This document shows positions 1 to 64,000 of a stretch of 64,000 nucleotides of DNA, piece after piece (position 1 is the stretch's first letter; each line of letters starts with the position of its first letter). Where the stretch lies: contig JBFMGU010000011.1 in the NCBI GenBank assembly GCA_040752415.1, positions 13,033-77,032 on the forward strand. The letters are read 5' to 3'. The stretch comes from Myxococcota bacterium (GTDB lineage: Bacteria; Myxococcota; JACRCW01). Both the position numbers and the translations under genes were made by a program. A model generated the notes under the pieces. It was not told where the DNA came from and ran no database searches. It worked only from the letters and a program-made list of their open reading frames with translations.

Positions 1-1515
1 GGGAATCCGACGGTACCGCAGCACCTGCGCCCGCGCGGTCTCCTCCGGCATGCTGGCGTGACGCACCAGGAACGCCACCGCCTGTTCCATGTTCATCCGC
101 CCGGTGTGCAACCCAATGTCCACGACGACACGGATGGCGCGGATGGCATGGCCCACCAGCGCGAACAGCGCGTCCACCGGGTCCTGGTGGAAACCGTGAA
201 GGCGCATCACCTCCTCGGCATACACCGCGAAGCCCTCGATGTTCTGGTTGGTGAAGAAGTTGCGACGCGGGATGGTGACGTCGTCAGGAACCAGCAGGAA
301 GCGCACCGGGGCGGGATGCGTGGAGAACTTCCGCTGCCACGACGCACTCTGGAGCCAATGGCCCGGAATCCCCTCGTGGATGGCGCCGATGGTGGCCCAG
401 GCCAGGGGATGCTGCGCGGGATCGGAGGCCAGCAGGAAGCCGCCTTTCCGACGAGGAGCCAGCAGCGGCGCGGGCCAGTTGATGGCGTTCCCCACCCCGC
501 GCAGTGCGGCGTGCGTGGGGGCCAGGCGCAGCTCGGCGTCGTCGGGCATGCGGAAGAGTTTCTGTTGAACCATGAAGTCCTGCGCACGCTGGAGCCGCTC
601 GCGGTAGAGCGGAAACACGTCGTCAGCGTGGGCCGGCGTCTCGCGTTGCAGCTTCTGCATCAGCGCCCACGCCGACCCGTGGTCCGTGACCGCCGGTTCT
701 CCCCGCTCCCGCGCCACCACCGCCGCCTGCGCGGTCATGTCGCGTTCCAGCTCGGCCAGGATGGCTTCCGCGCGGGCCACCAGCTCGCCCACCGGCGTGG
801 TGACGGCATGCGTGTGCACCAGTCGCCACGTGTATTCCTCCGCGCCCAGCGCGAACTCCTGGGTGGCGTGGGGAAGGACGTCGTCACGGAGGAAGGCGCG
901 GTGCGCACGGAACGCGTCGGCGGCGCGTTGTCCCGCGTGCTGCAACCTCGTCTTCACGTTTTCCGGCACACCGGCTGCAATCCGCGGGAGCGCGGCAAGA
1001 TCATCCGCCATCGCCTCCAGTTGCTGCTCGACGAGAAAACCGGTGACCACCGCATCGGGCCGCAGTCCGCGTCGGAGCCCGTCACGCAGCAATGCTTCCT
1101 GTTGCGCCAGGTAGCGCGGCACCGCGTCGGCGCGAGTGGCCACGTTCTCCCAGTCCTCCACGACGTCCGCGTGCGCCATGTGGTGCTGCAGCATGACGTA
1201 CGGGTAGATGGACATCTCCACGTTGCGCAGGTGCTCCTGCCGTTCCCCGTGCGCACGCAGGTGGAACCGACAGATGGCGCGCATGGTCCAGCAGTCGATC
1301 TCGTCGTCGGGAGCGGTGAGCGTGGGCGCCAGGGCATCGCAGCGGTCGAGGAAACGCTGGTACCCGCGCAGCTCGTCGTCGAGGGCGGTGAGGGAGAGGT
1401 CGCGCAGCTTGTCGTCGAAGCCGCGGGCGCCGAGCGTGGTGGCCTCTTCCGGTTGCGTGGCCAGGTACCAGCGGAAGAACTCCTGGCGCAGCTGGGCGAA
1501 TGGGGATTCCGTCAT
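1..1515 (-). CDS. DUF885 family protein (putative metallopeptidase), runs off the left edge
   Basis: Absent from the ORF track; read manually from ATG at 1515 (MTESPFAQLRQEFF...PEEATTLGARGFDDKLRDLS). Motifs AIHEGIPGHWLQ, NIEGFAVYAE and RVVVDIGLH. Overlaps the upstream stop (ATGA). The + strand 58..1659 ORF is its shadow. Confidence 0.85.
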   Translation of the reverse strand, partial: MTESPFAQLRQEFFRWYLATQPEEATTLGARGFDDKLRDLSLTALDDELRGYQRFLDRCDALAPTLTAPDDEIDCWTMRAICRFHLRAHGERQEHLRNVEMSIYPYVMLQHHMAHADVVEDWENVATRADAVPRYLAQQEALLRDGLRRGLRPDAVVTGFLVEQQLEAMADDLAALPRIAAGVPENVKTRLQHAGQRAADAFRAHRAFLRDDVLPHATQEFALGAEEYTWRLVHTHAVTTPVGELVARAEAILAELERDMTAQAAVVARERGEPAVTDHGSAWALMQKLQRETPAHADDVFPLYRERLQRAQDFMVQQKLFRMPDDAELRLAPTHAALRGVGNAINWPAPLLAPRRKGGFLLASDPAQHPLAWATIGAIHEGIPGHWLQSASWQRKFSTHPAPVRFLLVPDDVTIPRRNFFTNQNIEGFAVYAEEVMRLHGFHQDPVDALFALVGHAIRAIRVVVDIGLHTGRMNMEQAVAFLVRHASMPEETARAQVLRYRRIP

Positions 1516-2501
1516 GGTTGCGCGGCGGGCTCGGCGGGCGTGGCGTCGGGAGCGGACGCCGGCGTGGGACCCACCGGCACCAGGCGACAGGTCACATTCG
1601 GCTGGCCCCTGGGACGGACCACGCCGGATTCATCCTTGTCGGCGTCGGTGGCGTCGTAGGCCAGGCGCTTGCCTTCCTGCGCGGGGTCGGCGGGGATCAC
1701 GAACTCCCAGCCCATCTTGTTGGTGTGCACCCACGCGAAGTAGTGCTCTCCGTCGTCGGCGGACCAGTGGTTGCGGAAGATGGCGCCGGTGGCGCTGCTC
1801 TCCTTCTCGTAGAGCGCGGTGCCTTCCCCGTCGCGGATGATGAAGTATTGGAGGTCCGGCGTGGTGAAGGGCTTGCCGGACGTCGTCACCGTGCAGCCCT
1901 CCAGCTTCAGCTCCCGCACCACGCGCTCCGGCGCCACGCTCGTCACAATGTCCGCTCCGACGAGACGCGTGCTCGCCTCGTGCCGGATGCGCGTGGCCTT
2001 GCGGTTGTAAACGTGCAGCATGGTGACGGGGTAGATGTACAGCGCGGAGACCGCGGCAAACGCGAGCCCCGCGGCGCCCACCGGCCAGAGCACGCCCAGC
2101 GTGGCCACGGTGAGCAGCATGGTGACGTCAAGGAACAGGTACGGACCGAGCACCCAGATCCAGAAGGGGACCCACACTTCCCAGTCGGCGGGGACGCGGG
2201 TCTCGCTGAGCATGACGTTGGTGACCAGCACCTGCGCCACGTACGGCACCACCGGCAGCACCAGCACACCGAAGAGACCGGTGGCCGCCAGCGTGGCGTA
2301 GACCGCCATCCTCTTGTCGGCGACGACGGGAAAGAGCTCGCCGGTGGGTGGCTTGAAGCAGAACCAGCTGGTGGGGCAGCCGCCGGGGAGCTCCGGTTCC
2401 GCGGGCGTGGCATCGGCAACGCGCTGCGCGGGCTCCGACGGTACGGCCGCCGGTGACGACGTCAGCACGCTGGCGAGCGCAACGCTCAACACCCAGGACA
2501 T
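1512..2501 (-). CDS. hypothetical membrane protein (signal peptide, about 3 TM helices, soluble C-terminal domain)
   Basis: Likely start MSWVLSVALASVL after a GAGG RBS; hydrophobic stretches; coupled to the DUF885 gene. Confidence 0.65.
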   Translation of the reverse strand: MSWVLSVALASVLTSSPAAVPSEPAQRVADATPAEPELPGGCPTSWFCFKPPTGELFPVVADKRMAVYATLAATGLFGVLVLPVVPYVAQVLVTNVMLSETRVPADWEVWVPFWIWVLGPYLFLDVTMLLTVATLGVLWPVGAAGLAFAAVSALYIYPVTMLHVYNRKATRIRHEASTRLVGADIVTSVAPERVVRELKLEGCTVTTSGKPFTTPDLQYFIIRDGEGTALYEKESSATGAIFRNHWSADDGEHYFAWVHTNKMGWEFVIPADPAQEGKRLAYDATDADKDESGVVRPRGQPNVTCRLVPVGPTPASAPDATPAEPAAQP

Positions 2502-2786
2502 GGGATGTTCCTCTCGAGAAAACCGCGCGCAGTCTGGGAGCGACGCCACGTGGGGTCAAGCCGGGGTCCCAGGGCACGGTTCGCGCGCCGCGCGGGTCGT
2601 GGAATCTCCGTCGACACCACCACCCCCTCGCTCCGCACCACGCACGCCAGTTTTGCGGGGACGGAGCGGGTTGCACGGTGCGCGGTTGGGAGTGATAGGA
2701 GCGTCCGCGTCGCGGCAACCGCGGTCTTCCCGACGGGAACGCGTCTTGCTGCGGGCAACGCTACACCTGCTCCTCCGGAGGTCCGC

Positions 2787-3071
2787 ATGGACTGGAAGCT
2801 CCTTGTCTCCACCTTCGCCATGGTCTTTGTCGCCGAGATCGGGGACAAGACGCAGCTGGCCACGCTCCTGCTCGCGTCGTCGCGGCCGTCCAAGCTCGCG
2901 GTGTTCCTCGGCTCCGCGCTCGCGCTCGTGTCGACGTCGGCGCTGGCGGTGCTGGGCGCGGAGCTCATCGGCCGCTTCGTCTCGCCGCAGATCCTCCGCT
3001 ACGTCGCCGGCGGGCTGTTCCTCGTGCTCGGTGTGGTGACGCTCCTGGTCCCGGAGAGCAACGGGGATTGA
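2787..3071 (+). CDS. TMEM165/GDT1 (UPF0016) family Ca2+/Mn2+ transporter, single-domain form
   Basis: Signature AEIGDKTQ, 3 TM helices, GGAGG RBS. Confidence 0.9.
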   Translation: MDWKLLVSTFAMVFVAEIGDKTQLATLLLASSRPSKLAVFLGSALALVSTSALAVLGAELIGRFVSPQILRYVAGGLFLVLGVVTLLVPESNGD

Positions 3072-3148
3072 CGCGCACATCGTCGCTGCGCCGCCCACGG
3101 TCGGACGGATGATGCGAGCGCCCCCGGGCCGTCGTTATCACCTCCGCC

Positions 3149-3550
3149 ATGTCCCGCCTGCTGACTTGGGTGCTCTTTCTCGTCGTCGCCGGTGGGTGCG
3201 CCACGTCCCGTCGCAGCGCGCCGCCGCAGGGCTCGGAGCGCGGAATGGCGTCGTACTATCACGACTCGCTGGCCGGCCGGCCCACCGCCAGCGGCGAGCC
3301 CTACAACCCCGAGGCCGCCACCTGCGCGCACAAGACGCATCCGCTCGGCACCCGGTTGCGCGTGACGCGCGTGGACAGCGGCGCGTCGGTGGTGTGTCGC
3401 GTCAACGACCGGGGGCCCTTTGTCCGCGGTCGCGTGGTGGACCTCTCACGACGCATGGCTCGCGAGCTGGGCATCCTGCACAAGGGCGTGGTCCCGGTGC
3501 GCGTGGGCGTGGTGTCCCCACCTCCGCCCCGACGTCGCCGCGAGGCCTGA
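3149..3550 (+). CDS. rlpA: RlpA-family septal lytic transglycosylase lipoprotein
   Basis: Lipobox-like AGGC; G.ASYY, TASGE, TCAHKT.P.GT and VNDRGPF..GR.VDLS motifs. Confidence 0.9.
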   Translation: MSRLLTWVLFLVVAGGCATSRRSAPPQGSERGMASYYHDSLAGRPTASGEPYNPEAATCAHKTHPLGTRLRVTRVDSGASVVCRVNDRGPFVRGRVVDLSRRMARELGILHKGVVPVRVGVVSPPPPRRRREA

Positions 3551-3679
3551 AAACCCGCCACAATTGCGCCACTTGCGCCGGCGCTGGCGGCCTCCGTCAA
3601 CGGGAGGATGGATCGTGCCGCCGCGCGGCGAAACCGCTGTGAAAACGCGCAGATAATGGTGTGGTCCAAGGAGCCACCC

Positions 3680-5563
3680 ATGAAGCGCGCGCTGTGTGGA
3701 CTGACCGTGGTGCTTGGCCTCGCGGCCTGTGACGGCGCGGAGGTCAGCGGCGGGGACGAGCCGGTGGAGGAGAGCACGGGGACGCGGCGCGGTACGTCGT
3801 CGTCGAGCGGGGAGGGTGGGAAGACCAGCTCGGGGGGCGCGTTCAGCAACGGGTCCACGTCGGGGAGCGTGGGCAGCAGCGCGTCCAACACCAGCAGCGG
3901 CGGTCGGCCGGGCAGCAGCAGTACCGCGGGATCGACGTCGAGTGGCGGCAGCTCGACGTCCTCCACCAGCAGCGGCGGCCGGCCCAACAGCTCCACCAGC
4001 GGCGTCTCCACGACGAGCAGCACCGCCGTTTCCTCGACGAGCGGCGGCCCGTCTTCCGCCAGCAACACCGCCTCCTCGACGAGCGGCGGCACCGGGGGAT
4101 GCGGCACGCTGGACTACCTGGGTGAATGCCAGGGCACGACGCTGCGCTGGTGCCAGGATGAGACCGTCCAGCAGATCGACTGCGCGGACTCCGGCCAGGT
4201 CTGCGGCTGGCAGGACGACACGGTGGGCTACAACTGCCTGGACAGCGCGTCCTCCAGCAGCAGCTCCTCCAGCACCGGTGGCGCCAGCACCAGCTCCTCC
4301 AGCAGCGGCGGTGTCGTCGACAACTGCAACGGCGTGACCTTCGAGGGTGAGTGCAACGGCACGCTCCTGCGCTGGTGCGAGAACAACCAGCTCAACGAAT
4401 ACGAGTGCGCCACCGACGGCCTCTCCTGCGGCTACGACGACGCCATCCCCGGCTACAACTGCATCAGCGACCCGTGCCGGGGCGTGACCTACGAGGGCGA
4501 GTGCCAGGGCGCGCTGCTTCGCTACTGCGACAACCAGCAGCTCGTGGAATACGACTGCGCCGGCGAGGGCAACACCTGCGGCTACGACGCGGCGATTCCC
4601 GGCTACAACTGCGTGGCGGGCGGCGCTTCCTCGTCGTCGTCGTCCTCGAGCGGCGGCACCGACCCGTGCGGCGGGCTGGACTATCTCGGTGAATGCCAGG
4701 GTGATCTGCTGCGCTGGTGTGAGAACGGCACGCTGCGCGAGGTGAACTGCGCGGACAGCAACCGCGTGTGTCAGTGGGAGAACGAGACCATCGGGTACAA
4801 CTGCCTGGACCGCGGCCCCTCGTGTGGCGACCTGGCGACGCAGAACGGGTGGAGCCAGGCCGCGTGCGAGTGGAATGGCAACGGCGCGTGCAACGGGGTG
4901 GGGACGCCCACGTGGGACTGTGATTTCTGTTGCGACACCGGCGGCGGGAGCAGCAGCGGCGGGCTGGGTTTTGGTTATCCCGTCGGCGACAAGACCACGT
5001 ATCCCGCGGGTGGCTGGTCGGTGACGCAGATTCTCGGCCATTACTGGGCGGACTACGGCGGCGTGCACATGGCGGAGGACATCTCCAACGGGGAAGCGAA
5101 CACGGCGCTGGCGCCGGTCTACGCGGTCGCCGACGGAGAGGTGCTCTACGCGGGGAGCAACGGCAGCACCTACCGCAACGTGGTCCTCATCCGTCACGAC
5201 CTGGGCAACGGCGAGCAGGTGTGTTCGTTCTACGGCCACCTCGAGCCGCCCGACGTGTTCTCGGGGCAGATGGTGTCGCGTGGTGAGCAGGTGGCGCGGG
5301 TGTTGGACTGGGTGGCGGAGTTCGGCGCGGCCAACTCACACCTGCACTACGTGCTGTTGAGCATTGACCTGTGTCTGGCGTCGGACGGCGCCAACGGCGC
5401 GCTGGTGTGCGGTTATGACCGCGGCAGCGGCACGGGCCTGGGCTGGACGGACCTGGCGGGCGAGCCGGAGACGTACACCGCCGTCAACGACATCTGCGGC
5501 GACCACAACTACCCGAACGCGTTCATCGCCCCGAGCAAGTTCATCCGCGACCACCACTTCTGA
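3680..5563 (+). CDS. lipoprotein with Ser-rich linkers, four Cys-rich repeats and a C-terminal M23 peptidase domain
   Basis: LAAC lipobox; HMAED (HxxxD), PVYAVADGEV, FYGHL and HLHY motifs. Confidence 0.8.
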   Translation: MKRALCGLTVVLGLAACDGAEVSGGDEPVEESTGTRRGTSSSSGEGGKTSSGGAFSNGSTSGSVGSSASNTSSGGRPGSSSTAGSTSSGGSSTSSTSSGGRPNSSTSGVSTTSSTAVSSTSGGPSSASNTASSTSGGTGGCGTLDYLGECQGTTLRWCQDETVQQIDCADSGQVCGWQDDTVGYNCLDSASSSSSSSSTGGASTSSSSSGGVVDNCNGVTFEGECNGTLLRWCENNQLNEYECATDGLSCGYDDAIPGYNCISDPCRGVTYEGECQGALLRYCDNQQLVEYDCAGEGNTCGYDAAIPGYNCVAGGASSSSSSSSGGTDPCGGLDYLGECQGDLLRWCENGTLREVNCADSNRVCQWENETIGYNCLDRGPSCGDLATQNGWSQAACEWNGNGACNGVGTPTWDCDFCCDTGGGSSSGGLGFGYPVGDKTTYPAGGWSVTQILGHYWADYGGVHMAEDISNGEANTALAPVYAVADGEVLYAGSNGSTYRNVVLIRHDLGNGEQVCSFYGHLEPPDVFSGQMVSRGEQVARVLDWVAEFGAANSHLHYVLLSIDLCLASDGANGALVCGYDRGSGTGLGWTDLAGEPETYTAVNDICGDHNYPNAFIAPSKFIRDHHF

Positions 5564-5724
5564 GCCCAGCGGAGCCTTGTGCCGCGCCAAGCCTCGCGAC
5601 TTCCTCGTCGCGGCACATCTACGCCTCCCCACGCCGTGGGGGAGGTCGGCCGCCACGACGAGAAACCGGTGAAATCGTGAGGCGGCCGGGTGGGGGGGCC
5701 ACCTCGCCACCACCCGATTCTGGG

Positions 5725-6411
5725 TCACTTCGGCTTGAGCACGAGGAAGTACTGGTACGCCAGGAACGTGTGTTCCACGTCGAGCACAAGGCCCGCGGCA
5801 CTCGCGCGCGCCAGGAAGTCCTCGCGCGCCACCAGGTGGTCCTGGGGCGGCCCCACCGGCAGCTCCTTCTTGTGGAAGTCGATGTTCACGACCTTCCCGC
5901 CGGGCTTGAGCGCCCCACGCAGCTTCCGCAGGTACGCCACTCCGTCGGGGAAGTGGTGGAACGTGTCCACAACCAGGATGACGTCGCAGCTCGCCGCGGG
6001 GAGCAGCGGGTCATCCGGCAACGCCAGCACCGGCGTAACGTTCCGCGCGTTCGCCTCGGAGATGCGCTTGAGCAACGTCTCCAGCATGCGCGGCTCCACG
6101 TCCACCGCGTAGACCTGTCCGCCGCTCCCCACCGCGCGCGCCAGCCGCAGGGAGAAGTACCCCGGTCCCGCGCCCACGTCGCACGCGGTCTGTCCCGGCT
6201 TCAATCCCAGCGCACGCACCACCTCGTCGGGCTTCTGCCATTCCGCGCGGGTGGGCTCCTCCTGGTGCGCAATGTACGCATCCATGTCCGCCGGGTTCCC
6301 GTGCGTGCCATGCGCGGGTTTCCCGTCGTGACCATGCTGCTTGTGTCCGTGGTGGGCTGCTTCCGGGGGCGCCAGGCCCAACAGAATCGCGCTCAAGACC
6401 AGGCTCCTCAT
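5725..6411 (-). CDS. class I SAM-dependent methyltransferase with signal peptide and His-rich N-terminus
   Basis: CDVGAGPGYF, VYAVDVE and LKPGG motifs. Confidence 0.88.
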   Translation of the reverse strand: MRSLVLSAILLGLAPPEAAHHGHKQHGHDGKPAHGTHGNPADMDAYIAHQEEPTRAEWQKPDEVVRALGLKPGQTACDVGAGPGYFSLRLARAVGSGGQVYAVDVEPRMLETLLKRISEANARNVTPVLALPDDPLLPAASCDVILVVDTFHHFPDGVAYLRKLRGALKPGGKVVNIDFHKKELPVGPPQDHLVAREDFLARASAAGLVLDVEHTFLAYQYFLVLKPK

Positions 6412-6417
6412 CTCTGC

Positions 6418-7122
6418 TCAACGACGCGGCGTGGCGGTCATTCCCTCCGTCCCCGGCCGCATCGTGGGACGGACGGTGATGGTCGGCGCGCTCACGTTCG
6501 GCCGCGGCACGCTGACGGAAGGGGTCGCCACTGTCGTCGTGGCGCGGGGCGCGGCGGTGGTATTCACGGGTTGCGCGTGCGCCGCACCGGTGCTCAGCGT
6601 GGTCTGCACGCCGGTGGTGATGGTGGCGCTGGCGGTGACGGGAATCTGCGAGGGATCCAGCGCGCGCATCCGCTCCAGCGCGGTGAGGATGGACAGCCGC
6701 AGCTGGGGTGGCGCCGGGTGGATGCGGATGGGCTCCACCTCCGCGTGCACCAGGCCCAGGTCCATCCACGGCATCTCCGTCGCCGCCACGTCGAGTCCGC
6801 ACGCCGAGGTCACGCCCATCCCCAGGAACAGCTCCAGCTTGAGTCCGAGGCGGAGCAGCGGCCGCAACGGCGCGAGCGGCGAGAAACGCACACTGGCGGC
6901 GGGCAGCACCGCGGTGGGCGCGCGCAGCGTGAAGCCCAGCTTGGACGCGGGCGCCTGCACGCGGAAGGTCCCCGCGTCGGCCTCCACGCTCAGCTCCAGC
7001 AGGGAGATGGTCCGGGAGATTCCCACCGCCGCCGACGCCATCCCGTGCGTGCAGGCCGGCACCTCACCCACGCGCGGCGAGAGGGCGGCCAGGGACATGC
7101 TGAGAAGCAGGGCGGTCTGCAT
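6418..7122 (-). CDS. hypothetical secreted protein with Thr/Pro-rich tail
   Basis: Start MQTALLLSMSLAAL after a GGAG RBS; lies directly upstream of the methyltransferase. Confidence 0.55.
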   Translation of the reverse strand: MQTALLLSMSLAALSPRVGEVPACTHGMASAAVGISRTISLLELSVEADAGTFRVQAPASKLGFTLRAPTAVLPAASVRFSPLAPLRPLLRLGLKLELFLGMGVTSACGLDVAATEMPWMDLGLVHAEVEPIRIHPAPPQLRLSILTALERMRALDPSQIPVTASATITTGVQTTLSTGAAHAQPVNTTAAPRATTTVATPSVSVPRPNVSAPTITVRPTMRPGTEGMTATPRR

Positions 7123-7219
7123 GCGGGGCTCCGTTCCGTCGGGGAAGCGTTGTAGCAGGCCGCCCCGCGGACGGGAACAAGCTTGCACCGGGGCATGTTT
7201 CCTGCTCCGACGGAAAGAC

Positions 7220-8218
7220 ATGCGCACCATGAAGGCCATGCAGTTCTGGAAGGTGGGTGAGCCGCTGCGCGAGGTGGACCTCCCCCTTCCGCGCCCCGGC
7301 ACGGGCCAGGTGCGGCTGCGCGTGTTGGCGTGCGCGGTGTGTCGCACCGACCTGCACCTCGTGGACGGTGAGCTGCCCGACCCGGTCATCCCGGTGATTC
7401 CCGGTCACCAGGTGGTGGGCGTGGTGGAGGCGCTGGGGGAGGGCGCCACGCGACATCGTCTCGGCGAGCTCGTGGGCGTGCCGTGGCTGGGCTGGAGCTG
7501 CGGCGCGTGTCGCTACTGCTGGCGACAGGAGGAGAACCTGTGTGACCGCGCGCGCTTCACCGGTTGTCACCTGGACGGCGGCTACGCCGAGCACGCGGTG
7601 GCCGACGAGCGCTTCTGCATCCCCCTGCCCGCGAGCCTGCCGCACGAGCAGCTGGCGCCGCTGTTGTGCGCCGGGCTCATCGGCTTCCGCGCGTACCGCA
7701 TGGTCGGTGACGTCGAGACGCTGGGGTTCTACGGCTTTGGCTCGGCGGCGCACCTCCTGGCGCAGCTGGCGCGCGCGCAGGGACGACGCGTGCTGGCCTT
7801 CACCCGTCCCGGCGACACCACCGCGCAACAGCTGGCGCTCTCCCTGGGCGCCGTGTGGGCCGGCTCCTCCGACGAGAAACCGCCCGAGGAACTGGACGGG
7901 GCGATCATCTTCGCTGCCGCGGGGGAGCTGGTCCCCACGGCGCTGCGGGCGGTGCGCAAGGGCGGCACGGTGGTGTGCGCGGGCATCCACATGAGCGACA
8001 TCCCCTCCTTCCCCTACGCCATCCTCTGGGGTGAGCGGTGCGTGCGCAGCGTGGCCAACCTCACGCGTGACGACGGAGAACGCTTCTTCCAGCAGATTGC
8101 CCGCACGCCGGTGCACGCGGAGGTGCAGACCTATCCGCTCGCCGCGGCCAACCAGGCGCTGGCGGATCTGCGCGCGGGCAAGGTGCGCGGCACCGCGGTG
8201 CTGCAGGTGGTGCGCTGA
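7220..8218 (+). CDS. zinc-dependent alcohol dehydrogenase (MDR family)
   Basis: CAVCRTDLH, IPGHQVVG, CGACRYC...ENLC and APLLCAG motifs. Confidence 0.92.
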   Translation: MRTMKAMQFWKVGEPLREVDLPLPRPGTGQVRLRVLACAVCRTDLHLVDGELPDPVIPVIPGHQVVGVVEALGEGATRHRLGELVGVPWLGWSCGACRYCWRQEENLCDRARFTGCHLDGGYAEHAVADERFCIPLPASLPHEQLAPLLCAGLIGFRAYRMVGDVETLGFYGFGSAAHLLAQLARAQGRRVLAFTRPGDTTAQQLALSLGAVWAGSSDEKPPEELDGAIIFAAAGELVPTALRAVRKGGTVVCAGIHMSDIPSFPYAILWGERCVRSVANLTRDDGERFFQQIARTPVHAEVQTYPLAAANQALADLRAGKVRGTAVLQVVR

Positions 8219-8243
8219 GCCCATCCGTCCACCGGGCTCGGGA

Positions 8244-8472
8244 ACGTCGTGAGCGGACCACAACCTGGAGTGCGGCGGGCCCTCGCCGCCCTGGTCAGCG
8301 CCGCGCGGCTCCCTGCACCCGTCAAGGGTCCACCCTCCCGGAGACGCGGTCGCGCATCCACCGGCGCGGTGACGCTCGGGGTCGTTGCACCAGATCCCGT
8401 CGGGGACGCCCGCGACGCTGGCCCGGGCGGTGACAGGCCGCCGCACTCCAGGTCGTGGCCCGCTCACGACGT
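8244..8472. repeat. REPIN/MITE-like inverted doublet (TGGAGTGCGGCGG class)
   Basis: 35-bp arms at 8244-8278 and 8438-8472 are inverted repeats with 2 mismatches; weaker similarity continues inward; a further copy starts at 63863. Confidence 0.8.
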
Positions 8473-8504
8473 CAAAAACCCGGTCGCGCAGCTGGTCCTG
8501 ACGC

Positions 8505-8963
8505 TCATCCCCGTCGGGGAACGCCGCTCCCGTACAGCACCCGCGCCCGACCCTCCATGGGCAGCGCCGCCTCCTCCACCGTCGTGAAACCGGAGGCGCG
8601 CGCCAGCTCCGCCAGGTGCCGCATCCACGGCTTGTAGGACATGCTGTTGTCCGAGCAGCACGGCACCACCGCAAAGGGAATCCCGTGCGCCGCGGCGTAC
8701 TCGACGATGATGCGCGTGGCCCCGTCGGGGTGCATGCCCACCACCAGCTCGCAGTGGCACGGCTCCGCCAGCGTGAAGGGCCGTTCGGCAAAGGTCACGT
8801 CCAGGTGCTTGTGGCGCTGGTCGAACGTGGTGACCTGCCGGCCCAACCGCGTGAGCGCCTCGTTGAGCCGGCCCATCCCGCCCGCCACGTCGTAGATGCG
8901 CGGGGCGTCAAAGCGCTCCACCAGGAACCGCGCAAACAGGTCAAAGCGCCGCTTGTCCGCCAT
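8505..8963 (-). CDS. small SAM-methyltransferase-like protein
   Basis: IYDVAGGMG (motif I-like), LVVGMHPDGAT and PFAVVPCC. Confidence 0.7.
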   Translation of the reverse strand: MADKRRFDLFARFLVERFDAPRIYDVAGGMGRLNEALTRLGRQVTTFDQRHKHLDVTFAERPFTLAEPCHCELVVGMHPDGATRIIVEYAAAHGIPFAVVPCCSDNSMSYKPWMRHLAELARASGFTTVEEAALPMEGRARVLYGSGVPRRG

Positions 8964-9174
8964 GCCCGCGCCAGGATGGCGGCCCCGCGCGCGCCCTGTC
9001 AAAGCGCCGCACAAGCTGCGGGGTGGGCGCAAGCCTGGCGCAATGGTCCACGGCCAGGGTTGCGTGTCGTCGGGAGCGGACCGTGGCATGGCCACTGCAC
9101 CCGCGCCGGTCCCCGCGGCGCGCAACCGCTATCCCTCCGTGAGATGGCCGCGCCGCACGGTCAAGGAGGAGCCC

Positions 9175-9678
9175 ATGACAACGGCAGGTGAGCTGTGCAC
9201 GCGCGAGGTGACGGTGATGGATCTGGATGAGCCGCTGATGGCCGCGGCGGAGCTCATGCGCAACCAGCACGTGGGCACGGTGGTGGTGGTGCAGCAGCGG
9301 GACGGCGTGCGCGTGCCGGTGGGGATCGTGACCGACCGGGACATCGTCGTGGGGGTGCTGGCCACCACGCCGGAGAAGGCCGCGCTGCTCACCATGGCCG
9401 ACGTGCTGGCCACCCCCCTGGTCACCGCGCGCGCGAGCGACGACGTGCTGGACGTGGTGCGCCGCATGCGCGCCCACGGCGTCCGCCGCATGCCGGTGGT
9501 CAACGCCCAGGGCACGCTGGAAGGCATCCTGACCCTGGATGACGTGGTGGACCTGCTCTCCGAGCTGGCGCGTGAGCTCAGCGCCATCATCAAGGTGGAG
9601 CAGGACAATGAGCGACGCACCCGCACCCCGCCCCGCCCGGGCGCGGGCGCCAGCGGCGCGTCGCGCGAGCTCTCCTGA
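9175..9678 (+). CDS. CBS domain-containing protein
   Basis: GIVTDRDIV and VRRMPVV...GILTLDD; AGGAGG RBS. Confidence 0.9.
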   Translation: MTTAGELCTREVTVMDLDEPLMAAAELMRNQHVGTVVVVQQRDGVRVPVGIVTDRDIVVGVLATTPEKAALLTMADVLATPLVTARASDDVLDVVRRMRAHGVRRMPVVNAQGTLEGILTLDDVVDLLSELARELSAIIKVEQDNERRTRTPPRPGAGASGASRELS

Positions 9679-9684
9679 GGTCCT

Positions 9685-11007
9685 TCAGGCGGCGGGCAGG
9701 GAGAACGAGAAGGTGGCGCCCGCCTGGGGCTCGCTCTCCGCCCAGATGCGCCCACCGTGCTTCTCCACCAGCGCCTTGGCAATGGACAGCCCCAGGCCGC
9801 TGCCGGTGGCCTGCACGCCCGGCGCGCGCCACCACCGCTCGAACACGTGGGGCAGGTCGGCGGCGGAGATGCCCGGGCCGCGGTCGCGCACGGAGAACAC
9901 CACCTCCGTGCCCCGGTCCTCCGCCCACACCTCCACCACGCTGCCCTCCGGGCAGAACTTCAACGCGTTGCCCAGCAGGTTGGCGAGCACCTGCAGCAGG
10001 CGCACGTCGTCACCGGTCACGGTGAGGTCCGCGGGCACGGCGGCCTTCAGCTGGATCCTGCGCGTGGCCGCCACCGGCTCCAGCATCTCCACCGCGCGCT
10101 GCACCAGCGACCCGGCGGAGTGACGCGCCAGCTTGAGGGTCACCCGCCCCCCGTCAATGGCGCGCGCGCTCAGGATGTCCCCCACCAGCTGCTCCATCCA
10201 CGCGCCCGTCCACTGGATCTCGCTCACCGCGCGCTTGCACGCCGTGACGTCGCCGCGGTCCAGCAGGCGTCGCTGCAGCATGTCCGCGCGGAGCAGCACC
10301 GTGGTGATGGCGTTGCGCAGGTCATGGCTCAGCGTGCTCAGCACCTCCTCCCGCCGCCGCGCGTCCTGCTCCCGCGCCTGCCACGCCCGCACCCCCTCCC
10401 AGCCCGCTTCCACCTGCGCCACAAAGGCGTCCACCACCTCCATGTCCGCGTAGGCGAACCCCAGGCTCAGCACCGCCAGGGTCTGCAGGCCGGAGGAGAG
10501 GGGGAGCACCAGGCCCACGGGGGCGTCGTGCTCGTCGGTGAGGACGCGGCGGGTGCCGTTGTGGGCCACCTCCGTCACCAGCTCCTCGCTCCAGGCGGGG
10601 ACCAGCGCGGCCGGACCCGCGTCCTCCAGCCGTTTGGCCAGCGCGGGAGTGGCCGTGGCCGCCGCGGCCAGGCGCGGTTGCCCCAGCTCCACCACGTGGA
10701 CCAGCGCGCATTCCGCCAGGGAGTGGGACGCCAGGCGCGCCACCTCCTGCGCCAGCGCCTCCTCGGTCCGACACGCCCACAAGGCCCGCGCGCTCTCCCC
10801 CAGCACCCGCGCCAGCCCGGCCCGACCCTGACCCCGCGTGTCCGGCCCGTTGGGAGCGGCATGCTCCCGGTGGGCGCGCGTGGCGGTGGCCCCCATCTTG
10901 CGCCACGCGTTCAGCAGCTTGAAGACTTCACTATGCCACGCGGGATTCTCCGGCGTGGCCGCATCTGCAGGTGTCACTCCACCCCAGTGCCTGATGATTT
11001 CCAACAT
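9685..11007 (-). CDS. sensor histidine kinase (GAF-like + HisKA + HATPase)
   Basis: LSHDLRN H-box, NLLGNALKF, DRGPGI and GSGLGL. Start uncertain. Confidence 0.88.
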   Translation of the reverse strand: MLEIIRHWGGVTPADAATPENPAWHSEVFKLLNAWRKMGATATRAHREHAAPNGPDTRGQGRAGLARVLGESARALWACRTEEALAQEVARLASHSLAECALVHVVELGQPRLAAAATATPALAKRLEDAGPAALVPAWSEELVTEVAHNGTRRVLTDEHDAPVGLVLPLSSGLQTLAVLSLGFAYADMEVVDAFVAQVEAGWEGVRAWQAREQDARRREEVLSTLSHDLRNAITTVLLRADMLQRRLLDRGDVTACKRAVSEIQWTGAWMEQLVGDILSARAIDGGRVTLKLARHSAGSLVQRAVEMLEPVAATRRIQLKAAVPADLTVTGDDVRLLQVLANLLGNALKFCPEGSVVEVWAEDRGTEVVFSVRDRGPGISAADLPHVFERWWRAPGVQATGSGLGLSIAKALVEKHGGRIWAESEPQAGATFSFSLPAA

Positions 11008-11383
11008 CCTTGCCCCCCAAGGTGTGGATGGTTGTTCGGGCTGGAGCCCCCCTCCAGCACGACGTCAGAGCCGTTTGTCCCGTACCTTCCCCCAGCTTGC
11101 GCAACGTGTTGCACCAAACCTGCGCATCACGCTCTTTGTGATCCCGTGTTCACGGCAAGTCAAGCGGATTCACCCTTCGGTGGAGCGCGCCTTCGTGCCG
11201 CTTATCCGCACTTCAAGTTCTGCTTCATCCTCGTCGTGAAGCGGGGCTGCACGGCGCGTGGGAGATGCCCGTGATTACGCGGTGTTGATCGCGCCGGCCT
11301 GGTGGCGAGGCGCGGCTCCCGTTACCACCCGCGGCTGTCACTTCGGGTCTTCACCGGCGGTCACCGGGGGCGCGGAGGGCATC

Positions 11384-12226
11384 ATGGTTGCGGAGCCGCG
11401 GAGCGGTCTGGCGTGGAGCGTGGCGCTGGTGGCCTGGGCGTGTCGTCCGGAGGTGCACCCGCTGCCCGCGTCCAACCTGGATACCGGGGTGCTGCTGGAG
11501 GCGGTGGTGGCGTCGGGGGGACGGGATGTGCGGGCGGTGCGCTACGAGGTGCGCGCCCAGCCCTGTGCGGACGAGCCGGCGGATCCGTGGTCATCCTCCA
11601 CCCTGGTCCCTGCCGAGGGTGCGCCACCCCGCTTCCCCGCGCGTTTCCTGGCCACGCCAGCGGGTTGCCACCAGGTCCAGGCGGTCCCCCTGGACGGGTT
11701 GGGCGGGCCCGCGCCGGATTGCGGCCGCGCCACGGTGGATCCGGTGGTGGTGCGCCAGGACGACACCACGCGTGTCACCATCCCGCTGGCCTGTGACGAC
11801 GTCACCGCGCCCGGAGCCAGCGGCGGATCCCCGGGTTCGGATCCCGGCGCGGGGGAGTCGGGGAGCTGCGGGCCGGATCGGACCGCGCCGCACATCCAGC
11901 GTCTGGCGGCGGATCCGGAGGAGGTGCGGGAGTCAAGACAGCGCCGGATGCGTGAGGTGGAGGTGGACGCCCGCGCCCGCGACGCCTGTGACGAGGACGA
12001 CGCGCTCCGCTGCTACGTGAGCGACCTGACCGGCGGCGGGGAGGACGACCGCGAGATTGTGGACGCGCTGCGCGTGCGGGTGCGCGCGGAGGATCCGGGC
12101 CGGCGCTACCGCGTGGAAGTCACGTGCGCGGATGAGGCGGGGAACGCGGCGCGCGCGGAGGTGGCGGTGACCGTGGTGCAGCATCCCGGCCACGGGGACG
12201 AGGATTCCGACGAAGGCGGCGACTGA
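11384..12226 (+). CDS. hypothetical lipoprotein with Ig-like beta domains
   Basis: VAWAC lipobox-like signal; DRTAP...CADEAGN...VTV Ig-like module. Confidence 0.6.
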   Translation: MVAEPRSGLAWSVALVAWACRPEVHPLPASNLDTGVLLEAVVASGGRDVRAVRYEVRAQPCADEPADPWSSSTLVPAEGAPPRFPARFLATPAGCHQVQAVPLDGLGGPAPDCGRATVDPVVVRQDDTTRVTIPLACDDVTAPGASGGSPGSDPGAGESGSCGPDRTAPHIQRLAADPEEVRESRQRRMREVEVDARARDACDEDDALRCYVSDLTGGGEDDREIVDALRVRVRAEDPGRRYRVEVTCADEAGNAARAEVAVTVVQHPGHGDEDSDEGGD

Positions 12227-12232
12227 CGGGGG

Positions 12233-13783
12233 TCAGTTCAGCGGCCGGGCCACCACGCGCGGGGCCAGGCGGGCAATCTCGGCGTCGTCGGGGAGCGCGC
12301 TGTTCTGGGCGCGGCCCATCCCGTCCGGGAACGGGAACACCAGCTCCCTGGGCTCCCCGGCAAAGGACACCTTCACCGCGGAGAGCGTGGGCGCGTCCTG
12401 CCCGTAGAGGGCCAGGTAGACCGCGCGCACCATGAAGGCGGCGGCCACCGTGTCCTCCTCGCGCGTCTTGCGACGCGGCTTGGGCAGATCCTGCAGCGAC
12501 ACCTCCAACCGCTCCCCGGTCTGCATCACCGCCACGCGGGCGCGGGAGTAGGCCTGGTAGGTGGGGAGCTGGCGGCCGCCCAGGGTGGCGCGGTCCTTCA
12601 CCAGGGCCAGCATGATGGCCTTGCCCTCGGTCTCCAGGTCCACGCTGGCGTCGCGCAGGGCGCGGCGGTTGAGACGGTTGGCCTCCAGCAGGCTGGCCTC
12701 CGCGCACGCGGTCAGGGTGCGACGGTAGTCGGGCACCGAGGGGTCGCTCAGCAGCGCGCGCTCCGCGTAGGCGGCGCAGGCGCCGTGGCGCAGCTCCAGG
12801 GTCACGGTGGCCAGCGCGTGCAGCGTGGCGGCCCGGTCCTCCCGGCTCAGCCGATCCACACACGGGAGCGCGGTCTTCAGGTGCCCCTCGGCCTCGCTGA
12901 GGATCACCGGATCCAACGTGTCGCCGCGCTCCGCGGAGTAGATGAGCAGGCGGCCCAGCGCGGCGTGCAACGCCGGATCCTCCGGGGCGCGGCCCAGTGC
13001 CTCGTCCAGCAGCTGCTTCAAGGTCACCCGGCTCCCGGAGCCGCGGGCGTTGTTGACGTGGAGCGCGTAGCAGCGACCGTCATCCAGCTGGTTGCCCCGC
13101 ACCACGTCCACGCAGGCCTCGAAGGCGCGCTCCGCCTCGGTGGTCTTGCCCAGGCGCACCGCCACCTCGAAAGCCGCGTAGCGCCACCCCAGCCCCTCCG
13201 GGCTGCGCTCGCGGGCGCGGGCCAGCGCGCTCTCCGCGCGACCGGAATCCCCCAGCCGCGCCGCCACCCGCGCCACGATGCCCAGGGCCTCGTCGTTGTC
13301 GGGCTCTTCCTTCAGCGCGGTCTCGGCCAGACCCACGGCCTCGTTCAGCTCTCCCTCGCGCAGTGCGGCTTCGGCCAGCTCCACCAGGGGGCTGGCGTCC
13401 ACCACGCGGGCCTCGGATCCCACGCCACGCACGCTGTAGAGCCGCCGGTGCGCCCCGCGACCCTTGCCCACCGGGTAGCTCACCACCAGCCGCCCCGGTC
13501 CGCCCTGGCTCTCGGTGACGCGCGCGCTGGCCGGGTCGCGCGGGGGCGCGGCGGGACACACGCCTTCCACCACGCTCTCGCGCTTGCGCTGGGCCAGGCG
13601 GGCCTTGGCGGATCCGTCGGTGAGCAGGGAGATCTGGCCCGGTGGATCCTGCACCAGGAAGCGACGCAGCACCTCCCGCACGTCCGGGCCGGGCTCGGAT
13701 GCGCGTTCAGGCTCGGTGACGGCGGCGGCCAGCGTTGCCAGGCTCACCGCCCCCACCGCCCCCACCACCCACGCCGACCTCAC
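12233..13783 (-). CDS. secreted TPR-repeat protein
   Basis: Signal peptide; TPR-like helices ([24 protein letters not shown]); overlaps the gyrA stop. Confidence 0.7.
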
Positions 13784-16497
13784 GCGCCGCCCTCGTCGGA
13801 TCCGCCGGTGCCGTTGGTGCCGTGTCCGCCGTCGCCGGCCTCGGCATCCACGCCGTTGCCGGCCGTCTCGCCGTTGCCCGTGGTCTCCCCGGGCGGGGGC
13901 AGGCCGGCCATGCGCAGCTCCACGGTGGCCGGGTCGCTGTCCTCGCGCTCGGCCAGGCGGGCCACGCTCACCACGCGGTCACCTTCCTCCACCGCAATCA
14001 GGCGCACGCCCTGGGTGTTGCGGCCAATGAGGCTGATCTCGTCGGCGCGGGTGCGGATCAGGGTGCCGCCGCTGGTGACGATCATGACCTCGTCGCCGTC
14101 CTTGACCTGCACCAGGCCGGCCACCGGGCCGTTGCGGTCGGTGGTCTTGATGGTGATGAGGCCCTTCCCGCCGCGGTTCTGCCGCCGGTACTCCTCGATG
14201 GCGGTGCGCTTGCCGTAGCCGCGCTCGGTCACGGTCAGCACGGTGGCGTGGGCGTCCAACACCTCCATGCCCACCACCTCGTCGCCGTCCACCAGCTCGA
14301 CGCCGCGCACCCCCACCGCGGCCCGACCCATGGCCCGCACATCCGACTCATGGAACCGGATGGCCATGCCGTGGCGGGTGGCCAGGAGGATGTCGTTGTC
14401 GCCGCCGGTGACGTGGGCGGCAATGAGGCTGTCGCCCTCATCAATGCCGCAGGCAATCAGGCCGGACTGGCGCGGGTTGGAGTACTGCGTGAGGTCGGTC
14501 TTCTTCACCGTGCCCTTGCGGGAGCAGGTGATCACGAACTGCTTGCCTTCCTCCTCGGGGAACTTGCGCACCGGCAGGATGGCGCGCACGCGCTCACCCT
14601 CTTCCAACTGCACCAGGTTCACAATCGCCTTGCCCTTGGAGGCCGGGCCGCTCTCCGGCACCTCGTGGACCTTGACCCAGTAGACCTTGCCCTTGTCGGT
14701 GAAGGTCAGCAGGTAGGCGTGGGTGGAGGCCACGAACAGGTCCTCCACGAAATCATCCTCTTTGGTGGCCGCCGCACCCTTGCCGCGCCCACCGCGACGC
14801 TGCGCGCGGTAGTTGGAGAGCGCGCTGCGCTTCACGTAGCCGGCGTGGGTGACGGTGACCACCATCTCCTCCTCGGCGATGAGGTCCTCCACCGAGAGGT
14901 CGTCCACGTCGGGCATGAGCTGGGTGCGACGCGGGTCCGCGAACCGGGTCCTGATGTCCTTCAGCTCGTCCTTGATGACGTTCATGAGCAGGACGGGGCT
15001 GGCCAGGATGGCGCGCAGGCGGGCAATCAGCTCCTGCACCTCCTTGGCCTCGGTGACCAGCTTGTCGCGCTCCAGGCCGGTGAGGCGGGAGAGCCGCATC
15101 TCCAGGATGGCTTTGACCTGCAGCTCGTTCATCTGGAAGAAGCCGCGCTGGATGGCGTGCACCACCTGCGGCACCTCCGCCTCCACGAACTGCGGGAGCT
15201 TGCCCAGGTTGCCGCTGAACTTCTCGGCCAGCAGGCGGTCGCGTGCCTCCTCGGGGTCCTTGCTGCTGCGGATGATGTCGATCACGCGGTCAATGTGGTC
15301 CACCGCGATGATGAGACCGAGCAACAGGTTGAAGCGCGCCTCCGCCTCATTGAGCTCGAAGCGCGTGCGCCGTCCCACCACCTCCCGACGGTGATTGACG
15401 AAGAAGGTGATGAGGTCGCGCAGCGGCAGCACCTTGGGCTGACCGCCCACGATGGCCAGGTTGATGACGCCAAAGGTGGTCTGCAGCGGGGTGTGCTTGT
15501 AGAGCTGGTTGAGCACCACCTCGCCAATGGCGTCGCGCTTGAGGTCAATGGCGATGCGCATGCCGTCGCGGTCGGACTCGTCGCGGATGTCGCTGATGCC
15601 TTCCAGCTTCTTGTCCCGCACCAGCTCGGCCATGCGCTCAATGAGCTTGGCCTTGTTCACCTGGTAGGGAATCTCGTCGATGATGATCTGGCTGCGGCCC
15701 TTCTCCCGCTCCTCCACGCGCGCCTTGCCGCGGATCTTCAGCATGCCGCGACCGGTGGAGTACGCGTCGTACACGCCGGCGCTGCCGCACAGGTAGCCGC
15801 CGGTGGGGAAGTCCGGGCCGGGCATGAGCTGCATCAGCTCCCGCACGGTGATGTCCGGCTTCTCGATGACGGCCAGGATGGCGTCGATGACCTCCCCCAG
15901 GTTGTGGGGCGGCATCTTGGTGGCCATGCCCACGGCAATGCCTTCACTGCCGTTGACCAGCAGGTTGGGCACCTTGGAGGGGAGCACCGAGGGCTCGTGG
16001 GTGGTCTCGTCGAAATTCGCGACCATGTCCACGGTTTCCTTCTCGATGTCGGCGAGCAGCTCCTCGGCCAGCTTGGTGAGCCGGCTCTCGGTGTAGCGGT
16101 AGGCCGCGGCGGGGTCTCCGTCGACGGAGCCGAAGTTCCCCTGGCCGTCAATCAGCGTGTAGCGGACGTTCCACTCCTGCGCGAGACGCACCATGGCGTC
16201 GTAGACGGCGGAGTCACCGTGGGGGTGGTACTTCTTGAGCACCTCACCCACCACGCCGGCGCACTTGCTGTACTTGCGGTTGCTGAGCAGCCCCTCGTCG
16301 TACATCGCGTACAGGATGCGACGGTGCACCGGCTTGAGTCCGTCGCGCACGTCGGGCAGGGCGCGCCCGATGATGACGGACATGGAGTAGTCCAGGTAGC
16401 TGCGCCGCATCTCGTCGTCCATGGGGACGGGCTGGGCGGGACGCGCGGCGGGGGCACCGGGAGGCGGGTTGTTCGGCGGATTGAGTTCGTCGGTCAT
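13780..16497 (-). CDS. gyrA: DNA gyrase subunit A
   Basis: [34 protein letters not shown] (catalytic Tyr) and GyrA box QRRGGRG. Confidence 0.98.
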
Positions 16498-16572
16498 GGG
16501 GTGCTTCTGGGGGGCCGGTCACGACGTCAAAGCGCAACCGGACGCGGTGTTTCCGTTCAACAGGGAATGAGC

Positions 16573-16601
16573 GTCATAGGGGGCGCGGTGCCCCGCGTCA
16601 A
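16573..16601 (-). promoter_or_regulatory. putative sigma70 promoter of gyrA
   Basis: TTGACG-N17-TATGAC on the - strand, with an AT-rich tract upstream at 16629-16660. Confidence 0.55.
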
Positions 16602-16659
16602 CGAGATTCGACGCGCCACCACCTGGGTGTAAATTGTTGAAATTGTTTAGGTTTTTTGA

Positions 16660-17052
16660 TCAGGCGGTGGCGGAAAGGATGGCGACGCCGTAGGCGGCAA
16701 GCACGGTGTCTGCGGTCACCAGGGTGGCGCCCTCAAGTTGGGCTTGAGCCACGAGCAAGCGGTCAAAAGGGTCTGCATGGTGCCAGGGGAGATTCTCCAC
16801 CGCGGCAGCGTGGCGCGCGGTGACCGGCAGCTCGGTGAAGCCAAACGTTGGCGCGATCCTGGCCAGGTCTTCCTGCGTGACGTGGAGGTGGAGCTTGCCC
16901 AGGGAGCGCTTGATCGCAATCTCCCATACGTTGACGGCGCTGACGAAGACCTCGGGTGCCTGCTCGATCGAGGTTCGCGCGGTGAGGCTCAGCGTGGGCG
17001 AGTCGGAGACCCACCAGATGAGCGCATGCGTGTCGAGGAGCAGGCCCGTCAT
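16660..17052 (-). CDS. vapC: type II TA toxin, VapC/PIN domain
   Basis: LLLDTHALIW, SAVNVWEIAIK and HADPFDRLLVAQA. Confidence 0.93.
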   Translation of the reverse strand: MTGLLLDTHALIWWVSDSPTLSLTARTSIEQAPEVFVSAVNVWEIAIKRSLGKLHLHVTQEDLARIAPTFGFTELPVTARHAAAVENLPWHHADPFDRLLVAQAQLEGATLVTADTVLAAYGVAILSATA

Positions 17053-17312
17053 TTGTTGTCGGGTGGGAAGATGGGGCCTTTGTAGAAGGCGTCCAGGACA
17101 TCAGGCGGCAGCGGTGCGTCAAAATCATCTGCAACCCAGATCTTCCCCTTCCACAGACCCGGTTTCCGACGGGGGACGGGCTGTTCAAACGCCACCAGTC
17201 GGGCCACCGGCTTCCCGTCCCGCGCGAGGATGATCTCCTCTCCGGCGGCGGCGCGGTCCACCAGCTGCGACAGGTGGCCCTCGGCGGACTGGATGTTGAC
17301 CGTCTCAGACAT
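17049..17312 (-). CDS. type II TA antitoxin, Phd/YefM family
   Basis: LSQLVDRAAAGEEIILARDGKPVARLV and DDFDAPLP; ATGA overlap with the toxin. Confidence 0.92.
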   Translation of the reverse strand: MSETVNIQSAEGHLSQLVDRAAAGEEIILARDGKPVARLVAFEQPVPRRKPGLWKGKIWVADDFDAPLPPDVLDAFYKGPIFPPDNK

Positions 17313-17364
17313 GGCACCAACCTAGCCCGGGCCGCCACGTCCCGCCACGCAGGATGGCGGAGCC

Positions 17365-18153
17365 TCAGCTCGACGTGGAACTGGCCTTCCCTGCCTCGTG
17401 TTCGCCGCTGACCTCACCGGGACGACCACTCTCCACCAGCGCTTCGCTCTGCCACTGCCCCTCGGCCTCCTTGGGGGCCTGGTAGGGCTTGAAGGTGCGC
17501 AGGATGACGCCGGCGGCGCCCACGCAGATGGCCGCGTCGGCGATGTTGAAGGTGGGCCAGTGATGCCAGCTCGGGTTGATGATGGAGAGGTGCCAGTCGA
17601 TGAAGTCGATGACGTAGCCGTAGGCCATGCGGTCGACGAGGTTCCCCAGCGCGCCGCCCAGGATGAACGAGAAGCTGCTCAAGACCAGCCAGTCCGGCTC
17701 CCGCGTGCGCCAGTACCAGCTCAGAATCAGCACCATGGCCAGGATGCTCACCGCCACCAGGAAGGGCTTGCGCACCTTCTCCGGCATGTTGATGGTGAGT
17801 GAGAACGCCGCGGCGGGATTCTCCACGTAGCGGAAGTTGAACAGCCCCGGCACCACGGTGACCGAGCGCGTGGGGCGCCAGACCTTCACCTGTTTGAGCG
17901 TGCCGTCGTCCTGGGGGACCGCGGTCTCCACCGCCTCCGCCAGCTCGGCCTGCGCCAGCAGCTTGGTGCCCTGGTCCAATGCCAGCGTCATGCTCACCAC
18001 GGCGGGGAGCAGCAACAGTTTGGCCCAGCGAGGCGCCTGCGGCGCGGCCTTCTCCGGGATGGGAGGCACCAGGCCGCTGGTGGCGTCGCCAAAGAACCCG
18101 CCGCCTTCCGCGGGGGCGTGGCCATTGCTCGTGTTCTGCTCTTCCGTCGTCAT
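17365..18153 (-). CDS. lspA: lipoprotein signal peptidase II
   Basis: LDQGTK, N.AAAFS, GNLVDR, VIDFID and WPTFNIAD. Confidence 0.93.
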   Translation of the reverse strand: MTTEEQNTSNGHAPAEGGGFFGDATSGLVPPIPEKAAPQAPRWAKLLLLPAVVSMTLALDQGTKLLAQAELAEAVETAVPQDDGTLKQVKVWRPTRSVTVVPGLFNFRYVENPAAAFSLTINMPEKVRKPFLVAVSILAMVLILSWYWRTREPDWLVLSSFSFILGGALGNLVDRMAYGYVIDFIDWHLSIINPSWHHWPTFNIADAAICVGAAGVILRTFKPYQAPKEAEGQWQSEALVESGRPGEVSGEHEAGKASSTSS

Positions 18154-18222
18154 CCAGGACACCGTGGGCGCCGCCGACGTGCGCCAGCGGTCATGAGGAA
18201 CCTTCCCGAGAACATCACCGCA

Positions 18223-21327
<3,105 letters not shown>

Positions 21328-21611
21328 GGACACGTCCTAATGGGCCGATTGCCGGAACGCCGGATTCGGGGAATACCTGAGACGGCACCGGGGGCCCCGG
21401 CGGCCGGAACCGCGTCTCTATAATCATGCGGACGGGCCTCCGCCATGGCACTCCGTGCCATCCCCATCCCCCTCCCTCTCCCCATCCCCTACCCCTCCCG
21501 ATGGCTCCGCGGAGACGCCCACGCGCGGTCCTTCGGGATTGGGATGGGGAGGGGGAAGCCCGTTGAATGCGCAGCCGGGAGCTTCAGGACCGCTGCGCGG
21601 GAACGGGGACG

Positions 21612-22565
21612 TCAGAGGACGAACAGGCGTGGGTTGACCGGGATGCCGTTGATCCGGACCTCGTAGTGGAGGTGCGGACCGGTGCTGCGACCGGTGTTGC
21701 CCACCGCGCCGATGTGGTGGCCGCGCTTCACGCGCTCACCCACCTTCACCAGGATCTTGGAGAGGTGGCCGTACGTGGTGGTGTAGCCGTGGCCGTGCTC
21801 CAGGATGATGAGGTTGCCGTAGCCACCCTTGGTGCCGGCAAAGGTGACCACGCCGTCGGCGGGGGCCAGCACCGGGCTGCCCTCGCGCCCGGCGAGATCC
21901 ATGCCGCTGTGCATGGTGCGCTCGGCGGTGTACGGGTCGTCGCGGACGCCGAACTCACTGGTGACCCAGCCCTGCGCGGGGAACATGGAGGGCGTGCTGC
22001 GCAACAGCACCTCCCGACCCTCGTAGTACGCCATGAGCTGCCGCAACGACGCCGTCTGTCGCCCAGCCTCCTGCGGCAGCCCGTCCAGGCGGCTGTCCAA
22101 CAGGCCCAGCGCGAGATCCTGCTCCTCGGCGGTGTCGGCGGGGAGGGCGGCCAGCAGGGCCAGCTCCTCCTCACTGCCACCCGCGGGACCCTGGCCGCCC
22201 GGCGCGGTGGCGCCTTCCATGGGACCACCCACGGCGAGGCCGAGGCGCGGGTCCGAGAGGCGGGTGATGCTGCGCAGCTTCTGATCCATGCGCTGCACGC
22301 TGGCCACCGTCTGCTCCATCCCGCTGAGCCGACGATCGATCACCGCGAACTTCTCCCGCAGGCGCTGGTTCTCTTCCCGCAGCACGCGGTTCTCGAAGAC
22401 CTGGTCCACCACGTAGGCGTAGTGGATGGCCGCCGAGCCCGCGACGCCAATCCCGACGAGGGCCGCCACCGCACCGGCAAACACGGCCACCTTCGGGAGC
22501 TGGATTCGCCGCACGGCGGCGGACCGCTCCGGAATCAGCAGCAGCGTGTAGAAGCGGTTGGCCAC
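21612..22565 (-). CDS. M23 family peptidase with N-terminal TM and coiled coil
   Basis: HSGMD, YGHL and STGPHLHYEV; likely GTG start at 22565. Confidence 0.92.
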   Translation of the reverse strand: MANRFYTLLLIPERSAAVRRIQLPKVAVFAGAVAALVGIGVAGSAAIHYAYVVDQVFENRVLREENQRLREKFAVIDRRLSGMEQTVASVQRMDQKLRSITRLSDPRLGLAVGGPMEGATAPGGQGPAGGSEEELALLAALPADTAEEQDLALGLLDSRLDGLPQEAGRQTASLRQLMAYYEGREVLLRSTPSMFPAQGWVTSEFGVRDDPYTAERTMHSGMDLAGREGSPVLAPADGVVTFAGTKGGYGNLIILEHGHGYTTTYGHLSKILVKVGERVKRGHHIGAVGNTGRSTGPHLHYEVRINGIPVNPRLFVL

Positions 22566-22636
22566 TCTGGTGAGCTCCGCGCTTCCCGCGGCCCCCCGGC
22601 GGGGAGAGATCACCGGGACCCGTTGAAGCGTCGGCC

Positions 22637-22666
22637 AACCTACCGACGGTCAAGCGGAGGTGTCAA
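22637..22666 (-). promoter_or_regulatory. putative sigma70 promoter of the M23 gene
   Basis: TTGACA-N18-TAGGTT on the - strand. Confidence 0.5.
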
Positions 22667-22757
22667 TGCACCAGCTCATAATCGCAATGACCGATGACAC
22701 CCAACCTGTGGGAGCGTGGCGTTATTCCGTGGCCCCAGGTGCGTGTGCCTGCGCCCC

Positions 22758-23543
<786 letters not shown>

Positions 23544-23733
23544 GCTCCGCTCCGTGTCCTTGCCCAGCGATGTTGGGCTCTTACCGGGAGTCCCCAGGAT
23601 AGGCCAGCGTTCCTATCCCACATCAGGCGGTGGGGGGAAGATGATGCCGTCGGTCAAGGGGCGGGGGCAAGAGCGTGGGCGGCGAAAAGTGCCGCGCTGT
23701 GACGACGCAACGCAGCGATGCTATATCCCGGCC

Positions 23734-23922
23734 GTGAGCCAGACGCCCCACCCCGACGTGAGCTTCCGCGACGAGCGTCGCAGCGCGTGCATGGATGCGG
23801 CCCATGCCCGTGAGCGGGAGCGCGTGGCGGCGATGACGCCCCTGCAGCGGGCGAAAAGGGCCCTGGAGCTGGGCGTGTTCTGTCGCCGACTGGCGGAAAT
23901 GCACCAGCGGCCACGCAAGTGA
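23734..23922 (+). CDS. small protein, antitoxin-like
   Basis: 62 aa from GTG; TATATC 6 nt upstream; ERVAAMTPLQRAKRALELG helix pattern. Confidence 0.55.
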   Translation: MSQTPHPDVSFRDERRSACMDAAHARERERVAAMTPLQRAKRALELGVFCRRLAEMHQRPRK

Positions 23923-24113
23923 CGTCTCAAGACATGTCCGATCCCATCTCGCAGACGCTCCAGAACGCGGAGCGCGTGCGTGAGGTGCTGGCGCGGCAGG
24001 GTATCGATCAGGTCCTGGCACTGCGTCCCCCACGCACTGGGCGACGGGTGCGCGGCTGGCACGGACAGGATGGGGGCCATATCCTCTTTCGCAGACGGGA
24101 GGCCTTGCCATGA
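23919..24113 (+). pseudogene. short ORF, possible internally deleted nucleotidyltransferase remnant
   Basis: Overlaps both neighbours (GTGA and ATGA); the N-terminus TLQNAERVREVLARQGID ends where an NTase motif would be expected. Confidence 0.35.
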
Positions 24114-24706
24114 AGGCGCTGGAGCCGGACCAGAAGCTGCGCGACCCCGACCAGCGGGTGCGCCTTCACGGTCTGAGCTGGGACCAGTACGAGGCGCTGC
24201 TGCAGATGCGCGGCGAGTCGTCGGGCGTGCGCATTGCGTACTTGAAGGGCGAGGTGGAGCTGATGAGCCCGTCGCGCAGTCACGAGTGGATCAAGACGAC
24301 CCTGGCGCGGCTGCTGGAGGCGTGGGCCGAGGAGAAGGACGTCGAGCTTGGCGGTGTGGGTTCCTGGACGCTCAAGAGTGCGCCGGAGGAGCGCGGGGCC
24401 GAGCCGGACGAGTGCTACATCGTCGGCACCAAGGAGACCGACCGGCCGGACATCGCCATCGAGGTGGTGTGGACCTCGGGCGGCATCGACAAGCTGGAGA
24501 TCTACCGCGGCCTCAAGGTGCGCGAGGTGTGGTTCTGGGAGGATGGGCGCATCCAAGTGTACGCGCTGCGCGCCGCCGGGTACGAGCCGGTGCCCCGCAG
24601 CGAGGTGCTTCCCGACGTGGACCTGGTGGCGATGGTGCGCTTCCTCGAGGAGGAGGGCCAGACCGCGGCGGTGCGCGCGTGGCGGAAGTGGCTGCGCGGC
24701 GAATAA
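24110..24706 (+). CDS. Uma2 (DUF820) family PD-(D/E)XK endonuclease
   Basis: LSWDQYEAL, LMSPSRSHE, AEPDECY, PDIAIEV and KLEIY..L.VREVW. Confidence 0.92.
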   Translation: MKALEPDQKLRDPDQRVRLHGLSWDQYEALLQMRGESSGVRIAYLKGEVELMSPSRSHEWIKTTLARLLEAWAEEKDVELGGVGSWTLKSAPEERGAEPDECYIVGTKETDRPDIAIEVVWTSGGIDKLEIYRGLKVREVWFWEDGRIQVYALRAAGYEPVPRSEVLPDVDLVAMVRFLEEEGQTAAVRAWRKWLRGE

Positions 24707-24858
24707 GACCATCCGTCCACCAGCAAGGCACCCATCCAGAGGCACGACTGAGCGACGCCTCGCGGACTTGGCGCGTTCCGACGGCACGTGAGGGGGAGCA
24801 GTCGTTATGACCTCTCCGATACCTCCCCCTCGACGGAGGGTACTCGGAGTCTCGGGAC

Positions 24859-26553
24859 ATGCGCGTTCACCGGCAGTCGTGGGCTCTGCTCGTCCTGCTT
24901 TCTTGGGCTTGCAGGGACGAGGGACAGGTTCCTGATCCACAACAGGAGGCCGCGGCACCTGAAAGCCCGCAGGGGGATCCAGAGCCGACGGAGCCGAATT
25001 CGACGCGTGGACAGGCAGGCTGGGGTCATGACAACCGTGAGACGCCACGCCGCCTCGCGACCCAACCGCCCGCTCCCACCGCCCAGGACGCCGGTGTTGT
25101 CATGGACGCCGGCATTGACTCGGTTGCCACCGACCCAGGGGACGCCGCCGTGTTGGGAGACGCTGGGACCGTGGATGCCGCCATCCCAGACAACTCATCC
25201 GCCGTCATGGACGTGGCGCAGTGCCTCCCTGTCCCGACTTTGAAACCCGGTTGCGGAGCCGAGCGCTGCGGCAATGGCGTCGTGGACGGGTTCTGTCCCG
25301 TGAATGATCCTGAGGCGGACCGGGAGAGCTTCCGCTCCGAGACATGCGACACCGACCTGGGTGCAGGGAGCTGCTCCGGGCTTGGGTATTCGGGCGGAGA
25401 GCTCGTTTGTGGTTCCTGGTGCGGTTACGACGTCCGCGGGTGCAATCCATGCGGTGAGCATGAGCTCATCCATGCTTGCAAAGTGCTCGACGTGGAGGCG
25501 TCGGCGGCGCACGATCTCGCGGTCGCCGTCCGTGGTGATCGCATTGGTGTGGCGTGGACCCAATACGGGCCGGACGGGGCGGGAGAAGATCTCAATCACA
25601 CCGAACAGTACGTGCGGTTCGCGCTGGTTGATGAGAGCTTCAACGTCGAGGTTGAGCGGTGTCTGGCGATTCCGTTCGCGCGATGGGTGAACCTGGTTCC
25701 CACGGAGAATGGGTGGTTGTTGGGGGTCGTGTCGTTTGGTGACGACGGCGGGACCTTCTATGACACGCTGAAGTTCCAAGTGATCCCGCTGGACCCCGTG
25801 GGGCAGGTCGTGGGGCCGGCTGGAATGACGATCCACAGCCATCTACGGGCTTTGGTCGCCAGCCCGCATGGCAATCTTTTGTTGTGGCACGCGCCGGGGT
25901 CGGAACTCCGAGGTGCCCTCTTGGATGACGCCGGTGCTCCGCTTTGGGAAACCACCGTCTTGAATTCGTTGAGCCACGAAGAGTTGGATGCCACCTACGC
26001 CGACGGAAAGTTCGTTGTTGTGGACCGCGTCAATTCAGAGGTGACTCTGACAATCGTGAGCCTTGACGGCGAGGTTGGACCGGAGTTGGTGTGGCCCGTT
26101 GAGAGGGCGTCCCGTGCTCGGCTGGCAATCTACGGGCAACGCATCTTTGTGACGTGGGTAGATGCACTGAACAACGACGTCTACCAAGGAAGCACGGACC
26201 TTGACGAGCAGGTCATCACTGCAGGCGTGCGGATTGTCGAGGGCCTTGGGCGCTCCTACGGATTCTCCCCGCTTGTCGCTACGGCGAACGGCAACATCGT
26301 TCTCCTCACCCGGAGCGGCTGGAGATACCCACGCGTTTCAACGGAATTGGAGGTGGCACCCGTCGACGTCAATGGCGTCGCCTTGTCGGATGTCTTCTTG
26401 CCGAGACATGACCCGCTGCCCGCGTTCGGGATGAACGTCAACGCTTTTCGTGATTGCGCTTTGCTGGGCTGGATCGCGGGCGGTGTTCCCTCGGGAGGGG
26501 CGCTGGAGCGGGACTTCACCCGGCGAATCCAGCTGGTGCGAATCTGCCTCTGA
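24859..26553 (+). CDS. hypothetical lipoprotein with a myxobacterial Cys-rich module and a beta-rich C-terminus
   Basis: LSWAC lipobox; CGNGVVDG...ETCD...C.GLGY.GGEL.C; visibly more A/T-ending codons than the flanks. Confidence 0.7.
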   Translation: MRVHRQSWALLVLLSWACRDEGQVPDPQQEAAAPESPQGDPEPTEPNSTRGQAGWGHDNRETPRRLATQPPAPTAQDAGVVMDAGIDSVATDPGDAAVLGDAGTVDAAIPDNSSAVMDVAQCLPVPTLKPGCGAERCGNGVVDGFCPVNDPEADRESFRSETCDTDLGAGSCSGLGYSGGELVCGSWCGYDVRGCNPCGEHELIHACKVLDVEASAAHDLAVAVRGDRIGVAWTQYGPDGAGEDLNHTEQYVRFALVDESFNVEVERCLAIPFARWVNLVPTENGWLLGVVSFGDDGGTFYDTLKFQVIPLDPVGQVVGPAGMTIHSHLRALVASPHGNLLLWHAPGSELRGALLDDAGAPLWETTVLNSLSHEELDATYADGKFVVVDRVNSEVTLTIVSLDGEVGPELVWPVERASRARLAIYGQRIFVTWVDALNNDVYQGSTDLDEQVITAGVRIVEGLGRSYGFSPLVATANGNIVLLTRSGWRYPRVSTELEVAPVDVNGVALSDVFLPRHDPLPAFGMNVNAFRDCALLGWIAGGVPSGGALERDFTRRIQLVRICL

Positions 26554-26607
26554 GCCGAGATGGTCGTCGGTCCGCTCTGCGCGCGGGATGGGGACGCCGC
26601 GATGCCA

Positions 26608-27231
26608 TCACCCGGCCAGGAGCGCCGCTTCAAGGACACCCAGGGCCCCGCAGACAGCGAACCAGGCACGTTGTCGACGCTCCGTGCTCTGCGCATAACC
26701 GCCCCACGACGCGAGCAGGGCGACGGCGGAGCAGGCACCCAACGCGAGAGCCACCGTCACCCGCACCTGCGTCCCGAAACCCGACGCCACGAGCAGGAAG
26801 TACACGATCCACGAGAGCGCCGAGAAGGCCCATCCCCACGCGGCCAACGTGGCGAATGCGGGACGCTGCGCGGACGCGGTGGCGGTGAGTCCGACGAGAA
26901 CCGCGAAGGGAATCCCCCAGACCGCACCCACGGAGAGCTGGAAGAATGCGTGGTCGAGGTCAGGGAGACCGTACCGGATGAAGGCCACACCCATGGGCAT
27001 CATGGCGACGAGGAATCCCGCCATCACAGTGCGACCGCCTTCCCGGCGCCGACCGGTGACCACCATGTGCGCGGCGAACAACAGCGCGGTCACGACCAGT
27101 ACGCCGTGGGTGCAGGGTGTGAGCTCGCGGTCGTACCCGACGAGGGACGGCAGTCCGCTCTGCCCCAGCACATGCGCCGCGGACAGCGCCGTGGCGTAGA
27201 CCCCGAGGGCAAAGCCAGTTCCCCAGCGCAT
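26608..27231 (-). CDS. hypothetical multi-pass membrane protein
   Basis: About 6-7 hydrophobic segments; GGAGG RBS before MRWGTG. Confidence 0.6.
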   Translation of the reverse strand: MRWGTGFALGVYATALSAAHVLGQSGLPSLVGYDRELTPCTHGVLVVTALLFAAHMVVTGRRREGGRTVMAGFLVAMMPMGVAFIRYGLPDLDHAFFQLSVGAVWGIPFAVLVGLTATASAQRPAFATLAAWGWAFSALSWIVYFLLVASGFGTQVRVTVALALGACSAVALLASWGGYAQSTERRQRAWFAVCGALGVLEAALLAG

Positions 27232-27325
27232 TCGCGTCACCTCCGTCCGCGCGTCAACCCACGGCCGGAAGCAGAGGATTCCCAACGGGGATGGCGTCGC
27301 CCCCCATGGAGCGCGGGAGCGTGAC

Positions 27326-28321
27326 TCAGGATGCAACGGGCCGACGTGACGCTGAACGAGAGGGCGTCGTCGCATCGACACCGGCAACGGCAACTACTGC
27401 GTCACCCGCTTCGCGCGGAACGGAGAGTGCGCCGACGACCAGGGCAACCTCTACCAGCTCCCGTGCAGTGAGGGCCTGGAGTGCAGCCCGACCCACCAGG
27501 ACGCGAATGACGCCCCGGTTGGCGGCGCCTGCCACATCAGCTGCGGCTACGGTGACACCACCCCGGATTGCCCCGCCAACGAGCAGTGCTTCGTGGAGCC
27601 GGGCCTCTCGGGGTACGGCCAGGCGCAGGTGGCACCACTGGTCGGCGTCGCAGGTGTCCTGTCCGCCGGCGGTGGTGCACGAGGCAAGGCAGGTGCCCTG
27701 GACGCACGTCAGGTTGCCGTCGCACTGCGGGGCGTTGGCGCGGCAGGGCCCTTCCTCAGTGCCCTCGACGACGCCGCCGCTGCTGGAGGAGCTGCCACCC
27801 GAGGAGCTGCTGCTGCCGCCCGAGGAGCTGCTGCTGCCCGGCGTGCCGCTGGAGGAGCTGCTGCTGGCGCCCGAGGAGCTGCTGCTGCCCGGCGTGCCCG
27901 ACGACGAGCTGCTGCCCGGCGTGCCGCTGGAGGAGCTGCTGGTGCCCACGTCTCCGCTGCTGGAGCTGGTCCCCGTGCCGCCGTTGCTGGAGCTGCTGGT
28001 GCCCACGTCCCCGCTGCTGCTGGAGCTGCTGGAGGACGACGAGCTGGAGCTGCTGGAGGACGACGACGAGCTGCTGCTGGAGGAGGTCACGCCCGAGCTG
28101 CTGCTGGACGCCTCACCCGAGGAGGACGACGTGCCCGACACCGCTCCGCTGCTGGACGACGTGCTGCCGCTGCTGGAGGACGAGGTGCTGCCCGTGCCAC
28201 CGGTGGAGGTGCTGCTGGAGGTGCTGGTGTCGGTGGTGCCGCCGGTACCGCTGCACGCACCCACCATGCCCGCAGCGCACACCAGGAGCGCCGCATTCAT
28301 CTGGGACCATTTCATACGCAT
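27326..28321 (-). pseudogene. Ser-rich/Cys-rich lipoprotein gene with an internal inverted segment (27374-27631)
   Basis: MVGAC lipobox, long poly-Ser tract and a Cys-rich domain that turns into antisense-like text after DQWC, while the + strand carries the Cys-rich continuation. Confidence 0.7.
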
Positions 28322-28579
28322 CGCATTGTCTCCCAACGCCGGGGGCGTGTGGGCCCCCCGCGGATTTCTTCGCAGACCACCATGTCCGCGCCAGAGGCAG
28401 CGCGATTACCAAGCCAATTCCTGAAACGCAACAACCGGTTACGCCCGGGTCCCGGCCACCCGGGGTCCCCCGGTGGAAACGCCCCCGCCCAACCGACATC
28501 AAACCCCCGGGGCGCCTGGTGCTAAGCTGCCCCGTCCATCGGTCGTTCCCAACCCCGCACCGTTTCCAGGAGTCCGAAG

Positions 28580-29749
28580 GTGGCACTCAGTCGTGAGCAG
28601 TTGCTGAAGCAGGCCAAGAGCGAAATCACCGAAATCGACGTCCCCACCCTGCGGGCCCAGCTGGAGAGCCAGGACGTGCCGCTGCTCTTCGACGTGCGCG
28701 AGCAGGACGAGGTGGAGCTGGGCAAGATCCCCGGCGCCAAACACCTCCCGCGGGGCTTCCTCGAGATGAAGATCGAGGAGACCGTCCCCGACCGGAACCG
28801 CCACATCGCCCTGTACTGCGCGGGCGGCAACCGCAGCGCGCTGGGAGCGCTCACCCTCAAGCAGATGGGCTACACCCGCGTGACGTCGTTGATTGGCGGG
28901 TTTGGCGCCTGGAAGCGCGCCGGTGGCCCCATCTCCCTGGACAAGCCGCTCAGTGCCCAGGACCGCATCCGCTACGCGCGCCACCTGAGCCTCCCGGAGG
29001 TGGGCGAGGAGGGCCAGAAGAAGCTGCGTGACAGCAAGATGCTGCTCATTGGCGCCGGCGGCCTGGGCAGCCCCAGCGCGTACTACCTGGCGGCGGCGGG
29101 CGTGGGCACGCTGGGGATCGTCGACAACGACGTGGTGGACGTCACCAACCTGCAGCGCCAGATCCTGCACCGCGAGGTGGACCAGGGCGTGCCCAAGGTG
29201 GACTCCGCCGAGCGCGCGCTGAAGGCCCTCAACCCCGCCATCACCATCCGCAAGCACCAGCTCATGATCACCAGCGAGAACGCGCTGGAGCTGTGCAAGG
29301 ACTACGACGTCATCGTCGACGGCTGCGACAACTTCCCCACCCGCTACCTGCTCAACGACGTCAGCGTGATGCTGAAGAAGCCGATTGTGCACGGCAGCAT
29401 CTTCCGCTTCGAGGGCCAGGCCACCGTGTTCCACCCCGGCAAGGGGCCCTGCTACCGCTGCCTGTATCCCGAGCCGCCCCCGCCGGGCATGGCCCCCTCC
29501 TGCACCGAGGGCGGCGTGCTGGGCGTGCTGCCGGGCATCATTGGCTGCGTGCAGGCGGTGGAGGCCATGAAGGTGGTGCTGGGGATTGGCAGCCCGCTCG
29601 TCGGGAGGCTGCTGCAGTTTGATGCGCTGGGCATGAAGTTCCGCGAGCTCAGGTTGCGTCGGGACAAGGACTGCCCCATGTGCGGCGACAACCCCACCAT
29701 CACCAAGCTCATCGACTACGAGGCGTTCTGCTCGGTGGGGCGCGGATGA
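28580..29749 (+). CDS. moeB: rhodanese + ThiF/MoeB adenylyltransferase (MoeZ/MoeBR)
   Basis: N-terminal rhodanese (DVRE, YCAGGNRS); RYARHL, IGAGGLGSP, NLQRQ, CYRCLYP and CPMC. Confidence 0.93.
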   Translation: MALSREQLLKQAKSEITEIDVPTLRAQLESQDVPLLFDVREQDEVELGKIPGAKHLPRGFLEMKIEETVPDRNRHIALYCAGGNRSALGALTLKQMGYTRVTSLIGGFGAWKRAGGPISLDKPLSAQDRIRYARHLSLPEVGEEGQKKLRDSKMLLIGAGGLGSPSAYYLAAAGVGTLGIVDNDVVDVTNLQRQILHREVDQGVPKVDSAERALKALNPAITIRKHQLMITSENALELCKDYDVIVDGCDNFPTRYLLNDVSVMLKKPIVHGSIFRFEGQATVFHPGKGPCYRCLYPEPPPPGMAPSCTEGGVLGVLPGIIGCVQAVEAMKVVLGIGSPLVGRLLQFDALGMKFRELRLRRDKDCPMCGDNPTITKLIDYEAFCSVGRG

Positions 29750-30006
29750 AGCGACCGGTGGATCCGGACGTGATTGTCAGCGAGGTGCTGGCCCGCGCCG
29801 GCAAGACCGTGGTGGATGCCGCGGTGCTCTACGACGTGGCCGAGGCCCTGCTGGTGATCGAGCGTTCGGATCTGGCCGCGGAGTACGCGCGACGCGCCTA
29901 TGGACTGGCGCTGCTCGAGAAGGACATCCCCGGTGCCGCCCGGGCCATGACGTTCCTGGTGAGTCGGTTGGGGAGTGAAGGACGTCGCATCCTGAACCAG
30001 ATGTGA
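29746..30006 (+). CDS. small helical hypothetical protein
   Basis: ATGA overlap with moeB; coding-like GC3 bias. Confidence 0.65.
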   Translation: MKRPVDPDVIVSEVLARAGKTVVDAAVLYDVAEALLVIERSDLAAEYARRAYGLALLEKDIPGAARAMTFLVSRLGSEGRRILNQM

Positions 30007-30016
30007 GGGCACGACG

Positions 30017-30274
30017 ATGAACCGCCGTGACGATCCCAAGGACACCCTGCCCGAGACCGTGGCCGCGCTGCAGATGGAGCTGGACCGGGAAGGCGTCAGC
30101 TCCCACAAGCTGCTGCACGGCGCCATGACCCTGGCCGCCATGGGCTACCCCGCCGCCGCTCGCGAGTACGCCGCGCGCGCGTTGATTGCCGCGCGACGCG
30201 AGGGTGACGAGGAGAGTCGGGAGATGGCGGCGGCCATGCTGCTCACCGCGCGCATGGAACGGGGCGTGGCGTAG
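30017..30274 (+). CDS. small helical hypothetical protein
   Basis: 10 bp after the previous gene; GAGG RBS; coding-like GC3 bias. Confidence 0.65.
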   Translation: MNRRDDPKDTLPETVAALQMELDREGVSSHKLLHGAMTLAAMGYPAAAREYAARALIAARREGDEESREMAAAMLLTARMERGVA

Positions 30275-30442
30275 CGGGGTCTTCGCTTTTGTTCCCTGGC
30301 GGCAGCCGAGGCTGCACCTGGAAAGGCACCAAGCCCTGCCCTCGATGTCCGGTTGTCCGCCTTCACGTCGGGAGGGCTCCGCGTTGGTGGCGTCGGGCGG
30401 GAGTTACAGGTTTCACCGGGAACCGCGCTATACCTGCGCGCC

Positions 30443-31615
30443 GTGAGCGTCCATCACCACCACCGACACCTGCTCCTGGACCTGCTGCGCGAACGGCTCT
30501 TCAAGGCCGCGCTCCTCTTCGTGGGCACGTGGCTCGTCGGCGGCGTGGGGTTCTGGATCATTGGCCGCATCTACAACGTCAATGACCAGCTCCTGCTCCC
30601 CGACGGAACGCTCGACCACACCAACTTCGGCATCCTCAATTGCCTCTACCTGGCCGCCATGGCCATCAGCACGCTGGGCTTTGCCGACATGGGCATGCTC
30701 AACCGCGTACCGGGCGCCGGTCGCGACGTCATCTACATGTACCTCATGACCTACGCGCTCAGCGCGTACATCGTGGTGGTGTACGCCTCGGCGCAGATCG
30801 TCAGCTACGTCGTCGAGGGGGCGCTGGGGAAGTACCTGGAGAAGCGCCGCATGGAGCGCGACCTCAGCGAGGCCGCCGGTCACTACGTGGTGTGCGGGCT
30901 GGGCATGACCGGCCAGAACGTGGTCAGCGAGCTGGTGAAGGCCGACCGCCCCGTGGTGGGCATGGACACCAACGAGGAACGCGTGGCGCAGCTGAAGGCG
31001 CTCTTCCCCGACGGATTGTTCTTCGTGGGCGACGCCACCGAGGACCAGACGCTCAGCCACGCCGGCCTGCCCCGCGCCGCGGGCCTGTTCTGCACGCTGC
31101 CCAGCGACAAGGACAACATCATCATCGCCCTCAGCGCGCGGCAGGCCCGGCCGGAGCTGCGCATCGTGGCGCGCGCCACGGCGTTGCAGAACCTGGACAA
31201 GTTCCGCCAGGTGGGCGCCAACGCCACCATCAGCCCCAACCACATTGGCGGCATGCGCATGGCCAGCGAGATGCTCCGTCCCGCCGCCGTGAAGTTCCTG
31301 GACACCTTCCTGCGCAGCCAGGACGAGAAGCGCCTGCACTTCGAGAGCGTGCGCGTGGACCCGGCGAGCCCCTGCGCGGGCAAGCGCCTGGCCGAGCTGC
31401 GCATCCACGAGAACCTGGGCCTGGTGGTGGTGGCCACGCTCAGCGCGCAGGGCTCCTTCCGCTACAACCCCCCGCCCGAGACCGTGGTGTCCGGCGGCGA
31501 CAGCGTGGTGGTGATGGTGGACCCCGACGGGCGCGCCGCGCTGGAACGCTACCTGGCCCAGCCGCCCAACGAGCAGCAATCTCCGTCGGAGAGCCGCCCC
31601 GCGCGCGTGGCCTGA
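30443..31615 (+). CDS. 2-TM potassium channel family protein with TrkA-N/TrkA-C (RCK) domains
   Basis: Pore helix followed by STLGFAD; HYVVCGLGMTG; GDAT; ISPNHIGGMRMA. Confidence 0.88.
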   Translation: MSVHHHHRHLLLDLLRERLFKAALLFVGTWLVGGVGFWIIGRIYNVNDQLLLPDGTLDHTNFGILNCLYLAAMAISTLGFADMGMLNRVPGAGRDVIYMYLMTYALSAYIVVVYASAQIVSYVVEGALGKYLEKRRMERDLSEAAGHYVVCGLGMTGQNVVSELVKADRPVVGMDTNEERVAQLKALFPDGLFFVGDATEDQTLSHAGLPRAAGLFCTLPSDKDNIIIALSARQARPELRIVARATALQNLDKFRQVGANATISPNHIGGMRMASEMLRPAAVKFLDTFLRSQDEKRLHFESVRVDPASPCAGKRLAELRIHENLGLVVVATLSAQGSFRYNPPPETVVSGGDSVVVMVDPDGRAALERYLAQPPNEQQSPSESRPARVA

Positions 31616-31641
31616 AGAATCTTCCCCCAGAAAACGCCGAA

Positions 31642-31676
31642 GCCCCGCCCCGAACGCGCGCGTTCGGAAGCGGGGC
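31642..31676. terminator. hairpin between convergent genes
   Basis: GCCCCGC-CCCGAACGCG/CGCGTTCGG-AA-GCGGGGC imperfect inverted repeat; no strong U-tract. Confidence 0.45.
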
Positions 31677-31714
31677 CGCGGGTGAAACTCTCGGCGCGTG
31701 GGTGCGCCGGGGGC

Positions 31715-32236
31715 TCACTTCATCATGGCCATGCTGGCCGCCACGAACGGGCGGTAGCAGTTGATGCGGTCACCGCAGGGCTTGTCGACGCAGCCCTTGG
31801 TGGCCTCCCACGTGCTCATCATGGACTGCGGGATCTGCGCGGGCACCTTGGACGCCACCTCGGTGCACTTCCTGGTGCGCTCCTCCACCGGGCCCAGGCC
31901 GTCGGCCTCCAGCTCCTTGAGGCCGTCGGTGCGCATGGTGGCCTTCTGGTTGGCGTCCGCCACCTTGGCGGCAAACTCCGGGTTGGCCTTGGCGCGCTCG
32001 TCCATCAGCAGGTCGATTGCCTGCTCCTTGCACAGCGCCAGCTGCTCGCGCATCTGCAGGCAGTGGCTCACCAGGTCGGCCTGCGCGGGCGCGGCCACCG
32101 TGGGCTCCGCCGCCGCAGCCTGGGCCTGCTGCTCGGTGGCGGGCTTCTCCTCCGCCTTCTTCTCCTCCTTGCTGCCACCACAGCCCACGGCCAGCGCGGC
32201 CGCCAGCACTGCGCTCAACGTCCACATGCTCTTCAT
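31715..32236 (-). CDS. hypothetical helical lipoprotein (6 Cys after the lipobox)
   Basis: LAVGC lipobox; GGAGA RBS. Confidence 0.75.
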   Translation of the reverse strand: MKSMWTLSAVLAAALAVGCGGSKEEKKAEEKPATEQQAQAAAAEPTVAAPAQADLVSHCLQMREQLALCKEQAIDLLMDERAKANPEFAAKVADANQKATMRTDGLKELEADGLGPVEERTRKCTEVASKVPAQIPQSMMSTWEATKGCVDKPCGDRINCYRPFVAASMAMMK

Positions 32237-32448
32237 TGTCTGTCTCCCGTGGTTGGGCTCCCCGTCCGGGTTGGTGGGAGCCGTCGGTCAAAAAGCGTTG
32301 AAAGGGCGCGCTGCATGACACACCACCCCCACGACGATCAAGCGCCGCTCCCGCCCACTCCACGACGTCAGGTTGTCCGCCATTGCGGACGGTGCGCGGG
32401 TGCGCCACACTCGTGGTACCGTCGTGGTTCCACCGGGAAGGACGCCGC

Positions 32449-33265
32449 ATGACCACCGCCACCGCAGCACGTCCCCGCAGCCAGCTGCAGAGCCCGCCGC
32501 CCTCCGTGTCGACGGGGAACGTGGCCGCGCAGAACACCACCACCGCGCCGGCGACGGTGCAGGGCAACGCGCCGGTGCAGCTGCGGCTGGATGAGACGTT
32601 CGAGCGGAGCGCGGGGCAGACGGAGCAGCGCCGGCTCCTGGGTCAGGAACAGGGTGGGTCGGACCCCGCGCGTGGGGCAGGGACCCTCGGTGAGCGCGGC
32701 CAGCCTGCAGCAGGCGGACGCGGCGCGACGCACCCAGGGCACCAGCGAGCCCAACCAGACGCTGCACGAGGTCGAGGACTTCAAGTGGCTCAGCCAGTTC
32801 GACAAGCGGGTCCCGGGCGCGGGGAACAAGGCGTGCTTCCGCGCCGCGTCGATGTCGGCGGCCAAGAGCGGCGCCAAGGTGGATGGCGACGAGCGCTTCC
32901 AGGTGGCGCTGGGTGAGAACAAGGCCGGCAAGATCAGCAAGGTGGACAAGAAGGCGGCCAGGGAAGGTGTCGACTACATCGACAGCCAGCTGGCGAGCGG
33001 GAAGCCGGTGGTGGTGGGCATCACCGACAAGGACAAGGCCTACAACCTGGACGGCATCACCGATCACTTCGTGACCATCACCGCCAAGAAGACCGACGAG
33101 AAGGGCCGCACCTACTACGAGTTCCGCGACCCGGGCACCAGCCACGAGGCGCGCAGCACCGGTCGCTTCTACGTGGGTGACGACGGAGTCTTGCGCGGCA
33201 AGGGCCCCTACCAGGCCAAGCCGGTGAACTACGAAGTGGCCATGATCCGCAAGAACGTCCCGTGA
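32449..33265 (+). pseudogene. papain-like/C39-type peptidase domain protein, frameshifted near 32675
   Basis: The N-terminus (MTTATAARP...) and the catalytic domain (SQF, ACF, GKPVVVG, DHFVTI, FRDPG) are in different frames; removing one G from GGGG at 32674-32677 joins them. Confidence 0.7.
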
Positions 33266-33876
33266 TCACGCTCTACGGCACCAACACCTCACCCTTTGTC
33301 CGCAAGGTCCGCATCCACCTGCTGGAGATGGGGCTGGCGCACAACGTGGTGAACACGCTGGACGACGCGGGGCAGGCGGAGCTGCGCAAGGTCAACCCGC
33401 TGTGGAAGATCCCCGCGGCCGTCTTTGACGACGGAAGAACGGTCTTCGACTCGCGCGTGCTGCTCACGTTGCTCTGGGAGGGACATCGGGACGCGGGCGT
33501 GCGCGCGGGGCTGCGGCCCATGGGCAGTGGCATGGAGCGCTGGGACGAGGAGAACCTGCTCACCGTGATTGACGGCGTGGTGGACAGCGCCATCAACCGC
33601 TTCTACCTGCTGCGCGACGGACTGCCCGAGACCGGCTACGTGGTGAAGCAGCGCGAGCGCGTGGATGCCGCCATGCACTGGCTGGCCGAGCGGCTGCGCG
33701 GCGGGAGCTTCCTGCCCGACGGGAGCGTGGGCGTGCCGGAGATCAGCCTGGTGTGCGCGTTGGACTGGCTCACCTTCCGCGCGCAGTACGCGTGGCAGGG
33801 CATGGACGCATTTGCGAGATTCCGCGATGCGCACCGTGCGCGCCCGTCGGTGGCGCAGACCATGCCGGGGACCTGA
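33262..33876 (+). CDS. glutathione S-transferase family protein
   Basis: TSPFVRKVRI, NPLWKIPA and VFDSRV. Confidence 0.88.
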   Translation: MITLYGTNTSPFVRKVRIHLLEMGLAHNVVNTLDDAGQAELRKVNPLWKIPAAVFDDGRTVFDSRVLLTLLWEGHRDAGVRAGLRPMGSGMERWDEENLLTVIDGVVDSAINRFYLLRDGLPETGYVVKQRERVDAAMHWLAERLRGGSFLPDGSVGVPEISLVCALDWLTFRAQYAWQGMDAFARFRDAHRARPSVAQTMPGT

Positions 33877-34908
33877 TCAGCGCTGCGTGCGCAAGGCCCA
33901 GCCGATCATCTTGTAGAGCACGCGCGCGCCCACGTTGGCGTCCCACTCGTCGCCGTCCGGGCCGGGCGCCACCTCCGTCAGGTCAAAGCCCACGATCTTC
34001 CGACCGCTGCGCGCCAGCACGCGGAACAGCGTCAGGGCCTCCCGGAACGACAGTCCGCCCGGCACCGGCGTGCCCGTGCCCGGACACAGCGCGGGGTCCA
34101 GCCCGTCGATGTCAAACGAGATGTACACGTGCTCCGGCAGCGGCGAGATGATGCGCTCCACGATGGTGCGCCACGGGATTCCGTCGTGGAGGGCGCCGGC
34201 CAGCGCGCTGTCGTAGTGCTGGATGATGCGCGCGTCGCTGCGCGAGGCCACGTCCGCTTCCTCCTCGCTCATGTCGCGCAGGCCCACCTGCACCAGGTTC
34301 ACCACGCCGGGAATGCGGTCCACCACGTTGCGCATGATGGACGCGTGGCTCCAGGTGAATCCCTCGAAAGCCAGGCGGAGATCGGCGTGCGCGTCGACGT
34401 GCAACACGCCCAGCTGCGGGTACCGCTCGGCGTGCGCCAGGATGGAGCCGTAGGAGACGCTGTGGTCGCCCCCGACGAGACCCACCAGCTTTCCCCGCGC
34501 CAGGTGCGTCTTGGCGGTCTGGTGCACCCAGGCGTTCATCTTCTCGCTCAGCGCGTTGACCTTGGCCGCGGCGGCCTTCAGCGCGTCGGTGGTGAGCACG
34601 CCGCCTGCCTCGATCACCGGCTCCGCGGCGCGCTTGGCCTCGTCGTTCCACGCGCGCACCTCGACGGGCTCGGAGAGCATGGCAATGCCCGCTTCGTAGG
34701 GGCGACCGGTTTCCACGTCGTAGAGGTCCACCTGGCGGCTCGCGCTCAGCACCGCGCCGGGCCCGTCCGACGTGCCGCCGCCGTAGCTGCAGGTGGCCTC
34801 GAACGGGACCGGGATCAGCACCACCCGCGCCTCGTCGACGCTGTGGGGAAGACCGAAGACGCCGCTGTCCTTGGACGCCGCCGCGCCCGGGTCAAACGTG
34901 TGTGCCAT
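33877..34908 (-). CDS. speB: agmatinase / ureohydrolase family
   Basis: GGDHS, DAHADLR, SFDIDGLDP, GTGTPVPGG and DLTEV. Confidence 0.88.
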   Translation of the reverse strand: MAHTFDPGAAASKDSGVFGLPHSVDEARVVLIPVPFEATCSYGGGTSDGPGAVLSASRQVDLYDVETGRPYEAGIAMLSEPVEVRAWNDEAKRAAEPVIEAGGVLTTDALKAAAAKVNALSEKMNAWVHQTAKTHLARGKLVGLVGGDHSVSYGSILAHAERYPQLGVLHVDAHADLRLAFEGFTWSHASIMRNVVDRIPGVVNLVQVGLRDMSEEEADVASRSDARIIQHYDSALAGALHDGIPWRTIVERIISPLPEHVYISFDIDGLDPALCPGTGTPVPGGLSFREALTLFRVLARSGRKIVGFDLTEVAPGPDGDEWDANVGARVLYKMIGWALRTQR

Positions 34909-34982
34909 GGCGCGCATCTATCCGCATCCGCGGGAGGGAACAAGGAGCCCGAGCCAAAGCGGTACTGCATACCGCAGTCCGA

Positions 34983-35196
34983 AAGGGCTGGCGCCCGCGG
35001 CGGTGACGACGAGAAATGCTCCTGGCCCGATGGGGCTGGGTGGGAAGGGCTGGCGCCCGCGGCGGTGACGACGAGAAATGCTCCTGGCCCGATGGGGCTG
35101 GGTGGGAAGGGCTGGCGCCCGCGGCGGTGACGACGAGAAATGGTCGTGATCGCTGGCCCGGGTGGGAGGGGCTGCGGCCGCGCTGACGACGAGAAA
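34983..35196. repeat. 62-bp tandem repeat (2 full, 1 partial, 1 degenerate)
   Basis: Unit AAGGGCTGGCGCCCGCGGCGGTGACGACGAGAAATG... starts at 34983, 35045 and 35107; degenerate copy at about 35164. Confidence 0.9.
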
Positions 35197-35280
35197 GGGG
35201 CCCCGAAAAGCCGATGCGCGGCCAACTGCACCTTCGCAGCGGGCCGCGCACCGGAGCGCATCAACCATGGAACCGCGAGC

Positions 35281-36693
35281 TCAGGGGAAGATGCCCAGCT
35301 CCATGTAGTTGGTGGCGATCTTGCGCACCGCGCTCACGAACGCCGCCGTGCGCATGTCCGGGATCTTGGGGTTCTTGCGCATGGTGTCGCGGATCTCGTT
35401 GTACGCCACCACCATGCTGTCCTCGAGACCGCTGTTCACCAGGTCCTCCTCGTCGGGGCCGTGGATGAGCAGTTTGCGCTCACTCTCGGACAGGCTCTTG
35501 CCGGTGGCCTTCTCGATGCTCGCCACCATGCGGCGGTGGTTCATCTCCTCGAAGCGCTTCTCCATGCGACCAAAGCGCACGTGGCTGAGGTTCTTGAGCC
35601 ACTCGAAGTAGCTCACCGTCACGCCACCGGCGTTGATGTACATGTCCGGGATCACCAGGATGCCGCGGCTGCGCAGGATCTCCTCGGCGTCCGCGGTGGT
35701 GGGACCGTTGGCGCCCTCCGCAATGATCTTGCCCTTGATGCGCGCCGCGTTCTCACTGGTGATCACGTTCTCAATGGCGGCGGGCACCACCACGTCGCAA
35801 TCCACCTCGAGGGCCGCGCCGCTGCCGCCAATGTCCTTGGCGCCGGGGAAGCCGTTGATCTTCTTGGTCTCATTGCGGTAGCGCACCACCGCTTCCACGT
35901 CGAGACCGTTGGCGTTGTAGATGGAGCCTTCCGCCTCGGCGAGCGCGACCACGATGGCCCCGCCCTCCTGGAGGAACTTGGCGGCGTGGTAGCCCACGTT
36001 GCCCAGGCCCTGCACCACCACGCGCTTGCCCTCCAGCCCGGTGGAGAGACCAAGCTGCTTCATCGCCTCCGTGTCCTGCAGGCACTCCTTGACGCCGAAG
36101 AACACGCCGCGCCCGGTGGCCTCCTTGCGACCGCGGATGCCGCCGAGGCTGATGGGCTTGCCGGTGACGCAGCCCGCGGCGTCGAGGTCACCACGCAGCT
36201 GGGAGTAGGTGTCGGCAATCCAGGCCATCTCACGGGGGCCGCTGCCGTAGTCGGGCGCGGGCACGTCCACGCCGGGGCCAATGAAGTTCTTGCGCACCAG
36301 CTCCGCGGTGTAGCGACGCGTGATGCGCTCCAGCATCTCCACGCTGACCTTGCGGGGGTCCACCTTGATGGCGCCCTTGGCACCACCAAAGGGCACATCC
36401 ACGATGGCGCACTTGTAGGTCATGAGCGAGGCCAGCGCGATGACCTCATCCTCGTCGACGTTGGGGGCGTAGCGGATACCGCCCTTCACCGGCATCTTGT
36501 GGTGGCTGTGCTCGGCGCGCCACGCCTCGATGACCTCAAACCCGCCGCCATCCTTCCGCACGGGGAAATGGAACTTGTAGACGCTGTTGCACACCCGGAT
36601 CTGTTCCATCAGACCGCTGGGATAATCCAGGAACTGCGAAGCGCGTTCGAAGTTGCGATTGACGGTAGCGAGCATGCTGTTGGTGCCAGTCAT
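35281..36693 (-). CDS. gdhA: Glu/Leu/Phe/Val dehydrogenase (glutamate dehydrogenase)
   Basis: [34 protein letters not shown] and [12 protein letters not shown]. Confidence 0.93.
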
Positions 36694-36853
36694 GGAATCC
36701 TCCGGGCTGCACGGCCCTCTCGGCGCGGCACTCCTAGGCCAGAGGTCTGGTGCCTGCAAGCAACTGCTGCAGCGCATAGCAGGCGTTCATGCTTGCGTTA
36801 GAGATGACGCATTTCCCGACGAGGGAAACCATGACCGGGCGCGTCAAAAACGT

Positions 36854-38890
36854 TCAGTCCTGCACCACCACCGGCTCGCTGCCCTGCGTCACGCGCCAGC
36901 GATAACCGGCGGGCACATCGAACGACTGCGTAGCGAGATTCGCATCTGGCCAGCGCACTGTCACCGAAGCAACGCAGTTGCTGCCGAGCCCGAAGTGCAA
37001 CACCAGGTCATGCTGCATGCCCACGTGACCGTGTCCGCCGCCCACCTCCTGCGTCTGGGTGACGCCGCCGGCGGTGACGGAGACGCGTGCGCCAATGGCG
37101 GCGCGGTTGGTGCCGGGCGCGCCGACGAGGTGGAGCTGCACCCAGTTGCCCGCCTGGCCCATGGTGTTCCGGAACAGCCGCATCTGCGCGGTGGGATAGC
37201 AGTGGTCCCCGCCCTGGCAGCGGTTGCGGGAGTGGCCCACCACCACGTCGAGGTCTCCGTCGTGGTCAAAGTCCGCAACGCCAATGCCGTGGCTGCTCTT
37301 GTGGTCGATGCCGTCCTCCTTGGACACCGTCTCGAAGGTGCCGTCGGGGAGCTGGTGCCACAGCCAGCCGCGCGTCCCGGGATAGTCGGTGGAGCCGATG
37401 TAGATGTCCGGGCGCATGTCGTTGTCGAAGTCGAAGATGGCCGCGGTGATGTCGCCGTCGTCGTAGATGTTGCTGGCGTGGGTGCGCATCAGCCCGGTGG
37501 CCTCGTTGCCGGGGCGGGTGAAGTGCGCGGTGCCGTCGTTGAGGAGCAGCTCGCTGGGGTCGGAGGAGCTGCCCACGTCCCAGTGCTTGATCTCGGTGGT
37601 GAGCAGGTCCAGGTCCCCGTCGTTGTCGACGTCCGCGCACACCGTGGTGCCGCTGTTGCCGCCCAGGCGGTAGGGCTGGCGGTCGGTGGCGTGGTTCCAG
37701 CGGAACGCGTCGTCGTCGACGTTGCACACGATGTAGGCCGGCGGCGGCACGCCCGCGCAGTCCTCGTCGGTGGGGTGGAGCTTGCACCAGCAGCGCGCGC
37801 TCTCGTTGTCGGACCAGTCGGTGCGGTGATCAAACGCGTAGCCGCTCTCCACCGACGCATTGCGGTAGCTCACCGTGCCCGCTCCGTCGCGCTGGGCCAC
37901 GAAGAGGTGGTTGGGCGCGCGGCCGTAGGAGCTGACCAGGAGCTCGGGGTTGCCGTCGCCGGTGAGGTCGCAGGCGAGCGCGCTCCACGCGTTGGCGGTG
38001 GCGCGCCCTTCGTTGAGGGCGGTGTTGTCCAGCCACGGTGAGGAGGTGAGGGTGAGGTCCGCGGTGGCGTCGTAGAAGTTACCGTCGCCTTCCCCCAGGT
38101 GGAGCTCATCATCCATGGGCGTGCGCCCCTGCGGCGTGCTGTTGCCCACCCAGAGGTCGATGTTGCCGTCGCGGTTGACGTCGACGAACGCGGCGCCCAG
38201 GCGCGGCGCGGTGTCCGCCTCCCGACGCACCTCATTGGCCGCGGGCCCGAACGTGAAATGTCCCGTGCCGTCGTTGAGCATGAGCTCCGCGGACTCGTCG
38301 GGGAATCCGCTCAGCATGGGGGCGTTGATGGCGGTGAAGGCGTCCAGGTCCCCGTCGTTGTCCACGTCGGCCCAGATGACGACGTCGGCGGGACGGCCCA
38401 GGTCGGGATCGGTGCCGTAGCGCGTCTGCACCAGGCCGCTCTGTTGCGTCACGTCCTCGAAGGTGCCGTCGCCCCGGTTGCGGAGCAGCCAGGTGACGCG
38501 CGCGGCGTTGAAGTCATCCGCGCCCAGCCCGCCGCGCCGCGAGGAGATGTCGGCCCAGCCGTCGCCGTCGATGTCGGTGAGCGAGATGCGCACGCCCTCC
38601 ACGCCGATGGTGGACAGCCCGGTCTCGTCGGTGGCCTCCACGAAGGCCTCGGTCCCGTCGGTCCAGGAGCTGCCGGCGGTGCAGCGGTTCTGCAGGCAGC
38701 GCTGCGAGGGTCCGTGACAGCTCTCCCCCGAAGCACACAGCGTGCCGCCGCATTTGCACTGTCCGTCGGCGGGATCACACGTCTCACCGGTGTTGCAGGT
38801 CTTGCCGGCGCAGGGATCCCGCGGTGCTTGTTGAGACGGCGCGCAGGCGAGCGTGGCGACGCAGAGGAGGAGGGCGGCGAGGTTCTTCAT
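36854..38890 (-). CDS. CRTAC1-like lipoprotein (FG-GAP/VCBS repeats + ASPIC/UnbV)
   Basis: TLAC lipobox; repeated DxDxDGDLD; C-terminal NRAAIGARV...LHFGLG...VRWP. Confidence 0.88.
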   Translation of the reverse strand: MKNLAALLLCVATLACAPSQQAPRDPCAGKTCNTGETCDPADGQCKCGGTLCASGESCHGPSQRCLQNRCTAGSSWTDGTEAFVEATDETGLSTIGVEGVRISLTDIDGDGWADISSRRGGLGADDFNAARVTWLLRNRGDGTFEDVTQQSGLVQTRYGTDPDLGRPADVVIWADVDNDGDLDAFTAINAPMLSGFPDESAELMLNDGTGHFTFGPAANEVRREADTAPRLGAAFVDVNRDGNIDLWVGNSTPQGRTPMDDELHLGEGDGNFYDATADLTLTSSPWLDNTALNEGRATANAWSALACDLTGDGNPELLVSSYGRAPNHLFVAQRDGAGTVSYRNASVESGYAFDHRTDWSDNESARCWCKLHPTDEDCAGVPPPAYIVCNVDDDAFRWNHATDRQPYRLGGNSGTTVCADVDNDGDLDLLTTEIKHWDVGSSSDPSELLLNDGTAHFTRPGNEATGLMRTHASNIYDDGDITAAIFDFDNDMRPDIYIGSTDYPGTRGWLWHQLPDGTFETVSKEDGIDHKSSHGIGVADFDHDGDLDVVVGHSRNRCQGGDHCYPTAQMRLFRNTMGQAGNWVQLHLVGAPGTNRAAIGARVSVTAGGVTQTQEVGGGHGHVGMQHDLVLHFGLGSNCVASVTVRWPDANLATQSFDVPAGYRWRVTQGSEPVVVQD

Positions 38891-38924
38891 CCGTGGCACT
38901 GCGTGTCACAGCGGGCGCGCGTTC

Positions 38925-41483
38925 TCAAGGGGTTTCCACGTAGCCCAGCATGGTGACGTTGGTGATGGCAGCGGTGCCTTGCACGTCGTCGAAGAGGCAG
39001 CTCTGCAGGTCTCCCTCACCCTGGTACGCGCCGAAGTTGGGGGCGTGCAGGCAGGTCTCATTGGACTCACACAGGCCGTTGCCGTTGCCGCCGCCCACCT
39101 CCAGCAGCTCCACGGCGTTGCGCAGGTAGAGCACGTAGGGGTCCTGCAGGTTGGCGGCCACGACGTCACCGCGCAGATGGATGGGACAGGGGGCGCCCGG
39201 GATGAACGACTCGCCGAACGGCTCGCCGTTGGGGGTGGTGTGACGGATCACGTTGTCGTCGTTCTTGAGCCGCCAGTCATGGATGAAGCCGGCGGCGTTG
39301 GTCCAGCGGCCCGCGTTGTCCGGGCCCCAGGCGCGGTAGGCGTTGTCGAAGCCGGTCCAGTCCGGACCGCCGCTCGGGTAGGCGCCTTCACCGTTGACGT
39401 CGGAGCCGTTGGTGGCGTCTTCACCCTGCACCCGCCCGACGAAGGAACCCGCGATGCTGCGGTTGGGCCGGAAGAGCGCCCAGGAGTGGGAGGTCTCGGG
39501 ATAGTCCGCGCTGCCGTCCGTCCCGGAGAGCGTGCAGCTTCCCGGAACGAGACCGGGCTGTTCCCCGGCGTCCACCCAGCAATCCCCGTTGCCAAGCAGC
39601 ACGCCGGAGAAGCGGTTGTAGGTGGTGGTGTCGCCCAGGTTGGCGAGCGCGGGCCCGTCGGCGGAGGCCAGGTTGTGGAAGGTGTTCCAGCCGCCCGTAC
39701 CGTTGACGGAGAGCGTGTAGTCATTGAGCAGCGCCACCGTGTGCAGCGTGTTGTCGTAGCCGTCGTGGACCCAGACGGAGGAGCCATCATTGAGTCCCGC
39801 CGTCAGCAACGTCACCACGTTGTCGCTCCCGGCGATGACGAGCCCGTCGGAGGTGTTGTGGGTGCTGACCACGTGCTGGGCCACGTTCCCGTTCGATGTC
39901 AGCGTCACCCCGTCGATGCCGTTGTTGTTGCTGCGGATGCGCAGCAGCGTGTTCCCGTCGGCGCCCGGGTAGGTGTAGAAGCCGTGGGCTCCGTTGTTGA
40001 TGGTGTCGACGTCGACGAACAGGTTGGCGGAGGTGCCGCCGCCATAGAGGGCGATGCCGTCGCCGGAGTTGCTGAAGGACTGCACCTTGCGGAAGGTGTT
40101 GGCGCGGGAGGCGTTCTCCAGCCAGATGCCGTCGCGATTGGTGCTCTCGACGCGCGTCTGCTCGACGAGGTTGCTGCTGGAGCCCACCAGGATCACGCCG
40201 TCCCAGTCCAGGTTGGACACGTCCACGCGGAAGCGGGACAGCGTTGTTCCGTTGAGCATGACGCCGTCATGGGCACGGCTCCCGTTGAGGAGCCCCTCGA
40301 GGCGCGCCTCCACCCAGACAAAGCGCACGGTGTGCGTGGCCACCATGCAGATGCGGTCGGGGACGCTGTAGGTGATGCAGTTGGGATCCGTGGTGCCGCC
40401 ATGGGAGAGCGTGACGTCGTCCAGGGTGACCAGCGCGACGCCCTCGGCGGTGAGGCGGTATCCCTGCGTGCCACGGCTCTCCGCCGCCACGTAGATGGCA
40501 TCCGGCTCATCCAGCAGGACGAGGGTGGCGTCAGGGCTGCTGTTGTCGGGGAGCGGGTGCACGGGGTTGGTCCACCACGTGGTGGGTGTGCTGCGCGCGG
40601 AGACGGGGCCGGAGATGGTGACGGCGTTGGGGAGCCAGCCGTCGGGGCCCAGCAGGTGACGCAGCCCGCGACCCGCCTTGAAGCCCAGCGTGACGAAGCG
40701 CAGGACGTTGTCGCCCGGAGACTCGTCGAGGCAGCCCCAGGAGAACACGTCCAGGTCGTCCTGGATGGAGAAACCGCCGCAGCCGTCCGCGGAGGAAATG
40801 ACCACCTGGCGCAGCTCCCCGCCGTGGATGCACTGGTCGTAACGCAGCGCAGGATCGGGAACGCACGGCGCGCCGCTGGCGTTCAGCACGTTGCTTCCGT
40901 CGTTGGCCACGTACTGGTTCCAGTTGGCGCCGGCTTCCGGGTAGATCGGCTCCACCTCCACCAGGACCCCTCCCGACGAGGACGACGACGAGGCGGCCGA
41001 CGAAGACGACGAGGTGGCCGACGAGGAAGAGGCGCCGCTCGACGAGGACGCGGTCGACGACGTGGCGCTGGAGGACGACGCGCTGCTGCTGGACGACGTG
41101 GACGCTCCGCCGCCCGACGACGCGCTGCTGCTGGACGAGCTGGCCGCACCGGAGGTGGAACTGGCGCTGGAGCTGGTGCTTGTCGACGTGGACGACGTGA
41201 CGGAGCTGGCGGTGGAGCTGGAGGAGCTGACGGAGTTGGCGGAGACGCTGGCGCTGCTGGTGCTGCCACTGCTGCTGCTGGAGCTGGCCCCGGCGCCCGC
41301 GCCCTCGGCGCAGACACCGTTGTCGCAATGCTGTCCACGTGGACAGTCCTCGTTGGCGTTGCAGGCCAGGACGCACTCGTCGCCTCGTCGGATGGCGCCT
41401 TCCGCACATTCTGCGGGGCAACCGGAGAACAGCGCGGGTGCCACCAGCACCACGGCCACGTGCCACCAACGGATTCGCGACAT
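38925..41483 (-). CDS. Ser-rich lipoprotein with right-handed beta-helix repeats
   Basis: FSGC lipobox, Cys-rich motif, poly-Ser linker and N..DG(I/V).L...N repeats. Confidence 0.8.
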   Translation of the reverse strand: MSRIRWWHVAVVLVAPALFSGCPAECAEGAIRRGDECVLACNANEDCPRGQHCDNGVCAEGAGAGASSSSSSGSTSSASVSANSVSSSSSTASSVTSSTSTSTSSSASSTSGAASSSSSSASSGGGASTSSSSSASSSSATSSTASSSSGASSSSATSSSSSAASSSSSSGGVLVEVEPIYPEAGANWNQYVANDGSNVLNASGAPCVPDPALRYDQCIHGGELRQVVISSADGCGGFSIQDDLDVFSWGCLDESPGDNVLRFVTLGFKAGRGLRHLLGPDGWLPNAVTISGPVSARSTPTTWWTNPVHPLPDNSSPDATLVLLDEPDAIYVAAESRGTQGYRLTAEGVALVTLDDVTLSHGGTTDPNCITYSVPDRICMVATHTVRFVWVEARLEGLLNGSRAHDGVMLNGTTLSRFRVDVSNLDWDGVILVGSSSNLVEQTRVESTNRDGIWLENASRANTFRKVQSFSNSGDGIALYGGGTSANLFVDVDTINNGAHGFYTYPGADGNTLLRIRSNNNGIDGVTLTSNGNVAQHVVSTHNTSDGLVIAGSDNVVTLLTAGLNDGSSVWVHDGYDNTLHTVALLNDYTLSVNGTGGWNTFHNLASADGPALANLGDTTTYNRFSGVLLGNGDCWVDAGEQPGLVPGSCTLSGTDGSADYPETSHSWALFRPNRSIAGSFVGRVQGEDATNGSDVNGEGAYPSGGPDWTGFDNAYRAWGPDNAGRWTNAAGFIHDWRLKNDDNVIRHTTPNGEPFGESFIPGAPCPIHLRGDVVAANLQDPYVLYLRNAVELLEVGGGNGNGLCESNETCLHAPNFGAYQGEGDLQSCLFDDVQGTAAITNVTMLGYVETP

Positions 41484-41583
41484 TCCGCCTCCTGGCACGT
41501 TGGACTCTAGCGTGGCCGCGGCGGGAAGGCGCGCGCGTTTGTCGTCTTGAGGAGGGGGCGCCTGCTCAGTTAGAGGGCGGGGC

Positions 41584-42921
41584 GTGGATGATCCCCGGGA
41601 AAGCGCGCAGGGGCGCGTGCATGAGCAGCGTCGCAGCCGACGGTACGCGGCGGAGCTCACCGTGTTCCTGCACACGCGGGAGCGCCACCACCCCGCCACC
41701 ACGGTGAACGTGGCGCGGCACGGCATGCTGGTGGCCACCGACGTGCCCCTGGGCCTGCGCCACCTGGTCCAGCTCACCGTGCACCTGCCCACCGGTCCCA
41801 TCCGGGCCACGGCGTCGGTGGCGCGCGTGGTGAAGCTGCCGGTCACCGGGCTGCCCGCGGTGGGCGTGCAGTTCTTTGCGCTGAGCGCGGACGCCAAGCG
41901 CAACTGGGACCGCTATGTCTCCTCGCTGAACCACGCGGCCGTCGACGGGGTGGCGGCGCTGGATGCCAGCGTGGCGGCCACCTTCCTCCTCAAGTTCAAG
42001 GACCGGGCAAGCCTGCTGGAATACTGTCACATCCAGGTGGAGCGCGGTGAGGCGGTGCTGCACACGCCGGTGTTCCGCGCGGTGGGGGAAGAGGTGTCCC
42101 TGGTGCTGGTGCACCCGCACACCGACGAGGAATTCGGTCTGCCGGGCCGCGTGGCCAGTGTGCACCGGGATCGGCCCAAGCGGATGGTGATCGAGCTGCT
42201 GCAGCTGGATGAACGGCAGCACGCGGCGCTGATGCGTTTCGTGGACACCGGCGTGGGCTCGCGGGAGGGGGCCTACCAGTACGCGCCGCCGGACTGGCGT
42301 CCCGACGAGCCCCCGGTGCCGCCGCACGGCGTGCACGCCGCCGACGGAGACATCCCCACGCTGGAGCTGCCCGAGCACCCCGAGCTGGACGGCGACACCG
42401 TGGGGCACTGGGAGGTGGGCGAGGGACAGGGTGAGCCGGGCGCGGTGACGTTGGAGGTGGAAGCGCCGCGCGGACAGGATCCCAACCTCGCCGCCGCGCG
42501 GGTGTTGGTGGACTGCGGGGAATGCCAGGCCAGCCAGCCCGGGCTCCTCCTCGGCGACGTGCCCGGCGTGCTGGCCCCGGTGGTGGAGCTGTGCCCGGTG
42601 TACTGCGAGCACTGCCGCAGGCTCTCGACGGTGCGACGGCTCAAGACCGCGGCGGGACGGGAGCAGCAGCTCGAGTCACTGGGCGGTCTCCTCGGCGGGC
42701 AGGCGCGCGCCACCGTGCCCATGTCGATGTTGTTCGAGGTGGCCGCGCTGGGTGGTCCGGCGGTGTGTCCGCGGTGTCGGGGAACGCTGCGCATCACTCC
42801 GCTCGTCGACGACGTCAGTCGCGCCATCAGCCGTCTCCGCCTCGGCCAGGAGCGCGTGGAGACCGCGGTGCGGTGCCACCGGTGTCGACGGGGGAACTGG
42901 CGGCTCAAGTTGCAGCGCTGA
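41584..42921 (+). CDS. PilZ-domain protein with C-terminal Zn-ribbon motifs
   Basis: RRSRR...NVARHG (RxxxR, NxxxxG); second PilZ-like domain; CGEC, CEHC, CPRC and CHRC. Confidence 0.75.
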   Translation: MDDPRESAQGRVHEQRRSRRYAAELTVFLHTRERHHPATTVNVARHGMLVATDVPLGLRHLVQLTVHLPTGPIRATASVARVVKLPVTGLPAVGVQFFALSADAKRNWDRYVSSLNHAAVDGVAALDASVAATFLLKFKDRASLLEYCHIQVERGEAVLHTPVFRAVGEEVSLVLVHPHTDEEFGLPGRVASVHRDRPKRMVIELLQLDERQHAALMRFVDTGVGSREGAYQYAPPDWRPDEPPVPPHGVHAADGDIPTLELPEHPELDGDTVGHWEVGEGQGEPGAVTLEVEAPRGQDPNLAAARVLVDCGECQASQPGLLLGDVPGVLAPVVELCPVYCEHCRRLSTVRRLKTAAGREQQLESLGGLLGGQARATVPMSMLFEVAALGGPAVCPRCRGTLRITPLVDDVSRAISRLRLGQERVETAVRCHRCRRGNWRLKLQR

Positions 42922-42992
42922 TCCCCGAGGTCCGCCTTCCCAACCCCAAGCCCCGTCACGCGCGCCACCAACACGTCCGGGGTGGCGCCGCG

Positions 42993-44141
42993 TCACGTCG
43001 TGGGCGGGGCCGGCGGCGGTCCCAGCAGCTGGTCCACGCGCGCCGCCACCTCCGGACCAATGGCGCGAAGCTGCGCGCCCAGCACCTGCGCCACGCCCGC
43101 CTTCCCCGTGGCCTGGTACACGCGGATGAGCTGCAGCCCCACACGCGGGTCGCCGCCGCTCATGTGCCACGCCTCCTCCGCGTGCGTCAGCGCCTGCTTC
43201 ACGTTCCGGATGGAGGTGCGACGCAACAGCATGTCCGCCAGGAGCGCACGCGGCTCCCACGCCTCGGGATACTCGGTCACCAGCTTCATGGTGCCCACCG
43301 CCAGCGTGGGGATGTCCGCGCGCGGGTCCGCGGCCTGCAGTTCCGCCTGCACGAACTTCAACGCGCGCGTCATGCGGTGCAGCTTGGTCAACGTGGCCAG
43401 CTTGGTCACCGCCGCGTCGCGGTCCCCGCGGTCCAACAGCTCCCGGATGCCCGCAATCTCCCGCGCCAACGGGTCCGTGGTGGTGGTGCCCATCTGCCGC
43501 ACGTTGTTGGCCAGCTGCAGCAGCTCCGAGTTGCGCGCGTGCAGCTTGAGGGCCTGCGCAATGTTGGTGCGCGCTCCTTCCACGTCGCTGCAGTCCAGCC
43601 GCGCGCTGATGAGGTCCAGCCAGCTGTTCGGGTCATTGGGGCGCGCCGCCACCACGTGCTCCAGCGCCTGCACCGCCGCGGCCTCACGCTTCAGCTTCTT
43701 GTGCGCCTTGGCCAGGCCCTTCCACGCGTCCACGTCGGAGGGATCCACGCGCAGCGCGCTGCCGAACCAGCTGGCCGCCTCGTCATACTCGCGGTGCCGG
43801 AGCGCGTCGTCGCCGAGCAGGCGCAGCGCCGCGGGGACCTCCTCCCCCGTCTTCACGCTACGCAGCGCGTAGTCCATGGCCTTGGTGTCCTCGCCCTTGG
43901 CGTGCCAGAGCAGCGCCAGGTGGGCCAGCGCGTGCGGCAGCTTGCGGGCCACCGGCTCCAGCGCCTCCAGGTGCGCCACCGCCGCATCCAGCCGACCCCG
44001 CGCCGCCACCACCCGCGCCACCGCCACGTGGGCGCGCTCGTCGGTGGGGTGCTGCGCCAGGAGGTGACGCGCCAACGCCTCCGCCTGGTCCAGCTTCCCC
44101 TGCAGGAGCGTGGCCTCGAATCTCTGGTACGCCGCGTCCAT
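42993..44141 (-). CDS. TPR-repeat protein
   Basis: Repeated helical motifs (ALRVDPSDVDAWKGLA, RPNDPNSWLDL). Confidence 0.8.
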   Translation of the reverse strand: MDAAYQRFEATLLQGKLDQAEALARHLLAQHPTDERAHVAVARVVAARGRLDAAVAHLEALEPVARKLPHALAHLALLWHAKGEDTKAMDYALRSVKTGEEVPAALRLLGDDALRHREYDEAASWFGSALRVDPSDVDAWKGLAKAHKKLKREAAAVQALEHVVAARPNDPNSWLDLISARLDCSDVEGARTNIAQALKLHARNSELLQLANNVRQMGTTTTDPLAREIAGIRELLDRGDRDAAVTKLATLTKLHRMTRALKFVQAELQAADPRADIPTLAVGTMKLVTEYPEAWEPRALLADMLLRRTSIRNVKQALTHAEEAWHMSGGDPRVGLQLIRVYQATGKAGVAQVLGAQLRAIGPEVAARVDQLLGPPPAPPTT

Positions 44142-44233
44142 CCGCCGTCCTCAATGACCCCCGCCGGCATACTAGACGGAATGCCCGGAGCGCGCGGCAA
44201 AAGCACCAGCGGCGTCAGCGGGGGCGTGGACGT

Positions 44234-45001
44234 TCAGGAACGACGCTTGCGCGCCAGGCCCAGCAGTGCGAGCAGCGCCCACGCCCCGAGGGGCGAGCCA
44301 CCGCGCACCAGCATGGAGCCGCAGCCGAAGGGACCGGGGTCGGTGGTGTCGGTGCCGTCGCCGGTGTCATCCACGCTGCTGCTGGAGGGGAGCACCACGA
44401 TGTTGCCCGACGAGGAGCTGCTCGACGACGACGAGCCTCCGCCACTGGAGGTGGCCGAGCTGGCCGACGACGAGCTGGCCGCGGCGCTGGAGGACACCAC
44501 CCCGCCCGACGAGCTGCTGGCCGAGGACGACGAGGAAGACGACGACGACGAGGAAGACGACGACGACGAGGAGGACGATGACGAGCTGCCCCCGCAGGTG
44601 CCCACGGTGTGGTTGGCGGGGGCGTTGGTGGAGCTGCCCGGGTCGGTGATGCCGCTGGTGAAGGCGGGCGTGGCTCCCGGCGTCCACACCCCGCACGGGT
44701 CGCCCAGCTCCTCGCCGTTGGTGTAGCCGTCGAGGTCGGAGTCCAGGTTGTAGAGCGTGGGCCAGTCGATGGCGCCGCCGTGCGCCTGGCGGTTGGCGGC
44801 CGCGTCCTCACCGAAGTCGTCGCGCGGGTTGAAGCCGTTCTGCAGGTGACACGCGTTGCAGGTCCCGTTGGGGATGTCGTCGACATACGCCGAGATCGCG
44901 CGCGCGGGCCCGGACCAGGCCAATGCCAGCAGACCGGTGGCGCCCGCCACGACGTGAGAAGAGACCAACACCCGGAGACCCGCTGCCCGCTTCACCATCA
45001 T
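44234..45001 (-). CDS. MYXO-CTERM surface protein with temptin-like domain and CxxCH motif
   Basis: Signal peptide (ARA), IPNGTCNACH, DSDLDGYTNGEELGDPCGVW, poly-Ser linker and a GCG...TM...RKRRS tail. Confidence 0.75.
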   Translation of the reverse strand: MMVKRAAGLRVLVSSHVVAGATGLLALAWSGPARAISAYVDDIPNGTCNACHLQNGFNPRDDFGEDAAANRQAHGGAIDWPTLYNLDSDLDGYTNGEELGDPCGVWTPGATPAFTSGITDPGSSTNAPANHTVGTCGGSSSSSSSSSSSSSSSSSSSSSSASSSSGGVVSSSAAASSSSASSATSSGGGSSSSSSSSSGNIVVLPSSSSVDDTGDGTDTTDPGPFGCGSMLVRGGSPLGAWALLALLGLARKRRS

Positions 45002-45555
45002 GCACCTCGGACCTGGACCAGCAGCACCTCCGCCGGCCCGCGGGAGTGGTTCTCCCAGACGGCCTGCTTGGTGGCGTCGTAGTAGACGCTGTCCTGCTGG
45101 TTCAGCTCATGGGATCGCTCGTCCAGGAGCAGCGTGGGCTGGCCCCGGACGCAGAAACCAAAGATGTGACCCTGCTCCGCCAGGAAGTGCTTTCCCGTGC
45201 GCCCGCCGGGCTCCAGGGTGACCAACAAGGCCGCCAGGGGTCCCTGCGTGCCCGCCGGCATCAACGACCGCAGGGACGCCTTGGACCACTCGCTGTGCAG
45301 CGTGTCCGGCTCCTGGCGACGCACCAGCGGCCCGGGTGGTGCGGAGTCGGGGTCGGTGAGCAGCGCGCCCAACGTCAGCCCCAACGCCCGGACGATCTTG
45401 TCCAGCGACGACAACGACGGGCTGGCCTCCCCTCGCTCCACCTGGGACAGGAAGCTCGCGGAGAACCCGGTTGCCGCACCCAACTCACGCAAGGACAGCC
45501 TCCGTGCCTTCCGCGTGGACTTCAGCCGCGGACCAATCTGCAGGCTCTTGGGCAC
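44998..45555 (-). CDS. XRE-family HTH + cupin transcriptional regulator
   Basis: LSLRELGAATGFSASFLSQVERGEASPSL followed by a cupin C-terminus. Confidence 0.9.
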   Translation of the reverse strand: MPKSLQIGPRLKSTRKARRLSLRELGAATGFSASFLSQVERGEASPSLSSLDKIVRALGLTLGALLTDPDSAPPGPLVRRQEPDTLHSEWSKASLRSLMPAGTQGPLAALLVTLEPGGRTGKHFLAEQGHIFGFCVRGQPTLLLDERSHELNQQDSVYYDATKQAVWENHSRGPAEVLLVQVRGA

Positions 45556-45903
45556 TTGAACCCTCCAACTGTACAGTGTGACTGCACAAGGTGTCCACCC
45601 ATGCCGCACGACGTGGGAATGGGGACCACCTAGCGTCTGCGGTGGGTCCGTGGGTGGTCAAGCGAGGCCCGGGTGGGGCCCACGCCCGTCGGGCGGAGGG
45701 GCGGGCGGGAGGGCCCGGCGCGCGGCAACAGGGTGGTGGGGCGGAGAAATTTCCCGCGCTGGCGCCACGTTGTTCGAAGGCGGGATGGCGGCGCACGTTG
45801 ACCGATGTCCCGACGGAAGAACGCACCGGCCGTGAGGTGACGCCACCAGTATAACGGGGCTCTCGGGACGCGTGAGGCACCGCTCCCGACGGGAAATGAA
45901 CCG

Positions 45904-47475
<1,572 letters not shown>

Positions 47476-47901
47476 TCACCAGCGCACGTGCGCTTCGGGG
47501 CGCGCGGCGTCGCGACGGTGGTGCAGCACGCGGCGCAGGGTGCGGGTGACGTGGGCCACCGCGTAGGGCTTCTGCTCCACGTCGACGACGCCGAGGTCAT
47601 CCGGGCGCCAGTCATACGTCTCGCAGGAGTTGGAGCCCACCACCACCGGGATGTCCCGCAGCCTGGGATCCCGTTGCAGGCACTCCAGGAAGGCGTGTCC
47701 GCCCGAGCCCGGCGCGGTGAGGTCCAGCAGGATGACGTCGGGCGGCTCGCCTTCCAGGTGACGGAGCGCCTCCGGGGCGTTGCCCGCGCTGCTCACCAGG
47801 AGCCCCTCTTCCCGCAAAGACCGCTCCAGGAAACGGCGGGTGCCCTCGTCATCCTCGACGACAAGAACACGTCCGCGCTCCGGTTTCACATCCGTGACCA
47901 T
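47476..47901 (-). CDS. single-domain response regulator
   Basis: VLVVEDD, DVILLDL and KP. Confidence 0.85.
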   Translation of the reverse strand: MVTDVKPERGRVLVVEDDEGTRRFLERSLREEGLLVSSAGNAPEALRHLEGEPPDVILLDLTAPGSGGHAFLECLQRDPRLRDIPVVVGSNSCETYDWRPDDLGVVDVEQKPYAVAHVTRTLRRVLHHRRDAARPEAHVRW

Positions 47902-48272
47902 GGGACCGACTTAACAGCGCACCGCGCCACGCACAGCCACCCACCCCCGCCCGCCCGCGTCTCCGACGTCATCCCGGCCGCGGCCGCACGCGCGCCGACG
48001 GCGTGGCCCAGGCCCGGGTCCGCCGCGCCAGGTGCTCCGTCGTCGTACTCACGCGCCACGTGCTGTTACCGTCGGTGAACACCCGGGTTAACAGCCCGGT
48101 TAACAGGTCAACCGCAGCTGTTGGGGCGCGCCTGCCCCGACGAGAACTGGCGCCTCGTGATTTGTGCCTGTCCGCATGCGGGCTTGTATCTCCCGGACGG
48201 AAACGCACGCACCCGGCACATCCTTTGCGACGACAATCCCGGCACACACGCTTTCTCCGACGGAGATCCTCC

Positions 48273-49868
48273 ATGACCCTTCACAAGCTCATTCCGGATG
48301 CCCGGGTTGTCGTGTTCCTCACGCGTCGTGCCACCAGGCCGGTGGCCCTGCTGGGCGTGACGTTGGTGATGCTGGGCGCGGCAGGCGGCGTGGCCATGGT
48401 GGTGGCGGCATTGCTGCTGGCCAGCGCCGCGTTGCTGGTGGTGGCGCGCCGGCGGGTGCGGGCCGCCACGTTGTCACGCTGGCCGGTGGTGCAGGAGCGC
48501 TGGCCGCATCAGCAGGAGCGCGTGGCGCTGTTCCAGGTGGACGCCGACGGGTTTGTCACCTTTGCCAACGCGGGCTTCCTGGAGCTGGTGGGTTGGAGCG
48601 AGGCCACCGCGGCGGGGAAGGACTGGCTCACCGCGGTGCACCCCGCCGACCGGCTGGCGGCGGAGCTGGCGTGGATCACCGCGGCGCAGGAGGGACGGGA
48701 GTTCAAGCGGCAGCTGCGCGTGGTGACGCCGGAGGGCGTGGTGCGCCGGGTGTGGTGGCGCGCCCGCGCGGTGGTGCGCAGCGACGGAAACGTGGTGAGC
48801 CACCTGGGCACCGTGGAGGAGGTGGGGAGCTGGAAGGCGTTGGATGACGGCGCCGCGGTGCCGGTGTCCAACGGGGTGACCCCGCCCGCGCCCGCGGTGA
48901 CGACGGAAGGTGGCGACGTGGACCTCAACGAGGTGGTGGGCCGCATGCACGGCGCGCTGCGCTCCCTGGTGGGCGGGGAGGTGGGGCTGGTGATGGCGCT
49001 GGAGGGCCGGTTGCCGCCGGTGCGCGTGGCGCGTGACGAGGTGGAGCGCATGGTGGAGACCCTGGCGGTCAACGCGCGCAACGCCATGCCGCACGGCGGG
49101 ACGCTGACCGTCACCACCTTTGAGGTGCTCCTGCACGACGAGGAGGCGGCCGCGGCCATGGGGCTCAATCCCGGCGACTACGTGGTGCTCTCGGTCAGCG
49201 ACAGCGGCCCCGCTCCCGACGGCAAGACGCCCGGCGCCACCGCGCTGGCCGACGAGCCGAGCGAGGCCGACAGCCTGGCGTTGGTGGAGCTGCACGAGGC
49301 GGCGCGCAGCAACGGCGGCAACATCCTGGTGCACGCCAAGCCCGACGGTGGCGCCACCATCGAGGTGTTCCTGCCGCAGGCGGGCGCGCAGCCGGAGCAG
49401 GGCCTCCTCCCCACGCAGGCCGAGGAGCCGGCGCGGGTGCTGCTCATCGAGGAGGACGTGGAGGCGCGGGAGCTGGCGCACGCCACGTTGGAGGCGGAGG
49501 GCTACCAGGTGGTCACCGTGGCGCAGCCCGCCGACGCCATCCGCCGGTGCCAGGAGCAGGGCGCCGCGCCGGACCTGCTGGTGTGCAACATGCTGATGCC
49601 GCAGATGTGTGGCCCGGAGCTGGCGCGCTACCTGATGGAGGGGCGGCCGGACATGAAGGTGCTCTTCCTGCAGCCGGGAGACCGACGCATCAGCGTGCTC
49701 GACGACGGCGCCAAGGTGGACCAGCCCGCGGGCGTGGATGCGCTGGCCGCCAAGGTGCGTCAGGCGCTGGCCGGTCCCGCGTTCCTGGGCGCGCCGCCGG
49801 GAATGGTGGGCGCGTACGGCGGGTGGCTGTCCCGGGAGCCGCGCAAGGATCAGTTGCTGGACGGCTGA
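48273..49868 (+). CDS. degenerate hybrid sensor (TM-PAS-HATPase-like-REC), no HisKA
   Basis: PAS (VHPADR), NARNAMP.GG and SVSDSG; receiver LLVCNMLMP. Confidence 0.75.
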   Translation: MTLHKLIPDARVVVFLTRRATRPVALLGVTLVMLGAAGGVAMVVAALLLASAALLVVARRRVRAATLSRWPVVQERWPHQQERVALFQVDADGFVTFANAGFLELVGWSEATAAGKDWLTAVHPADRLAAELAWITAAQEGREFKRQLRVVTPEGVVRRVWWRARAVVRSDGNVVSHLGTVEEVGSWKALDDGAAVPVSNGVTPPAPAVTTEGGDVDLNEVVGRMHGALRSLVGGEVGLVMALEGRLPPVRVARDEVERMVETLAVNARNAMPHGGTLTVTTFEVLLHDEEAAAAMGLNPGDYVVLSVSDSGPAPDGKTPGATALADEPSEADSLALVELHEAARSNGGNILVHAKPDGGATIEVFLPQAGAQPEQGLLPTQAEEPARVLLIEEDVEARELAHATLEAEGYQVVTVAQPADAIRRCQEQGAAPDLLVCNMLMPQMCGPELARYLMEGRPDMKVLFLQPGDRRISVLDDGAKVDQPAGVDALAAKVRQALAGPAFLGAPPGMVGAYGGWLSREPRKDQLLDG

Positions 49869-51526
49869 GGCGCGGGCGTTTCCGTGGCGGGCGTGAAGCG
49901 CACCAGGGTCACCAGCTCGTGATCCTCGTGGTCCGCCACACGCCCACGACACACCGAGACCAGCAGATAGCGCTGCTCCCGCTCGACGATCTGCTCGCGC
50001 CCCTCGAGGAGCTCGTCGGGGTCGGTGTAGCTGCCGTGCAGCACGGTGACGTCGACGCGCGCCTGGCCCAGCCCGTTCTTCTCGAGGTGCGTGGCCACCG
50101 TGGACGCCTTTGGTAGCGGTTTCCCCTCGCACGCCGGCGCCATGAACGCGGCCAGCACCGTCTCCTGCTCGGGGTGCAGCTCGAACGGCGGCAGGTGGCG
50201 CGCGGCGCGGGCGTCCTGCAGCGCGGTGATGATGCGCTCGCGCTCACCCTCGGGCGTGTAGTCGGGGAGCGGTGAGACCAGGTAGCGCACCAGGCGCACG
50301 TCCCGCTCCGACTTGGGAGACACGCCCACGCCCAGCCACCGCAGGCGCGGATCCAGCACGTGGTAGCGCGTGCCCGGCTCGACGAGATCCTCCCAGATCT
50401 GCTCGTCGAGATACTCCACCGTGGCGTAGCTCTGGCGTCGGGTGGCGGTCTTCAGGCCGCGGGCGCGCAGCTTCTCGTCGAGGCGCGGGTCGATGGGGCT
50501 GCGCGTGGCCAGCGCGGTCTCCCCGGCGCGCTGCTGCGCCTCCGCCACCACGGTGGGGTGCAGGGACAGGGGCGGGACGCCGGCCCGGGTGCGCGCGGTG
50601 TTGTAGGCGCGCAGGAGCTCGTCGCCCCAGTCGCGCAGGGAGCCCGGGGGATGTTGCGGCGTGAGGATGGACGCGTCCGGCACGGTGGGCTCCGCCATGC
50701 CCACGTAGACGGGGATGAGCAGCTGTGGGCGTTCCGCGTCGGCGGTGCCGTCTCCGCCGGAGCCCACCTCGGTGGCGTCGATCTCGAGGAGATAACGGCC
50801 CGGCACCGTGGGCAGCGGCACGTCCAGCGCAAAGCTCCCGTCGGTGGCGGGGCGGATGGGACGACGCAGCACCTTGAAGTCGGGCTGGTCCAGGTAGAGC
50901 CACACGTTGTGCAGCTGCTTGGTGAAGCGGCCCTGGAGGTGCAGCGTCTGCCCGGGCTGGTACTCCTTGGCCAACGGCGCCAGCACCGTCTTCTCCTCGA
51001 CGATGACCAAGGCCTGTGTGTAGTGGTCCCGCGTCTCGTGCACGCGTGCCACCCCGAAGGCGAGGGCGCTTCCGTCGTCGGGGAGCTCGGCGGCAATGCG
51101 GTGGAGCTCCTCCTGGAAGAGGTAGGCGGCGCGGGCCGCGCCCACGCGTCGCACGCTGCTGGAGGAGCCCACCGCGGGAATGCCGAACTTCCAGCGCAGC
51201 CACGCGTTCATGCTCTGCGCGGGCAGGCGCTTCTCCTGGTCCCACGTCAACGCCGTCACCTGCGCCACCCAGTCCAGGTAGGGATGGTGCCGCACGCGGT
51301 TGCGCGCGTGGGCGGGCAGCGCGGCCTCGAAGACGCGGGCGGGATGATCCGCGGCACGCGTGTCCAGGATGCGACGATCCACCGCGTTGGCGCTGAGGTA
51401 GCGCGGGAACTTCTGCTTGAGCGTCTCCGCGCCGGCCACGGTGAGATTGCGCATGCGGCCCTGCGGCTTGTCCGACGCACACGCGAGCATGGTGAGCGCA
51501 GCCACGGCAGCAATCCTGCGACGCAT
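49850..51526 (-). CDS. lipoprotein with CAP/SCP-like domains
   Basis: MLAC lipobox; YNTARTRAGVPPL and ARAARHLPPF CAP-like openings. Confidence 0.65.
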   Translation of the reverse strand: MRRRIAAVAALTMLACASDKPQGRMRNLTVAGAETLKQKFPRYLSANAVDRRILDTRAADHPARVFEAALPAHARNRVRHHPYLDWVAQVTALTWDQEKRLPAQSMNAWLRWKFGIPAVGSSSSVRRVGAARAAYLFQEELHRIAAELPDDGSALAFGVARVHETRDHYTQALVIVEEKTVLAPLAKEYQPGQTLHLQGRFTKQLHNVWLYLDQPDFKVLRRPIRPATDGSFALDVPLPTVPGRYLLEIDATEVGSGGDGTADAERPQLLIPVYVGMAEPTVPDASILTPQHPPGSLRDWGDELLRAYNTARTRAGVPPLSLHPTVVAEAQQRAGETALATRSPIDPRLDEKLRARGLKTATRRQSYATVEYLDEQIWEDLVEPGTRYHVLDPRLRWLGVGVSPKSERDVRLVRYLVSPLPDYTPEGERERIITALQDARAARHLPPFELHPEQETVLAAFMAPACEGKPLPKASTVATHLEKNGLGQARVDVTVLHGSYTDPDELLEGREQIVEREQRYLLVSVCRGRVADHEDHELVTLVRFTPATETPAPQPSSN

Positions 51527-51670
51527 GGACCCTCCCGGTTGATTCCCGGGCGCAAGCAGTAGCGCGGCATTCGCGTCTCCCACCAGCGTGCGGTGCGGCC
51601 GATTTCTGGCGTCGGAAGAGAGCGCTCCACTACGCTGGCGCGCGGTCACACCGCTCCGACGGAGCAGCGC

Positions 51671-52711
51671 TTGATCCGTTCTCCCGAAAACACGTCGTCA
51701 CCTCCCGCTCCGGCGACGGTTGCGGCCACCGCGGTTCCTCCCGCTCCGCCGTGGGTGGCGCGCCTGGACTTCACCACGAAGACCGAGCGGCTCTCGTCGC
51801 TGGAGGAGGTGCGCACCAGCCGCGGCGAGGGCGTGTACTACTGGGTGGACATTGACGCGCTGCACCCCGAGGCGCGCGAGGCGTTCCGCGGCCTGGACAT
51901 CAACGACACCGTGATCACCGAGGCGCTGGGCCTGGACGTGGACGGCCGTCACGACGTGTACGACGACTGCCTGCACGTGGCGGTGACCTCGGGCACGCTG
52001 GAGGGGGAACGGCTGGCGCGCTCCCACGTGGACATCATCATCGCCGGGCACGTGATGGTGACGGTGCGGCGCGGGCCGGTGGAGTTCCTGGAGCAGGTGC
52101 GACGACGCTACCGGCAGGACTTCGTGAAGTTCGCACGCAGCCCCAGCTTCCTGCTGTACGAGTGCTTTGACACGCTGATCCAGAGCTACCGCCGGACCAT
52201 CCAGCGGATGGGGGTGCAGGTGGAGAAGGTGCAGTCGCGCATCTTCGGGGAGGTTGACGACGGAATCTTCACCGAGGTGTCCGAGCTGACGCAGGATCAC
52301 CTGGTGCTGCGCAAGATCATGCTGGCGGTGCGCGAGGTGATGCACGAGCTGGCCACGCGGCGTTCCCCGTTCGTGAGCGAGACGGCGCAGCCCTTCCTGG
52401 ACCGCATGGTGGACAGCGTGGACCGGCTGGCCTCCGACCTGGGCGTGGGCCGCGAGATCCTCAGCGAGACGCTCAACCTCTACATGGGCATCGTGAGCTA
52501 TCGGACCAACAGCATCGTGAAGCGGCTCACCGTGGTGAGCGTGATCTTCATGCCGCTCACGTTCCTGTGCGGCGTGTACGGGATGAACTTCGACACCAAC
52601 ACCATGATGCCGGAGCTGACCTGGCCGTACGGCTACCGCGCGTTCTGGGTGGCGGTGGTCGTCATCACCGCGTCGCTGCTGCTCTACATGCGGCGCAAGC
52701 GCTGGATCTGA
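51671..52711 (+). CDS. corA: CorA family Mg2+/Co2+ transporter
   Basis: PLTFLCGVYGMNF, MPEL.W.YGY and a RRKRWI tail. Start uncertain. Confidence 0.92.
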   Translation: MIRSPENTSSPPAPATVAATAVPPAPPWVARLDFTTKTERLSSLEEVRTSRGEGVYYWVDIDALHPEAREAFRGLDINDTVITEALGLDVDGRHDVYDDCLHVAVTSGTLEGERLARSHVDIIIAGHVMVTVRRGPVEFLEQVRRRYRQDFVKFARSPSFLLYECFDTLIQSYRRTIQRMGVQVEKVQSRIFGEVDDGIFTEVSELTQDHLVLRKIMLAVREVMHELATRRSPFVSETAQPFLDRMVDSVDRLASDLGVGREILSETLNLYMGIVSYRTNSIVKRLTVVSVIFMPLTFLCGVYGMNFDTNTMMPELTWPYGYRAFWVAVVVITASLLLYMRRKRWI

Positions 52712-52732
52712 GAAGTTCGTTCCGACGCAGCC

Positions 52733-53755
52733 TCAACGGACGCGCGCCAGCCACAACGTGACGACGAGATCCTCGCGCGCGAGGTGGCCCTGCTGCTCGT
52801 GACGATCGTCGGCGTAGTGGTAGGTGACGCGGAGTCTGTGCGCGCCGGCGGGAAGCTTCACGCGCACCGGCACCCCGGGCTGCAACGACGTGTCCGCGGC
52901 CAGCTCCACGTGACCACGCCCATCCTCCCCCACGCTGACCGCGAAGCGACGACCGAACCGGGCCAGCTCGACGTCGTCGGCCCAGAGCGTGAGGTGGCGG
53001 AACACGTCGCCGGTGGGGAAGGAGTGGCCCACGCCCTGGGAGGACAGCACCGCCGTGTCACCGTCGAGGACCACCTTGAGCGCGCCGCGCAGCAGCGCCA
53101 CGTCGTGTGCGCCGCGGAAGGCGTGGGAGGTGCCGGGCATGTGGCAGCTCTGGCAGGTCTCCGTGCCGCCCGCGTCGCGGTACGCGCGCCACTCGCTGAA
53201 GGTGCTCTGCATGGGCGCGGGCGTCATCACGGTCTTCCCGTCGTGGACCTCGTGGGCGCGGAACTCGTGGCACGCGGCGCAGAAGCTGGAGTCCTTGAGT
53301 CGCGCGCTGACCTGCACCTCGTGCGCGTACGCGTGTCCCGGCGACTGCGCCGCGAACACCCGGCCCGCCCGCACGTGGCACACCGCGCAGCTGATGCCCT
53401 CGTGCGCCAGCGACGTCGACGGGAGGTTCAGCGCGCGGGTGCGCACCACGGTGCGGAGCTGCTTCAGCGTGTCCGCGGCCTGCGGGGCGAGCGGAGCGTG
53501 GCAGTAGACGCAGCGCGGGTGCGGCTCATTGGCCAGCCCGTCGACGAAGACCGCGTTGGTGACGCTCTGGCGGTGCAGGGAGCCCTTCCACTCGTCGTAG
53601 ATGCGCGCGTGGCAGGCGCCGCACTGGGCCGCGGTGGGGGCCGGGCCGTCAGGAAGCGGACCCAGCGCCTCGTCGACAAAGCCCACCTCCGCCACCACGC
53701 CGCCGTGCAGCGATGCCGCGGTCAGCACCAGGAGGAGGGCGGAACGCCAGCGCAT
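52733..53755 (-). CDS. secreted multiheme c-type cytochrome (5 CxxCH)
   Basis: CGACH, CVYCH, CAVCH, CAACH and CQSCH; GHSFPTG. Confidence 0.88.
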   Translation of the reverse strand: MRWRSALLLVLTAASLHGGVVAEVGFVDEALGPLPDGPAPTAAQCGACHARIYDEWKGSLHRQSVTNAVFVDGLANEPHPRCVYCHAPLAPQAADTLKQLRTVVRTRALNLPSTSLAHEGISCAVCHVRAGRVFAAQSPGHAYAHEVQVSARLKDSSFCAACHEFRAHEVHDGKTVMTPAPMQSTFSEWRAYRDAGGTETCQSCHMPGTSHAFRGAHDVALLRGALKVVLDGDTAVLSSQGVGHSFPTGDVFRHLTLWADDVELARFGRRFAVSVGEDGRGHVELAADTSLQPGVPVRVKLPAGAHRLRVTYHYADDRHEQQGHLAREDLVVTLWLARVR

Positions 53756-55161
53756 CAGGTGGAGGCGGGAGCGGCGTAGCTGGTGCGCACTTCCTCGTCG
53801 CCCTCGTCGGGATTGGGCGGGTCATCCGGGATGGACGAACCCCCGTGCTGCACCGCCACCGAGTCCAGGCGCGACACCTTCCCGCCGCTCACGCCCACCT
53901 TCCACACCGCCACCGACGTGAAGTGGTAGCCCCAGTCCTCCTCCGTGCTCTGCCACATGGCCACCGTGGAAGCGTGCCCGTCCTGCAACGTGACCAGCAG
54001 GTGGATGGTCTGCGACGACGAGGCGCGGTCCACCGTGAGGCTGGTGAAGGTGAGATAGAGCTTGCGCGGTTCGGTGGCCGTGCCGTCGAGGAGCAGCACG
54101 TTGGAGACCGCGGTGGCCTCAAGCCAGTCCTCGTTGCGCTTCCGCTTGGGCACGGGCTTGGTGCTGCCGGGTCCCTTGGCCTCGAAGAGCGTGGCATCGT
54201 GGAAATGGAACAGCGGGTCCAGCTCGCGCGGGAGCGGAAAGCCCTCCGGCGGCGTGGTCTTCTGCTTCATGGTCAGCGAGTACCAGCGTCCGTCGTCGGG
54301 CCTGCGCGTGGAGAGCTGCACCAGCTCTTTGAGCAGGGCGCGCTCGTCGTCGGAGAAGGCGGCGGGGAGCTCACCCGCGGCCACACGTTGCTTGAGCGGC
54401 CGGTAGCCCGGCGTCTCCACGCCCTTCTCGGGCATGCCGTCCTTGTCGACGTCGGTGGTGGACTGCCAGCGCTTCTGCAGGACCTTGCGCGCTTCCGCGG
54501 TGAGGTCGAGACGTGCGGCGGCATAGGGATAGGTGGGCGGGAGCTTGGCGTAGTACCTGGCCAGGTCCACGCGTTCCTTCTTCCAGGCCAGGAGCGCGGC
54601 GCGCTTCCCGTTCTCGACGGCGGCGCTGTAGGGCACGTCGCTGTCGACGAGGATCTGCACGTCGGAGATGCAGGTGTCCTGGTACTTGCGGCCCGCGTGC
54701 ACGCCCGCGACGGTGAGCGCCACCTCGCTGACGCCGGCAGCGACGGGGAGCTCCAGGGTCTGCGGGCCCTTGCTGCGCGTGAGCGTCCATTCCCTGCGCG
54801 CGCTCTCCCGCCCGCCCGGCCCGCGCACCACCACCGTCAACGCGCTGGGCGCGCCGTTGGCCTCGAGGAGCGCGGTGGACTTCTGGTAGCCGTTGAAGAC
54901 GACCACCCGCACCGCGCGCGCGTTCTTCAACGCGGAGACCGGGATGGTGAGCGTCTGGCCCACGCCGTCTCCGTCGACGCCTTCCACCCACGCGGTCTTC
55001 GGGTCGTCATCCAGGGCGTAGTTGGGGTGGTAGTTCTCCTCGTACTTGTTCCAGTTGCTCCTCAGGTGGCTGGTGGCTTCCGCGTGGTCGGCGTGGAGGC
55101 GCTGGAACGCTCCGATGGCGACGGGAAGCAGCGAGAGGCAGGCAAGCGTGAGCGCGGTCAT
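53755..55161 (-). CDS. secreted protein with discoidin/NADase-type glycan-binding domain
   Basis: NYHPNYALDDDPKTAWVEGVDGDGVG, NGYQKS and G.KYQDTCISD. Confidence 0.7.
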   Translation of the reverse strand: MTALTLACLSLLPVAIGAFQRLHADHAEATSHLRSNWNKYEENYHPNYALDDDPKTAWVEGVDGDGVGQTLTIPVSALKNARAVRVVVFNGYQKSTALLEANGAPSALTVVVRGPGGRESARREWTLTRSKGPQTLELPVAAGVSEVALTVAGVHAGRKYQDTCISDVQILVDSDVPYSAAVENGKRAALLAWKKERVDLARYYAKLPPTYPYAAARLDLTAEARKVLQKRWQSTTDVDKDGMPEKGVETPGYRPLKQRVAAGELPAAFSDDERALLKELVQLSTRRPDDGRWYSLTMKQKTTPPEGFPLPRELDPLFHFHDATLFEAKGPGSTKPVPKRKRNEDWLEATAVSNVLLLDGTATEPRKLYLTFTSLTVDRASSSQTIHLLVTLQDGHASTVAMWQSTEEDWGYHFTSVAVWKVGVSGGKVSRLDSVAVQHGGSSIPDDPPNPDEGDEEVRTSYAAPAST

Positions 55162-55240
55162 GGCGCCGCAGATGCTGTGCGCGTCAGCGTGGCCCGGTCA
55201 ACGTGTTGGCGTTCCGCCCAGGCACCGTTAGCGTGTCCGC

Positions 55241-56284
55241 GTGCGCATCCTCCTGCTGGCCCTGGCCGCCCTCACCGCCGACGAGCCACCACCGCTGCCG
55301 TCGCCAGGCTCGGTGGCCGTGCAGCCGGTTGCGCCGCCGCTCCCCGCCGGCCCGACGACACCCGGCACCGCGCAGGGAGACGAGGCGCAGGTGGAGCACG
55401 TCTATGTGCGCACCAACGGCATCCGCATGCACGTGGCCATGGCCGGTCCCGACGACGGCCCGGTGGTCATCATGCTGCACGGCTTCCCGGACTTCTGGTA
55501 CGGCTGGCGCCACCAGATGCTGCCGTTGGCGCAACGCGGCTGGCGCGTCCTGGTGCCCGACCAGCGCGGCTACAACCTCACCGACAAGCCCACCGACGTG
55601 GAAGCCTACGCGGTGGACACGCTGGTTGCCGACGTGGTGGGACTGATGGATGCGCTGGGCGTGCAGAAGGCGCACGTGGTGGCGCATGACTGGGGCGCGG
55701 GCGTGGCGTGGCGCATGGCGCAGGTGGCGCCGGAGCGGATGCAGCGCCTGGTGATCATCAACGTGCCGCACCTGGGCGTCATGCGTCGCACGTTGGAGAA
55801 CAACCCGGAGCAGGTGGCGCGCAGCTGGTACATGTTCTTCTTCCAACTGCCGCGGCTCCCCGACTGGCTGGCGGCACGCAACGACCACCAGCTCCTCGAG
55901 CGTGCCCTCACCGGCTCCAGCAGGGAGGGGACCTTCACCGCCGCGGAGCTGCGTTACTACCGGGAGGCGTGGTCGCGGCCGGGCGCGGTGACGTCGATGA
56001 TCAACTGGTACCGCGCGGCCGCGCGCCATGGTCCTTCGGATGTGGACAAGCGCATCACCGTGCCCACGCTGGTGTTGTGGGGAGAGAAGGACGTGGCGTT
56101 GATGGCGGAGATGGCCGCCGACAGCGTGGCCATGTGTGACGACGGGCAGCTGGTGACGTTCCCCGAGAACAGCCACTGGTTGCACCTGGAGCAGCCGCGC
56201 GCGGTGACGGAGTTGATCGACGCGTTCCTGCGCGGGAAGCGTGTGGAAGGCACCGTGACCACCCGGCGTGGCGACGCGGACTAG
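55241..56284 (+). CDS. alpha/beta hydrolase (epoxide hydrolase-like) with N-terminal signal-like segment
   Basis: LHGFPDFWYGW, DQRGY, AHDWGA, WGEKD and SHW. Confidence 0.9.
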   Translation: MRILLLALAALTADEPPPLPSPGSVAVQPVAPPLPAGPTTPGTAQGDEAQVEHVYVRTNGIRMHVAMAGPDDGPVVIMLHGFPDFWYGWRHQMLPLAQRGWRVLVPDQRGYNLTDKPTDVEAYAVDTLVADVVGLMDALGVQKAHVVAHDWGAGVAWRMAQVAPERMQRLVIINVPHLGVMRRTLENNPEQVARSWYMFFFQLPRLPDWLAARNDHQLLERALTGSSREGTFTAAELRYYREAWSRPGAVTSMINWYRAAARHGPSDVDKRITVPTLVLWGEKDVALMAEMAADSVAMCDDGQLVTFPENSHWLHLEQPRAVTELIDAFLRGKRVEGTVTTRRGDAD

Positions 56285-57345
56285 GCCTTCTCCGGCGCCA
56301 GCGTGACCGGCTTCTGCGTGCTGGAGGAGTCCTGCATGCGGCCCGCGTACCACGCCGCGCTGAACTCCTTGCCGCGCGCCACCACCGCCTCCACCCACGC
56401 GCCGTTCTGGCGGTACCACGCCACCGTTGCCTTCAGTCCGGCCTGCAGTGACGTCGTCACGGAGAAGCCCAGCTCGCTGCTCGCCCGGGACACCTGCAGC
56501 GCGTAGCGACGGTCATGCGCGGGCCGGTCGGTGACGTAGCGGATGAGGCTCTCCGGCTTGCCCAGCTCCGCCAGGATGGCCCGCACGATCTCGATGTTCG
56601 CGCGCTCCTCTCCCGCGCCCAGGTTGTACGTGCGCCCGGGTTGTCCCTTCAGCGCCGCCAGCTCGATGCCGCGCGCGTGATCCTCGACGTAGATCCAGTC
56701 GCGGCGGTGCAGGCCGTCGCCGTAGACGGGCAGGGGCTCGTCCTTCAGGGCGCGGGTGATCATCAGCGGGATGAGCTTCTCCGGCGTGTGGCGTGGGCCG
56801 TAGTTGTTGGCCGCGCGCGTGATCACCACGTCCATCCCGAAGGTCTTGGCGTAGCTCTGCGCCAACAGGTCCGCGCCCGCCTTGCTGGCGGCGTAGGGGC
56901 TGGTGGGACGGAACGGCGCGTCCTCGTCAAAATGCACGCCCTCCGGCGTGGGGCCGTAGACCTCGTCGGTGCTGATGAGCACGAAGCGGGGCGTCTTGTG
57001 CGCACGCGCCGCCTCCAGCAGCACCTGCGTGCCCATGACGTTGGTCTGGATGAAGGCCATGGGACCCAGGATGCTGCGGTCCACGTGGCTCTCCGCCGCC
57101 AGGTGCAGCACCAGGTCCGGCTTCTCCTCGGCGAACAGCGCGTCCACCGCGGGCTGGTCGCAGATGTCGGCGTGGATGAAGCGGAAGCGCGCTCCCTCCA
57201 CGAGCGAGCTGAGCGAGATGCGGTGCCCCGCGTAGGTCAGCGCGTCCAGCACCACGACGCGGTCCTGGGGATGCGCCGCGGCCCAGTGCAGGGTGAGCGC
57301 GCTGCCGATGAAGCCCGCGCCGCCGGTGATGAGGACGGTTCCCAT
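56281..57345 (-). CDS. rfbB: dTDP-glucose 4,6-dehydratase
   Basis: TGGAGFIG, LTYAG, AAESHVDRS, STDEVYG, YAASK and DRPAHDRRY. Confidence 0.94.
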   Translation of the reverse strand: MGTVLITGGAGFIGSALTLHWAAAHPQDRVVVLDALTYAGHRISLSSLVEGARFRFIHADICDQPAVDALFAEEKPDLVLHLAAESHVDRSILGPMAFIQTNVMGTQVLLEAARAHKTPRFVLISTDEVYGPTPEGVHFDEDAPFRPTSPYAASKAGADLLAQSYAKTFGMDVVITRAANNYGPRHTPEKLIPLMITRALKDEPLPVYGDGLHRRDWIYVEDHARGIELAALKGQPGRTYNLGAGEERANIEIVRAILAELGKPESLIRYVTDRPAHDRRYALQVSRASSELGFSVTTSLQAGLKATVAWYRQNGAWVEAVVARGKEFSAAWYAGRMQDSSSTQKPVTLAPEKA

Positions 57346-57403
57346 CCGTGTGCTCCTTGGGGGCGCGCCATAACGCAGCGCCCGGTGCGCGTGCCAGCCC
57401 TTC

Positions 57404-58030
57404 TCAGGCCGCGTCGCTCTCGAAGGCCTCACGGTAGTCGGCGCGGGCGGCGGTGAGGACGGCGCGCGCTTCCATGGCGTTGTAGACCGGGTCCACGGTG
57501 ATCACGCTCCCGCTCTCGCCCGGGATGCGCTTGTAGGTCAGGAAGTAGTGCCGCATGCGGTCCACCACCGCGCGGCTCAGCTGGCTCACGTCCACCACGT
57601 CGCCAAACGTGGGATCCCCCACGAGCACCGCGATGATCTTGTCGTCCGCCTCGCCGTTCTCCACCATGCGCAGCCCGCCAATGGGACGCGCCTCCAGCAG
57701 GATCTCGCCGCGGGAGATGGGGCGGTCGGTGAGCACGCAGATGTCCAGCGGGTCGCGGTCTCCCCGGCTGACGGGCGGGCCGCCGGTGACGACGTGCGCC
57801 GCCACCCGCGTGTCGCAGTAGGTCTTGGGCACGAAGCCGTAGAGCGTGGGGCAGAAGCTGGAGAAGCGCTGCGGACGGTCCACCTTCAGGTAGCCGGTGA
57901 GCTTGTCGATCTCGTACTTCACGCCGTCGGTGGGGACGATCTCGATGTAGGCGGTGAGCAGCTCCGGGAAGCGCGCGCCGGGGTCAATGCCGTGCCAGGG
58001 ATGCGGTCGGAACGGGGAAGGCTTGGTCAT
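57404..58030 (-). CDS. ppa: inorganic pyrophosphatase
   Basis: HPWHG, KYEIDK, YGFVP, DRDPLDI and EADDKII. Confidence 0.94.
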   Translation of the reverse strand: MTKPSPFRPHPWHGIDPGARFPELLTAYIEIVPTDGVKYEIDKLTGYLKVDRPQRFSSFCPTLYGFVPKTYCDTRVAAHVVTGGPPVSRGDRDPLDICVLTDRPISRGEILLEARPIGGLRMVENGEADDKIIAVLVGDPTFGDVVDVSQLSRAVVDRMRHYFLTYKRIPGESGSVITVDPVYNAMEARAVLTAARADYREAFESDAA

Positions 58031-58169
58031 GCCCGCTCTCTACCACGGACCTCGCGATGCAAAGTTCGCGCTGGTATTCCTCCCCGCTCAAGGCCGGGCA
58101 CCAACGTGCCGAGGGGAATGCGCGCCGGCGCATCGCGGTTTCGCTGGTCTCGTCCCGGGAGGGACTTTC

Positions 58170-60146
58170 ATGTCGATCCGGGGACACTCCACGAGCGGGA
58201 GCCAGGCGTCTTCCACCAACGCGGTGCTGGTGGCGGACGACGGTCGGCTCCAGCGCGCCATCTTCTCGGAAGCGCTGACCGACGCCGGGTTCGACGTGGT
58301 GACGGCGGAGGACCTGCCCGCGGCGCTGGCGTTGCTGGAAGGCAATCCGCCCGGGGTGCTGGTGGTGGACAAGAACCTCCCCGACGAGACCGACGGGTTG
58401 GAGCTGCTGCGGCGGGCCAGCCGGTTGGCGCCGCACTCCCGCGTGATCGTCGTGTCCGCGCATTCCACCTTTGAGTCCGCGGTGGAGGCGCTGCGGCACG
58501 GTGCGTTTGACTACCTGCCCAAGCCGGTGGAGCCCGTGCTGCTCGTGGAGAAGGTGCGTCGGGCCATGGCCAGCCACGCGGAGGCGCTGGGGCGGGAGCG
58601 GCTGCTGCAGAAGTACGAGGCGTTGTTCGAGACGGTGCCGGGGCTGGTGTGCTTCCTGACCGAGGAGGGCCAGTTCCGACGGGTGAGCCGGGAAGGCGCG
58701 CGCCTGTTGGGCTACGACGCCGAGGAGCTGGCGGGCCAGAGCTGCGACGTCCTGTTCCCCCCGGATCCCCCCGCCAGCGCGCGCTGGGCGCTGACCGAGC
58801 GGCGCACCGGGCAGCGGGCCACCCGTCGCAAGGAGGTGGAGCTGGTGACGCGCGAGGGGAAGCGGCGCGTGTTCGAGTTCTGCTCCACCGGCGTGTACCG
58901 ACGCGGCAACTCCGCCACCACCGGCCGCGACCTGGGCACGCTGGCGGTGGGCTGGGACATCACCGAGCAGCGCGCGCTCCAGGAGCAGCTGCGTCACGCG
59001 CAGAAGATGGAAGCGGTGGGACGCATGGCGGGCGGCATTGCGCATGACTTCAACAACCTGCTCACCGTCATCACCGCCAACGCGCGGCTGTTGCGCGGTG
59101 AGCTGGGCACCACCTCGCCGCACTTCGAGCTGGTGGCGGACATCGAGCAGGCCGGCCAGCGCGCCACCGCGCTCACGCGCCAGCTGCTCACCTTCAGCCG
59201 CAAGAGCCAGCACCAGCCGGTGCCCCTCACCGCCACCAGCCTGCTGGACGGGGTGGCGCCGCTGCTGCGCCGGCTGGCGGGCGAGAACGTGGAACTGCAG
59301 GTGGGGTGCGACGCGGAGGTTCCCCCGGTGATGGCGGACCGCGGCCAGCTGGAGCAGGTGCTGGTGAACCTGGTGATCAACGCGCGCGACGCCATGCCGG
59401 AGGGTGGTCGGATTGGGGTCCACGCCCAGGGCGTCACCCTCACCGACGAGCGAAGCAGCGCGGGTGGGGTGTTGACGCCGGGCACCTACGTGCGGCTGTC
59501 CGTGAGCGACACCGGCGTGGGCATGAGTGACAACGTGAAGGAGCACCTGTTCGAGCCGTTCTTCACCACCAAGGGACCGGAGCGCGGGACCGGGCTGGGG
59601 TTGGCGGTGGTGTACGGGATTGTGCAGCAGCACCACGGCGCGGTGGAGGTGCGCAGCAGTGAGGGCGCGGGCGCGGAGCTGAGCGTCTATCTCCCCGTCA
59701 CCGACGCGCGGGAGGAGCGCGCGCGTCCCAGCGGGAGCGGCAGCTACCGGGTGGGCGGCGGGTCGGTGCTGGTGGCGGAGGACGACGAGGCGGTGCGTCG
59801 ACTGCTGCGTCGGACGTTGGAGCGCTACGGCTACCGCGTGACCGAGGCCGCCAACGGCGAGGAGGCGCTGCTGGCGTTCGAGCGTTCCGGGTCGGAGTTC
59901 GACCTGCTGGTCACCGACGTGGGCATGCCCCGCATGACCGGCCCGGCGCTGGCCGAGCAGCTGCGCGCGCGCAACCCGGGCATGCCCGTGGTGTTCGTCT
60001 CCGGCTACGCCCGGTTCTCCGACGACACGCGGCTGCACCAGGACCGCGCCGTGTTCCTGGAGAAACCCATCACGCCCGGTCGCCTGCTGACCGCGGTGCG
60101 CGAGATGCTGGATACCACCCACGCCACGTCGACGCGGAAGCCCTGA
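58170..60146 (+). CDS. hybrid histidine kinase (REC-PAS-HisKA-HATPase-REC)
   Basis: AHDFNNLL, NARDAMP, FEPFFTTK and GTGLGL; two receiver domains. Confidence 0.94.
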   Translation: MSIRGHSTSGSQASSTNAVLVADDGRLQRAIFSEALTDAGFDVVTAEDLPAALALLEGNPPGVLVVDKNLPDETDGLELLRRASRLAPHSRVIVVSAHSTFESAVEALRHGAFDYLPKPVEPVLLVEKVRRAMASHAEALGRERLLQKYEALFETVPGLVCFLTEEGQFRRVSREGARLLGYDAEELAGQSCDVLFPPDPPASARWALTERRTGQRATRRKEVELVTREGKRRVFEFCSTGVYRRGNSATTGRDLGTLAVGWDITEQRALQEQLRHAQKMEAVGRMAGGIAHDFNNLLTVITANARLLRGELGTTSPHFELVADIEQAGQRATALTRQLLTFSRKSQHQPVPLTATSLLDGVAPLLRRLAGENVELQVGCDAEVPPVMADRGQLEQVLVNLVINARDAMPEGGRIGVHAQGVTLTDERSSAGGVLTPGTYVRLSVSDTGVGMSDNVKEHLFEPFFTTKGPERGTGLGLAVVYGIVQQHHGAVEVRSSEGAGAELSVYLPVTDAREERARPSGSGSYRVGGGSVLVAEDDEAVRRLLRRTLERYGYRVTEAANGEEALLAFERSGSEFDLLVTDVGMPRMTGPALAEQLRARNPGMPVVFVSGYARFSDDTRLHQDRAVFLEKPITPGRLLTAVREMLDTTHATSTRKP

Positions 60147-60356
60147 GGCCCCCGCACCGACGTGTGAGCGGAACCGTGCCCGTGCCCCTGCCCGGCCTGT
60201 CGGGAAGCCTCGGCGCCCACGGTTGTCGTTGAGAAACACCTCCGGTCGACGGGCCCCTCGGGCCGGGCACGGGCAGGGGTCTTCTCACACGTCGACAAGC
60301 CACACCGTGCGGCGCACCTGGGGAACGCTGGCATCCGCAATGCAGTTCCGCCCCGC

Positions 60357-60872
60357 ATGACGACGACAACTTCCCCCGACCGCGCACCCGTTGCGCCCAC
60401 CGGCTGCTGTCCTCCTTTCGACCCCGCCCCCTACCAGGACCGTGAGGTGGTGTGGCACGACAAGCTGTTCGTGAAGGAGCACGTGCGGAGCGTGTTCCAC
60501 ATCCCGCTCAACATGGGCAGCATCATCGGGCACGCCCAGGAGAAGATCGTGGCGGCGGGCGCGGGACCGGCGCAGCCGCTCATGCTCTCCGACGAGATCT
60601 CACCGTGGCGCTCGGACCTCTACATCGACGTCACGCGCCTGGTGCCGGAGATGGAGATGGCCACGCTTACCGGCACGTTCCTCACCCGCGTCTATGACGG
60701 GCCGTACCGCGACATCCCCAAGTGGGTCGACGACATGAAGCGTCACGTGGCGAGCAGGGGACGGGTGCTGCGCAAGCTGTACTTCGCGTACACCACGTGC
60801 CCCCGCTGCGCGAAGGCCTACGGTCACAACCACGTGGTGCTGTTTGCGCAGGTGGAGCCCGCGGAGCACTGA
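60357..60872 (+). CDS. conserved hypothetical protein (GyrI-like 'hydrolase' family)
   Basis: CCPPFDP N-terminus, YDGPY and YFAYTTCPRCAKAYGHN. Confidence 0.7.
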   Translation: MTTTTSPDRAPVAPTGCCPPFDPAPYQDREVVWHDKLFVKEHVRSVFHIPLNMGSIIGHAQEKIVAAGAGPAQPLMLSDEISPWRSDLYIDVTRLVPEMEMATLTGTFLTRVYDGPYRDIPKWVDDMKRHVASRGRVLRKLYFAYTTCPRCAKAYGHNHVVLFAQVEPAEH

Positions 60873-62030
60873 TCACGCCGGCGAGGTGTCCATCAGGCTG
60901 GCGGGCATGCCGTCGTCGATCTGCAGCGCACCCAGCAGCCCCGGCAGCGGGCTCTGCGCCTGCGCGCCCGCGGTGGCGGCGCGGGAAGCCAGCTCCCGTC
61001 GGGAGGAGACGTCGGTGGTGAGCATGCGCAGCACGGTGGCAAGTCCCTCCGCGTCGCCGGGGCCCACGCAGGGACCAATGCCCAGCCGACGCACCTCGCT
61101 GACCAGCTCGCTGTTCTCCGGGCCCACCGCCACCAGCGGCTTGCCGCTCCACAGCGCGCGCGGCACGGCGCGGGGCACGCACAGTCCGTCGTGGGCGGGC
61201 ACGGCAATGCCCAGCAGCACATCCGCCGCCAGCACCGCCGCGCGACGATCCTGCCGCGCCAGCGAGACCACCTGCGCGTTCTTGATGCCGCGGGCGCTGA
61301 TCATCTCGCGCAGGGTGCGCGCGCGGGAGCCTCCACCCACGGCGGCAAAAGCGAACGCGTGATCATGACGCAGCCGCGTGAGCCCGCCGATGAGCGCGCC
61401 GAGGTCGGTGGCCGCGCCCAGCGCCGCGGGCAGCACCACCAGGCAATCCGCGCCCTGCGCCAGCTCCTGCCGCAACCGGTGCACGTGCGGCGCGGAGGGC
61501 TTGGGGACCAGCGGGGAGAACATGTCGCGGACCACCTTGACGTTGTCGGGCTGCGCGCCGCGGAGCAGCACCCGGCGCCGCAGCGCCTCGGTGGGCACCA
61601 CCAGCACGCGCGCGCGACGCACCACCGCCGCCTCCAGCGCGGGGAGCAGCATGGCTTCCACGCTGTCCCGCGGGAACTCGCCGGTGCGCATGCGCGCTTC
61701 CCCGGTGAGCGCGGTGAGCACCACGGCGCCGGGGATGCCACGTGCGGCGGCCACCACGTCCGCGCCGAGGGCGGGGAGCATGGGCGGGGCCACCATGAGC
61801 ACGGCGTCGGGGGCGGGCTTCTGCAGGGCCAGGCGGGCCAGCATGCCCACGGTCTCCACCGCCGCCACCGACCGGCTGATCCACGACGCGGTGGGCGCGG
61901 GCAGCGTGGTGAGCTGGACCTGGTGGCCTTCCTTCTTGAGCGCACTGGCCAGCGCCGCACCGTCCAACATGGCCGCATCCAGTGAGCTGGAAGCGCTCCG
62001 CTCCGCCGCCGCAAGAATGGCCAAACGCAT
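60873..62030 (-). CDS. GT-B glycosyltransferase (family 4-like, divergent)
   Basis: VGGGS, LAADV, SGKPLV and VGPGDAEGLA. Confidence 0.7.
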   Translation of the reverse strand: MRLAILAAAERSASSSLDAAMLDGAALASALKKEGHQVQLTTLPAPTASWISRSVAAVETVGMLARLALQKPAPDAVLMVAPPMLPALGADVVAAARGIPGAVVLTALTGEARMRTGEFPRDSVEAMLLPALEAAVVRRARVLVVPTEALRRRVLLRGAQPDNVKVVRDMFSPLVPKPSAPHVHRLRQELAQGADCLVVLPAALGAATDLGALIGGLTRLRHDHAFAFAAVGGGSRARTLREMISARGIKNAQVVSLARQDRRAAVLAADVLLGIAVPAHDGLCVPRAVPRALWSGKPLVAVGPENSELVSEVRRLGIGPCVGPGDAEGLATVLRMLTTDVSSRRELASRAATAGAQAQSPLPGLLGALQIDDGMPASLMDTSPA

Positions 62031-62330
62031 GCTTCCCGACTCTCCTTGGCGGTGCGGAATCCCGCATCCGTCCCGCACGACGTGCGGATGGGCTCGCAGC
62101 CTAGCAGTCCCGCGCTCTCAGGGGTCAAGCCGGACTTCCACGCTCAACCCATGTAGGACGCGTGGCATTCCCGGGCGACGGGGCGACGGAGGGTCCAACC
62201 GGTGTGGAGCACGGCACCCGGGACGTTGCACGGCAGGACTTCGGCGCTGGCGGCGACGACGCGATGGTGACGTCGGAGAACGGCGCTCTCTGGATGCACG
62301 ATCAGACCGGTATCCAGGCGCGTGAACCGA

Positions 62331-62581
62331 CGCCGCAGCCGTAGGGGCTAGGCTTTTCCACGTCGTGGCAGCGACGAGAGGGGAAGGAAATGCCTAGCCC
62401 GGGGCCGACGGAGCCACGCCGTCATCCCCAATGTCCCCCCACGCAACCCGGGTGCGTGGTGAGCATCCCTCTTGGACGCGCTGCTTCACTCGAGGAAGAC
62501 TTCGTGGCCCCGGGCTAGGCATTTCCTTCCGCTCTCGTCGCTGCCACGACGTGGAAAAGCCTAGCCCCTACGGCTGCGGCG
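62331..62581. repeat. REPIN-like inverted doublet of GTAG-type palindromes
   Basis: 76-bp arms at 62331-62406 and 62506-62581 (1 mismatch); each arm reads GTAG-GGGCTAGGC...GCCTAGCCC. Confidence 0.85.
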
Positions 62582-62779
62582 CCAGCTCACGCCCTGGATA
62601 CTGGCAGCACGAGTCCTCCCCGGCCCTTGCCGTGACGACGTCAGATGGCCAGACAGTAGTAGCGTGGTTTCCGATCAGGTTGACCACAGATTGCTCACCG
62701 GGCCGCATCGTCGCGGATCAACGGAAGGAACCCGGAGCAACAGGGGATCCAGGGTGTCCACGCGAAACGGAATGCCACC

Positions 62780-63775
62780 GTGATGAGGGAACCTGCGCCG
62801 TCCGCTCGCTGTCTGTTCCAGGGGAGGCCCTGCCCGGTGCATCCGCAACCACGTCGTCACTTCACGCTGCTCGTCGTCTGCGCACTGGTGCTTGGCGCCG
62901 GTTGGGATGCGGGGCTGCGGAAACGCAGCGCGGACCTGCGCGCGGAGAAGCTCACCCCGCCCTATGAGGCACTGAAACGCGCCGCCACCCCCAAGCGCGC
63001 CCCGCACGACGGAGAGTGGCTCGCGGAACAGCCGGAGCGGGGCGAGTCGTTCGCGGAATACGTGATGGGCCGGCCGGTGCGCGGGACCGGTCTCAACGCC
63101 TTCGACGTGCAGCCGGTGGGTGACTTCACGGCCGAGCAGATGCGCGTGGTGCAGCTCACCGTGCAATACCTCCGACGCTACTTTGCCGTCCCGGTGCGGC
63201 TCCATCCCACGCTGCCCGCCGCCCTCGTCCCGGAGGAAGCCCGACGTCACCATCCCGACACCCGCGGCGAGCAGGTGTTCGCGCCGTGGATGCTGGAGGA
63301 GCTGCGTACCCGACGACCGCGCGACTCCATGGGGCTCATCGCATTGACCGCGATGGACCTCTATCCGCAGGAGGACTGGAACTACGTGTTCGGGATGGCG
63401 TCGTTGGAGCGCCGGGTGGGCGTGTGGTCCATCCACCGGCTGTGCGCGCGTGAGCTCGCCGGCACCGCCTTCTCCCGCTGCCTGCTGCGCACCATCAAGA
63501 CGGCGGTGCACGAGCTTTCCCACATGCTCTCGTTGTCCCACTGCGTGGCATACGAGTGCGTCATGAACGGCAGCAACCACCTCGAGGAGATGGACGGCCA
63601 GCCCGCCGAGCCCTGCCCGGTGTGCCTGCAGAAGCTGTGCTGGAACCTGGGGTGCAACCCGGCGCAACGTTCCCGTGCGCTCATCGACTTCGCCGAGACT
63701 CACGGACTGGAGGAGCTGCGCCGCGAACTGCTGCGTCGTGATGCATGGTTGCGCGCGACGAGCACGGCTCCATAG
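62780..63775 (+). CDS. archaemetzincin (peptidase M54)
   Basis: HELSHMLSLSHC, CVMNGSN, CPVC and WNYVFG. The start may be GTG at 62837. Confidence 0.88.
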   Translation: MMREPAPSARCLFQGRPCPVHPQPRRHFTLLVVCALVLGAGWDAGLRKRSADLRAEKLTPPYEALKRAATPKRAPHDGEWLAEQPERGESFAEYVMGRPVRGTGLNAFDVQPVGDFTAEQMRVVQLTVQYLRRYFAVPVRLHPTLPAALVPEEARRHHPDTRGEQVFAPWMLEELRTRRPRDSMGLIALTAMDLYPQEDWNYVFGMASLERRVGVWSIHRLCARELAGTAFSRCLLRTIKTAVHELSHMLSLSHCVAYECVMNGSNHLEEMDGQPAEPCPVCLQKLCWNLGCNPAQRSRALIDFAETHGLEELRRELLRRDAWLRATSTAP

Positions 63776-63862
63776 TGGTTGCGTCAGGCAACCTGCCCAT
63801 GTCAACGACGCTGGCGAGCGCCTGAGGGAGCTGCGCCAGAACAAGATGCCCAGCGGGATTGC

Positions 63863-63952
63863 ACGTTGTGAGCGGGCCACGACCTGGAGTGCGGCGGGCC
63901 CTCGCCGCCCTGGCCAGCGCCGAGCGGGTTCCGCACCCGCCGACGGTCCACC
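63863..63952 (+). repeat. second copy of the 8244 element (left arm)
   Basis: About 90 bp highly similar to 8244-8334. Confidence 0.8.
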
Positions 63953-64000
63953 ATATGCAGCCGCGGCGGATTCCCCGTTCGTCGAGAAGTCCCGGGCTTC

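Follow-up and report, generated by a model that had tools for sequence, protein, structure and literature searches.

An apparent 258-bp inversion within a Cys-rich lipoprotein gene of a Myxococcota bacterium

Introduction

In shufflons and the Cin-, Gin- and Rci-type switches, both strands carry alternative coding sequence, with crossover repeats and a recombinase encoded next to them. An intragenic inverton, in the definition of Chanin et al. ('Intragenic DNA inversions expand bacterial coding capacity', PMC10028968), has paired inverted repeats that an invertase recognises, and its two orientations coexist. The microinversions reported by Potapova, Kondrashov and Mirkin (2022, PMC8755829) span 17–33 nt and, in that account, all have perfect or near-perfect flanking inverted repeats. 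Inverted sequence can also originate in vitro. According to Lasken and Stockwell (2007, PMC1855051), the chimeras of multiple-displacement amplification consist mostly of inverted sequences with intervening deletions, and this type of chimera is the commonest error of the method.

Here, we analyse a coding segment of 258 bp (86 codons; 27374..27631, + strand) that lies inside a Cys-rich lipoprotein gene of the opposite strand, in a Myxococcota bacterium. All positions refer to the window, the 64,000-nucleotide stretch of DNA that was analysed. The initial annotation of the window offered three readings of the locus: a natural inactivating inversion, a switchable C-terminus of a surface protein, and an assembly or amplification chimera.

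The locus shares features with several of the described systems. Small fixed inversions in decaying genes, which are one-off illegitimate rearrangements and represent mutation rather than regulation, are the closest kind; compared with them, the segment described here is codon-exact and has no flanking inverted repeats. The arrangement of a constant N-terminal part followed by a 3' segment of a surface protein recalls the shufflons and the Cin/Gin/Rci systems, where that segment can be flipped, but none of their hallmarks (alternative coding sequence, crossover repeats, adjacent recombinase) is present at this locus. In common with the intragenic invertons of PMC10028968, the segment lies wholly inside a coding sequence, has a size like that of some of them, belongs to a surface-related gene and recodes the protein in its flipped state. 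Unlike those invertons as they are described there, it lacks the repeats, and no invertase lies nearby. The microinversions of PMC8755829 show the same precise, in-place replacement by the reverse complement, whereas the present segment measures 258 bp and has no flanking repeats. Finally, the inverted orientation, the neighbouring missing sequence and the scant junction homology are shared with the multiple-displacement chimeras of PMC1855051. Those chimeras, in that description, have a single junction that is mostly primed on 2–21 nt, while the inversion analysed here has two reciprocal junctions, is balanced to 1 nt and occurs in a high-completeness draft.

Results

The lipoprotein gene

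The − strand contains an open frame of 336 codons (28336..27326). We set the start of the gene at ATG 28321, with TTG 28336 and ATG 28315 as alternatives. The translation has a lipoprotein-like N-terminus with a hydrophobic leader ending ...VGAC, which we take to be lipobox-like from a comparison with the motif by eye. The leader is followed by a Ser-rich linker of ~170 residues and then by Cys-rich sequence up to ...TCDADQWC, whose last base is 27632. Signal peptide, linker and this first Cys-rich module make up the 5' part of the gene (27632..28321, − strand). Past ...DQWC, the frame crosses the inverted segment as nonsense: 98 antisense-looking residues without coding character lead to the TGA that closes it (27326..27328, − strand). 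The translation agrees with the initial annotation, which had described the gene as normal up to ...TCDADQWC and antisense-like from there on. As the locus now reads, its product can be no more than a lipoprotein with a Cys-rich domain cut short behind the first module and ~100 nonsense residues attached. The gene has probably lost its function.

The assembly is a draft of 520 contigs with a completeness of 96.8% and a contamination of 4.3%. The lipoprotein region is present as a single copy, and the assembly contains no contig with an alternative allele. Downstream of the gene lies a spacer with a non-coding appearance (27232..27326), all six frames being negative over 27230–27350 in the codon model described below. 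It is followed by the gene of a multi-pass membrane protein (26608..27231, − strand), which has a GGAGG and an ATG of its own (ATG at 27231) and a weak match to 7TMR-DISM_7TM (E 0.0019, under the curated cut-off). The neighbouring genes encode a ThiF/rhodanese protein, a TrkA-domain protein and a membrane protein, i.e. housekeeping functions.

The inverted segment

The + strand of 27374–27631 translates into 86 residues with zero stops, starting with IDTGNGNYC and ending with GQAQV. The six codons between the preceding TGA (27353–27355) and the segment read T R G R R R and include no ATG, GTG or TTG, and the segment has no stop at its own end. Third positions of the + frame have a GC content of 0.87–0.93 inside the segment. 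At about 27600–27630, this third-position signal passes to the frame of the − strand gene.

We scored the segment with a codon log-odds model built from 4095 long ORFs of this genome, in which coding frames average +0.64 bits/codon and the five remaining frames −0.66. The maximal-scoring segment of the + frame is exactly 27374–27631, with 55.7 bits over 86 codons (0.65 bits/codon); across these bases, the best-scoring of the five alternative frames reaches −17 bits. The initial annotation had reported a + strand coding segment with strong GC3 bias, behind a stop at 27353 and with no start of its own; each of these points holds, and its coordinates were right to the base.

An independent small + strand gene was considered as the source of this signal and rejected. 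Such a gene would have neither a start nor an end stop, and its sequence corresponds to the middle of a family domain that begins on the other strand. The segment matches the next Cys-rich module of that family. Its length is 86 × 3 nt, so that a flip preserves the reading frame. Turned around, the segment joins ...DQWC in frame, as had been proposed, and homology indicates that the order obtained in this way is that of the family.

At the right junction (27631..27632), the − strand TGC that encodes the C of ...DQWC meets the reverse complement of the last codon of the segment, GTG. At the left junction (27373..27374), base 27374 is common to the start of the + strand segment and to a Cys codon of the − strand. 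Compared with a perfect flip, 1 nt is missing here, which is equivalent to a 1-nt overlap of the joined ends. At most a few positions of the family profile are lost at either junction.

Flanking repeats are absent. Around both junctions (±35 nt), exact inverted matches extend to at most 7 nt, a length that 40% of 2000 random site pairs with the same spacing also reach. A local repeat scan gave 23–24 nt at 71–74% as its best results, none of which links one junction to the other. The tiny junction homology claimed at the outset (~2 bp) is consistent with our reading, in which the overlap is at most 1–2 nt and inverted repeats are at chance level.

Comparison with the protein family

A paralogue in the same genome, the 480-residue lipoprotein P0003 on contig C474, matches both parts of the locus. 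The last 53 residues of the − strand part align to residues 74–114 of P0003 with 50% identity (E 2e-8), and the alignment ends exactly at the junction. The + strand segment aligns to residues 121–191 with 33% identity (E 1e-6). A tblastn search with the core of P0003 placed core residues 14–63 at 27757..27596 on the − strand and core residues 61–138 at 27389..27637 on the + strand, with no further match in the window at E<0.8.

The family is small. A phmmer search with the paralogue core against 1.84 billion representatives returned just 18 proteins at E≤1e-3. Both pieces of the window match at E<1e-3 in 7 of them (P0007, P0008, P0009, P0010, P0012, P0016 and P0018), directly adjacent and with the N-part leading. 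The remaining 11, many of them N-terminally short representatives, lack a match at E<1e-3 to one piece or to both. The loci of relatives have the same order on one strand, clearly in L008 and L011 and more weakly in L012 and L015. A profile built from the 18 proteins (332 positions) matches the − strand with positions 2–59 (E 1.6e-8) and the + strand with positions 64–~135 (E 5e-12).

A contiguous Cys-rich core of ~332 positions on one strand is not found at the locus. Judged from the profile, both junctions lie inside the Cys-rich core of the family, which places the inversion wholly within one gene. The N-terminal signal/lipobox and the Ser-rich linker of the gene resemble, by eye, the starts of P0003, P0008 and P0012. 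Homology thus shows the 258-bp segment as flipped relative to the order of the family, and the locus is, as read from these alignments, the rearranged remnant of a family member.

In P0011, the match to the N-part comes after a first partial core and is followed by a weak match to the fragment, like a tandem second copy. Searches of Pfam and NCBIfam with the gene, with the fragment and with three relatives found no model; the sole match, to Dickkopf_N in the paralogue, is sub-threshold (E 0.013). We found no orthologue, because the downstream membrane protein, which would have marked the orthologous locus, has no match in G001–G003.

The missing 3' part

Positions ~140–332 of the family profile have no match in 27101–27900 in any frame. 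The ~190 codons that family members carry at the place of 27232..27326 are absent, which corresponds to the 3' ~60% of the family core. Relative to the family, the gene therefore appears 3'-truncated, as judged from paralogues at 33–50% identity, although it may instead be natively short. Two lesions set the locus apart from its family: the flipped middle module and the missing 3' 60% of the core. The second of these had escaped the initial annotation, whose account of the inversion itself stands. The absence of the 3' core suggests a gene remnant, which either was already decaying or arose in one complex event that flipped the segment and deleted the rest. With such a truncation, decay of the gene or a complex rearrangement becomes a better explanation than a C-terminus that switches cleanly.

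To the left of the segment, the − strand contains a coding-like remnant of 16 codons, CDDALSFSVTSARCIL (27327..27374), in a frame that is offset by 1 nt from that of the flipped segment. Read from TGC at 27374–27372 onward, it scores +6.3 bits over 16 codons, a weak signal, versus −16.8 for the in-frame alternative. This agrees with the GC3-rich − strand frame, displaced by a small indel, that had been proposed for this side of the junction. The coding signal ends with the remnant, and the 29 codons that follow score −26.8 bits. The first Cys of CDDALSFSVTSARCIL is located at the place of a conserved Cys that follows the module in the profile consensus. The tail piece has no homology better than E 0.03 in the loci of relatives, and its comparison with the 18 family proteins was negative at E≤1. 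Elsewhere in the genome, a search for sequence that could have served as template for the 137-nt tail gave only chance matches of ≤17 nt.

Genome-wide searches

We screened the genome for further inverted coding pieces. The codon model yielded a pool of 6770 segments with a clear signal in their own frame, of which 141 are startless and internal. Screen A required members of this intermediate set to be also without a nearby stop (26 candidates). Screen B took pool members without a nearby stop that run into coding sequence of the opposite strand (87 candidates). When the peptides of both screens were read by eye, the present locus was the sole convincing inverted gene piece. The remaining candidates are either low-complexity regions, Ser-rich or acidic, that are read in antisense, or normal secreted proteins whose tails are rich in Ser. 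Either screen caught 54 of 300 simulated 258-bp flips in the genome's own genes, a sensitivity of 18%. As a rough bound, the genome would contain ~15 or fewer such inversions, which are thus not pervasive. A first filter, in which both flanks had to be coding on the opposite strand, was discarded: its 74 candidates were false positives by eye, most of them real genes or Ser-rich linkers read in antisense, and the present locus was not among them.

Two recombinase families were searched. The serine resolvase/invertase family (PF00239) has 0 matches in the 96.8% complete genome, and the tyrosine recombinase family (PF00589) has 9, with 0 on the contig of the window (C13). The window had been described as free of recombinase genes; for these two families, the statement extends to the whole contig. 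The genome encodes Ku (PF02735, E 1.9e-49, C195:5921–6460). Beside it on the same contig, an open frame of 844 codons contains both the polymerase and the ligase domain of LigD. Over the cut-off, the genome has 3 matches to the former (TIGR02778) and 1 to the latter (TIGR02779).

A census of inverted repeats in the genome gave 246 runs of arms ≥40 nt, which merge to 201 loci. The arms have a median identity of 98% and a median loop of 115 nt. Five or more other copies exist in the genome for 199 of the 201 loci, which look like repeated foldback or miniature-transposon elements and not like one-off switch products. The idea of a genome prone to orientation-reversing switching was dropped on account of this multi-copy nature.

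Discussion

On balance, we consider it probable that a decaying gene underwent a recent, natural and unprogrammed two-break inversion, in which one of the junctions lost 1 nt. Two double-strand breaks would have excised the 258-bp piece, which would then have been re-joined in reverse by end-joining, with the loss of the single nucleotide. We infer this mechanism because the flip is balanced and repeat-free and because Ku and LigD are present; the two proteins show a capability for end-joining, and no more. A balanced flip with 1 nt unaccounted for fits the re-ligation of one excised piece better than two independent template jumps, which would need reciprocal landing points that agree to 1 nt. 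The lack of repeats at the junctions counts against a recombinase-driven, a homologous or a graph-ambiguity origin. The second lesion at the same spot, i.e. the missing profile positions ~140–332, is what would be expected of a gene in decay or of a complex event of break and repair. Among the three readings offered at the start, the inactivating inversion has gained from the collinearity of the family. The flip would then be present in the DNA of the organism, beyond the assembly, and a natural origin, with end-joining and template switching taken together, seems likely to us.

Replication could have produced the same arrangement. Template switching, either by the four-point model or as microhomology-mediated break-induced replication, is able to invert a sequence in place (PMC5453318; PMC8755829). 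Microhomology priming could account for the overlap of 1 nt on the left side, and the adjacent deletion fits multi-step switching. Sequence alone cannot separate this route from end-joining. We nevertheless regard it as unlikely, since 258 bp without repeats differs in scale and flanks from the repeat-flanked microinversions of 17–33 nt described in PMC8755829, and since the genome, where 199 of 201 long inverted-repeat loci belong to multi-copy families, shows no sign of being prone to switching. We give still less credence to a programmed invertible segment, be it an intragenic inverton or a shufflon-like toggle of the C-terminal part of the lipoprotein. A surface-type lipoprotein belongs to a class that is often phase-variable, the length of the segment is a multiple of three, either orientation leaves an open frame of 336 codons with the same terminal TGA, and intragenic invertons that recode genes are known (PMC10028968). 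However, the open antisense frame is to be expected, because at a GC3 near 0.9 the codon-aligned antisense stops would correspond to rare sense codons, and the antisense reading carries no coding signal (−17 bits in the best other frame). The flanking inverted repeats that define such systems are absent, and the searches gave no match to PF00239 in the genome and none to PF00589 on the contig. An un-flipped gene would still be without 60% of the family core and 1 nt out of frame with the coding-like remnant. Three features argue against a switch that is being maintained: the 3' modules are gone, the frame is offset by 1 nt, and the other orientation has no coding signal. A switchable C-terminus, as entertained at the start, thus lost ground for want of repeats, of alternative coding sequence and of a nearby recombinase; a distant tyrosine recombinase may act in trans on the segment. 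Most improbable of all, in our view, is a standing, reversible or recurrent polymorphism that needs neither inverted repeats nor a dedicated invertase. It would depend on recurring break-and-rejoin at two fragile sites that bound one Cys-rich module and, if true, would constitute an unusual, inverted-repeat-independent form of intragenic phase variation.

The one-off inversion must also be weighed against a chimera of assembly, polishing or amplification, in which the DNA of the organism would have the normal family order and the flip would have occurred in vitro (e.g. by phi29 template switching) or in silico. The draft state and the contamination of the assembly leave room for this explanation, which we consider doubtful but worth serious attention. 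The segment shows no decay, with full codon bias and zero stops, a state that an artefact and a very recent event predict alike. An inversion that adjoins missing sequence resembles the pattern of multiple-displacement chimeras in PMC1855051. Independent sequence confirming the arrangement was not found in the protein and contig collections searched: a word-indexed search of longer proteins returned no near-identical segment at E≤0.01, an exact look-up of five possible ORF products in the protein collection found none present, and scans with peptide patterns gave 177 matches in metagenome contigs and 152 in genome contigs, 0 of which were confirmed. A look-up of sequencing runs for 26900–27760 returned none. 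A chimera would, however, need two reciprocal junctions that agree to within 1 nt, while a single chimeric jump should leave one junction and continue on the wrong strand. The overlap of ≤1–2 nt contrasts with the 2–21 nt given in PMC1855051 for >70% of amplification junctions. The screens revealed no second inverted coding piece in the genome, so that the phenomenon is not pervasive, and the high completeness would speak against a single-cell amplified genome. De Bruijn contigs contain only read-derived k-mers, and an assembler cannot invent a flip unless inverted k-mers are shared at the junctions. No inverted k-mer is common to both junctions here, leaving no ambiguity in the graph.

The locus behaves like an ordinary small inactivating inversion. 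It adds one more example of gene death by small illegitimate rearrangement and is of little weight in itself. As a point of method, strand-aware codon scoring located the segment to the base. For annotation, the consequence is that a gene caller would report a 336-residue lipoprotein whose last ~100 residues are nonsense. The gene belongs to a very small, unnamed and lineage-restricted family of Ser/Cys-rich lipoproteins, with 18 representatives among 1.84 billion proteins, and its true relationship to this family is visible only if both strands are read.

A small lipoprotein family

The Ser/Cys-rich lipoprotein family, to which the gene carrying the inverted 258-bp segment belongs, is tiny in public data. 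Among 1.84 billion proteins, only 18 representatives were retrieved at E ≤ 1e-3, and neither Pfam nor NCBIfam contains a model for the family. Two adjacent paralogues are found on contig C474 of the source genome: locus L008 (631-2073) and a second copy (14400-15269) that shares 28% identity with the first. In the only same-family relative, G001, the best match to the family is located at C154:1340-2431 (L013). Two TGA codons fall within this match, so this copy may be broken or frameshifted too. The upstream neighbour (window 24859-26553, + strand) encodes 564 residues with a Cys-rich N-terminal part. It has no Pfam match, and may be another lineage-specific secreted protein.

End-joining genes and inverted repeats

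The source genome encodes Ku together with an adjoining 844-codon open frame that contains LigD polymerase and ligase domains (C195:3348-6460). Three more LigD-polymerase-like matches are present on contigs C72, C42 and C493, making for a rich end-joining repertoire.

Long inverted repeats, counted genome-wide as arms of at least 40 nt with a partner within 2 kb, amount to 246 arm runs, which merge into 201 loci. The arms have a median identity of 98% and enclose loops of approximately 50–400 nt, none being 10 nt or shorter. Because 199 of the 201 loci have at least five other copies in the genome, the repeats resemble element families of the foldback or miniature-transposon kind. A contig end lies within 300 nt of 31 of the 246 arm runs. 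The window contains two large pairs, at 62320-62592 (87-nt arms, 95% identity) and 8244-8472 (70-nt arms, 83%).

Coding-like antisense of Ser-rich linkers

The reverse strand of Ser-rich linkers built from AGC/TCC-type codons reads as Leu/Glu/Asp-rich text, as observed at 27776-28260 of the window and in similar regions throughout the genome. This antisense text scores as strongly coding under the codon-usage model and was the source of most false positives in our genome-wide screens for further inverted coding pieces. Gene callers could be misled by it.
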